From Mytilus edulis (lineage: Eukaryota), in contig NC_092347.1 in assembly GCF_963676685.1 (NCBI RefSeq), forward strand, positions 39,122,001 through 39,186,000: a stretch of DNA of 64,000 nt, in the 5' to 3' direction. Numbering within the stretch: the stretch's first letter is position 1; each line of letters opens with the position of its first letter. Of this stretch, positions 1 to 64,000 are shown piece by piece. The translations under genes and the position numbers were made by a program. Under the pieces are notes generated by a model that saw only the letters and a list, made by a program, of their open reading frames with translations, ran no database searches and had not been told where the DNA came from.

Positions 1-300
1 TGATTAAATATTTAGATTGAAGATTCATATTCCTAATTGTTTAAAGGCATACATAATACAAATTATGAAATCCAAACGATTGCTTCACAATTCAGTAAAA
101 CTTGAAACACAATATCATTTCATTTCAAGGGACTTTATATTTGGGTCAACTTAGGCCCTTACCAGACCTTTTATTTTGCAAAGTGCAAACCATTTACGAC
201 AACTTATAAGACTGAACTGATAGAGAAAATGAAAAATTAATCAAAATCTTAATTAACAGTTTTAGATATGAACAGTTAATTGTGGAAACATTTTTTTCAG

Positions 301-402
301 ATTGCCACCACATCCTTTTATAACAGTTTTGAACAACAGACCAGAGTCATGGCCCCAGATTCGTCAGGAATTTTCACAGTTGTGCCATAGTGAGAATTTA
401 AG
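301..402 (+). CDS. FOCAD: Focadhesin-like gene, internal exon A (LPPHPFITVLNNRPESWPQIRQEFSQLCHSENL)
   Basis: ttttcag acceptor ending at 300, gtaggt donor at 403; phase 2/2. The peptide resembles vertebrate focadhesin HPHPLITVLEHRPDCWP as I recall it. Confidence 0.9.
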
Positions 403-1299
403 GTAGGTCAAATAAATATACTATGATGGAAAATACAGTGATCAATATAATGTCAGACCAGACATGCTCCTATGGATTATAATTGAGTTGTCTGTCACCT
501 AAATCAACGGCAAACTACTGTCTCAATTTTTTTTTAAATCACTGAATGAAAATACTTGAATGTAATAAAACATGTAGAAACTCGTTAAAGATATCAGGCT
601 TATAATTTAATACGTCAAACATTGGTTTCTTCTCATCAGTGATGCTTGAATAACAATACTTTAAATGTTGAGGCAATTACGAGGTAAAGAGCGTGAAAAA
701 CTTAAAATTATAAAATGATGTGAAAATCTGGTTAAGACTGGACACTGGGGAATAAACACCATTACAGAACCGGCCGTATATATATGATATTTCATGTCAT
801 CAAAGTAACACAAACTACTGTGCTTTTGATACCCTCAGGAAAGAAGCATCCATCAGCAGTAAATTTTCATCACTGGTTCCAGATTTAAGATTTTATGTGC
901 AAGACGTCCTTTTTTGCTTTTGATAACTGATAAATTACTCTTTGGTTGATAAACTTTAGTAAAAATGTGCATCCTAATTCAAAACACTTACATTTTTTTA
1001 CCGTATAGCAGGTGGAAGACAAATTTGTAAACAAAATAAAAGAAAACATCGATCTTATTGACTATTTTTACTTCATTTCAAAAACGTAAAGAAGAATCTT
1101 ACATTTATGAAGCTTTAATATGTGTATAGTAAAAGGGGAATGCCTCTTTTGGTTACATAATTCGAGTATCTTTGATTTATTCACATTTGTACGTTATAGC
1201 GCTCTTTTGGTTGACATCAATAGAAGTGGCTTGTGAGTTGTATTGATTAAACTGATATTTCATCATTTCAATGCAGATACCTTATTTTTCTAAATTTCG

Positions 1300-2022
1300 G
1301 TCTGTCATTGGTCCGTTGTCATTGACCTCATTTTCATGGTTCAGTGACTATTTGAAGAAGAAAAATACATTTTTTTAGTAAAGTTAAATACTCAATTATT
1401 GTGAGTATTAAGCTAACTTAATTTGGTATATGGTTTCCATGCATCGTCGACATGTGTGTCAGTAAGTGTTTATCTGACTTTCATTAACCAGTGACGAAGG
1501 TTAAAGTTACATGATTATGTCAGTTTTTCAGATACTATAAATAGTAAGTCAATTATAAGTGGTGTATTGAGTGATTATAAGGAGTACATATCAGTCTAGT
1601 AAGTTTCATCTGACCTTGACCTAATTAACATGGTTATTTAAAGTTTTGTGTTTTGGTCTGTGTTTGTAAATTTTTATAGCAATAGGTCAACCATATTTTG
1701 TGTACAATATAGTAGTAGTAAGTTGTTAATTACTGTCTAGAAAGTATCACCTTACCTTGACCTTATTTCCATGGTTCATTGGTCGATGTTAAAAGATATT
1801 ACCACAAGCAATATGGCAGCCATATTTGGTGTATACCATACTTATAAAGATGAACCTTTCTGTCTAACAGGATTTATCCGGCCTTGACCTCATTGTCATA
1901 GATCTGTATACATATTAAATGTATGTAATACATGTAATAAAACCTTTATCTTTAAGACTTTCAATATATAAACCAATTCCTAAGAAAATAGTCGAGACAT
2001 TTCAGTGTTTGCACACTTGTTT
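1300..2022 (+). mobile_element. Old, diverged, 5'-truncated copy of HINE family B
   Basis: Repeated tgaccttgacctcattttcatgg units and a 3' end (cgagacatttcagtgtttgcacacttgtt) matching the copies at 15013 and 36047. Confidence 0.7.
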
Positions 2023-2819
2023 TTTTTTCAAATATCTTTGCCATTCACAAAAAAGAACTATTTTAAAAGTTTAGTTTCATAACATGTATGGACAATTAAG
2101 CTGAAGAAATAATTTGTAATCAATAACAATAAACAAATATTTCTACTCATAATTTTGAACCAAAAATATCAAAATCCATAGAATAAATGACGAACAACCA
2201 TTTAAATTGTTTTTGAAATTACTGAAAAGAAGTACATTAATATACTAGATGTTAAATTATAAAGTACAGACAACTAGATTTTAGATATGTGGTGGTTAGG
2301 AATATGTGTTTACCTAATTTTGAGTAGAACTGGAGATTTTTATAAACTTATAATCACACAGTTGCTTTTGAATCTATCCTCCAGCTTAATTTTACTTTGC
2401 CGTTGTCAAACCAGGCTTTTAATTAATGATTTAACGGATACATAATGTTGAAAAATCTGTTGCACTATGATTGAATCTATGATAACTGGGTCAAAACTTG
2501 ACATACTGTAAATATTAAAAAATTCAATCATGTTCCATTAATCAATTTCACTGTTATTATCATTACCCACAATATCATGGGCATGTAACAGCTGGTATCA
2601 GGAACCAGATACAAAATGTAACACAGATGTAACATGCAAAAGTGCAGTTAATTTCTAGTTATTATAATGAAATAGATGGAAGTCATGAAATAAAATTTGA
2701 AAAAAAATAATATTAATTTTAGGTCTAATCAATAGAAATCGTTGCATGCTTTTAGTACTATTTGATAGCAGAGTAATTATAAAATAGTTTTTTATATTAC
2801 TATTTGTTTGTTAATGTCA

Positions 2820-3826
2820 CAAAACCAGGTTCAACCCACCATTTTTTTCTTTAAAAATGTCCTGTACCAAGTCAGGAAAATGGCCAATGTTATATCATAG
2901 TTCGTTTCTGTGTGTGTAACATTTTTATGTTGTGTTTCCGTTGTGTCGTTTGTTTTCTCTTATATTTGAGTGTGAATTCACATTACTATAAGACGTGTCA
3001 CGGTACTTTTCTATCCCAAATTCATGTTTTTGGTTTTGATGTTATATTTGTTATTCTCATCGGATTTTGTCTAATGCTTAGTCGGTTTCTGTGTGTGTTA
3101 CATTTTAATGTTGTGTCGTTGTTCTCCTCTTATATTTAATGCGTTTCCCTCAGTTTTTAACCGGATTTTTGTGACAAAAATGTCGGTTATTGATTTGGGG
3201 ATGTACGGCGGGCGGCAACCAAATGTTGTCCTTGCATTTACTCATGAACCGTTCAACCAAAGATTTTCAAATTTTAATATGTTGTTACAGACAACAAAAT
3301 AAAGGTCAAGTTCAATAATGACGATTTTGACTTTTACCGTTCAGGAGTTAAGGTTCTTGAAAGATTGAAAAATGGCATTTCCAGTCGTGTCCGTGCATTT
3401 ACGCATGAACTGTTCAACCAAAGCTTCCCAAATTTTAATATGTTGTTACTGATGGCAAAATAGAGGTCAAGTTCAATAATGACGATTTTGACTATTACCG
3501 TTCAGGAGTTATGGTTCTTGAAAGATTGAAAAATGGCTTTTCCAGTCGTGTCTGTGCATTTACTCATGAACCATTCAACATAAGCTTTTCAAATTTTAAT
3601 ATGTTGATACTGATGACAAAATGGAGGTCAAATTTGATATTGACCATTTTCACTTTCAATGTTCATCAGTTATGGTTCTTGTGATATTGGCAGGATACAA
3701 ATAAATGTTAATAAATCCGGTTTGCTGTCGTTGTGACAGCCTCTTGTAGTTTGTTACCCCGATTTAGTTTTTTGTCCATAGATTTACGAGTTTTGAACAG
3801 CGGTATACTACTGTTGCCTTTATTTA
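2820..3826 (+). mobile_element. Interspersed repeat with a 3' hairpin (aacagcggtatactactgtt), interrupted by a HINE
   Basis: An uninterrupted partial copy lies in reverse orientation at ~17488-17670; related fragments at ~6340-6405 and ~6520-6890. Confidence 0.65.
3158..3747 (+). mobile_element. Helentron-associated non-autonomous element (HINE/DINE-like), family A
   Basis: Subterminal inverted repeats aaccggattt / aaatccggtt, GGCG microsatellite, ~3 internal 161-bp tandem units, 3' hairpin gctgtc-gttgt-gacagc, inserted in a T-run. Second copy at 41899. Confidence 0.8.
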
Positions 3827-4122
3827 AGATATCAAATGTTTGCAAGCATTTTTTATAATTTATTTGAGAGAAAAAAGTGTTAATTGATATATTATAAATA
3901 GAAATTTAAAACAATTAGTGTACATTTAGTACTTGTATTGTTATCAAACTTGCAAGCTCTTAATGGTCCTTTACTATGTAGTTCATAGAAAATATCAGTT
4001 GTTTAGGCCTTTTTGCAGAATTCTAAATACAATCAAAATCTTGCAACACAATTTATTAATGTATAAAAATAAATAAATCGGTAAAATTAATTATTTAAAA
4101 CAAAATGATATGTTAGTGACTA

Positions 4123-6303
4123 CCCGTACGAAAATTTCAACAGGAGTTCAACTGGACTTCAGCTGGACTTGAGACGTATTCCAGTCTGACTTTGAAAAGT
4201 CCAGTCTGACATGAGCCGTACACGTACTTTTTTTTATACTTCGGTTATTTGCCAGCCGGTATTTTCTTAAAAGTCCAACTGCATTTTTTGTAATTCTGAC
4301 AAGAAAAAAAAGACGGCCGGACTTTTGAGAAAAATTATTCTTTCTGTAGAATGATCAGCAGGATTTTTGTCTTAGAAAATTTTACAGTCATTTATGAGCA
4401 GGAATTTAGACTTAGAAAATTTTCATCAGCCAAATCTGTTCTTACAGAAATAAAAACTTTGCCACTAGGATTCTGTTCTTTGAAAGAACAATCTCTTTCA
4501 AAATGGAAAAGAGTTATTAATCATGTTAATGAAAATTTGCAAGTTATAAAATTGATATCATATTTTTTTTAGAATATACTAAACTATAAGATGTGATCTT
4601 TTCCCTAAATTTTCAATTCCATTATAAAATATTTAACATAGACTGTAAATGGAAAGTTGAAATTTAATGTAGGTGACTGAATTTTGATTGAATTATATCC
4701 CAGTTAATATGTTTTCAACAATTATTTAACATTTTTACTATTTCATGAAATAAAACCCCTAGAAAAATTACATCTAATAATAGGTTAAATTTATATATTT
4801 TCTAGTATATTTATATTTAATAAGATGAATGCATAGAATAAATAATTATCATCATTCTTTAATATCAATTAGAAACTTGAGCCATAGCAGTGATTTAATA
4901 GCAGTAGTCTTGTAGAAAGTGCCATCTGTTTTCAATTAACCTCAGTCTGGACAGGTCACAGGAAGTAGCATCTACACAGAGGTTGATCATGAGGCCATTT
5001 GAAGGATAACACATTTCTAAATACATATATCTGCAATTACTATAACTTTTATTAAACATTTGATAATTGAACAAATTAATAATTGATTTTCTTTTTTTTA
5101 ATATATCACATATTCAAAATTAAGACATATGCAAGAAGTTATAAGAAGAAAATTTTTCACAGCTCCTCAAAACAACCTCATGTATTGCAATACAACAAAA
5201 TTTGAATTTGGAATTAACAGGAAGATGTGTCTTCTTTCTTGAACAAAATCATGAAAATGAGAAATTTACATTGGATGTAAAGCAAGTGTTTGGAAGTTCT
5301 TTTCACATTATATTAGAGAAGATGGATACTTCTGACTGGCATCAAGGAAAATTTAGGAAGATTGCTGTTTGCACATATTTTGGATTGCATATTCTGGTAA
5401 GTACAATGTAATTGAATTCCACCATTTTGGTGATATTATCTGATATATGCTCTTTTTTCTTCAACATATTGATGGAATAATTACAACATTATGAATAGCT
5501 TATAATTTTTATTTTTGAAGAGTAAAAAGAATAAAGAAAAAACTGCATTAAATACTTAATTATGCAATAAAAATCAGTTTGAGTGATTTTAAAAGCTTTA
5601 CTTTATTTTATGCACTTTGAATTTATTTAGTCTTAATATATAATCATGATGGTTATAACCACACCTTTTTAGGAGTAAGCATTTAGCGTCACAATTCCCC
5701 ATTTCTTGATTTTGCCAGTAAGACAGTAGAAAAAAAAAAGAAATAATCAGTATATATGCATAATGACATCTTGGTTTTTTTTAATTTTCAGATTGTAACA
5801 AGGGATGCATATTAAATCAGGAGAATCCACCATTTAAAGAAAAACTAAGCAGTAGTGGATCAAGAGGGAGGGTTCTGCCGGGTGGACCCCCCCCCCCCCC
5901 TCATTTTTTGTGGATCAGCCCCTGCTGAGATCATCTTTAAAGGTCAAACAGAACTTTTTGAACTCCAGCTGGACTTTTGCGAGTTCAGCTGGACTTCTCC
6001 AAGTTCAGCCGGACTTTACAGAAGTCCGGTTGAACTTTAAAGAGGCCAAATTTTTGCCAGAAATGCCGGCTGGATTTTTTGAGACGTACTTTTATGAAAG
6101 TCCAGCTGGACTTTCTGAACCGGACTCCTGCTAATTTAAATATTTCGAGCCGGTTTACGGCTAATTTCGCTGAAAGTCCAACCGGGTTATCCATTATAAG
6201 ACATTCAAAGAAAAGTCCAAATGATTATTATAAGTACGGTTCTCAGTACGGCTACAGTACGGCTACTGTCCGGCTGGAGTACGTGTCATGTTTTTCGTAC
6301 GGG
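4123..6303. mobile_element. Non-autonomous TIR DNA transposon, CACTA/EnSpm-like (CCC termini, 2-bp TA flanks)
   Basis: TIR cccgtacgaaaa ... ttttcgtacggg with TA on both sides. Many subterminal agtccagctggact-like palindromic repeats at both ends. No transposase ORF. Confidence 0.7.
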
Positions 6304-7599
6304 TAGTAACTTTAATGTCCGACCAATTCAATTCAGAGTATGATTTGGTTTTTTTCTCAATCGATTTATGACTTTTAAACAGTAGTATACTACTGTTGCT
6401 TTTTTTATGATGTTATAAAATAGATATTATGTACTAAGTTTAATCACATCCTACCATGACCTTTAACAATTTAGAGCTTCCAGTATAATATGCGGCTCCT
6501 GTTTATTGTTTGAGCCCCAAAGTGCTTTCGGTATTTGTGTTAACATGTTTGTTTGTTTTTATTGTGATTAAGATGATAAAACAATGTTCACTGCTGTACC
6601 CCTTTTGTACATTAATTTTTCACCTATGATGTCCATTTGTTTTATTCACATAGTGTTGTCAATATAATGGAATGTTATGCAAATGTCATACATGTGATAG
6701 GTTTAGATAATTATAAAACCAGGTGCAACCAACCATTTTCTACATAAGAAAATGTCTGTACCAAGTCAGAAATACTACAGTTGTTATCAAATCTTTTAAT
6801 GTGTTTTGCTTTTGAAGTTGCAATTGGATTAAATTTATGTTTTGAATTTTCCTTAGAGGTTGGTATTTTTCTTATTTTACATTTTGATAATCATATCCTG
6901 ATGGATTGCTCAAACACTGTTACAAAAGTCGATATCATTTTCCCAATGTGTTTTTATTCCCATTAAAACACCTAATTAGTTGGTGGATTATTCTGTAGCT
7001 TAGTGAAGTTAAATACTATTTTGATAATATTGGTTAGTATTTTGTCTTTCATGATTTTTATTTTGCGAAGAAAAACAATTAAAAAATTGTAAACATTATT
7101 GGTTTGGTTTCTTATCGTTTTATGGTGATTATTAAGACAGTTGTTCATTAAAACTTTCTGTATTGAAATTAAGAGTTTATTATCTTAAGTTGAATACTGT
7201 ATAAGTGTTAAAAAAAGCTCTCGAGTTCTTAAACTTTAGAGAAAAATGTAATGAAAATGCGTACCTTTTACGTTTGGTATAGTGAGTAACGTATGCCATA
7301 CCAAATCCTGATTATTTACTGAAAACACTATCTTTTTAAAGCAATTTGAACAATCTAGAACAATATACCACTATTCCACTATACCTTACATGTTTTGTAA
7401 GGAATTCAAGTTTCTGTGATCTATACACAATTCTAATTTTTTATCTTTCTTTTGGTTTTCACTTAAATAAGTTGTTTGTGAGATATATATTGATATTACT
7501 GTTAATCCATCAATTCCCTGTTTCAAATAGTCCGTTTCTATGTATGCGTTTGTTTTTGTTTCTGTCAATATACCTAACATTTCCAAATAGGATTCATGC

Positions 7600-10500
7600 T
7601 GTCGGTTATTGACATTACACATACTGTAAATCATTGGCATTGCATTTTCTATCAATTATTGCCATTGCACTATGTTGTCAGTCTTTGCCATTGCACTATG
7701 ATGTTAGTCATTGTAATAACACTATTCTGTCAGCCTTTGTCATTGCTCAATGCTATTAGTCATTGTCATTGCACTATAATATCAGTCATTGTCATTGTCC
7801 TATTCTGTCAGTCATTGTCCTATGACGTCAGTCATTGTCATTGCACTATGATGTCAGTCATTGTCCTATTCTGTCAGTCATTGTCCTATGACGTCAGTCA
7901 TTGTCCTATGACGTCAGTCATTGTCCTATGACGTCAGTCATTGTCATTGCTCAATGCTATTAGTCATTGTCATTTCACTATGATGTCAGTCATTGTCATT
8001 TTCCTATTCTGTCAGTCATTGTCCTATGACGTCAGTCATTGTCATATGAAGTCAGTCATTGTCATTGCTCAATGCTATTAGTCATTGTCATTACACTATG
8101 CTGTCAGTCATTGTCTTTGCACTATGATGTCAGTCATTGTCATTACACTATTCTGTCAGTCATTGTCCTATGACGTCAGTCATTGTCATTGCACTATGAT
8201 GTCAGTCATTGTCTTTACACTATGATGTCAGTCATTGCACTATGAAATCAGTCATTGTCCTATGATGTCAGTCATTGTCCTATTACGTAAGCTATTGTCC
8301 TATGACGTCAGTCATTGTCATTGCACTATGCTATCAGTCATTGTCATTGCACTATGATATCAGTCATTGTCATTGCACTATGATGTCAGTCATAACACTA
8401 TTCTGTTAGTCATTGTCCTATGATGTCAGTCATTGTCCTATGATGTCAGTCATTGCACTATGATGTCAGTCATTGTCCTTACACTATTCTGTCAGACATT
8501 GCATTATTCTGTCAGATATTGCACTATTCTGTCAGACATTGCACTATTCTGTCAGACATTGAACTATTCATTCTGTCAGACATTGCACTATTCTGTCAGA
8601 CATTGCACTATTCTGTCAGACATTACACTATTCTGTCAGTCATTGCACTATGATGTCAGTCATTGAACTATGCTGTTAGTCATTGTCTTTACACTATTAT
8701 GTCAGTCATTGTAATTGCACTTTTTATTCAGTCATTGCACTATGCTGTCAGCCTTTGTCTTTTCACTATTATGTCAGTCATTGTCATTACAATATAATGT
8801 CAGTCATTGACATTGCTCCTTGCTATCAATCATTTTCATTGCACTATGATGTGAGTCTTTGTCTTTACACTATGCGGTCAGTCATTGTCATTACACTTTT
8901 CTGTCAGTGGTTGGCATTGCACTATGCTGTCAGTCATTATCATTACATTATTCTGTCAGTCATTGCACTATGATATCAGTCATTGTAATTGCTCCATGCT
9001 ATTAGTCAGTCATTATCATTGCACTATTCTGTCAGTCACTGCATTACAGTATACTGTCAGTTATTGCACTATGATGTCAGTCATTGTCATTGCACTATGC
9101 TGACAGCCTTTGTCATTGTTCCATGCTATTAGTCATTGGCATTGTCCTATGATGTCAGTCATTGACATTGCTCCATGATGTCAGTCATTGTCATTACATT
9201 ATTCTGTCAGTCATTGCACTATGCTGTCAGTCATTGTAATTGCACTATGCTATCAGTCATTATCATTGCACTATCCTGTCAGTCAATGTCATTACACTAT
9301 ACTGTCAGTTATTGCTCTATGCTGTCAGTCATTATCATTGCACTATGCTATCAGGCATTGTCCTTGTCTATGATGTCAGTCATTGACAGTGCTTCATGCT
9401 GTCAGTCATTGTCATTACACTAGTATGTCAGTCATTTTCATTGCACTATTATGTCAGTCTTTGTCATTTCACTATTCTGTCATACATTGTCCTATGACGT
9501 CAGTCATTGTCAGTCCACTTTGCTATCAGTCATTGCACTAAGATGTTAGTCATTGTCATTACATTATTTTGTCAGTCATTACACTTTGCTATCAGTCATT
9601 ATCATTGCACTATTCTGTCAGTCATTGTCATTACACTATACTGTCAGTTATTGCACTATGATGTAAGTCATTGTCATTGCATTATGCTGTCAGCCTTTGT
9701 CATTGCTCCACGCTATTATTCATTGTCCTTGTCCTATGATGTCAGTCATTGACATTGCTCCATGATGTCAGTCATTGTCATTGCCCTTTTGTGTCAGTCA
9801 TTGCACTATGATGTCAGTTATTGTCTTTGCACTATGCTGTCAGCCTTTGTCATTGCACTATGATGTCAGTCATTGTCAGTGCACTTTGCTATCAGTCATT
9901 GTCATTACATTATTCTGTCAGTCATTACACTTTGCTATCAGTCATTATGATTGCACTACTCTGTTAGTCATTGTCCTTACACTATACTGTCAGTTATTGC
10001 ACTATGATGTAAGTCATTGTCATTGCATTATGCTGTCAGCCTTTGTCATTGCTCCACGCTATTAATCATTGTCCTTGTCTTATGATGTCAGTGGTTGACA
10101 TTGCTCCATGATGTCAGTCATTGTCATTACATTATTCTGTCAGTCATTGCACTATGATATCAGTCATTGTCATTGCACTATGCTGTCAGTCATTATCATT
10201 GCACTATTCTGTCAGTCACTGCATTACACTATACTGTCAGTTATTGCACTATGATGTCAGTCATTGTCATTGCATTATGCTGTCAGCCTTTGTCATTGCT
10301 CCACGCTATTAATCATTGTCCTTGTCTTATGATGTCAGTCATTGACATTGCTCCATGATTTCAGTCATTGTCATTGCACTTTTTTGTCAGTCATTGCACT
10401 ATGATGTCAGTCATTGTCATTGCACTATGATGTCAGTCTTTGTCATTGCACTATGCGGTCAGTCATTGTCATAACACTTTTCTGTCAGTGGTTGGCATTG

Positions 10501-11400
10501 CACTATGCTGTAAGTCATTGTCATTACATTATTCTGTCAGTCATTGCACTATGATATCAGTCATTGTCATTGCACTATGCTGTCAGTCATTGTAATTGCA
10601 CTATGCTATCAGTCATTATCATTGCACTATGCTATCAGTCATTATCATTGCACTATTCTGTCAGTCATTGTCATTATACTATACTGTCAGTTATTGCACT
10701 ACGATGTCAGTCATTGTCATTGCACTTTGATGTCAGTCATTGTCATTGCTCCATGCTATTAGTCATTGTCCTTATCCTATGATGCCAGTCATTGACATTG
10801 CTCCATGATGTCAGTCATTTTCATTGCACTTTTTTGTCAGTCATTGCACTATTATATCAATCTTTGTCATTACACTATTCTGTCAGTCATTGTCATATGA
10901 CTTCAGTCATTGTCATTACATTATTCTGTCAGTCATTACTGTTTGCTATCAGTCATTTGCATTGGACTATTCTGTCATTCATTGTCATTACACTATACTT
11001 TCAGTTATTGCACTATGATGTCAGTCATTGTCCTTGCTCCATGCTATTAGTCATTGTCCTTGTCATATGATGCCAGTCATTGACATTGATCCATGCTGTC
11101 AGTCATTGTCATTGCACTATGCTGTCAGTCATGTTGTCATTGCACTATGCTGTCAGTCATGTTGTCATTGTACTATGCTGTCAGCTTTTGTCATTGCTCC
11201 ATGCTATTTGTCATTGTCCTTGTCCTATAATGTCAGTAATCGACATTGCTCCATGCTTTCAGTCATTGTAATTGCACTATGACGTCAGTCATTGTTATTG
11301 CACTATTATGTCAGTCATTGTCATTGCACTATTATGTCAGTCATTGTAATTGCACAAAACATTCAGCCATGCACTATGTGATAAGTCATTTTTCCAATAA
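7600..11400. repeat. Cryptic minisatellite with 20/26-bp variant units (gtcagtcattg[tcattg]cactatgat)
   Basis: Directly visible over ~3.8 kb, with higher-order blocks (e.g. ~9520-9780 repeated at ~9880-10130). Confidence 0.95.
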
Positions 11401-11439
11401 AATCTGATTTAACATCAAAATAATTTAGGCAAGTATTTT

Positions 11440-12095
11440 GAATTACAACAAATTGTCAGTTCTTATCTTCCAAAATATTGTCAGTTCCAATATGTTCTAA
11501 AATATTACCAGTCATTCGCATTGCAATATACTCTCAGTTCTTATTGTAAAAAAATGTCAGTTGTTCTCATGGCTTAATACTGTCAGTTGTTCTCATTGCT
11601 TTTTATGTTCAGTTATTCTCATTGCTAACTACTGTCAGTTGTTCTTATTGCTAACAAGTGTCAGTTATTGTCATTGCTAAATATTGTCAGTTTTTATTTC
11701 TAACTACTATCAGTTTGCATTGCTAAATACTATCAGTTCTCATTGCTAAATACTGTGAGTTGTTCTCATGGCTTAATACTGTCAGTTGATCACATTGCAA
11801 TAACATTTTTTAAATTGTTATTATAAAAATACTTTCAGTCGTTCTTTTTTGCAGTATTCTGTCAGTTTGTATTGTTCTTATGGCTTAATACTGTCCGTTG
11901 TTCACATTGAAATAACATGTTAATTGTTATAAAAAAAATACTTTCAGCCATTCTTTTTTGCAGTATTCTGTCAGTTTGTATTGTTCTCATGCCTTAATAC
12001 TGTCAGTTGTTCACATTGCAATAACATGTTAATTGTTGTTAAAAAAATACTTTCAGTCGTTCTTTTTAGCAGTATTCTGTCAGTTTGTATTGTCA
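11440..12095. repeat. Related diverged minisatellite (ctgtcagttgttctcattgctaaata) ending in ~3 copies of a ~110-bp unit
   Basis: Shares the ctgtcagt...cattgc core with the main array; the longer unit recurs across ~11760-12093. Confidence 0.8.
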
Positions 12096-12283
12096 GAATA
12101 GTACCTAGATGAAACATGTATCATTGAAATATATTTCCTACTTTGATTTATCAATTATTTATACTTATCTTAAATATTTATGAAATATTTGAGTTTTGAT
12201 GTTAAAAAAAGCAAAAATCAATCAATCAATTTAACATTGAATACATTTTCTGTTAGCAATTAATGTATTCTTCTTTATTTTAG

Positions 12284-12458
12284 TGTAAGAACAAGCTGCA
12301 TTTCCTTGATGGAACCGTTCCTGAAGTTTGTACTCCTAGAACCTCAGCAAAGTCTACAATTTTTGTCCATGAGGGTAAACTTACAGCAAACACTTTTGCA
12401 GGTGGTTTCAGAGGACAGAGGGTTAAAATTCCTGGTGAACATTTTGCCATGCTTTCAG
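12284..12458 (+). CDS. FOCAD: Focadhesin-like exon B (VRTSCISLMEPFLKFVLLEPQQSLQFLSMRVNLQQTLLQ...NILPCFQ)
   Basis: ttttag acceptor, gtttgt donor; phase 2 in and 0 out, in frame with exon A. Resembles focadhesin SCIQIMAPFLWYLYCEP...IVPCLQ. Confidence 0.9.
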
Positions 12459-12754
12459 GTTTGTGTGTAATTAGTTATTAGAAATATAACAATGAAAAAA
12501 CGAAATTTCTCTAATTTATTATATCAGATTTTTATATTCTATAGTCTCTAATGTACCTGATGTTTTTAATACATCTAAGACCACTTTTGATTGGATGATG
12601 TCTGGTGCCATAACCATGGTCATTGGCAAAAACTCAGCCAATACTTTTTTGTTAAAAAAGTGGTTTTTATTGTTCTTTTATTGTTATATATTAAAATTGA
12701 CCAAAAAGGGGAAAATCATATAAAAGGATATTTTTTTTAAATTTTTATTTATAG

Positions 12755-12946
12755 GTGAACAGTCCAGATTCCTTGACAATGACTTGTCAGTTTCTGTCAG
12801 AACTCCTACCAATCATCAAAAGCCAGCAAGAGTTGTCAACTCTTGTGAGATTTGGATTCTCTTTATGTTTACAGAGCACCCAACTACAAATCAACTATTC
12901 AATCTTAGCAAGAAGTCTGCAAAATTGTATAATGAACAGCAAAAGC
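12755..12946 (+). CDS. FOCAD: Focadhesin-like exon C (VNSPDSLTMTCQFLSELL...CIMNSKS)
   Basis: ttatag acceptor, gtaaga donor; 192 nt, phase 0/0, open frame (ORF track 12755..12955). Confidence 0.85.
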
Positions 12947-13582
12947 GTAAGATAATGCTATGTATAAAGCATGAATTAATTATATTATAATCAAATCTTT
13001 TGAAAAATTTGCTCACAGTGGAATTAGTGAAATACATGTTATATGAAAAAATGGCAGAAGGGTTGTAAATTGTAAAGATACATCAACCTTAAAACGTTTT
13101 TAAATCCAATGACACATTTAAAATCAACAAACTGTGATTAAGTTTATGAAAGGTGCAATTCAGGGGGAAATTAACTGTATTCCAATGATTTTTGTCGTAT
13201 ATAGAAAAACATATTTCAAATTAATTTTTCCACCAAGATGCAGAGTTTCTCTCCATGTCTGTGTTAGCTTAGAGATTTGACTTCCAAATGTATGGAACTA
13301 AGACAGATGGAACAAGAAAATTTCATGAAAATTGTACTATTCTGGATTTGCCTGCAGATTTGTCTCCAGATTTGGATCTAGTTTTAGAGAATCCAAATTA
13401 GTTAATGATGAGTAACAGCATTTTTTTTTAGAAATCAGCTAATAGGTCAAATTTCACTGTTTGTTGTCTGTGTTTTATTGTGAGTGACCAAATTTTCTGG
13501 GATAAGACTGCACACAAAGGAATACTTTTTGAACTGACTCATCTAGTTTATATAGGGAATCTTATTTTTTTTTCATTTTCAG

Positions 13583-13670
13583 AATATAATGTCAGACACA
13601 AATCTGGTTGCTATAGCAACAATTCTTTCAACCAGTCCCAAAGAATATATTGGTCCAATAGTCAATATAG
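13583..13670 (+). CDS. FOCAD: Focadhesin-like exon D (NIMSDTNLVAIATILSTSPKEYIGPIVNI)
   Basis: ttttcag acceptor, gtaagt donor; phase 0/1. Resembles focadhesin IIGIALLLLQTPASQQKPILNL. Confidence 0.85.
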
Positions 13671-14433
13671 GTAAGTTTGTTCTAAGATGTTATATATCAT
13701 AGCAAATTTTGAATAGCATAAATACAATGTTCTTGTGGAGTTTTGTCTTGAGTAGCATATCAAATGTACTTGATCCCTCTCCTAAATACACTGCTGAGTA
13801 TAGTTTGGCAAGAAACACTATTTCTAAATTTCCATACAATAACCAGTCATAATATAGCAGAAATTTGCTTTCATGCAATTTTTGTTTTGTTTTCTCAAAG
13901 ATGGAAGTTTTTTGAGGAAAAGTTCATATCAAATTATTTTTTTCAAAGTTATTGCTGCTAGTGCAAGGACTTTATAATTTACATAAACTAAACACATGGC
14001 ATATAGGGATTATAGTGGGGTCAGTTTTATAATCTTGAGATACCTTATATGGAGATGGGATCTTTGAAAGCCACAAAATACAACATAACACAAAGCACTA
14101 ATATCATTGTTTTGCACTTTTTCAAATTCAAAAAGAAATTACCTTTTTTCGGATGGTGTTAAAAATTTAATCACAGTTAAAAGCACATTTGAAAAAAGAA
14201 CAATTGCATGCAGGAAGTATTTATTTCACTTTAATTAAATTATATAGATGTCATAAGGATTCCATCCTTTTGATTGGACAATAGAAAATATATGATGTTT
14301 AAAACTGGTATTTTATTTCCAAATAAAATGCAGATTACATAACAGCTATATATGACAACATAATGACATTATGTAGAATGTTTTAAAACTAAACAAATGA
14401 AAATTTGTATAGTGTTGTAAAAGTGCTGACCAT

Positions 14434-14865
14434 ATAAAAAAGAAGATGTGGTATTATTGCCAATGAGACAACTATCCACAAAAGACCAAAATGACACAAA
14501 CATTAACAACTATAGGTAACCGTACAGCCTTCAACAATGAGCAAAGCCCATACCGCCTAGTCAGCTATAAAAGGCCCCGATAAGACAATGTAAAACAATT
14601 CAAACGAGAAAACTAACGGCCTTATTTATGTAAAAAGTATAAAAAAAATAAAAATGAACGAACAACAAATATGTAACACATAAACAAACGACAACCACTG
14701 AATTACAGGCTCCTGACTTGGGACAGGCACATACATAAATAATGTGGCGGGGTTAAACATGTTAGTGGGATCCCAACCCTCCCCCTAACTTGTCACACTG
14801 TGGTATAACAGTACAACATAAGAACGAACTATAATAATCAGTTGAAAAAGGCTCAACTCATCAGA
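14434..14865 (+). repeat. High-copy interspersed repeat (aagaagatgtggtatgattgccaatgagacaact...)
   Basis: Further copies or fragments at ~17230-17425 (+), ~47178-47440 (+), ~26335-26430 (-), ~27825-27905 (-), ~38560-38650 (-) and ~50165-50335 (-). Class not determined. Confidence 0.85.
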
Positions 14866-15012
14866 TAGATGCATATATTTTTAGTTTTTATCAGCTAAAC
14901 ACTTTATACAAAATGGAATTCTAAGTATTCAGTAATGAATAAAAATATGATTAAACAGCTTATCAATTTGCAAAAAAAAGAAAGCTTTTGTTTAGCAGTC
15001 CTAAGGGTTTAG

Positions 15013-16097
15013 TTTTTGTCGAGTCTGCAACTTTTGTTGCAGAAAGCTCGACATAGGGATAGTGATCTGGCGGCGGCGTTTGCTCACTTCTTAAAAGCTT
15101 CATATTTTAGAAGGGGGAAGACCTGGATGCTTCATACTTTGTATATAGATGCTTCATGTTACGAAGTTTCCGTCAGTCACATGTCCAATGTCCTTGACCT
15201 CATTTTCATGGTTCAGTGACCACTTGAAAAAAAAGTTCAAATTTTTTGTAATGTTGAATTCTCTCTTATTATAAGTAATAGGATAACTATATTTGATATG
15301 TGCGTACCTTGCAAGGTCCTCGTGTCTGTCAGACAGTTTTCACTTGACCTCGACCTCATTTCATGGATCAGTGAACAAGGTTAAGTTTTGGTGGTCAAGT
15401 CCATATCTCAGATACTATAAGCAATAGGGCTAGTATATTCGGTGTATGGAAGGACTGTAAGGTGTACATGTCCAACTGGCAGGTGTCATCTGACCTTGAC
15501 CTCATTTTCATGGTTCAGTGGTTATAGTTAAATTTTTGTGTTTTGGTCTGTTTTTCTCATACTTTATGCAATAGGTCTACTATATTTGTTGTATGGAATG
15601 ATTGTAAAGTGTACATGTCTAGCGGGCAGATGTCATGTGACCTTGACCTCATTTTCATGGTTCAGTGGTCAAAGTTAAGTTTTTGAGTTTTGGTCTTTTT
15701 ATCTAATACTATATGCCATAGGTCAATTATATTTGGTGTATAGAAATATTTTATGATCTTTATGTCAGTCGCGCAGGTTTTATTTGACCGCGACCTCATT
15801 TTCACGGTTCATTGCACAGTGTTAAGTTTTCGTGTTTTGGTCTATTTTTCTTAAACTATAAGTAATGGGTCAACTATATATGTTGTATAGAAGCATTGTT
15901 AGCTGTACATGTCTGCCTGGCATGGTTCATCTGACCTTGACCTCATTTTCAAGGTTCATTGGTCTCTGTTAAGTTATCTTGATTAATGTTAAGTTTATGT
16001 GACAGTTTTAATAAAGCTTAGCTTTATACTTAGGACTATCAACATAATATCAATGATTAGTATAGAAGGCGAGACATTTCAGCGTGTGCACTCTTGT
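15013..16097 (+). mobile_element. HINE/DINE-like element family B with 147-bp internal tandem units
   Basis: 5' hairpin tgtcgag...ctcgaca, GGC microsatellite, 147-bp period of tgaccttgacctcattttcatggttca, 3' end gtgtgcactcttgt. Near-identical copy at 36047. Confidence 0.8.
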
Positions 16098-16192
16098 GTC
16101 ATTTTGCTTCATACTTTAATATCCTTGTTGTATTTTGAAATAATGCATAAAACATATGTTATTGTGTGACCATTCTTAAATAAATGAAATCG

Positions 16193-16764
16193 CCGGTAAG
16201 GGCCGATTTTGGCCTCAAATTTCAGGTTCATCTAATGAAAGTTTTTGGAATGTTTTTAAACACTAAAGTGTCTATTTCAATTGATTCGATTTATTTATGC
16301 GAAAGATTTTAACTGATTTAGTCATTAAAAACGCTCTGATTCAAGCTTAAATATGAAAAATCTATCAAATATGCAAAAAAAAGTCACTTTTCAGATAGTT
16401 TTTGTCAAAAATGAAAGTGACCACATCCGTGTTCATCCTCAACCTTTATATATGTTTTGTATTATTATTAAATACAACTTACATTTCAATATTATGAATA
16501 AACACGAATGCGGCCACTTTCATTTTAGATGAAAACCGTCTAAAAATTAACCAAAATGCTAAAATTTTGAAGATTTCAGTAATTTAGCATGACTTAATGA
16601 TGCTAGAACGCGATATTTGTGCATTGTATTGTCAAAAACAGCTCATATTTATGTAGCAGAAGCATTTTACTTTCCAAAATATAGCTGAAAGATTACATTT
16701 TCACAATTTTCTAAAACTGCTATATTTTGGGGCCAAAAAGGGCTCTTACTGAACCTACTCCTTT
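16193..16764. mobile_element. MITE-like element (~570 bp), left end eroded
   Basis: Second copy at 58457-59032 has termini aaaggagta ... tactccttt. Confidence 0.7.
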
Positions 16765-19700
16765 GGTTAACCAATAAAATGGCCTCTAATACAGGTTAAA
16801 AATCACTACAAAACATAAAATTCAACAAGTTTGCTCTTGTCTTCTAAAGTCTTTAATTCTGTATTCCTTATTTTTCTCTATTATTTAAACTAATTTTGTA
16901 ATTTATTATCTATTTTGTATTAATTAAACGCCCTGTAGAATTGACCAATTATTTTCCGTTCTGTAAACCTCATTCAGAAATATATATGAAGATGACATAC
17001 ATTTAAGTCTTAAAAGCAGCTGAGCAAAGGAATTAGAACACAAATATATTGTAATAAAGAATTCACAGTACTGAGTAGTACTATACATATTTTGAGTATT
17101 ATATTTTGATTTATTGTTTTTCAAATTTAAAATCTTTAAATTGAAAAAAATAAAAAGCTCATGCCATATAAAATCTTTAAAGTAATATGTCTCAGAAGTT
17201 GAGCTGCTCATATTTAATTATAATAATATAAAAAAAGAATATGTGGTATGATTGCCAATGAGACAACTTTCCACAAGAGACCAAAATGACACAGAAATAA
17301 ACAACTATAGGTGACTGTAAGACCTTCAACAATGAGCAAAGCCCAAACCGCAGAGTCAGCTATAAAACACCCCGAAATGACAATGTAAAACCATTTAAAA
17401 CTAATAGCCTTATTTATGTACAAAAAGAAGGCAAGATATCTTTAGCAATAGGCTAAATCCTTTGCACTTGATTTCAAAAGGATACGAATAAAGTCAACAG
17501 TAGTATACCGCTGTTCGAAACTCATAAATCGATAGAAAAAATCAAATCCGGGTTACAAACTAAAACTGAGGGAAACACATTAAATATAAGAGGAGAACAA
17601 CAACACAACATTAAAATGTAACACACACAGAAACGAACTAAGCATTAGACAAAATCCAATGAGAATAATAAATATATAACGAATCAGGATTGTTTTACTT
17701 GTCAATGTTGTCATTTGTCATCTGTTTTACCAATGTTAAGTGCTTTTTCTGAACAGATGATACGGTATTAAAAAGTACATTTTTTTTTCATAAAACAAAT
17801 TGATGTTGATGGTAGAACTTTGGTAGTCTCAGCTGTAGAATTCATTCATAACCTGTCTGCAGACTTAGGGAAAATTTATAGTATTAAGCTAAAGATGTCA
17901 AAAAGCCACATCTCCTTTCATTCAAATTTGTAGCCTTATGGTTTTTTATTGATTCACAAATGCTTTGTCTTTAAGTTATAATTTCATTGAATTTTTTAAA
18001 GTAAAATATTACCAAATGTCATATCTTAATTGTGTTATGATATTTTTGTCTTTTATATTAATTATATAATATCTATTTTTATAAGATATTATTTCAAAGA
18101 AATTATTATAAAAAAATATTTCCAAATGTCATATTTTGATTTTGTTATGATATTTTTGTCTTTTATATTAATTATATAATATCCACCTATCTGTCAAAAC
18201 ATTACAAAAAATGCCTGCAGTATTAAAGAAAAGTCTGCTTAATTAAATAACAAGATTATTAGAAAATGCTCTGGAAATCCTTTATTTCATATTTTTATAT
18301 TTTATGCACTTTTAGATTAATGCTAGTATTATATAAAAGACTACCTAGATATTTTCAATATATTGAGACTTGACACTGCTGTTTTGCTCTGGATATGAAA
18401 GGAAGCCTTTTTATAATAAGTATGTAAGATAAATAATAAACCTACGTACATTAAAGCTTGAAGGTTACATTCAGGTTATGAAAATGATAAGTTATCCTTT
18501 TTGTAATAAGCATGTAAGATAAATAATAAAGCCACTAAAACTTAAAGGTTATGTTTTGAAATATTTGCAGAATAAAACTATACCTTTTCTATTTATGGTA
18601 TCAGCAGTGTAGTTGTATGCAAGAATTCAACAATATAATTAGCGAGATTTTTTTCTTAGGTAAGCCTGACAGATTGTGACAGAGTCTAACTATGATAAGA
18701 AAGATTCAGTTTTATAACTTGTTAAAAACTCCAAATTGATTCTGTTGAAGAATTACGACACCTACGCTTATGCTGATAAAGAACATCTTGACATATTCAA
18801 TCTTTCTTGTTTCAAATAGGTCCCCAATTTCACATCAGTGTTGCAACTTTATAAAAAAAATATCATGAATATTGGAAATAGTAGTTGCAAATGTTTGTCT
18901 ACAGCAAAGTCTAGTTTCTTTTTGTTTTAGTTCAGATTTAATTGATTTAAAATTGGCAATTTCTCTTAATTAAGATACCAGAATGCTTGTTTTATGTTAC
19001 AATGATTGAGGCATTTTTCGTTGTAATCAGTATCAATGTCTTTCTGAATTAAAGACTCATTAGTCATGTAGTAGGACTTTATCTGAATTAACTAGCAACC
19101 AAGATTAAATCTGCCTTACAAAGTGAGATTTTAAGACTTAAATTGTCAGCATCCAAAAGTTTAAATTTCCTTCATTTTATAACCCATAAATACTGGTTTG
19201 TAATGATTAGGCAAAAGTACAACAGACATCAGTAATAGTAACAGACTTGAATTTAACTAATATTTTTTTATTTTGTTTTTTAAAAGACAAATTGTATCAC
19301 CTTGAGAGACTCTCCTTTTTTTTAAAGAGAATAATTAATGTTGTTATTGAATCTTACAGTGTTCTGTCATATTGAATAAATAATGCTGGAAATTATTTGC
19401 TGCAGCCCTTTAGAAATTATGTGCCTCTGCCTATATATGGTTTACTGGATATTTTTGTCATGAAAATTTTGATTATCATATGATTTGCGAATTTCCAAAA
19501 TATTGAGCCTATATCTAGAGCAAATAAAGCCACAAGATGTAAAAAGATGTAAAAAGATATTTAAATTTTAAATTGGGAAATGTAAAAAAGCAACATGACA
19601 CCAGACTTGACATTTAGCGAACATCACTAATGTTATTTGACATCATTTCTTGTCGGTCATAGTTTGTTGAGTAAATTGAGTAGAGTGAAGATTAAACTGT

Positions 19701-22700
19701 AGTTTAATTCAGGGAAACACTGTAAAGTTGAAAATAAGGATCAGAATTTACAAAAACTTTTTAAAACAACTACATAAAAAGTACATCTGGTCGGAAATTT
19801 AGATCAAATATAAATATGTCATGAAAAGTAAGTGTGTGGTCACGTGCACTGAAGCATGCAGAGACTCTGAAAATGTTTAGTTTTTTAACCATCATTCCTA
19901 TGGTTTGATATATCTGTAATTGACAAAGGGCTGAGAACTTCCTGATCTATATTTATTCATCTAGAACACAGCTTAACTTCTGCCCCCAATGGTTTTAATA
20001 ACTAATGAAAAAAGATAGCACAGCATTTCTCTGTATCAGTTTTAGTTTTGATGGTATTGTATATCATGCAGCTAGCTAGGTTTTTTTTTTTTTTTTTTTT
20101 TTTTGTGCATGAAATATAAAAGAATATTAACTCTCCATTCTAAACTGATTGATACCAGGGTTAAATTTTTTTTAATCGCTGTGTGGTTCGCTTAATCTTA
20201 GTGCTGCATTGGTTAAACAGTTTATATGACATAAAAAATTTCATGCAATCTGTACTGATTGTTTTCTGAATTGTGAAATCAAATAAAAAGACTATCATAG
20301 TTAATATCAGAAATATATTTCTCAGAAAAAAACCCACAAAATTTAGCAAATCCTTGAAAAAAAGACAAATTTTGCCAGACACATCTTTATTAGAAGAAAA
20401 ATTATTCCACCATCATATATATGTGCATTAAGATATTCTACCACCCTTAACAGCTAACTTTTTTTTCTACTGATAAATTTTCTTGCGTTTTTAGTCTACA
20501 ATTTTCAATGCCTATAGATATTGTTTCTCCCAAAATGCAGTTGTAGAAACCATCTATCAACAATGTACATGCTTTTTAGACAGCTGAAACAATTAAAATC
20601 TAAAACATGCACAAAATGAATTTATTACATTGTGTGTAGGATTTAAAAATTTACGGATATAATTCAAATTCAAAAAATTTTGAAATGTGAGCAGAATTTT
20701 GACAATTATTTTGCAGTTTTTACAGTATTTCGTGACCAAATCGAACAGAAAATTATGCATTTATACAAGACGTGACACAAAGATAATCTCAGCTTCTTGT
20801 GTTTTTTTTAGAAAAATCAGCATATCGCTTTATGAAAGATAAAAAAAATTGCAAAGTAGTCCATGGTTTTATAATGATGTAATCCTTATTAAACAATAAG
20901 AGGGATAAATAAGATTGGAAAATAAAGGAAGGATCAAATTCCCGATCAATTAGATAGCAGGATGTTTATCCAGGAAGAAGAAAGACGTTATGTGGTTATA
21001 TGGAATCAATTATCTCTTTTTAGTATCACAATGTCCAATGTGCATAGTTGTAGTTTATGTTATACTTGAAACGGGTTTTCCATGAAATTAAAAGTAAAAA
21101 TGAGGAATATAGAAAACAGTGTCTGTCTGTACGCCCCAAAATTGGTTTCTGTTCTCTAACTTGAGTTTGCCTCTACCAAATGTTATGAAACTTATACACA
21201 ATTCTTATTACCACAAAACACAGATGAAGTTTGAATTTTGGTGGTGTCACTTCAACCATTCTCGAGTTATGACACTTTATAAATACATTTTAATGTTGTG
21301 TTCACACTTTTTTGTTCCCCGAACAAGGTTAGGTATGGGGATATAATTATGCCCTGATGTTCTTTCAGTCTTGTAAATGTGATAATTGTACATTTCTTGC
21401 AAATTTTGTGTTTTTTGTTTAAGGGGAGATAACTCACTAAAATAAGTTGTATAAAATTATTTACTGTAAGGGTTTTAATTTGTGTATTTGACAAGACTAT
21501 AAGTATGGTGACCATATTTCCTTTTGCTTTCTGAAATAATGTTATATTTCATCTTACATAAACAAGAGAGTGATTTCAATTATTTTATTTAAATGGTTAC
21601 CAGATTTTTTTATACTGTCTTTTAATACTTTAAATACAACCAAAGAACTGCAGATAAATTGGTGAACTAGTGAGATGAAGAATATCTGGTGTAAATTCAT
21701 ACAAATTGTCAGACAGGACAACATGCTAAGTTAGTCTTCATATACATTAATAACCTTGTAACTGAGTGTGCCCTTTGGTAATAAAAGAAAGAGGTCAATC
21801 CAATAAATGCTAGGACAGTCAGAAAAAGTGTAAGATTGAAGTCAACAAAACCTTGTATTTACTTTGAAACTGATTATATTGACCATGTTATACAAAACAC
21901 TTAAGGTTCTTTGATAACTCTTGCTGTGAAGTGTATAAAGAGGCCAATTCTTTCAAATATGTCAATAAAATGCTCACTTACTATTCTTGTATCGAATATG
22001 CTGTATAATTGTTAAGTAAATATGTCAAAACAATATTTATATGCAGACAGTCTCTAAAGTATTGATTTGGCTTCTTTTTTATTCTTGGTATATTCTTACT
22101 GACATCTTTTCTGTTCTTAGAGTTTCCTCCCCTGGAGGTATAGAAATGCTGTGAATGATTTGTATTGGTACTTGATATATTAAAAGCTCCTTGAGGAAGA
22201 TAATTGTGGTAAAAGAAGTAGATAATTGTCTCTAAAATGATGCTATGCAGAAATGCAGTTCGAATGTACTGGATGGCAATTGAATTAGTTTGAAGTTTGT
22301 CTGATATAAAATATAGCCATCACATTGGTGCATTAAGTTAGAAAATTTATGGGGATTGAAATTTGGTCACCATACAGTATTTCTATTTTCATGAGGAGCA
22401 GATATGAAAAGAAAGCTTTTAGTCCAGCACTTGGGGCCCACTTCTTGTGATATCATCTGTTCTGAGCTGAATGAATAAATTCATTTTTTTAAGGGTAAAA
22501 CAATCTTTTTCTATCTTAAGGCCTATCCGATATTTAAATTGGGAAGTGGATCATTGTTATTCAGCTTACATTGCATAAAACTCTGTTATATACCCTAAAG
22601 ATGTTTCAGTTATATGACTTGTAAAATTATTCTATTTGTACAAATAAAGTGAATCAGACAGATAAATCATTAACATAGTTATGCCATATACCATATATAT

Positions 22701-23023
22701 AGACAGACTTAAATAATGACCGGTATCTTAAGATTATACATTACTGACTCTAAGAAACTCCAAATGAGGTCTATTTAATTCTTTTTTAAGAAATTGTATA
22801 AAATTTTCTTTTTGTGTCTTGTAAATGCTTTTCCTGATTCTAAGAATCATTTCAGATACTTTTGTTATCAAGTTAGGCACACTTTTCTATGTAAAAAAAA
22901 GTGCTTAGCAATATGTTTATGATAGTTGAAGTCTTTGAAAAGACACTTATTTTCATTAGTTATAAAGAAAATTCCATACATTTTTACATTACTATTTTGA
23001 TAAGCAGTTTAAATATTTTTCAG

Positions 23024-23214
23024 CTAATTGGGTTTTAAAATACTCCTCATGGAACCCTGTTGTTGTTGGAATGCTTGCTTTACCTTCTCTTGTACTGGTT
23101 ACCATTCCCTCTGTAACACAGACAGGGAACAAGACAGCTCAGCAGTTAGAGCAAGGAATAAGAACTTTACTCTCAACAGTGAAGAAAATTTTGATAGAAA
23201 AAGAAACAAAAAAG
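23024..23214 (+). CDS. FOCAD: Focadhesin-like exon E (NWVLKYSSWNPVVVGMLALPSLVLVTIP...ILIEKETKK)
   Basis: tttttcag acceptor, gttagt donor; phase 1/0, which exactly bridges exons D and F; open frame. Weakly conserved region. Confidence 0.8.
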
Positions 23215-23429
23215 GTTAGTCAAACTCCTGCAATTATTTGAATAGAAGGCTCATGGTAGATACATCAGAAGGAAGACTCCTACCACTCAATGATCCCCTT
23301 TATTCATTTGCATTGAATACTGTAGAATCTAGTTATAGGTTGGTATTTTGTATCATATTGCTATAAACCCAACAGTATTCAAAACTTTCAACCAGGTTTT
23401 TTGGTTCTGTTCTGTGTACTGTTGTTTTT

Positions 23430-24525
23430 CCTTTTCTCATCACTTGGCGTCCGTCGTCCGTCGTCGTCCGTCGTCGTTAACTTTTACAAAAATCTTCTTT
23501 TCTGAAACTCCTGGGCCAAATTCAACAATACTTGGCCTGAATCATCATTGGAGTATCTAGTTTAAAAAGAGTGTCGGCTGACCTGCCAAACCAACCAAGA
23601 TGGCAGCCATGGCTAAAAATAGAACATAGGGGTAAAATGTATATTTTGGCTTATATCTTTGAAACCAAAGCATTTAGAGCAAATCTGACTTGGTTAATTT
23701 GTTTATCAAGTTAAGATCTATCTGCCCTGACATTTGTTGATGAATTAGACAATAAAATTAACGGTACCAATTTTCTTGCACCAGATGCGCATTTCGACAA
23801 TACATGTCTCTTCAGTGATGCTCGTGGCCAAAATATTCGAAATCAGACAACTGGTTGTTGGGTTGCTGCTCCTGATTTGGTAATTTGAAGGAAATTTTTC
23901 CGTTTTCAGTTATTATCTTGAATATTATTATAGATGGAGATAAACTGTAAACAGCAAAGATGTTAGCAAAGTAAGATCTACAAATAAGTCAACATGACAA
24001 AAATGGTCAGTTGACCCCTTAAGGAGTTATTGCCCTTTATAGTAATTTTTTCCTGAAATTTTTAGATGAATTGGACAACTGGTTGTTGGTATGCTGCCCC
24101 CCAATTGGTAATTTTTATGGAAGTTTTGTATTTTTTGGTTATTATCTTGAATACTTTTATAGATAGAGATAAACTGTAAACAACAATAATGTTCTGCAAA
24201 GTATGATCTACAAATAAGTGAAACATGACCAAAATAGTCAGTTGACCCCTTAAGGAGTTATTGCCCTTTATAGTCAATTTTTTACAATTTTCATTAATTT
24301 GGTAAATTTTGGTAAATTTTTACAGAATATTTTCCTCTTTAACTAATGGGCCAAGTTCAATACAGATAGAGAAAGTTGTAAGTAGAAAGAATGATCATTA
24401 AATTAAGATCTACAAACACATCACCATCACCAAAACACAATTTTGTCATGAATACATCTGTGTCCTTTGTTTAATATGCACATAGACCAAGGTGAGCGAC
24501 ACAGGCTCTTAAGAGCCTCTAGTTT
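23430..24525 (+). mobile_element. HINE/DINE-like element family E, 5'-truncated
   Basis: (cgtc/cgt)n microsatellite, internal ~220-bp tandem duplication, 3' hairpin aggctct-ta-agagcct followed by ctagtttt. Confidence 0.7.
23778..23821 (-). ncRNA. Minimal type I hammerhead ribozyme (Penelope-like/retrozyme type)
   Basis: Minus strand reads GCAUCA-CUGAAGA-GACA-uguau-UGUC-GAAA-UGCGCA-UC-UGGUGC: complete core, 6-bp stem I, 4-bp stem II, palindromic stem III, AUC cleavage triplet. Confidence 0.85.
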
Positions 24526-26739
24526 TGTCATGGTGTTGTCAGTATGTTTTTTCAACTTATCATTTACATGTAGTTATATTTTGACTGTCTTTCACAGTGA
24601 TAATGCACTCATATTTGTAGTTGGGACCTTCTTAATGAAATTATTAAATTATTGTTCTTTAGCATTCCAAATTGTTGAACTTTTGCTACAGAAGGTTCAG
24701 AACTTGTTTCAGATATTTTGTAGTGTCAGTAGGTTTGCTGTAGCATTATTCAAAATGAAATATACATTTCTCAGGTTTTCTTTATGAATTCTTAAACACA
24801 TCATCTCAGCCATGCACTTTTTGGAAGACGTGATGTGATATGCATAGAAATGTAATATATAATGAGATAAAAATCTGTCTTTGAAAAGAACGATGATGAG
24901 TTATGTTCTTAGATTATAGGAACCCTTTGAAAGAGAAAACTTGTGTCTATGAAGGTCATAAATATGTGTCTTTTATTAATGTCCTTGAAAAAAATAATGG
25001 ATTGTAATTTTTAGGTTTTATAGACCACAAAAGATTATTTTTTCATGTACATGCACCTAGTTTAAAAAAAAAAATACATTTAGAAAAATGTATACTGAAA
25101 TTGTCTACAGGCAGTTAGAATTAAGAATAAAGCATATGAGTTGTCACAAGACTTTCACTATATAAACGATATACTCTCTGACTGCACTTGTTTTACGATT
25201 TCAAAATATTGTATTACAGTCACAATCAGTACAAATACATAAAACGAAATAGATACATTGCAACAAATTTATATGTTTGTATTTCACAATCCCGTTGGCA
25301 TTTTGTAAAATGTAGTTTCTTGGTTAATACATTGTTGATGTCTGCATTGTTTTTTTCGAGCAAACAATTTTCTCCTCTTAACATGCACTTTATACATTTT
25401 GGTAAGAATTAAAGCTTATGATTTTCTAAAATAGATGTAGAAGTTTCAAGAAGATTTATATAATGGCACCAAAAGTACATAATATTAGATCCAACAGGAT
25501 TTTTCTCGCAGAAGAAAACTTTAAATGAACATAACTCACGATTTTTATTGAACTGACTTTACATAGCTTGCAGTTTATTAGATAGAATTGTATAAAAATA
25601 GGTTGTTCAATTAAGATTGTTTAATTGAGGAAGAGAAATTTATCATTGTATTGTAAGGATACGATCATTCTTCCGAATATAAAGCCCAAATCGTAAAACT
25701 AATTTTTCGTGGCAGATAACTGTCAGCCCACAAGATAAAGCTTTTCACTGAAAAGTGCAAACATGTAGAAGTAAACAAAGATGGATTTCAAAGATAAATG
25801 CAACTTCTTGCAAAATAATTTTGCATGCTGGTAGAACTAATAAAAGAAGCATTATGCTCTAAATAGATAGATGTACTTTTTCTTTAAAGGATGTTGAGAT
25901 TTTTTCTATTTATTCAGCTTGGAAGCATCATAAGACATAAATTTGACGTAAATCTGTGGATTAAGCTTAAAAAGAGATTTGGTATATAAAAGTACATTTG
26001 CATTCACTCAGTCATTATTTCATTAATTGGTTTTTCCATATTGATGAAAGTGGATATATGATAACAGTCAATTAGACAGCAACCTTATAACACAAACATA
26101 TTCAAAACAATACCAAAAAGACACAAAGGACAGTAAGGTGAAATTTAAAAAATCTGAAACTTAAAACGGAAATGTTAAATCAGAAGCGCATTAATTAAGG
26201 AACAAATAACCCAAAATATTGATAGACTTAACGTTATGGAACTCCTTTTCAAGATGTTTGATATTTTAACAAAAATGGCAAAAAAAGGCCTACTCTGACT
26301 TTTACCTTTTACCGGAAATGACTTTGTGGTATAGGCTTTGTTCATTGTTAAAGACTGTAAAGTGACCTGTAGTTGTTTATTTCTGTGTCATTTTGTCATT
26401 GGCAATCATACCACATCTTCTTTTATAATTGTCTGTAAGAGATTAAAATGTGATCTTCAACAATATGGTGGTGACATTGAAGTGTCTATACCATATGTTA
26501 AGCTATTTCAATCTCTTACAGCCAAGTCTAGACTTGTGAATTTATTTAAGTTAGTTTGTGATTTTGGTATACAACAGAATGGAGATTTTCTAATATTCCT
26601 TGTAGTTTATTACCAGAGTACAATATTTGACCTCTAGAATAAGAAAATTATGAAGGTTAATAATAGTTCAGTATGAAATGCAATATTAATATACATAAAT
26701 AAATATTACAGACAATTTATGATTTGGTTTGAATGAGAT

Positions 26740-26950
26740 TGTCACGGAACAGAAGTTCCTTCATAATATAATTTCCAAATGGAACAAATATTCTGGAATA
26801 TTATTTCCACAGGAATAAATATTACAGTAGATGTTCCTAACGGAATAAATAGTATAGAATATTTGTTCCATCAGGTACAGGTATTATGACATTGTTTATA
26901 ACAAAGTTTCCACTGGAACTTCTGTTAGGTGGAACAAATATACCTTGACA
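26740..26950. mobile_element. Ginger-like MITE
   Basis: TGT...ACA termini (tgtcacgg / ccttgaca), 4-bp TSD agat, internal ggaacaaata sub-repeats. Confidence 0.65.
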
Positions 26951-27512
26951 AGATAACATTCAGTGCAACTGAACTTTATATTTTCAATACCAAACATCAG
27001 TCATTTACAAGCAACATTCTCCCAGTGGCATATTTACATCCAATGTTACGTGTACTCTTACAATCAGGTTTCTATGACCTAGATTTGTTTTTAAAAGGCC
27101 TGCAGTGACTCAATTTTGTTGCTTAAAATACCCCATGTTAAACTATTCATCAAGATTGACTAATTATATCTTGTGAATAGTTAGAAGGGGATGTTTGGTA
27201 TACTATCACAACAATTAGATGCTCTAAGGCAGACATTTTTTCGAAGATCTTCACAATCATCTCCTTAAAAAACATATATTTTTTCCTTCGACTGTTATTC
27301 CCGCTTCAGGTTAAAGTTTTTGGTCAAGGTAGTTTTTGATGAAGTTGAAGTCCAATCAACTTGAAACTTTGTACACATGTTCCCTATGATATGATTTGTC
27401 TAATTTTAATGCCAATTTAGAGTTTTTATCCCAATTTTAAGGTCAACTGAACATAGAAAATGATAGTTCAAGAGGGACATCCATGTACTATGGACACACT
27501 CTTGTTAACATA

Positions 27513-27699
27513 CTATAAATTCAGAAATTATTACGTGCATTTGTTATTGTGAATTTGTCATTTTAGACTTAAATACGATTTTAATTTTTACTATTTTGAG
27601 AAAAATTCTGTTTATTTCATATAAGATATTTCAAAATGAGAGTTTGAACTATCATTTATCACAATAATAAAAACCTCACATTAATTTCTGAATTAATAG
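27513..27699. mobile_element. Tc1/mariner-type MITE
   Basis: TIR ctataaattcagaaatta / taatttctgaattaatag with TA flanks. Confidence 0.65.
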
Positions 27700-30094
27700 T
27701 ATATATGGTGAAACAATTCCAGTTTTTACTTTAGAAAATATGGAAGCGAAAATACAGAGAGACACGGTGAACCACAAACAAATAGGAACACACTCTAAAA
27801 AAAAAGACAAAAAGACAAACAACCTAGTTGTTAATTTCTGTGTTATTTTGGTCTCTTGTGGAGAGTTGTCTTATTGGCAATCATACCACATCGTTTTTTT
27901 ATATATAAGCTCTGTGCTGAATCTTCAGTGGCAAATATTTGTTTATTTTAAGGACTACTATTTTGAATTAGAAATTGTCTGATGCAATTATCTTTTCACA
28001 AGTTGAATGATATTATGAGATAAATGCATAAATAGATTCTTAGTTTAATCAGATTCTAACACTAACGCAGTATAAATTCAATTTAAATAATACTGAAACA
28101 TGCAGACACATATAAATTTTATTATTACAAAAAAAAAATAAAAATGAGTTGTTGAGCTGGATGTGGTTTGATATTAAATTGCATAAAACTTTAAACAAAA
28201 AAAAAAATGTAAAGATTTTCAGCAAAAAAGCCAGACTAATTAAGAATTCTAAAAGTGGTAAGACTATATATTGAATTTGATTTCAAGGAATTTTTAAAGT
28301 ACAAAAAAAGTAAATTTTATTTACTTATAATAGCTATACAAATATTCCATGTACTGTAAGTGCTTAATATTCTAGCTACGATCCTATATTGCAATAGTTT
28401 GTCATTAAATTGAAATCAGTACTATTACTAAGGCCGTGAGATTACTTGTATTAAGTAGATTGATGTCCATAGGCCTTGTCTGAAAAGGATAAAGAACAGT
28501 AAAGTTGTCGCTTACATAACAAAATATCTGTAAATAAATGTTGGAGTAGGTACATAACCTTAAATTGTCAGAATAAAATATACCAATACTCCATAGATAA
28601 ATTGTTTGATTGGAAACTTATTGTGAAACCTTATAGGGATATAAATTTTGGTTAATTTTTATAAAGAAAATATATCGAAATGAGTGTTTTGTATTAGTAT
28701 CAGGGTAGTTAAAAGTTGCAGTCCATTAGAAATCTTGCACTTTATATTAACTGACTTTTCACTTCCATTTAGGTAATAGGTTTGAGTGAGATTTTGTGGA
28801 TTAATGTGGTAAATTAGAGGAAATATGGTATACTTTGTGTAAAGAGGGGGAAATAGAATAAAAGCTCCTAATCAAATTAAGAATTGTGCAAATGCTTATA
28901 TTATGTAACCATGGTAAAACACTTAGACTGTAAGAATTTGTACAGTATAAAATAAAATGACTGTTTTTATAGTACCATTATATTTGCTTAATAATTGTAT
29001 GCTTAATGTCTAGTGGAAAAGGCTTCATTAAAAGCAAGGTTAGGAACATGTTTTATTCAACATTAAATCCAAAAGTAGATTTTGCACATGCCCCTTAAAT
29101 AGCATTGATAAATGAAATTCACTGGCTAAGTTTAACTTGTGTTATGCTTGTCCCCTTTAAAATCTTCTTTTTAACTCCCCATAAGAGTCCCCTTTTTCAA
29201 CACCTATGTACACTCATAAATTACTTTTATTCAAAGAAAATAAATGCATCCACATAAAAAATCTTGAACTATTATCGGTTACTTTAAATTGGTATTGCAG
29301 AATATGCCTCCCGGGGGCTAATTTTCCATTAATTTGATCCAAAGTGGTAACTAATTAGATTTTATTTCAATTAACTAAAGGTTCTCTGTACTATTGGTGT
29401 ACAATAGTGTGGATATGATTCTATACTGGAATAGTTTACTTGTCATTGATTAATGCTTAGAACAGTTAAACTAAGACCTTTTTTTTATTTTGCCCCTAGC
29501 TGTCATTACAAAAGGGGCATGAAGTTTTACCCTTGTCCTTCTGTACATCCATATGTCTGTCTGTACATCCCGAAATTGGTTTCTGTTTTCTAACTTTAGT
29601 TAGCCTCAACTAAATGTTATGAACCAATACATTTCGTTTGTCCACAAAACACAGATCAAGTAAGAATTTGGATGGTATCACTTCTACCTTTTTATAGTTA
29701 ATTGCCCCAATATAGATTGTTGAATTTTTTTCATTTCCTTTCTCTGACTTAAGTTTATCTCAACACAATGTTATGAACACAATGCTTAATACCACAAAAC
29801 ACAGTTCAGGTTTGAATTTGGGTGGCCCAACTTTTACTGTTCTAGTGCCCCTTTTCATTTCTAAATCTTATACAAATAACAGTATTAAAAAAGCATTGCA
29901 ATTTCCAGGCATTCATGAATGATGAGTATTTAAAAAAACAACTTGCAGTGAACTTAAGATACCAAGCCTTCATTTAACAAAGAAGTTGTTTTTTTCTATT
30001 TCAACAGCCGACAAAACCCATATTTGTATTATGATTGTAGGTCTAGTCTGGTTAGAATAAGTACATAAAATGTGGGTTTATACCTTTAACTGTC

Positions 30095-30420
30095 AGAAAC
30101 GTAGAAGTCTCCTTGAACACTGACGAGTCTAATATACCATACCAATAAAACAGTAGATGACTTCTAAAGAACACAAACAAGTCTCATATACCATACCACA
30201 AGAAACAATAGATGTCTCCTAATAAATGCTACCAATTCTTATATACCATCCACATAGAAATGTAAATGTCTTCTAACGGACATTAATAAGTCTCATGTAC
30301 CATACCACATAAAACAATTAGAAGTCTCAACCCAAAACCTAACCAGTCTCATATACCATACCACGAGAACAGTTGATGTGTCCTTAAGACCATAACTAGT
30401 CTCATGCATCATACCACATT
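30095..30420. repeat. Diverged tandem array, ~54-bp period, ~6 copies
   Basis: Core agtctcatataccataccac recurs at 30126, 30180, 30235, 30289, 30345 and 30398. Confidence 0.85.
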
Positions 30421-30790
30421 TATCTATACTACTATAGATACTTAGAGTAGAAAAGGAAATGTTTAACTAGGATGGAACATTATCCTGCCGTACTGGATAC
30501 TTGATATCATATGCAACTTTATAATAACTATTCTAATTTTATTAACAAACTAATATACTAAGACACCATAGTATACACAGTATACGAATATCATATTCAC
30601 AATCATTTCTAAATCTATTATACTGAATACATATGAAAATAATAATAAATGTATCATTTGGCTTTCTAGGGGGCTACTCGTTAAAACTTACAATAAAACA
30701 AATAAAAATAACCATATGAAAAACACTACCTACTCAAAACAATTTTAAATTAATTGAAAAGTAAATTGTCTAAATTATGCAATTTTAAGA

Positions 30791-31302
30791 ACCTGCAGTA
30801 GAGCCCTGACAGGTGAAAAATTAAATTTAGAAACCTGAGTGGTAAAGCCCAGACAGGTATAAATTTGAAAAATGAGAATACCTGCGGTAGATCCCAACAG
30901 GTACTTTTAGAACCTGAGTGGTAGAGCCCAGACAAGTATGAATTTTGAAAACTGAGAATTCCTGCGGTAGATCCCAGCAGGTACTTTTAGAACCTGAGTG
31001 GTAGAGCCCAGACAAGTATGAATTTTGAAAACTGAGAATTCCTGCGGTAGATCCCAACAGGTACTTTTAGAACCTGAGTGGTAGAGCCCAGACAAGTATG
31101 AATTTTGAAAACTGAGAATTCCTGCGGTAGATCCCAACAGGTACTTTTAGAACCTGAGTGGTAGAGCCCAGACAAGTATGAATTTTGAAAACTGAGAATT
31201 CCTGCGGTAGATCCCAACAGGTACTATTAGAACCTGACTGGTAGAGCCCAGACAAGTATAAATTTGAAAAATGAGAATTCCTGCGGTAGATTCCAACAGG
31301 TA
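30791..31302. repeat. 80-bp tandem array (~6 units), each a dimer of a quasi-palindromic motif
   Basis: Unit tttagaacctgagtggtagagcccagacaagtatgaattttgaaaactgagaattcctgcggtagatcccaacaggtact; central units are nearly identical. Confidence 0.95.
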
Positions 31303-31478
31303 CAAAAAATAACTTAATTATCACCCTTAAATAAAACAAAGCCTAAATAAATTATAAAATGTATTAATGAATTGGGGGAAAATAATTTCCCTGAAATTAA
31401 GTAGGCCAAATTGAAACGAGTAGCATGAGTGAAAGCCCCCAAGAAATGATACATATACATATTTATAAAGTTGAATAA

Positions 31479-31523
<45 letters not shown>

Positions 31524-31750
31524 ATAATAATAATACAAAATTTTCAATATACCATTAAAAAGAATAAGTATTTGAATAGAATTTCATATATGAAAATGAA
31601 AACGCATAAAATAAAAAACCAGAACACACTATTAATTCAAAACGCATAAAATAAAAAACCAGAACACACTATTAATTCAAAATACTAAAAAGATTTAACA
31701 AAATGAAGTTCTTATAACTCCTTGATATAGTACAAAACATGTATAAAAAT

Positions 31751-32368
31751 TTAAGAACAACACATCTGCTTAGTGCTTCCAAACAGTTTTTTTGGGTCAT
31801 TTCTAATGTACCGTATATAACAATCGGATGACCATCTACCTAAAGTCTGAATAATATGGTCCTCAACCCCTGCTGCTGCAGCTGATGTAGCAGCACCAAT
31901 TCGAAAAGAATGACCACAAAATTTATTATCATTATACCCTAATCTGAACAGGGACTCTCGAAGCAGAGCTATAAATGTATCTCTATACAAAGGAGCGTTA
32001 TTATACTCAACTTTAACAAATAAATAAGAATCTGGTCTAGCTCCATAATTTTTTCTACTTGTATATATCTCCTCATCAAATCAAAAATATCATTTTCAAA
32101 AATAGTAATGTTAATACCTTCTCGAAATGGGTCACATTTGGAGGAATTCAGATGTACTGTGAAATTTTGAAAATTGTGTCAAAATCAATATCTGAATTAA
32201 TAGTGTGTTCTGCCTGGCAATTTTACTACTATACGTAAATTCACCACATCGGAGAAATCCAAAAAAAGCTAGATTAAAAGAGCGCTATAACATTAAGTCG
32301 ACGAATGGAGAAAAACTCCTAGCTGTAAAATACAGCACAATTATTTCAAAATTTGAGATGTAATAGGT
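31751..32368 (-). pseudogene. Tyrosine recombinase relic of a DIRS/Ngaro-type retrotransposon
   Basis: Manual translation: PITSQILK*...SPFVDLML*RSFNLAFFGFLRCGEFT...HLNSSKCDPFREGINITIFEN...FCGHSFRIGAATSAAAAGVEDHIIQTLGRWSSDCYIRYIR. The R, K, HxxR, W and Y catalytic motifs are present but interrupted by stops and frameshifts. Confidence 0.9.
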
Positions 32369-33649
32369 CCCGCTGAAAAAACGCCTCAGGGTGCGGGAGT
32401 TTCTCGTTGCATTGAAAACCCATTGGTAGCTTTCAGCTGTTGTCTGCTCCGGTTGTACTTATACATAAGGATGCCTAGAAACCTGTGGTAGAACCCACAG
32501 GTGAAACAACAATAGCCTGTGGTAGAACCCAAATAGGTAAAAATACTTGAATACTGTAGTAAAACCCTGACAAGTGAGACATATAATAACGTGTGGTAAG
32601 ACTAAGATAGGTGAGAAAAAAAAAAAAAAACAAAAAACAAAAAAAACAAAAAAAACAATAACATTTTGTAGACCAAGAAGGTAAAAATTCTGAGACTGCA
32701 TATGAAAACGTGCAGGTCTGCAAGCCTTGCTACATGTACGTGCAATGTACATAATGTGATACGATGTTACTGGATTGATTGATAGATTGCTTGTTGCTTA
32801 AGGTCCCAATGTTCACTGGATTGATTGATTGATTGTTGGTTGCTTAACGTTCCAATGTTCACTAATATTGGAAATATATGAATGTTGAATCCTGCACAGC
32901 TGCATCTGCCAGATACCATAAGTTGAGTTCACTTCAAAGGACTGACAAGTTATCTAGCACTTCTAAGCGGATTTATAGTTACAATTTCACCTACTATCTT
33001 GAGAACCATAAACAGCATACCAGCTGGGACTATTATACTATAAAAGTCCCAGGTTCCTGCTGAAATATAAAACTTAAAGCAGTATCATGTCTTAAACATT
33101 TGGTTCAACCTTAACAGGTTAAAACTATATGTGAACCTGTGATAAATCCATACAGGTAAAATCTGAAAATGTGGTATAACCCTGACAGTTGAAAACATGC
33201 AAAATCCAGAACCCAGACAGTTAAAATCTTGAAACCTATGGAAGAACCCTGAAAGGTGAGCAAAAAAAAAAAAAAAAAAAACATTCATGTGTAAAACACC
33301 TGTGGTTGATCAAAGACAAGGTTTTAGATGAGAATTCCTCAGGTAGATTTGAACAAATACTTGGGCTAGACGGTCAGGCACTCAAACCTGCAAGTTTGAT
33401 TGATTGATTGTTAGTTGCTTACCGTTCAGTGCCTGTGGCCATCCTGCATGAAAACCTGATATTAAACCATCAATTCAACTATTTAAAATTCATAGTACGG
33501 ATGGTCATTCAAATTCTGATACTAGTAACGTTTTAAAATGGAAACTGAAAATCAAAACTGTCTTGGGGAACTAAAGTGTCTTCAAGTTGCCAGATTCGAT
33601 ACTCTGGGGCTCATATGGTTCTCGGTTTTTTGGTAAGTATATACATATA

Positions 33650-34290
33650 TGATTTTCCGATTTCCCCTTTACAAACCCAACAAATATTATGACTATTGCA
33701 GCATCTCATAGCTGCGCATCCTCTGATACCTGAAAAAATACGAATTTCCCAACCTAGACGATTAGTTTATCTTACACTTGTGCTTATATGACTGTTGCAA
33801 GTTACCAAGCCAGGAGTGGAAAATGTGTTACCACACAGGTTTGGAAGAGTATTATCGAAAAATTGATACAAAAGAGAGTTATGTTTCTAACAGACCACTC
33901 TGCACTATATTGTAAAGAGGCATATGAGCTGTACGTAAACAGTAGTAATATCCGCAGAATCCTATACCTAGGTAATAAGTGGTCATACAATGTATCTACG
34001 TGATCCCTCTTATAGAAATAACATTATTTCTCCATCGGGGTATTACTATATATAAATATAAGATATATAATAAACTAAAAACGTGAATAGACACCACTAT
34101 AATAACTGATGAAAACCTAGTTAGCCTAGGGATGAATTTGTAATGTAAAGCCTCCATTGAAATTTCATTATGTCATACCCGGCATAATAAGGATTGAGTA
34201 TAAGGAGTTCGTACCTGATGTGAATTGTTTTCCTCAGTTTGGGAGAAAGGCAGTCATTCAGCTGCATCACCTTGTATTCCGTCACACCAC
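33650..34290 (-). pseudogene. Highly decayed gag-like ORF1 relic of a DIRS/Ngaro-type element
   Basis: Fragments SPKLRKTI, LNPYY, EWSVRNITLFC and a Cys/His cluster (GIRGCAAMRCCNSHNICWVCKGE) occur in the order I recall for invertebrate Ngaro/DIRS ORF1. Same strand as, and upstream of, the YR relic. Confidence 0.55.
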
Positions 34291-36046
34291 ACACTTCCTG
34301 GTTTTTCTACTAGCTGCAGTCTCTGTAATTGAATTCCTAGTAAAGGCTGCATATCCTGATCCTTCATATGTATGTATAATAGTAGGGATAAATTGACATT
34401 GTCACAGCGTAACTTCTGGTTGAAGTGAAAGTAGAAAAATCAGCTGCTTAATGTCCTGTCAAGTATTCTATTCTCCTAAGATTTTGATGATACTAACTCC
34501 AGTCAGTGATGAAACATAACATTTCCACTGAAGCATGGTTGAATAAAGTATGGAGGCCGAGTTTCTGTCCATTTAAATTGAAGTGGAATTCAAAAGCATG
34601 TGGTCCTCTTGTGTACTAACTGATGCATGTGGGATCGCACACTACCATATAAGGTGTAGCTTGAATTTTATCTGCTAATAACGGAATATGTCCTTCATTT
34701 CGATTATATTATCATTATGATAATAAAGTCTGAAAAGCAATATTCTGAATAGCACCTTTTCCTTGCATTTAAAGGTACTATCATTCCATAGATTGTTCCG
34801 TAACTGAATAAGTCTTAAACATGTCAATTTTATTTATTTTTTGGTTCACCTTGCAATTTCACGGTAAATCCCAACCTATTACCGTCCCATACATGTACTG
34901 CATGCGAGGTCCAATATAGTTAATGAGAAGCAAACACATTAACTAACAACTAACAAAGTTGATAATGAAATTAATAATTAACAGCATCTTTAGAAGCAGG
35001 TACAAATATCAATATCCATGTTACAAACATCACTTCAATACAAAGAAGTTTCTAAAAGTCCCATTAAAACGTGTTAAGTCCAGTTTTGATTTGCATCAAA
35101 AAAATATTATAGCTATTTTCAAGAAAAATGGAAAGTAATTTTTTTCCTGAATAAATTATCCACAAATAAAAATATGACTGCTAACAGTGCAATGCTCAAA
35201 CAACAACTGACCATCCTATCAAAATGATATACAGATGTTTCTCTGATTACACCCATGCTGTCATCAAGCTGTTTCCTATCTATGATCTAATACCTATCCC
35301 TTAATCTCTTAATTAAAACAAAACTGCCAAGCTGACAAGCTAACAAGTTGACCTTATCATTATGAAAACAAACCAGGGGAAGTTTAACCCAAGGAATTTA
35401 TCAAAATATGTATAAACTATAATTTAATTTTTAAATTACCAATTACATAACACAAGAAATCCATAAAGGAATGCCATTATAGTTGTATATGTCCAAATAA
35501 GTGGAATTAATGCTCTTTTAATAAATTGTTTGACAAATTGGTTATAAAACCTGATTATAATATAAAATCATTAATTATAAGAAAAGAATAGATTGTCATT
35601 AGCTGTCTTGTTTGAGTACAGTATCAAGGTTATGTCTGTAGTTGGCTATCTTAAATCTGCACTTTATACTTATGGTAAAGTTCAACAAAGAGAGAATATG
35701 TTACTTATAGAATATAGGGTATATAAAAAATGAAAACATGTTTATAAGTTGCATGAGCCCAGTATATATCAAAGTACGTCAGGAACTATACATGGATGCA
35801 TTGTCTATGTAACATCATGGTATCTATGTGTTAATATCATTGTCATTCCAACTTGAAATCATTCATTTATACAGACATCTTTTTCCACTTTATATTTAAC
35901 ACAGCCTTTTTTACCCTACACAATCACAAAAACCATTATAATTCTGGGGAAGGGAAATAGAGGGCGTATGAACACTTTGATTGGAAAATATATATGGTTT
36001 TTACCATTAAATCATCCTAAAATTGTTCACTTTGTATGCTTTGAGG

Positions 36047-37168
36047 TTTTTTGTCGAGCCTGCAACTTTTGTTGCAGAAAGCTCGACATAGGGATAGTGA
36101 TGCGGCGGCGGCTATGGCGGCTACGGCGACGGCGGAGGTGGCATAAGCTCACTTCTTAAAAGCTTGATATTTTAGAAGGTGAAAGACCTGGATGCTTCAT
36201 ACTTTGTATATAGATGCTTCAGGTTACGAAGTTTCCGTCAGTCACATGTCCAATGTCCTTGACCTCATTTTCATGGTTCAGTGACCACTTGAAAAAAAAA
36301 GTTCAAATTTTTTGTAATGTTGAATTCTCTCTTATTATAAGTAATAGGATAACTATATTTGGTATGTGCATACCTTGCAAGGTCCTCGTGTCTGTCAGAC
36401 AGTTTTCACTTGACCTCGACCTCATTTCATGGATCAGTGAACAAGGTTAAGTTTTGGTGGTCAAGTCCATATCTCAGATACTATAAGCAATAGGGCTAGT
36501 ATATTGGGTGTATGGAAGGACTGTAAGATGTACATGTCCCACTGGCAGGTGTCATCTGACCTTGACCTCATTTTCATGGTTCAGTGGTTATAGTTAAATT
36601 TTTGTGTTTTGGTCTGTTTTTCTCATACTATATGCAATAGGTCTACTATATTTGTTGTATGGAATGATTGTAAAGTGTACATGTCTAACGGGCAGATGTC
36701 ATGTGACCTTGACCTCATTTTCATGGTTCAGTGGTCAAAGTTAAGTTTTTGAGTTTTGGTCTTTTTATCTAATACTATATGCCATAGGTCAACTATATTT
36801 GGTGTTTGGAAATATTTGATGATCTTTATGTCAGTCACACAGGTTTTATTTGACCGTGACCTCATTTTCACGGTTCATTGCACAGTGTTGTGTTAAGTTT
36901 TCGTGTTTTGGTCTATTTTTCTTAAACTATAAGTAATGTGTCAACTATATATGTTGTATAGAAGCATTGTTAGCTGTACATGTCTGCCTTGCATGGTTCA
37001 TCTGACCTTGACCTCATTTTCAAGGTTCATTGGTCTCTGTTAAGTTATCTTGATTAATGTTAAGTTTATGTGACAGTTGTAATAAAGCTTAGCTTTATAC
37101 TTAGGACTATCAACATAATATCAATGATTAGTATAGAAGGCGAGACATTTCAGCGTGTGCACTCTTGT
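36047..37168 (+). mobile_element. HINE/DINE-like element family B, second full copy
   Basis: Near-identical to 15013-16097, with a longer GGC microsatellite. Confidence 0.8.
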
Positions 37169-37381
37169 CTTTGGTTTTATGTCAGGCTTATGGAATTACT
37201 CAGGGTTACATTATATAAAATTGAATTAGATCCTCATTTCAAAAATCTTAAATCTGCCCCTGATATTTTGTGGATGAAATGGTTGTAAGGTGTTCATGTC
37301 TTTCAAAATACTCTATAACATGTCAACAACAGTATCAAAATGTCAAGATCTATACTCCACCTAAAGTCTTCCAGCATTGTA

Positions 37382-37496
37382 CAGTGTAGCCTGTCTAATT
37401 CGACACCTGAGTATTCAACATCCTACTTTATCCGACACATTTTCATTCGACCTTTTTTCTGGTCCACCAGTGTGTCGGATAATACAGGTTTCACTG
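37382..37496. mobile_element. Short Tc1/pogo-type MITE
   Basis: ta-cagtgtagcctgtctaattcgacac ... gtgtcggataatacaggtttcactg imperfect TIR. Confidence 0.6.
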
Positions 37497-38150
37497 TTTA
37501 TACAAAATGTCAAGCTATGCTTTGCTATCCCATTCTCGTTTTATGTTCATTTATTGACTTATTAAATTTGTATTTATCACAGCATTTTATTACCTTAATC
37601 ATTTTGTTAATTGTGCTGTTTTTTGCATGAAAAAATACAATCCATCTTTATTTTTATAAGTAGTTCTACTGATGATAGATTTTGTTCATAAATATTAAAG
37701 GCCTCAAGGAAATTTAATCGTCCATATTTAAAATGTATATTAAATCATTATTTATGATATTACATCTTCTCTTATATTCATTGTCTTAGAAAATGTTTAT
37801 AATATCTGTCAATTCGATTGTTCCCCAAAGACAAAATAATGCTAAAGTAATAGTTTAATAATCGCAGCTGTTCGATTTACCAAACATAGCATGTCAATTT
37901 CCTTATTGCATAATTGACATACATAACGGAAATTAGAACGTCTTGATTTAAAATTGAATTGTGATAAAGGATGATGGAATTTATTTTAGGAAATCTCTAA
38001 GAGCTGTTTATGCTTTAAGATTCAAATCTTCATGTACTATTATGATATATATCACTAATTTAATTTTCACCATAAGTCAGTTTAGTCAATTAAAGGTATA
38101 ATAGACTTGTCGGTTAATCTAAATTACCAGAAGTGACTTTATCTTTACAG

Positions 38151-38374
38151 TGGGTCTCATTGGGGTCTAAGCGTGACACGGGATTGCCGATTTTTCGTAA
38201 GCATGACACGTGAAAGTCAAATTATTGTGTCGTGAAAACAGGAAATGAGGTCTTGCAGGACCTGGGATTAATGACAAAAAAATGAGAATTGCTTACATAA
38301 ATAGTGTAAGCGAGATACAGGAATCTTGACAAATCAGTAAGCGGGATCTGGATCAGAACCCCCAATGAGACCCC
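38151..38374. mobile_element. MITE with TIR gggtctcattgggg
   Basis: Inverted ends gggtctcattgggg / ccccaatgagaccc, with the direct repeat ctttacag on both flanks. Confidence 0.7.
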
Positions 38375-38812
38375 CTTTACAGAAAGATAGAATATGGATT
38401 TAAGTGGGACCCAAAAATCCCTCTCAAGATGAGTTTCAAAATGCAGAAATACTAAAAAAAATGGTCTTGTATGTTTTTTTTTAAATGAGTCTGAGGCACC
38501 TCAATTGATACCAAGGTCCAGATCTTATTAGAACTAATAGTATGGGAAATCTGCAAAGTCAAATGGCAGCCTATAGTTGCTAATACATCCACATCATTTG
38601 GTCTATGGTGGATTGTTGTCTCTTTGGCAATCATAAAACATCTTGATTTTATAGTCTTCAATTCTTAATATTTCACTAATCATTTATTTCCAATTAATTA
38701 CTTTCCTAAGATTTATGAATTATATATGTTTATGCTAAATATAGTAAAAGTTTTGTTTCAATATGATTTTTTTTCCTTTATCATTGATCAGAGTTTTTTT
38801 TTTAAATTTCAG

Positions 38813-39085
38813 AACAAACAAGATAACAGTGAATTTGAGTTTACCATGACTTCAGAAGGCTACCAGTGCCAAGAAATGTCAGTTATAGCTGACCAGATCT
38901 GGACAGATATCAGACATGCAGAAACATGGCTATTGAATCTAAAGTCATGTATTCCAAAGATGAAGACTGTTCCTGTTAACATAACCAATATGGTGGCATC
39001 ACTGTTCCTGCTTTCCAAGACTGAAGTGCTATCAGACCTAGGAATACAAACCCTGGTTGAAATTGCTAAGCAGGATGTTAGTCAG
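38813..39085 (+). CDS. FOCAD: Focadhesin-like exon F (NKQDNSEF...HAETWLLNLKSCIP...LVEIAKQDVSQ)
   Basis: tttcag acceptor, gtagag donor; 273 nt, phase 0/0. Resembles focadhesin AASDWLASVESLLP...TELAQADSSQ. Confidence 0.9.
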
Positions 39086-41187
39086 GTAGAGACAGGTTTT
39101 TGTGGGTTTTTTGGGTAAAGATTGCCTGAAATGCAATCCAAAGCCTATGTTACTGACTTGATATCTAAATCTTCCAAGGCTAATCACAACCTTTTTGATA
39201 CACAATATATAGGGCACTGATCATAACATTCTATATATCATATCCATGAACATTACCAGAAATTTATCAATGTAATATATATGCTCTGATATTCAAGGCA
39301 CAAACGGATGTTTCTACTTTCAAGAAAATAACATAACTTTTAAAAGGTGCAGGAATCTGTTCTAAAAATATAAATGATGTCATTATTAAAGTCATCTTTA
39401 AAAATTTGAGTTATCTCCCATTGTTCAGAATTGTAATTGAATCAACTACAACCAATGCTTTATTGACAATGCAATATTTTGATTTTACTTCCCACTGATA
39501 AGGTAAAGCAATCTTTACCGTTCTGTGATTACAAGCACTTTGATTTTGTAACTCTTAACTGGTAATCAAAAATAGAATAAAATAAGAATTTAGATTCCAC
39601 GCCTCTTTCTTTGGATCTGTTCTGACATTAAACCATGATTTAAGCATGGTTGTGTCGTTAGTGCACCTGAGTTGATACATAGGGTTCACTATCTGCTCTT
39701 TGTCTTCATCAGGATTGATTTTCTTATAAGTTTAATAGTGGACTCAACTCTATTTCACTAAGTAACAGTTAAGTCCTGCAATAACTTGTCTAATGTAACA
39801 TAGATATGAGTTTTATTCATGAATTCTGGTTATAACATTCAATTTGATGTATCAGTTCTTTAAGAAATATTTTTACGTTGTCCAAATAATGCATGTGAGA
39901 CTACAATTCTAGATTATAGATACCTCACCGCAGGACTTATAGAAAAATTTCTGATGGAGAAGGTCTTTTAAACAATATAGTGTCATGCAAAAATATGAAA
40001 GTTAAAGTTTTTCATGTTGATTTCACAATGAGTACATAGATCCTTTAATTGGTCATTTTCATGAGCCACGCTTATTTTGGCATATTTTTAAACGCAGTTA
40101 TGTATGTACCTGTTAAATAATTGAATTTAAGTGGTATCTGTGTCTGTAAACCTTGTCCAATAACTGGAACACATCATTTAGCTTTAAATCTTTTTAAATT
40201 GGCTATTTTACAGACTAAATCTAATAAAGTTTAAAATTCATCAATTTCATTCAAATAAGCCCTTTCTGTTTCATGGAAATGTACAGAATGTCTATTGATG
40301 GTTATGCTACCATCCTTAATTTAAAACCATTTTAGATAATCATGTTTAGAAACCTTAGTTGATTATGAGAGAAGCGTCTTAGGTTCTTAAATATGATTAA
40401 AAGATTAAAAAGTATTGTTCTTTTGTTGTTTGTCTTTGACGGCATCTAGATCTTGATGAAATATACTATATTAAGTTTATAATAAAAAGAAAATAATTAA
40501 ACATTTATACTCAGCAATTCTATAAATAGTTTTGTTATTGAAAAAAGGAAATATGATTTTTCTTTAGGAGTTTTTCATTTCTGAAATTTTTTTCACACAG
40601 GAGTTTGGCCTCAAATGAACTTATAATTTAACTATTTATGGCTTCAAAATCTTATTATTTTCAGCACAAGTTCACTTTAATTAATTATTTTAATGCTGTG
40701 AAAAGTTGTTTAAATGTTAATTCTTATTATTGCAGCTGCAAAGTTATTAAACTTTCACTTTAATTGCTGTAACCTTCAATTAAAGGACTATATATTTTAT
40801 AAAACGGAACTGCAATAATACCAAATGCAGAATAAATTAATAAACAATCGTTTACACTAAAAGCATTCAGAATTTCAGATAGCAATTTTCTTGGTTTTAG
40901 AAAAAAATAAATGAATTCTTATCCCAGCAAGAGTTCATGATGAAACAAACGAATATGCTGGTGGATATGTGTAAAGGGCCTTATATTTGGCCATGAAAAT
41001 AAAGTTAGAATTGAAATATACAAAATTTTGTGAATTTTGCTTCACATACTGATGAAACTAGATACTCAAAATTTTTACTCATTTAAAAAAAAAGTTTGAG
41101 TTAATTTCCCTGTTGCTTTCTTCATTCACAGTTTTTATGTGTTTTTGATTAACATATTATGTTGGTTAATTTTTATTATATTTTCAG

Positions 41188-41292
41188 TCCCCAAATTTTC
41201 TTCCTTTGATGCTATGTAAACTTGGCATGGAGACTAACTGGGATGTAAAACTCAAAATTCTTAAGTCACTCCCAGCAATAGCAAGACATAAG
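41188..41292 (+). CDS. FOCAD: Focadhesin-like exon G (SPNFLPLMLCKLGMETNWDVKLKILKSLPAIARHK)
   Basis: ttttcag acceptor, gtaaga donor; phase 0/0. Resembles VPNLIPVLMFKLG...ILYTLPKLGVHK. Confidence 0.92.
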
Positions 41293-41898
41293 GTAAGAAC
41301 TGATGTGAATTCTATAACTAGGTAGAAAGTACTGATGTAATATAGAAATAGTAGCTGCACAATTAAATGTGCAGGTTTTTTACTGTGCAGTTTATTTTTA
41401 CAGCATTTGATCTACATAGGCAAAGCAAGATTATTTGTGTGTAAATCTGGTTCAATCTCAACAAGTTAGAACCTTGGCAGTGGTTTTTTTCTTATATCTT
41501 AAGTGTTTTGTGTCTTGTAGGAATTTCTGTTGATTGGTTGTCTCCCTTGAGTTAAGTCTTTTACATCTTGTCTGGCTGTAAGGCTAAGGGTGATTTAAAA
41601 CTTAATGAGATATCAAATACAGCATATGATCCAGATAACAAATGCAGGTGGTTTATGTGTGTGTAAATCTGGTCTAACCTCAAGTTAGAACTTTGGCAGT
41701 GGTTTTCTTCTTATATCTTTATATTTAGTGTTTTATAAATGTCTTTCAAAAAGTTACACGAGGATGTGTTGTCTGACCTTGAGTTTATTCTTTTACATCT
41801 GTTTAGCTTTTGACAAGGGATGATTTTAAGCTTGACATATCCTATAAACAATTAACTGTCTATCATATTCATATGCAAATGTAGGTTTACTAAATTCG

Positions 41899-42539
41899 TT
41901 TTTTTAAACAGGATTTTTGTGACAAAAATGTCAGGTTATTGATTTGGGGATGTACGGCGGGTGGTCGGGCGGTCGGGCGGCCAGGCGGTCGGTCGGGTGG
42001 GCGGCAACCAAATGTTGTCTGTGCATTTACTCATGAACCGTTCATCCAAAGCTTTTTAAATTTTAATATGTTGTTACTGACAACAAAATGAAGGTCAAGT
42101 TCAAGAATGACGATTTTGACTTTTACCGTTCAGGAGTTATGGTTCTTGAAAGATTAAAAAATGGTGTTTCCAGTCGTGTCCGTGCATTTACTCATGAACT
42201 GTTCAACCAAAGCTTTTCAAATGTTGATATGTTGTTACTAATGACAAAATGGAGGTCAAGTTTAATAATGTCGATTTTGACTTTTACCGTTCAGGAGTTA
42301 TGGTTCTTGAAAGATAAAAAAATGGCGTTTCCATTCATGTTGTTGCATTTACTCATGAACCATTCAACCTAAGCTTTTTCAAATTTTAATATGTTGATAC
42401 TGATGACAAAATGGAGGTCAAATCTGATATTGACGATTTTCACTTTCACCGTTCATCAGTTATGATTCTTGTGATATTGCCAGGACACAAATAAATGTTA
42501 ATAAATCCGGTTTGCTGTCGTTGTGACAGCCTCTTGTTT
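41899..42539 (+). mobile_element. HINE family A, second copy
   Basis: Collinear with 3158-3747; expanded GGCG/GGTC microsatellite; T-rich flanks. Confidence 0.8.
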
Positions 42540-43525
42540 ATATTTTGATTCATTCACAATTCTTTTATTCATACTTTGTATATATAGGCATGGTAATCCT
42601 TACTTCATTGTTCAGGTTATTCATACTTTGAACAAATTCCATTCTTTTCTACTGAGAATTCTATACCAGATGTATTATAGGTTAAGTCTATTGTAATTTG
42701 GGTTGTTTGTACTATGTTAATCAATTGTTATACATTGTAGCTGTAACAAAATTTGAATGAATGTATACCAGTCCGTGAATTATTCCTGTAATTGATTGAT
42801 TGATGACTGTTTGACACAATGTTAGAACATATGGGCTTTATCATGGAAATGTTAAATGGTTATAAGCTCATTATGAATAAATGTTTCTCAAAAGATAGGT
42901 TTTAATTGACACAATTTGATCAAGAGTTATTGCCCTTTTGTCTCCATAGTTGAGGTCTATAGTTGCACAAGTTTCTTCGTAAATCAGCAAGATTAGTTTT
43001 TTTAAATTGAGCACTAGACTTTAGAAAAAGTTTTTTTTTTAACATATAGACTTTTTTTATTCATCACTGCGATCTAGAAAGGATCTGTAATGCATATTTC
43101 AATTTGGTTAGTCAAAGAAATGTTCATTATTATTATTATCAAAACACATAAATCCATAAAAACAAACGGAAATGACCAAAAGAAAAAGAGAGGAGAAAAA
43201 CTACAAATGTTCACAAAAAACACTGCACAGAAAACTGAAGATTGGGCATTGTAAATTCTACCAAATAAAAGATATATAAACATCGGTGCTTGGGTTTCGG
43301 TTGCTACTCTCCTTGCATGGTGCAACAGGTTCTCAGTGAAAAAACAGGGGCTAATTAGGCGTGTCTTAATGACAAGCTGGCTCACTCCCCTAGTGGAAAT
43401 CATTGTATTACACAGGAAAGGTAAAGATAAAGAACAAGTTTTAGATGTAATAAATGAGTTAAAGAGGACAGCACTGTGGTTATAAAAAAGAAATTATAAA
43501 TCACTAAGTTTTTATGTAATTTCAG

Positions 43526-43734
43526 GTTTGTGTTGGACCAGTGATGAAGACTATCCAATCTTTAGGCACCACACCAGCATTAAAACCTCTGTCCCTGAGT
43601 CTGATGGTAGACCTATGGCAGTTACAAGACAGATGTTTCCCCCACCTACTACAGATGGTTTCAGATTACTCCACTGGAAGTTATGATGTACAGCTGGCTA
43701 GAGCTAAAGCTTTATTGGAAGTCTGCAAAACAAG
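43526..43734 (+). CDS. FOCAD: Focadhesin-like exon H (VCVGPVMKTIQSLGTTPALKPLSLSLMVDLWQLQDRCFPHL...AKALLEVCKT)
   Basis: tttcag acceptor, gtgaga donor; phase 0/2. Strong resemblance to VCIGQILRIIQLLGTTPRL...LWEKQDRVYPEL. Confidence 0.93.
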
Positions 43735-44153
43735 GTGAGAAATATAGCCATCATTTGTGACCATGGTTAACTGATTTCATTGTTTTACCCAAGTCTACAC
43801 ACACTTCTATAGAAAATATTTACTTTATTGACCGTTTTGAATTTGGTTGAGCAATATCCAAATAATTCATGTAAATAGATATTCATCTAGTTTTAATTTC
43901 TAGTTGTTGTAATTTTTTTTGGAGAAATCCGTAGTACATTTATTGTCTCTCAAAGTTCCCTTCAAGTTCTCTAGCAAGTACCTTAAAGCTTTGTATTTTA
44001 AGACTATGATCTTTAATTTTGTGGAAAAGGGGAGTTGTTTTTATTTAAAAAAAAAAAGGTTTTCTTCGATTCATGACGTGTGTATGAGGTATAAACTGTT
44101 GACAAGTAATATAAGGGTTATTATTAGTTTAGTCACATAAAGCAAGTCTTTAT

Positions 44154-44341
44154 GAGGGTTTGGATGGGGTTAAATGATTAAAGAATAATGCCCTTAAAAA
44201 ATGAAGATTAGAGAAAAGCGTGGTCTTATTTTTTGAAGATTAGAGAAAAAAAGGGGTTAAGTTTTTGAAGATTAGAGAAAAAAGGGGTGAAAATTAAATG
44301 TTTACAGAATAACAGACCCCCCCCCCCTCATCCAGACCCTC
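44154..44341. mobile_element. Short MITE with GAG termini (Sola2-like?)
   Basis: gagggtttggatgggg / cctcatccagaccctc inverted ends; internal gaagattagagaaaa repeats. Confidence 0.5.
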
Positions 44342-44388
44342 CTTTGTCATGAGTACAAGAAGATATTCTTTAATTCATTTTATTTCAG

Positions 44389-44515
44389 ACCAGAACAGCA
44401 TGGGACAGACATGTTAGGACCTTTGTCAGATATTTTAAACACTTTTAGTAAAGAGGAGGAAGGTCCCATTGCAGCCATGGCACTTGAGGGTCTTTACTAC
44501 CTGTGTGAAGCTGAT
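44389..44515 (+). CDS. FOCAD: Focadhesin-like exon I (PEQHGTDMLGPLSDILNTFSKEEEGPIAAMALEGLYYLCEAD)
   Basis: tttcag acceptor, gtaagt donor; phase 2/0. Resembles RPYQHGADML...AALVLQGLHALCQAE. Confidence 0.93.
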
Positions 44516-44573
44516 GTAAGTTATGTAATGTTAAAGTTACGACGTTGGAGTACCATTATTATTTTTGCCTTAA

Positions 44574-44840
44574 GGTGGTACCCAGCACTTTCATTAAAGC
44601 TAATTTGGCTCTTTTAATTTTCATAAAATTTTTACAAAGTATAGACCTTTTGACAAAAATATATAAATTTCCAAAAAATTGAACCAACCGTTTTATCAAA
44701 AAAAAATATACTGATTATATAGCAGTTTGACAAACATTTATTTTGATCCTTGAGAAGCTTAATATTCCCTTAAAACACAATGTTATCAAAACGGTTAGCT
44801 GATTTTACAGAGTTTTCTCCCTGTAGTGTTAGGTACAACC
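44574..44840. mobile_element. TTAA-flanked MITE (Kolobok-like)
   Basis: ttaa-ggtggtacccagcact ... agtgttaggtacaacc-ttaa. Confidence 0.7.
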
Positions 44841-45437
44841 TTAAGTCACTTTGAATTCAAGAGAGTGAGGATAAGTTTTTCTTAAACATTTGAATTTTTT
44901 ATTCACAGTATGACAAAGTTAAATAACATGAATACCAAATGCAGAGGAAAAAGCATGTTATCAAATGTCATATTCAAAAGCTCAAACACATCAAACAAAT
45001 GGATAACAACTGTCATATTCCTAACTTTGTACAGGCATTTTCTTATGTTGAAACCTATGATAAACCTGAATAATCAAGTGATTTATAAACAAATGAGCTA
45101 CATCCAATAGAAATCCACCTAAAATGCAAATAAATATCACTACATCTAATTACGGTTGAAAAGATCTCAACAGAAAGACAGTAGCTGTTTGAAAATTGAA
45201 CAATCCTACAGAACAGACCAAAATTCATCTGTTATCTAACATTTGAATGGATAATGACAAAACCAATTATTTTATTGCATGTTGTTTCTCATGACAAAAT
45301 AAAGGTCTTTTTCAATATTAATGATTTTCACTTTTGCCATTCAGGAGTTCTGGTCCTTGTCTGATGGAATGATCCTTGACTAAAGAAATGAAAATGAGAA
45401 AATGTGTGAACTATAAAGATTTATTTTTTATTTTTAG

Positions 45438-45496
45438 GTTATTGACATCAAGTCAGCGTGGGATGTGTTGTCTGTTAAACTAAGTACTGATACGAG
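45438..45496 (+). CDS. FOCAD: Focadhesin-like exon J (VIDIKSAWDVLSVKLSTDT)
   Basis: tttttag acceptor, gttagt donor; phase 0/2. Resembles VVCIRSTWNALSPKLSCDTR. No further exon recognised before 64000. Confidence 0.92.
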
Positions 45497-46193
45497 GTTA
45501 GTCAATACAATGAAAAGACTTGTTCACCCCATCTGTTCTGAAACAGACTTTGAAATAAAAAATAATGTAAAACACATTTTTTTCTATGTTGAAGATTACA
45601 AATACATCAATAAAATAGAATGAATATTAAAAATTAATATGGTGACTGTGAATATTAGTACCAATTAAAGAAAAATTCTTAATTGCCATATTATAAAATC
45701 TGTGGATCAGTTTGAGATGCAAGGATTTTATGAAAAGTCAAACAAATTTCTTTTAGTCATTAATGCAAAATTTTCAAAAAAACAAGAAATTTACTTTAAA
45801 CTATCCCCAAAATTTAATTCAAAAATTGGTACCCAAGTAAAAGAAGAATCTGCTATTCCTAAATTTAAGAATGATTTTGATTATGGCAGAATAAGTATGA
45901 TTTCCAATAGTTTGTTAACTAAGGTTTAATGGTGTAGAACTTATATTCTGCTTTTGACATTTTAAAAGGAGTAAAAATTGTCTGCAACATCATTAAATGA
46001 CAGATTTTTTATTTTGCAATTAAAGCGTTGTCATAGAAATACTTCCAAATTGAAACTTATGTAATTTCTTCAAACAGTTATAGTAATTCTTATAATTTCA
46101 CTCAAATTAACTTTATTATGTAACAAGTACCATTAGCTTTACTCGCACGGAATATTAGTATAAAACTCTATCATCAATATAAGCTTAAAATTC

Positions 46194-47842
46194 GGTTTAT
46201 TCCCGATTGTCCCACTTTTTAAAATTTTAGAGTTCTGATTGTCCCACATGAAAAGTTCTGATTGTCCCACATTATTTTATGTAGTAAAATGTTCTTAGAT
46301 AAACAAGGTAACTGTTGTTTGTTTTGCTAAATAAACAAGAATTAATTATTGCACATTTAATATTAATTTTATAAAAGTATAAAAAAAATGTTTTTTAAAT
46401 CATTAGATTGATACACTTTTGATTAAAAAAATATAATATTTCTGATTTATGAAATAGATCTTTTAAGGTCTTGAATTAAACTTTTTTTCTGAACCTGATT
46501 TTTGGGTTTATATATGAATCTAGAAAAATAATTGGTGACGAAAATCATATGGTGGTGCACTTATTTTTGCTACAGCCATTTGAAAGTACCCAATTCTGAT
46601 AATTTTGTCAGTTTTCATCAAATGTTATCCATTTTTGGGCTATTATCATGACAAAAATCACAGTTTCACAATTAAACTTTATTTTTTTTATACTTTCAAT
46701 AAAGATAGGTTGGACCAATCTGAATAGATCTAACTTAAAAAAAAACCTTGAAGTAGGTGTTAATATAAGAAAGTTTAATAAAATTTTATTGCTTTTTTGT
46801 GTCAAATTGACCATTCTATTGACTATTCTGAATCACTATTGACCATTCTGTCAATTTGTCAATTTGTCAATTTTGGAATTTTCTCTTTTTTTAGAACACA
46901 AATCTTATTATTTCAACTTCTTTGTTATAATTGATTGAAAAAATACATATTTGAAAAATTTGAAAGATTTTTCTTTTATATGGGATGCACATGCTTCTGG
47001 TAAAAATCATTTCTTGTACCCCCATCCATTTTCTCTAAATTTGCTGCTGTCTAGAACTTTTCCAGATCAGCCTTTCAAAGAATCACTATTAAAGGTTGCT
47101 TTTCCAATTTTCCCATTGTGTTTGCAGTCAACAGGACTCTTCACCAATTATAAAGAAGAGCAAGACTTCCATAAGAAATAAGAAGATGCGGTATGATTGT
47201 CAATGAGACAACTCTCCCAAAGAGACCAAATGACACAGAAATTAACAACTATAGGTCACCATACGGCCTTCAACAATGAGCAAATCCCATACCACATAGC
47301 TACAAAAGGCCCCAAAATGACTAATGTAAAACGAGAAAACTAATGGCATAATTTATGTACAAAATAATGAACGAAAAACAAATATGTTACACGGCAACAA
47401 ACGACAACCACTGACTTACAGGCTCCTGGCTTGGGACATAACCACAACAAAGACACTAAGTACAGATCTGAGAGTACTCACAGTACTGACTGCTAGTTCA
47501 AAGCCAATACAAATATGCATCTTAGACTAAAAAAAAATGTTTTTTTAAAAGACTTCATATTATATCATATGATACTTCAATTGTACCTACTATGAGCAAA
47601 ATAAAATATGTAAATATTATTATTTGTTCTTATTTTGTTCATATTTTATAAGTTACATTGATTAGTAACCTTTGATTAACTGCAACACGCTATAAAAACA
47701 AATTAATCATTATAAAAACAGTTCCCAATTGTCCCACATTTAAACTTCCCAATTGTCCCACAAACATATTCCCGATTGTCCCACAAGATTTCATTACCTT
47801 TTTACCTGTAATTTCAAAAAGTGGGACAATCGGGAAGACACC
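46194..47842. mobile_element. Non-autonomous TIR element, GG termini, 8-bp TSD (Merlin- or MULE-like), with nested repeats
   Basis: ~27-bp TIR ggtttattcccgattgtcccacttttt / aaaaagtgggacaatcgggaagacacc; TSD taaaattc at 46186-46193 and 47843-47850; empty paralogous site at ~48901-48920. Confidence 0.85.
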
Positions 47843-49101
47843 TAAAATTCCACCCTCTGAAAGATCTCATTATATCGGATTAAACCGAATACAAGAATTC
47901 ACAACAATTTATCTTTTATTGGAAATGTTTGGAATAGTAAATTCAGCATAAGTACTGCAATGACTGCACTCTTGTAAAATACAAGCTCATTTAAAAATAA
48001 AATCTTCCAGAGAAACATGTTTCAGAGATTTACTAAAAGTTGATCATAATAACAATCATGCAATAATTGAAAATTTTTATTCAAATTTTACATGGGATTG
48101 TTACAATTGCCCATGGAGTTTAATGGGGGGCGTAAAGGGGAGCATCTGCAGGGGAAAACGTGAAACAAAATTGCCATTTCACGATAAATGAACAATTAAA
48201 ACACATTGATCTTTTTACCGATTTCACAAAACACAGGGAATAACGAACCTTTTTCATGGCTGCATGTGTAATAAAAGTGGCAAAACACGTTGCACGAAAA
48301 TAACCCTTTACCACCCTCTTAAATGGTTTCAGAGGATATCAGCAGCTCTATAGTCCGTGCTTTGACACTAGCATGATTTTATAACATACTGCTCTGAAAT
48401 TCTCTGTTGATCAATTTAGCAATAATAAAAAACTAAGGTTCCAAGTCAAAGTTGCAATTTGCCTTATTTGGCCTTGAAATTTAAACTATCCAGAATTATA
48501 CAATTTTTTTCTGAATTCACAAAATTGGAACCAAAGAAAAGAATGAATCCACTCTACCTAAACTTGTGAACAATTTTAATAACTGCAAAACAAGTATGAT
48601 TCCAGTAAAAGGATTAAGCTATAGTTTATTGGCCTAATTATTATTTCATATTTTGCTTTTGGCATTTTATATAATGTAAAAAATATATACACCATCATTT
48701 CATGACAATTTTTTTTGTTTTTGTTTTTTGCAATTGCATTTCATGTCATAGAAATAATTCCAAATTGAACCTTATGCAATTTCTTCCAAGAATTAACGTA
48801 ATTCTTATAATTTCACTCAAATTAACTTTATTATGTAACAATTAAGTGCCATCAGCTTTACTCGCACGGAATACTAATATAAAACTCCTATCATCAATAT
48901 AAGCTTAAAACTCCACCCTCTGAAAGATCTCATTATATCGGATTAAACAGAAAACTAGAATTCACAATAGTTTATCTTTTATTGAAAATGTTTAAAATAA
49001 TATTCATTATTCATCTGAAGTACTGCACTCTTGTGAATAAATGATAGATTTAAAAAAAAAATCGTGACCTGTTGAAGATATTTGCTAAAAGTTAGTCTTA
49101 A

Positions 49102-49663
49102 AGTCATAAGAAACCTCAAATCAAAAAAAATAATGCATACATTTTTTTATAACTCAATGGATAGTTTTCATTGTAAAACTTATGTACATATACTTTTTTC
49201 TGAAGAAAATTCTTTAATTTATTCATATTTAGAAGAAGTTTACTTTATTTTCATTGCTTTCTTCCAGGAAGCAATTCCCCAGACATATTTTCCGTATGCA
49301 AAGTGACCTCAGTGTGACCCATCTCGTAAAATTCCGGTGATCACAATACGCATGGATGTCCTTAAATTAAACTATTATCTGAATTTACATGTTAAACACG
49401 TGCTCAATTTCCATGCTTTTTTGTTGATTTTTTGTCGATTGTTGACAAACAGGTGACAATCGTTAAACTTCGGCTTCAAAAGACGAACTTTAATTACCTG
49501 CCATATTTTCACAACAACACTGACCGATTGAAAAAAAAATTGACGATTATACGAAATTTACACGAAAAAAATGCTAAATTCGTGCACAGAAAACTGAGTT
49601 AATGATGTTTGTATGCATTGGTTCAAGAATTGGAAGAACATTATTTTTCACCGGTCAATGACT
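49102..49663. mobile_element. TTAA-flanked non-autonomous element (Kolobok-like)
   Basis: ttaa-agtcat ... atgact-ttaa. The TIR is very short; the interior is CpG-richer than the flanks. Confidence 0.55.
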
Positions 49664-51110
49664 TTAATAATAATTAAAGGATGGAAATTTTATTAGCATT
49701 ATTTACGCTGGGTTAATACTGTAGTTTCTGGACTTCTATGGTTGCAGGGGATATAAACATTGACTTTCTTAAACTTGGTAATAATAATAATTGAAGGATA
49801 AACATTTTTATTTTCATTTTACACTGGCTTCATTCCACGATTGATGGCACTTCTATGGTTGCAGATATCATTAGCTCAGTTGTAAGCTATATAGTTCTTT
49901 GACACTTACATGATATAAACCTTCTACTTAGAAATGCTAAAGAAGCTTAGGTTTAAAGGCAACTGGCCTTGCTATTTTATTCAGGTCCATTTTGGTCATA
50001 TATTTCTTCAAGTGTTCAATAGGTATTTAGATATCTTTGACTTTTACTTTTCTAATCATTTGTTTTTCATTTTTAATGAAAAGGAAATGTGAGAAAATAT
50101 TTTAATGGGAAAAAAGCTATGTTACCTATTTGTTTTATCTTCATTATTTTGTACATCAATTAGGCTTGTTAGTTTTCTTGTTTGAACTGATTTACATTTG
50201 TCATTGCCGGGCCTTTTATAGCTGAGACCATCATTATTGGCTTAGCTCATTGTTGAAGGCCTGTAATGTCTGTGTCATTTGGTCTCTAGTTAAGAGTTGT
50301 TTCATTGGCAATCATACCACATCTTTTTTTTTATATACACCATACTTTCTTCAAAATAAAAAAAAAAGTCTAAATAGGTCAAGCCCTAAACTGCCCCTAG
50401 TCTAGTCTATATAAGAAGATTATACTTTTAACAGAGATCTATCCTTTTTACCAATTTCCCTAAAGGACAAGAAATCATCAAAATAAAACTAAAGAAAACC
50501 GCTGCATTATGCTGTCATTAATCTTTTGATTGAGGATGTCTGAAGAATTTGTACTTTTCATGTAAGAAGTTGCCTTTTTTGTCATTAATCCTTTGACTGA
50601 GGATGTCTGAAGAATTTGTACTTTTCATGTAAGAAGTTGCCTTGAAACATATTAAATGCATAATTTCTGTAGAAACACCTTATAAGAGAAGGCATATTAT
50701 AATCTAATATTGTTCTTTTGAAGTGTGCTTTCATCAAATTAGTCATTTCTGGAGCAGGGACAAATAGATAATTGGCAGCATTTTACAAAGCTTTAGGTTG
50801 ACATGGAATGGCTTCTTGGATATTTTTGTAACACCCACGATTAGACTTCATGGTGAAGAAAAACTTTAAGTAAGAGAAAACTCTGCTGAAGTGTTCGGTG
50901 TTGGAGTGAAAAAAAGTCACTAAACTAATTATTTATGTCCCCAACCTTGTTATTACAATAAAGTTGTTATCTAATGGCTTAAGATAATAATCACAGCAGT
51001 AAATTTGATTTTGTCTGACAGTTTATCATAATTCATTTAGGGACGATAAAAACATATTCAGTGTCTCTAATATGAATGATATGGATAAAATGCTTATATC
51101 ATTGACTTAA

Positions 51111-54100
51111 AGGGAAACTTCGCAAAAAAATCAAAAATTGATATTATGTTCATTCTGTATAAAAATGCTCAAATTCATAGATATTAAAGTTTTATTCCGC
51201 TAGATAAGCGATCACCATCGATTTTAAATTTAGAGTATCAATTCTCTGCGATCCGCCATTTTGTCTTCTTTCCCGATTAATAAAAACGATATGTCTATAA
51301 ACCACAAAGAAACAAAACTACAGTAACCGATGTAGTCGTAATTGCGTGTCGATATCTTGTCAATCGTACGGTTGTTTTATCCGACTAACTAACTTGATAC
51401 GAAAAATATTCTTACTTTTTTTAAATTACCATGGTCTGTTGTTTTTAAACTGTTGATATTGGAATTAGGTGAAAAGTCAAAGTTGAAATCATAAATAAGT
51501 GTTCCGTGAAAATTGTTTTCGAAAATCTAATTTGTTCATAATTCTTTAAAGTAATAAACAAATATATTTTGATCTTCCCTCATCTGATCACCAGCATGGC
51601 TAAAGGTATTACTTCCAAAGGTATTGTGAGGGGTGTGAGGTGACACGTCCAGGTATTCAAGCGATTTCCTGTCGGGCTTGCAAGTTCATGCATCGTTTCA
51701 CTTCTGCAGGTATTGATCAGTGTACACGGCTGATAACTTATAACTTATAACTTTCCATTTTGAACTATCAGATGAATAATATACAACTCTGTCTTACTTG
51801 TCATTACTAAACTCATACGCTTGTAAGTGTTTATAAATAACATTTCTGGTGTAAAGAATATAATTCATAAACATATAAATAATACCCAAAAAATAAGATT
51901 TGATGAAATTAAAATCTATTTAAATATTTTTTCCAAGGGTGAATTTGGAAAAATGTAATATATAGTCATTGTCAATAGTGAAGGACAGATTGGAACAGAC
52001 CAGAAATATTGATTTAAAAAAATGTACGCACTTGCCGACGATTCGTTTATACGACTGGATAGAAAGTTACGGAACTATAGCGCAATTTAAAATATATACA
52101 TGTATACATTGAACATAAGAAAAAAACATATATTTTGAATAAATAGGGGTAAAAGGGTTGTAAATAGACTGGTCCACGTATGCCAACAGTATGTAATCAT
52201 CGAATGTCGATAAACTATTGTATACCAGAAGAAGAAGAGAACCAATTTGATTTAAATACAGGTCGATGTATAACTTTTGCTTTGGTTCATTGAAGCTGTG
52301 GACCTAGTAAAATCACAGATTTATATTTCAATAAGATTGTTCTCGAACAAAGGAAGTAATTCGTCATCACAATTGTTATATATGCCACTGGACGAACACT
52401 AATTATCCCCAGGGAATGTGAATATTTTGCTGGGAAACTTTTGAGTATCAAAGTTTCAAATTAATTTCGGGATTTATTTTCTTTCTTGGTATTCAATAAC
52501 AGAAAAAAGAATAAATAACTTGTTCGCTAAATAGGGGTATTCTTGTCAGATAAAAGACTTTTAGTTATATTTAAAAAATAGGGAAATATGACATTAAATT
52601 GGTTCTGTCTTTTTTTAAACATCGTTAAAAAGATGTGTGTCTAAGGTGAACGCCACAAGAACCCTGTAATACTAGTACGAGAGTATAGCATGTAAACATT
52701 CCTTCTCAATAATATGGTTGTATTGGAAATCTTTTCATACAGATTGACAACTCATTGTCCGATATGCATGTAATATTTGCCACATGACGCCCATAGTTCT
52801 TTCTACCATCATCATCTTATTCTGTGATATTGCTGTAAACATCGATGGTTCACACCCAAACAAAATGGGAGTAATGGACCTTCAGAGCTTCTCCGTGTTA
52901 TACACTTGTGAAATATATAGACGAAATTTCTGTATTGAAATGAATCTACATCTCACAAACAGGATTTTCAAATAACGATTGTGAGTAATCACCTTACAAA
53001 CCAATATAAACGTATGGCAAGATATAACCATGAAGGAATTTAGTTTTTGTCAGACGCAAGAACTCATCACTATATATATATCATAAACGTATACGTATAT
53101 ATGCATACAGTTTCAAATATTAAGAACAAGCGGTCGATGTCGATAGTCTGTTTTCTAACTGTTCAGAGTTAGACATGTCACTTGTTCATTCTTGGAAGCC
53201 TTCATATTCCCCGTCTAACGATGGGAACTCTTTCTGATTGTGTTGACTATAAATGCTTGTATGGTAATTCTGTCGTTTATCTGTACAAGCGGTTGCATTT
53301 CCTCTCCTTTCCCAACAAACAAACGAACGAAACGCCACTAGTCTGATTTCTCTGGAGCTCATCCTCAATGGCTCTTATACGTCAGGAAACTTACATGTAT
53401 ACTAATAATGATTGTTTCAAGAACAACGATGTATGGACGAACTATTATAAATTCGTCAATATCAGTTATGCATGACTAAAATATAACTTTTATTACAACT
53501 ACTGTATTACTTATTTGGATTAATGACGGCTATCATGTTCAACATTGCACAAATATTATCATAGAATTTAAAAAAAAATCCTCAAAAATCCTCAAAAGAA
53601 ATAATGCCTTAGCTTAGATAATTGATATTCTTTTCACAAAAAGTTCGTGTAATTGATTGTCAAATGAATTTATTTATGTAAGAATAAAATGTTAAAAAGA
53701 AACTAAAAAAAAATCATGCATGTTGTATGTTGTATTTTTTGGTCAATTAAAAACTTTAAAATTGCAATAGTTTTATTAGCATTTAAACACAGCCAGATTT
53801 GAATACAAGTTAAGAAATTCCGGTAAAGTCAATGATATCAAACAGATGTACAATGGTATATCAAATTGGGTAATATTGCATTTAGTTTTTATAAAAGATT
53901 AAAACTACTATTTTTTGCTTCATATTTGAATCTTTACGCCAATTGCCGCTAAGAAAGTAATCAAAAATTGTTTCCTTTTATTTTTATACACTTTCGGAAT
54001 TACGAATCTGAATTTTATTTTCAATTAATTTACACAATTTTATTATTGTATCTTTATTCTCATCGTGTATTAAATCTTAGTGTATTAACATCGTGACAGC

Positions 54101-54762
54101 ATACTCTTTCTAATCCTTTCTGTTTATCCTTTCCAAATAACAACATTTATACCTGTGTACGCTTGAACTCACACCTGCGGCTAAATAGCTACAAGGTAAA
54201 CGAATTGACCTCAAGCCGAGAAATATACAGTGACCTTTACAAAATAATATACACACTCTGCTCACACATTAGTTGCATTGAAATGATTATCAAAACAATA
54301 ACGGTAAATAGAACTGAAATATTTTCAGTTCAATATCAGTAAAAATGTTCAATAAATATTTTATGAAAAAAATCTCAACAATAATTAATTAAATTTATTC
54401 AAAAACATTTACTAGAGATAATTTTATAGGAGTTTAATTCAATCAATACAAAACGGTATATGCATATTCATTTTCGTTCATTCTTATATTGTGGTTCATA
54501 ACTTCGACCATTCGTCAGCTGTGCGCTTTTAATTACGTATATTGTCGATAAGCTATAAGAGTTCAACAGATTTTATTTTTTCCCAGAATTCAATAAATCG
54601 GGCTAATACGTCACGACCCACTCGAGAATTCAACCAAAAAAGTTACAAATACTTGATTTTCTCCGTTATTAGAAGGAATATAAATTTAAAACTTTGCAAA
54701 TGTGTTTTTTATGTTAAGATGAACATAATTAGATGATAAGTAAAAAATCGCGGAATTTCCCT
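51111..54762. mobile_element. Kolobok DNA transposon, decayed/non-autonomous (3.65 kb)
   Basis: TTAA TSD (51107-51110, 54763-54766), TIR agggaaacttcgc / gcggaatttccct, internal KolX-like relic. The flanks rejoin to match a paralogous segment near 57020-57200. Confidence 0.8.
53186..53360 (-). pseudogene. KolX / P2X7 C-terminal ballast-like relic inside the Kolobok element
   Basis: REIRLVAFRSFVCW, then after a frameshift NDRITIQAFIVNTIR, then after another KEFPSLDGEYEGFQE*. Matches the RxxAYRxFxxW...RxxIPxCxxxxIRxxFP..xGxYxGF pattern. Confidence 0.7.
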
Positions 54763-55105
54763 TTAATACTAATATGATAAAGGTGAATTGAAAAAGTGTA
54801 GAAATTTCATACAAAAAGTTGATGACCAAGACTTGCCGTCATAAAACTGTCTAGATTGATTATCCTACTCAGACTCACATTGGTGCAAGACATTTTGCAA
54901 AAAATTAAAACTACTAGGAGACATTTGAGCGCAGACATAAGAGCCCATTTTAGTACGGAATTTATCCGTTCACCTGTATTTTCGATAGCCTATTTTAGTG
55001 AAAACTTACCTGGTTGAATACATGTAGTACCCACTTTACTATAACCATGAACAGTAATTTATACTGGTGCTAAAATGGGTTATTCTTTGGCACTTAAACC
55101 TTAGA

Positions 55106-55890
55106 TTTTTATGCCCCACCTACGATAGTAGAGGGGCATTATGTTTTCTGGTCTGTGGCTCCGTTCGTCCGTCCGTCCGTCCGTTCAGGTTAAAGTTTTT
55201 GGTCAAGGTAGTTTTCGATGAAGCTGAAGCCCAATCAACTTGAAACTTAGTACACTTGTTGCTTATGATACGATCTTTTTAATTTTATGCCAAATTAGAC
55301 TTTTGACCCCAATTTCACGGTCCACTGAACATAGAAAATGAAAGTGGAAGTTTCAGGTTAAAGTTTTTGGTCAAGGTAGTTTTTGATGAAGCTGAAGTCC
55401 AATCAACTTGAAACTTAGTACACTTGTTGCTTATGATATGATCTTTCTAATTTTATGCCAAATTAGACTTTTGACCCCAATTTCACGGTCCACTGAACAT
55501 AGAAAATGAAAGTGGGAGTTTCAGGTTAAAGTTTTTGGTCAAGGTAGTTTTTGATGAAGCTAAAGTCCAATCAACTTAAAACTTAGTAAACTTGTTGCTT
55601 ATGATATGATCTTTTTAATTTTAAAGCCAAATTAGACTTTTGACCCCAATTTCACAGTCCACTAAACATGGAAAATGAAAGTGGGAGTTTCAGGTTAAAG
55701 TTTTTGGTCAAGGTAGTTTTTGATAAAATTGAAGTCCAATCAACTTGAAACTTAGTACATATGTTCCCTATAGTATAATCTTTCTAATTTTAATGCCAAA
55801 TTAGATTATTACCCAATTTCACGGTCCATGGAACATGGTAAAGGATAGTGCGAGTGGGGCATCCGTGTACTTTGGACACTGATTCTTGTT
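55106..55890 (+). mobile_element. HINE/DINE-like element family C with four ~168-bp tandem units
   Basis: Subterminal IR atgccccac / gtggggcat, (gtcc)n microsatellite, units starting at 55184, 55352, 55520 and 55689, 3' hairpin, T-run flanks. Confidence 0.85.
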
Positions 55891-58456
55891 TTCCCTAAAA
55901 TGTCCTATCAATGCACCAAAATGGCCTACACCGGACTCAGATATCAACCAATCAAATTATTGGATTTGGTATTTCAAGCACAATTTGTTTTACATTTTAT
56001 GAGTGAGGTTCTAGAGGCTACGGCTCAAAAACATTAGTGTACTTGTTGATATAATAAATTTAGGTCAAGGATCTATAACAGAATTTTCTTATTTATAAGA
56101 CACTGTCTAGAAAGATTTATTTCTGGCCTGCCTAATTGTTGTTATTCTGAGTTAGTTTATTGTCTTTATTATCGCATATTAAGTTTGTCATTTGTGCGTG
56201 TACAATAATTCCCTCTAATTGTATGATTAGGATGTTCAATAAAAGATCCGAGGATGAAAAAAGACAAACATAATCAACAGGAGTCCTTGGATAATAATAT
56301 GACCTATATTATATGCTTGACCAACTTGATTAGGTTTGCTTTAAATTTTTATTGAGGTCCAAAGTGTTAATACATCTGTGACATTTTGTTACATTTAAAG
56401 TAAAACATTTTATGCTTGGTTTATGTTTTGCTTGTTGGTCTAAATTATCGGATGATCCAAGGTTCTGTTGAAAATTTGATATCACATCTTGTAATAAAGA
56501 TGAAATCTAAGCTCAAAAACATATAAAATGTAAAGAATTATTTTTTATGCCTTACCCAAATTGTAGTGGGGCATATATATTTTTTCTAATTTGTGCTTCT
56601 TGTCAATAATTGTTCTATTCTAGTTTGGGTTATTTCAGTTGAACACATGAATATATTTACAAAATTAAAGACATAAAACCTGTTCACACCATATTACAAG
56701 CAGAATACCTTATCCCGATTTTCATGAAGATGTTATCAATAGAGCCCATAAATTTAGATATGATCCTTCCAAACTTCTTGATCTATTGAATAAACTCATT
56801 CTGAAAGGTGATTAATTACAAATTATTTCCTAGAAGAAATTGAATAAGTCACTTTGAACTAATAACTCATGGACCCAACCAAATAATAATGATTTGAATA
56901 AACTCATTCTGAAAGGTGATTAATTACAAATTATTTCCTTGAAGAAATTGAATAAGTCACTTTGAACTAATAACTCATGAACCCAACCAAATAATAATGA
57001 ATAACTCTGTCCTTCATGACTACAAGCAGTAAATCAGATTTTGTCTGGCAGTTATTATAATTCATTTTGTAATGATAAAACCTGTCCCATGTCGTCAATA
57101 TAACTTGAATGAAATGCTAGCTATATTTTTCATCAACCATATACAAGTATGATGACAGTGCCTTAGGTAATGGCAAAACTTTCATTAATCCTAGTTTATG
57201 ACCTTGGCTCAAAGATCATTTGCCTAGGTATTAATATGGTTAATTTATCTCTATATTATTTGGTCATCGATCTAGAAACCAAATTTCCTTATAAACTCTA
57301 GACACCAGTGTTGAAGTGATTTTTCCCACCTGCCTAATTGTTTTTATTCCAAGTTAGTTTATTGTCTTAATATCTTTTATATTAGGTTTGTCATTTGTGC
57401 GTGTTGAATGACTCCTTCTAATCTGACTATCAGCTGTCCTCTGAGTATTAATGACCTTTACTTACTTTAGTAGTAAAAAAGTAAGTTGATGTCAGGGAGT
57501 GTGATTAAGGAATTAGAGTCTTCCTTAATAGTGCTGATATTTAAGAAAAAAAATATTAAAGTAAATACCCTTTCATTTAAAGTTCTTTCTAAAAGGTCTG
57601 GATTAGAATTATATTATAGTCAAAAACAGAAAGCAACAAAGAGCCTAATTTTGATATTTCTGTTAATTCAGAAATTATTGCATAGGTCTAGTAAACTGGT
57701 TTAATCTGTCTGTGTTTAGATGCATGTTTTACTGTCTGTCCATCCTATCAATTTTATTTACACTTTCCTCAGAAATCACAAATTAGAATTCCCTGAACTT
57801 TGGTATCCAGCTTCATTTGAGCTTGGTAAAAACTGTAAATATATATGAATCATCCACTTCCTGTTAACAGAATTGTTTTATATTCCTACACATAATTTAG
57901 CTTGGTCTTGTATAAAATTTTGGTAACATTTTCTCAAGAACTACAAATCAGGGCCTCCTAAAATTTGGTTACAAGCTTCATGTAATTATGGTATATGATG
58001 TGACAAACATTTTGATTTCTTTGCTCATCCACTTCCATTTTAACAGAAATTACATTTCTGTTTAGAGGCCAGCTGAAGCCCACTTCCAGGTGCAGGATTT
58101 TCTTCGCTGTGTTCGTGGCCTTGGGCTGTTCTTCACTCTTTGGTCGAGTAGATGTCACTTTGACACATTCCCTGTTTCCTTTCTCAATTTAATTATATTC
58201 TAACATATAATGGCCAAGCATGAAATTATCGTCGCATTTATCTCAAAAACCAAAAATCAATGTTTCCTGAAATTTGAAATCACCTTTCATTTGAGCAAAT
58301 TGCTATGCCTTTTTTACATTTATTTTTTATTTACATGTATTGCTCAGCAATCAACTTCCTGTTTACCAATTGTACATTATTAATTATAGCAGGGTATCAT
58401 TTGTGGGGAATTTTCACAGTTCTACTTGTTTTATTTTGTCATCTCTATGTGTTGTC

Positions 58457-59032
58457 AAAGGAGTAAGGGCAGATTTTGGCCTCAAATTTCAGGCTCATCT
58501 GATGATTTTGGCCTCAAATTTCAGGCTCATCTGAAGATTTTGGACACTTTTTAAACACTTAAGTGTCTACTTTAGTCAATTCAATAAGTTTATGTGAAAG
58601 ATTTGAACTGATTTAGTCATTGCAGACGCTTAAATTCAAGCTTTAATAAATATGAAAAATCTTTCAAAATTATGCCATAATATGAAAAAAAAAAAAAAAA
58701 TGAAATTGGCCGCATCCGTGTTCACTCTCAACCTTTTTATATGTTATGTATTATCATCAAATACAATTTACATTTAAATATGAAGAATGAACACGAATGG
58801 GGCCACTTCCATTTAAGACGGAAACCGTCTAAAAATTATCTCAAATGCTATAAAATTGTGAAGATTTCAGTAATTTAGCATGACTTAATGATGCTAGTAC
58901 CCGATATATGTGCATTGTATTGTCAAAATCAGCCCATATTTATGTAGCAGAAAGTATTCTACTTTCCAATAAAGAGCACAAAGTGTACATTTTAACAATT
59001 TTGTAAAACTGTCTCACAGGACCTACTCCTTT
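58457..59032. mobile_element. MITE-like element, copy of 16193-16764
   Basis: Collinear similarity; termini aaaggagta / tactccttt; internal ~30-bp tandem duplication near the left end. Confidence 0.7.
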
Positions 59033-59248
59033 ATCCAACATGTCTGTTTAACGATAAACAAACTTTACATCCAGCTGAAATAAACACAGCTGTGTATTTA
59101 CTGGGTAAATTTAAAAATGATCAGTTGACATCTTGCTGTTTTCTCATGGTTATACCATATATAACCACACTTCTTCCCCTTATTTAGATATCAGATGACC
59201 ATTATGTCAAATTTGATTGGTTAGTTATAACCAATCATCAGTCTTTAC

Positions 59249-60050
59249 TAGGGATGTCAACGAGTACTAGAGTATTCGAGTTACTTTGGTAGTACCAAGT
59301 ATTGATTATCAAAATGATACTCGACTAATCGGTTTACTGTTATAATGTTGTTGCTTTCTTTAACAAAAATATTTCTATTGAGAGAGCTTCTCGGGAAATT
59401 ATATATTAATCAAAATGAATAAAAATTTAAATACAATTCGAATGTTTGCGTTTAACTGTCATTTAAAATTTCTCCAAATAGAAGTATGTGTAGGATATAT
59501 GAACACGAGCATTTTTCCAAGGCTTACACTTTTAGCTAATCTTAGTCCCTCCCACATCTTTGTACTGTCAGAGCATATATTTTCATCAGCAGGAATGTTT
59601 GTTACCTATTCAATTCAAGAAATCGCTACGTCCCTGAAAAAATTGACAAGATAATATAATTTTGATAAGAACAAATCTGTTGCACATCCAATCATCACCC
59701 CTTTGTTGATAATTAAATGTGTTTTTAAGGCTCTCAAATACTGTTGTTTGAGTAATACTTTTTCTATAGATATTGTTAATTACTTGATTAGATTATTACC
59801 AGTTTACATAATTAGTACAAGTAGTAAATGAGCTATTAATTATGGTATGAAATTCCTTCAATTGTTTTTTAGTCTTTGGTAAAAATGATGAGAATATTAC
59901 GATCATAAGACAACGACCCACAATACAGAACATGGGTATAATTTTATGTTTCCCTTTTATGTAAATGTTTTATCGAGCGAGTACTCGAGTATCGCTCTGT
60001 AAATCCAACGAGTAATCGATTAGTAAATCTTCACCGAATTGACATCCCTA
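59249..60050 (+). mobile_element. Internally deleted hAT transposon
   Basis: TIR tagggatgtcaa / ttgacatcccta, perfect 8-bp TSD gtctttac, relic of the hAT dimerisation domain (FPRLTLLA...SEHIFSSAG...PEKIDKII). Confidence 0.9.
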
Positions 60051-60799
60051 GTCTTTACTAATGTTATATAATTCTTGGAAGGTGACTGAAATTCTTTGGC
60101 AATTTGTTCCAGATCTTGAACCAGGAAGAGTAATGAATCAAGAAACTATTGAAATTTAATAGACTTAATTGAAACAATAGTTCTCATTCAGGAAGTGTAA
60201 TAAATCTACCGCATAGTTGTAACTGTCGGAATTTTATACATTCAACGGAAACCATTAGTTCTTTATGGTTTTTATTGTGTTTTTATTAATTTTGTTATTA
60301 CTTTTAATATTGTTTTTCTATTTATATGTCCAATTTGTCAATTCTATGAGAATTAATGAATATTGTTGTCTTATAGAAAAACATAACTGTTTCATTTTTG
60401 GTGAATACTATTTTTCAATTATGCTCAGAACGAAGACAATATTTGTTTGTATTTTTACATTTCTGTACTAATAGTAGTTTTTTGGTGTCTTGATCAAAAC
60501 CTTGGAAAGTATTTTAATGATTAAGCATATATATATATATTGAACAAGCAGCTACCTAAAAGTTAAGAAATCTTATAAACTTTTATAGAGCAGCAAAATT
60601 AAAGCCTTAAGGAAGTACGTATTATGAGTGACATATATCATCAAAATCAGTTGAGCTACACTGTTATGAAATGTTGAACTATTTTTACTAAAATAAGAAA
60701 CAAAATAATTACATACCAATTATGAAGAATGTTTGAAATTTAATGTCTGCACGAAATTCTGCAATTATAGTGGTTTCTCAAAACATAAGAGACAGTATA

Positions 60800-61074
60800 T
60801 TTTTATGCCCCACCTACGATAGTAGAGGGGCATTATGTTTTCTGGTCTGTGCGTCCGTTCGTCCGTCTGTTCGTCCGTCCGTCTGTCCCGCTCCAGGTAG
60901 TTTTTGATGAAGTTGAAGTCCAATCGACTTCAAACTTTGTACACATGTTCCCTATGTTATGATCTTTCTAATTTTAATGCCAAATTAGAGTTTTTACCCC
61001 AATTTCACGGTCCACTGAACATGAAAAATGATAGTGCGAGTGGGGCATTCATGTACTGAGGACACATTCTTGTT
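60800..61074 (+). mobile_element. HINE family C copy with a single internal unit
   Basis: Same ends as 55106-55890; a partial third copy lies at ~27300-27506. Confidence 0.85.
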
Positions 61075-61408
61075 GGTAATTTGTTAGTTCAAAAAGGTAA
61101 TGATAATTATGACAGAAATTTTTGAATTTTACAGAAAAAGATGAACTAATATAAAACCTAAAATGTTTGTCTTTAAAAATATCATAGATTTATAATGCTA
61201 TCTAAAATAACTGGGGTTTGTAGAATGGAAAGAAATCACAATCTCAAGACTAATTCTAACAAGGTTTGAATCATATACTAGTACAGAAATTAGCCCTCAG
61301 CTGAAAAATAAATTTGTGTCTTGTGATTAACATTTTGCAGACAAATACTTTTGGGATAATTGCTTGTTAAGATTACCATGATTTAGTCAAATTGTTCCTA
61401 AAATTTAA

Positions 61409-61570
61409 GAAATAATTCCTTCATGTCATGCTCTATGCTCATTTTAACATGGGTAGGCATTATATTTGTCGATATTTTACACTGAGCGTTAGCGAGGTGT
61501 AAAATGTGGTCAAATATAATGCCTACCCATGTTAAAATGAACATAGAGCATGACATGAAGGAATTATTTC
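61409..61570. repeat. Long near-perfect palindrome (162 bp)
   Basis: Arm gaaataattccttcatgtcatgctctatgctcattttaacatgggtaggcattatatttg and its reverse complement surround the loop tgagcgttagcgag. Confidence 0.9.
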
Positions 61571-62197
61571 GATTCTAATAGGACAAATACAGTACTTTTA
61601 TAGGTCGAAGCATACGAAAATACTGTAAAAATGATTGGCTTTTGCCGTTTCCTCCCCGAGGAGTCTGTACATTACATTTCAAATTTGATAAGTTTAAAAA
61701 CTACGAGCAGGGTAAATATATGTTGTTTTATAAAAATATATAATAAACGTTTATGTTAGCTGCTTAAATGTATATATTTTAAAGGATAACGATGGAAATA
61801 ACGTTAATATACACAGAAAGTTCGTGCGCATGTGTCAAACATATTTTGTGCTCATTAGAACACAGCTTTGTTTACAAAGCGTAATAAGGACGTCATATTA
61901 GAATTGCTAATTTTCTATTGATATGGATCAGCAAATTTATTTTGATACTGATTTTAATAAAAAGAACTGGTTATTAATCAACCTGCATCTTCAAGCCATT
62001 CCTTTGTCCTGATCATGTATGAACTATTTGCCACTGGACGTTAAGCAACTAACAATCAATCAATCAATCAAGCAATTCCACAAAAACATCTAGAGAACTG
62101 ATCAACCAATCCCTTTCATTATTAAGTATGTTGTTTCTCATCGCAAATTGGTGGTAAAACTTATATTTGACCTTTTCCATTCTTTCTGTTCAGCTAA

Positions 62198-62449
62198 GGC
62201 AGCAACCATTTGATTTTCTGCGGGGGCTATGGATTTATTTTCTAGACAAACTTTTTTTTTCACCTGTGGCGAAAAACAATCTATTTTTTTCTTTCAATTT
62301 TAGCATTAGATATAGTGGCAGCTGAGGGGGAAACAAACAATTTTTTTTTCTCAGAATCAAAAACAAATTATTTTTTTCTCCAAAAACTGGAAACAAATTT
62401 TTTTTCCAAAAAAATCCATAGTCCCCCCGAAAATCAAATGGTTGCTGCC
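62198..62449. mobile_element. PIF/Harbinger-like MITE
   Basis: ~40-bp TIR ggcagcaaccatttgattttc... / ...gaaaatcaaatggttgctgcc; 3-bp TAA TSD. Confidence 0.8.
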
Positions 62450-63380
62450 TAAGTAATGGCCCTTGATATCTTTACAGCATAAAATGCTATTTCTATTGTA
62501 GTGATACTGTAGTATAAGTAAAACTATTTTGAAGTACAAAATGTATATCAAAAGTTTGAATTTTAAAAAATCTCAAAATTTTATACCATGTCTAGAATAG
62601 AATATAAAAACAGTATCAATTAAAATAGTAATGATAAAGCAAATATGTTCAATATACAGAGGACCAATGTGGAGGGATGTAATGGAGGGTACATTCATGC
62701 ATGACCAATATAAATGGTAAAAAATCTTGCCAAATGACGTTAAACTGTAATTTTTGGTGTATGATGATAAAAAAAGCGTCTGATTTTGATGAATTATGTT
62801 GAATTTTATCAAAAATAATGGTAACGATTATTATTTGAGACCTCTGACAAATCAAGATAAGGATATTTTGATGAATCACAGTAAAATGCTAACCAATTTG
62901 ACACTAACAGATGTAAAAAAAAAATACTGTTTGATTCCTGATGGTAAAGGTCTTTCTCACCCTAAGTGTGAGCTTTCCCGGTAGCTTTTTTGTATCAGAT
63001 CTTGAACCAGGAAGTATAATCAATCTCCAAATAGTTGGAATTTCATTACAAAATGTCTTTATCCTGGAAGTGTAATGAACCTAGAAGCTATTAGAATTTG
63101 ATACATTTAATGGAAGCCATAGTCTTTATGGTTTTTATTTTTTGCTTTATTTATTGTATTATTACTTTTTTATATGGTTTTTCAATTTATCTGTCCAATT
63201 TGTCAATTAGATAAGAATTAAAGAACATTGCTGTCTTATGTAATGACATAACTGTTTTATTTCAGAGAATAGTGTTTTGTCAATCATGTTCGGGATGTAG
63301 AACCTTTTTAAGTCTAATTTCACATTTCTGTACTTTAGTGTAACATGTTTAACTGTGTTGTATAACCTTGGCAAGACTGA

Positions 63381-63948
63381 TTTTTATGCATCCGTTGTAG
63401 ATGAGGGGGAATTAAATTTTACCCATGTTCATCTGTACGTCCCAAAGTTGGTTTCCTTTCTTTAACTTTAGTTTGCCTCAACCAAATATTATGAAACTTA
63501 TACATATGCAACGCTTATTACCACAAAACACAGATCAAGTTTAAATTTTAGTGGTGTCACTTTAACTGTTAGAGTTATGCCCCTATACCAACAGAAAAAA
63601 AGCTGAACTTTTCGTTTAGGTAAATTTATGTAAGAAACTTTTGCACAATGCTTATTAAACAAAACACAGATCAAGTACAAATTTAAGTGGTGTCCCTTTA
63701 ACTGTTCTAGAGGTATGCCCCTTTACTAATGGAAAAACGGCTTTATTTTTGGTTTCCTTTCTCTAATTTAAGTTTGCCTCAATTAAATGTTATGAAACAT
63801 ACACAATACTTATTACCACAAAACTCAGATCAAGTACAAATTTGGGTAGCGTCACTTTTACCATACATCAGTTATGTCCCTTTATCAATTTATATGATAT
63901 GCAAGTGGGGCATCATGTGTGCCCAATGGTCACATTCTCCATTTGTTT
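63381..63948 (+). mobile_element. Diverged HINE-like element family D
   Basis: Internal repeats (ttattaccacaaaacacagatcaagt), 3' gtggggcat plus hairpin. Related copies at ~21119-21300 and ~29485-29860. Confidence 0.6.
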
Positions 63949-64000
63949 AAGGTTAAAATACACATAGTCAATCTGCAGCTACATTGAAGTTGAGAAATCT

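Follow-up and report, generated by a model that had tools for sequence, protein, structure and literature searches.

A hairpin array in the B repeat of Ngaro-type retrotransposons of Mytilus edulis, a candidate RNA signal within a wider predicted structure

We analysed 64,000 nucleotides of the Mytilus edulis genome (NC_092347.1, positions 39,122,001 to 39,186,000; hereafter the window), in which a tandem array lies beside a relic of a tyrosine recombinase (YR) gene. Predicted pairing places the array, as a variable insert, within a wider structure formed by two boxes designated X and Y, which related families of retrotransposons keep with different letters. The type of element is already known; the hairpin array and the pairing among X, Y and a third box, X', appear to be new within the scope of our literature search.

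Results

A Ngaro-type retrotransposon copy in the window

Judged by its repeats and gene remnants, the relic is one non-autonomous copy of a Ngaro-type retrotransposon with the structure A1-internal-B1, located on the minus strand from 35441 to 30077. The YR relic had been recognised in an earlier sequence-only reading of the window, and its match to PF00589 on the minus strand (E 6.5e-6) agrees with this. From its 5' end, the copy consists of A1, remnants of gag and RT, the upstream array, the truncated YR, X and B1, with the following features.

35148-35441, minus strand: A1 split direct repeat, element 5' end, contributing the right half to the hairpin of the B|A junction; 88% to A of the intact L099; homology stops at 35441
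33441-34655, minus strand: gag remnants and RT start; patches of 77-82% to L099 gag and RT, and 68-82% to L033
33110-33350, minus strand: upstream array cluster 2, the decayed remains of an older subfamily's B-array starting at the first unit; four matrix matches, folding z -0.2
32481-32615, minus strand: upstream array cluster 1, a decayed B-array, directly before the YR relic; three matrix matches, folding z -2.0
31751-32368, minus strand: tyrosine recombinase relic that lacks its 5' part and is interrupted by stops and frameshifts; PF00589, 92% to L099 YR
31426-31454, minus strand: box X, a unique sequence immediately preceding B1; its predicted partner is Y or, alternatively, CCCCCAA inside B
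30077-31415, minus strand: B1 split direct repeat, 3' end of the window copy; the sister L100 has B1-A2-B2
31372-31410, minus strand: conserved B start, with UUUGGCC landmark, hairpin and CCCCCAA
30791-31303, minus strand: 3' hairpin array, in which two types of unit (13 in all) make up a period of 80 bp; X and Y flank this variable insert
30649-30683, minus strand: box Y, with GCCAAA at its end; predicted to pair with X (in B1) and with X', the box in the spacer (in B2)
30538-30543, minus strand: AATAAA, candidate poly(A) signal 3' of Y by sequence
30077-30084, minus strand: B end GGTATAAA, left half of the junction and putative YR crossover site; the 27 non-junction B ends all terminate at this point, with AA following

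Intact relatives have the order A1-gag-RT/RH-YR-B1-A2-B2, in which B1 equals B2. In the intact L033/L099, A1 is followed by a 474-codon ORF, RT/RH (576), YR (373) and then B1-A2-B2, with B1 and B2 equal over 1196 bp. The window copy has neither A2 nor B2, and its 97% sister L031/L100 has B1-A2-B2 and thus all four repeats; recombination between B1 and B2 or resolution at the junction would fit this loss equally. The relic DNA had 36 matches in the 1.37-Gb genome. YR matches numbered at least 132, and many YR families have intact ORFs and identical repeats, indicating that they were recently active.

The assignment to Ngaro rests on the structural definition given in the portions of the literature available to us (PMC9210276, PMC4157794, PMC3783388), namely gene content and repeat layout, and both appear to agree here. 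RT/RNase H and YR ORFs lie on one strand, with PF00078 and PF00589 detected in three families (the window copy keeps remnants), and the RT ORF of 561-577 codons runs into YR. The repeats after YR are internal, and the whole forms the split direct order A1-ORFs-B1-A2-B2. The Dam-like methyltransferase PF05869 had no match at E 0.05 in nine ORFs of three families, and this absence sets the element apart from DIRS1 and PAT. A DIRS1-like element was rejected because the repeats are direct, and the inverted terminal repeats and ICR of that type were not found.

Several minor features accompany the element. The 3' part of B contains 54/109-bp direct repeats near the TATA-like junction (30115-30419), which are part of the element and possibly promoter-like, and a short piece of another repeat, also present in the sister copy, separates the YR relic from the upstream array (32369-32456). 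L070 (4938-8399) and L100 (6205-10000) are copies with extra A-spacer-B units (B-A-B-A-B). A C-rich tract directly after A2 is kept across families and organisms (L099 6550-6580, L044 8667-8690, L118 3450-3480). In a distant YR family without X and Y boxes, an apparent remnant of an SGNH-type ORF was seen by eye after YR (L095 4850-5480).

The 3' array lies within repeat B

The motif was searched with a weight matrix trained only on the other loci L058, L044 and L101. It detected 13 copies in the 3' array (30791-31303), and seven upstream copies, at 32481, 32515, 32552, 33135, 33167, 33234 and 33298 (span 32481-33322), in accordance with the sequence-only reading. A further copy proposed near 32590 was recognisable by eye but fell below the matrix threshold. 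All 20 matches were on one strand, as had been claimed; the controls gave one match on the opposite strand and 0-2 in eight shuffled windows. With a fixed 15-mer and three mismatches allowed, 14 matches were obtained versus 0.78 expected (0/100 shuffles). The 80-bp repeat was also recovered (six copies, 96%), and its period corresponds to two alternating hairpin unit types. Of the inverted arms reported around a core, the arms were found as described, and the core was corrected to 12-16 nt from arm to arm, variable in length.

In relatives, the array sits inside the B repeat, in both B1 and B2. An exact 22-mer from it had 119 genome matches (100 of them listed), compared with 0 for the reversed control. 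Among 26 further stretches that we mapped, 25 contained the array and B sequence adjoined it in all 25; nine of these were solo A-spacer-B units without YR. Every array-bearing locus mapped thus lies in B, which supports the view that the array belongs intrinsically to this YR lineage as a module; occurrence apart from the element, as for an ordinary minisatellite, was seen in none of the 25. A peptide-coding repeat was also rejected, because reading frames across the array are short or absent.

The number of units ranged from 5 to 17 among 33 B copies. It was equal in B1 and B2 in five of six elements, the exception being L232 (17 vs 9), suggesting that B is likely copied once per cycle.

Predicted folding and conservation of the unit hairpin

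The sense strand of each unit is predicted to form a stem of 4-5 bp, a bulge or small loop, a GG/CC pairing and a six-base loop NNUCNN. The hairpin with this loop is carried by four families that form one clade (support 100/98) and whose YR proteins are 58-65% identical to that of L033; as independent families with the motif number only about four, they represent few independent events. The outer stem pair swaps between families (C-G, G-C, U-A or U-G), family 3 has a different perfect stem, and the array linkers are unrelated between families. The folding z of the arrays (-4.4 to -8.3) speaks for an RNA signal. Between subfamilies, the 3' end of the array is 92-97% identical, and the 3' part of B there 83-93%. 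L114, an independent lineage, has a sense-specific hairpin array at the same place (z -7.9 vs -0.6).

Other folding results argue against a signal in sense RNA. The window array folds alike on both strands (z -4.7 / -4.8), also when the boxes are included (z -5.3 / -5.9), the L069 array folds better antisense, and family 2 has a C-A mismatch in the sense-strand hairpin. Repeats at the array position fold weakly in L093, L116, L121 and L077, which also speaks against it. The sequence-only reading had held that linkers as conserved as the motif would point to an ordinary minisatellite. Inside the young array, 16/32 linker positions and 17/36 stem positions are variable, which also counts against an RNA signal, and between families it is the linkers that differ.

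We compared the array with known RNA structures. No match at the gathering score was obtained with Rfam in L033, L044 and L048. A ribozyme was rejected on the lack of an Rfam match and on HDV-like and twister layouts that misfit by eye. An ENE was likewise rejected, because 18 local folds contained no consistent ENE-like loop (an internal loop rich in U on both strands), and our literature search found no paper linking ENE with DIRS.

The array is enclosed by predicted X/Y and X'/Y pairing

Most families share one layout: X before B1, a UUUGG landmark at the B start, a hairpin, CCCCAA, the variable insert, Y and often AATAAA, which lies within 130 nt of Y in 14/18 families. X' is a separate box in the spacer between A2 and B2 and is also predicted to pair with Y. 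The metagenome loci L116, L118 and L121, from other organisms, have the same layout with other repeats in the insert. In the intact young clade L085, L087 and L089, the X and Y boxes are present and the array is absent, which argues against the array itself being a signal; intact elements without arrays, named in the sequence-only reading as evidence against its proposal, thus exist in this one clade.

The pairing of X with the Y of its own family was stronger than the non-own mean in 17/18 families and the best of the row in nine; for X' and Y, the corresponding numbers were 14/14 and five. The families in both comparisons include some from other organisms. None of 100000 permutations reached either result, and these are not clean probabilities, as Y was chosen as the best partner of X and the families are related. 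The X:Y comparison covered the 18 of 31 loci with a clear Y (13 were omitted as weak, cut or unclear), and the X of L121 was re-picked by hand. G-U pairs in the enclosing helix numbered 26 on the sense and 8 on the antisense strand, and the helix was more stable on the sense strand in 14/19.

In the predicted fold of the window region, the units form hairpins inside an X/Y clamp. X can pair locally with CCCCAA instead of Y, suggesting that the structure may adopt two states. Pairing of CCAA with the UUGG at the B start was not accepted as established and is treated here as hypothetical, because B2 often has no such UUGG and CCAA can pair elsewhere.

Possible functions of the array

Among the options of the sequence-only reading, the RNA hairpin was the better one. 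The folds and pairing described above give about an even chance that the array and its enclosing helix are a sense-RNA signal for packaging or priming, acting as a multi-copy site for the element's own Gag or RT. In full-length RNA, X would fold locally at B1 and expose the UUUGG landmark at the B boundary. X' would clamp Y in B2 and loop the array out near the RNA 3' end, and the looped-out domain could recruit Gag/RT and set the start or the template switch of reverse transcription. The array would be an optional, lineage-specific amplification of the RNA signal, probably expanded by RT slippage.

The enclosing X/Y/X' structure could also be functional with the array as a tolerated by-product, RT pausing and slipping at the hairpin and multiplying it in a loop indifferent to its content. 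This is possible but somewhat unlikely. The range of unit numbers, linkers as variable as stems, the array-free intact clade and the unrelated repeats that occupy this position elsewhere among the clades are all consistent with it. However, the hairpin and its loop are kept across families whose linkers share nothing, the array is better conserved than the 3' part of B, and the sense-specific array of L114 arose in an independent lineage.

A more specific form of the RNA signal, which we consider unlikely and put forward tentatively, is that Ngaro primes reverse transcription without tRNA via a two-state RNA switch in B. X' would clamp Y in B2, the CCA-containing end of Y or the RNA tail would dock on UUUGG at the B boundary, and the array, looped out, would present many copies of a family-specific landing pad by which the Gag/RT of each family chooses its own RNA.

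The units might instead be DNA sites, double-stranded or in folded single-stranded cDNA, for a host factor or for accessory binding of the element's recombinase. Strand-symmetric folding in the window family and the antisense preference of L069 fit such sites, and DIRS-1 is described, in the part of the source available, as making single-stranded antisense cDNA (PMC7192593). Against them stand the core of 12-16 nt, stem pairs that swap instead of keeping their letters and the excess of G-U pairs on the sense strand of the enclosing helix, and we regard such sites as improbable.

Transcripts were sampled from about 6% of each of three raw RNA runs, which gave 16, 86 and 29 reads on the intact copy; among these few reads, neither shared ends nor joints nor poly(A) tails were found. 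RNA depth over B in the window was below 15, and most reads came from pieces of an unrelated high-copy repeat.

Element ends at the B|A junction, the putative crossover site

All mapped intact element ends coincide with the B|A junction, and the distance to the array is 700 bp. Of the ends, 19 family-1 5' ends finish in T with GG next to it, and 27 3' ends have GGTATA as their last letters, followed by AA. The search was anchored on these end motifs and truncated ends were uncounted; a separate mapping shows homology stopping at the same place. The junction folds into its own hairpin in 15/16 families.

Core sites of tyrosine recombinases of the loxP/dif type have a fixed spacer of 6-8 bp between inverted arms. 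Crossover at the units, the main option of the sequence-only reading and suggested by inverted arms around an asymmetric core, is largely refuted and retains hardly any probability, because the ends map outside the motif, the junction has its own hairpin and the core varies in length; the motif does not mark the place of crossover.

The upstream array

Both upstream clusters align best to the B-array of the older subfamily L058, linkers included. The alignment score of cluster 2 was 157 to the L058 array vs 105 to the 3' array of the window copy, and that of cluster 1 was 125 vs 82 (shuffles about 30-34). Contrary to what had been stated, the upstream linkers are therefore not unique. Both clusters fold poorly. 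In sister subfamilies, cluster 1 abuts the YR start, and the upstream array replaces most of RT/RH in L100, L101, L102, L104, L225, L232, L236 and the window copy. A 16-mer of the upstream array had 16 exact matches, 12 beside YR matches and the other four in element-derived loci.

These alignments indicate that the upstream array is a captured, decaying relic of a B-array from an older subfamily, probably without function. The old and young array states that had been proposed thus correspond to the decayed upstream array and the 3' array, respectively. Two tandemly integrated elements, also suggested earlier, were rejected because a single non-autonomous family carries the upstream array internally as a fixed component.

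A short inverted repeat between the two clusters (33007-33056) is kept in sister copies. The captured segment also contains truncated heads of an unrelated high-copy repeat (32764-32863 and 33390-33431), which draw thousands of RNA reads.

Relation to known elements

In the available parts of their descriptions, elements of the Ngaro superfamily, order DIRS (PMC9210276, PMC8547959, PMC4157794, PMC3783388), resemble the present ones in having a gag-like ORF, RT/RH and YR, no methyltransferase, the order A1-ORFs-B1-A2-B2 and solo AB units; unlike here, these parts mention neither a hairpin array in B nor pairing of X or X' to Y. The excerpts seen on SIRE of the trypanosome element VIPER (PMC6681497) describe an A2-B2 region found alone, like nine loci here, but no array or pairing. 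Solo A-B units are also reported for Cafeteria Ngaro. B is 1.2-1.5 kb here, compared with a reported 152 bp in DIRS-53_XT. TOC1 of Chlamydomonas reportedly carries an internal 76-bp tandem array, to go by the title of a 1991 paper by Day and Rochaix. TOC1 is a split-repeat element, and its array is akin to the period of about 80 bp here, although described in that title as internal. It belongs to the PAT group, according to the passage seen (PMC4157794).

Our literature search, which covered sources other than the founding papers and Repbase, found neither a hairpin array nor X/Y/X' pairing described for Ngaro. The psi signals of retroviruses and the epsilon signals of hepadnaviruses are bulged stem-loops with hexaloops near an RNA end that serve packaging or priming. 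Their likeness to the array is an analogy only, as there is no sequence likeness and no Rfam match.

For elements of the order DIRS, the section of the source available (PMC7192593) describes the primer of reverse transcription as unknown, treats priming and the choice of RNA as open questions and mentions a 3' hairpin primer proposed for DIRS-1. A helix with family-specific letters, a choice of two 5' partners and an exchangeable hairpin insert, at the boundary of a once-copied repeat, would offer exact mutations to try. The putative RNA signal is also separated from the site of the recombinase, which is put at the B|A junction.

Other repeats and reading frames in the window

Elsewhere, the window contains a 3.7-kb minisatellite with a period of 20/26 (7658-11355). 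Short arrays of 147-168-bp units, likely within common dispersed repeats, lie at 3227-3681, 15345-15975, 36411-37034, 42016-42471 and 55184-55855. A 149-codon open frame on the plus strand (38669-39118) possibly includes a host exon.
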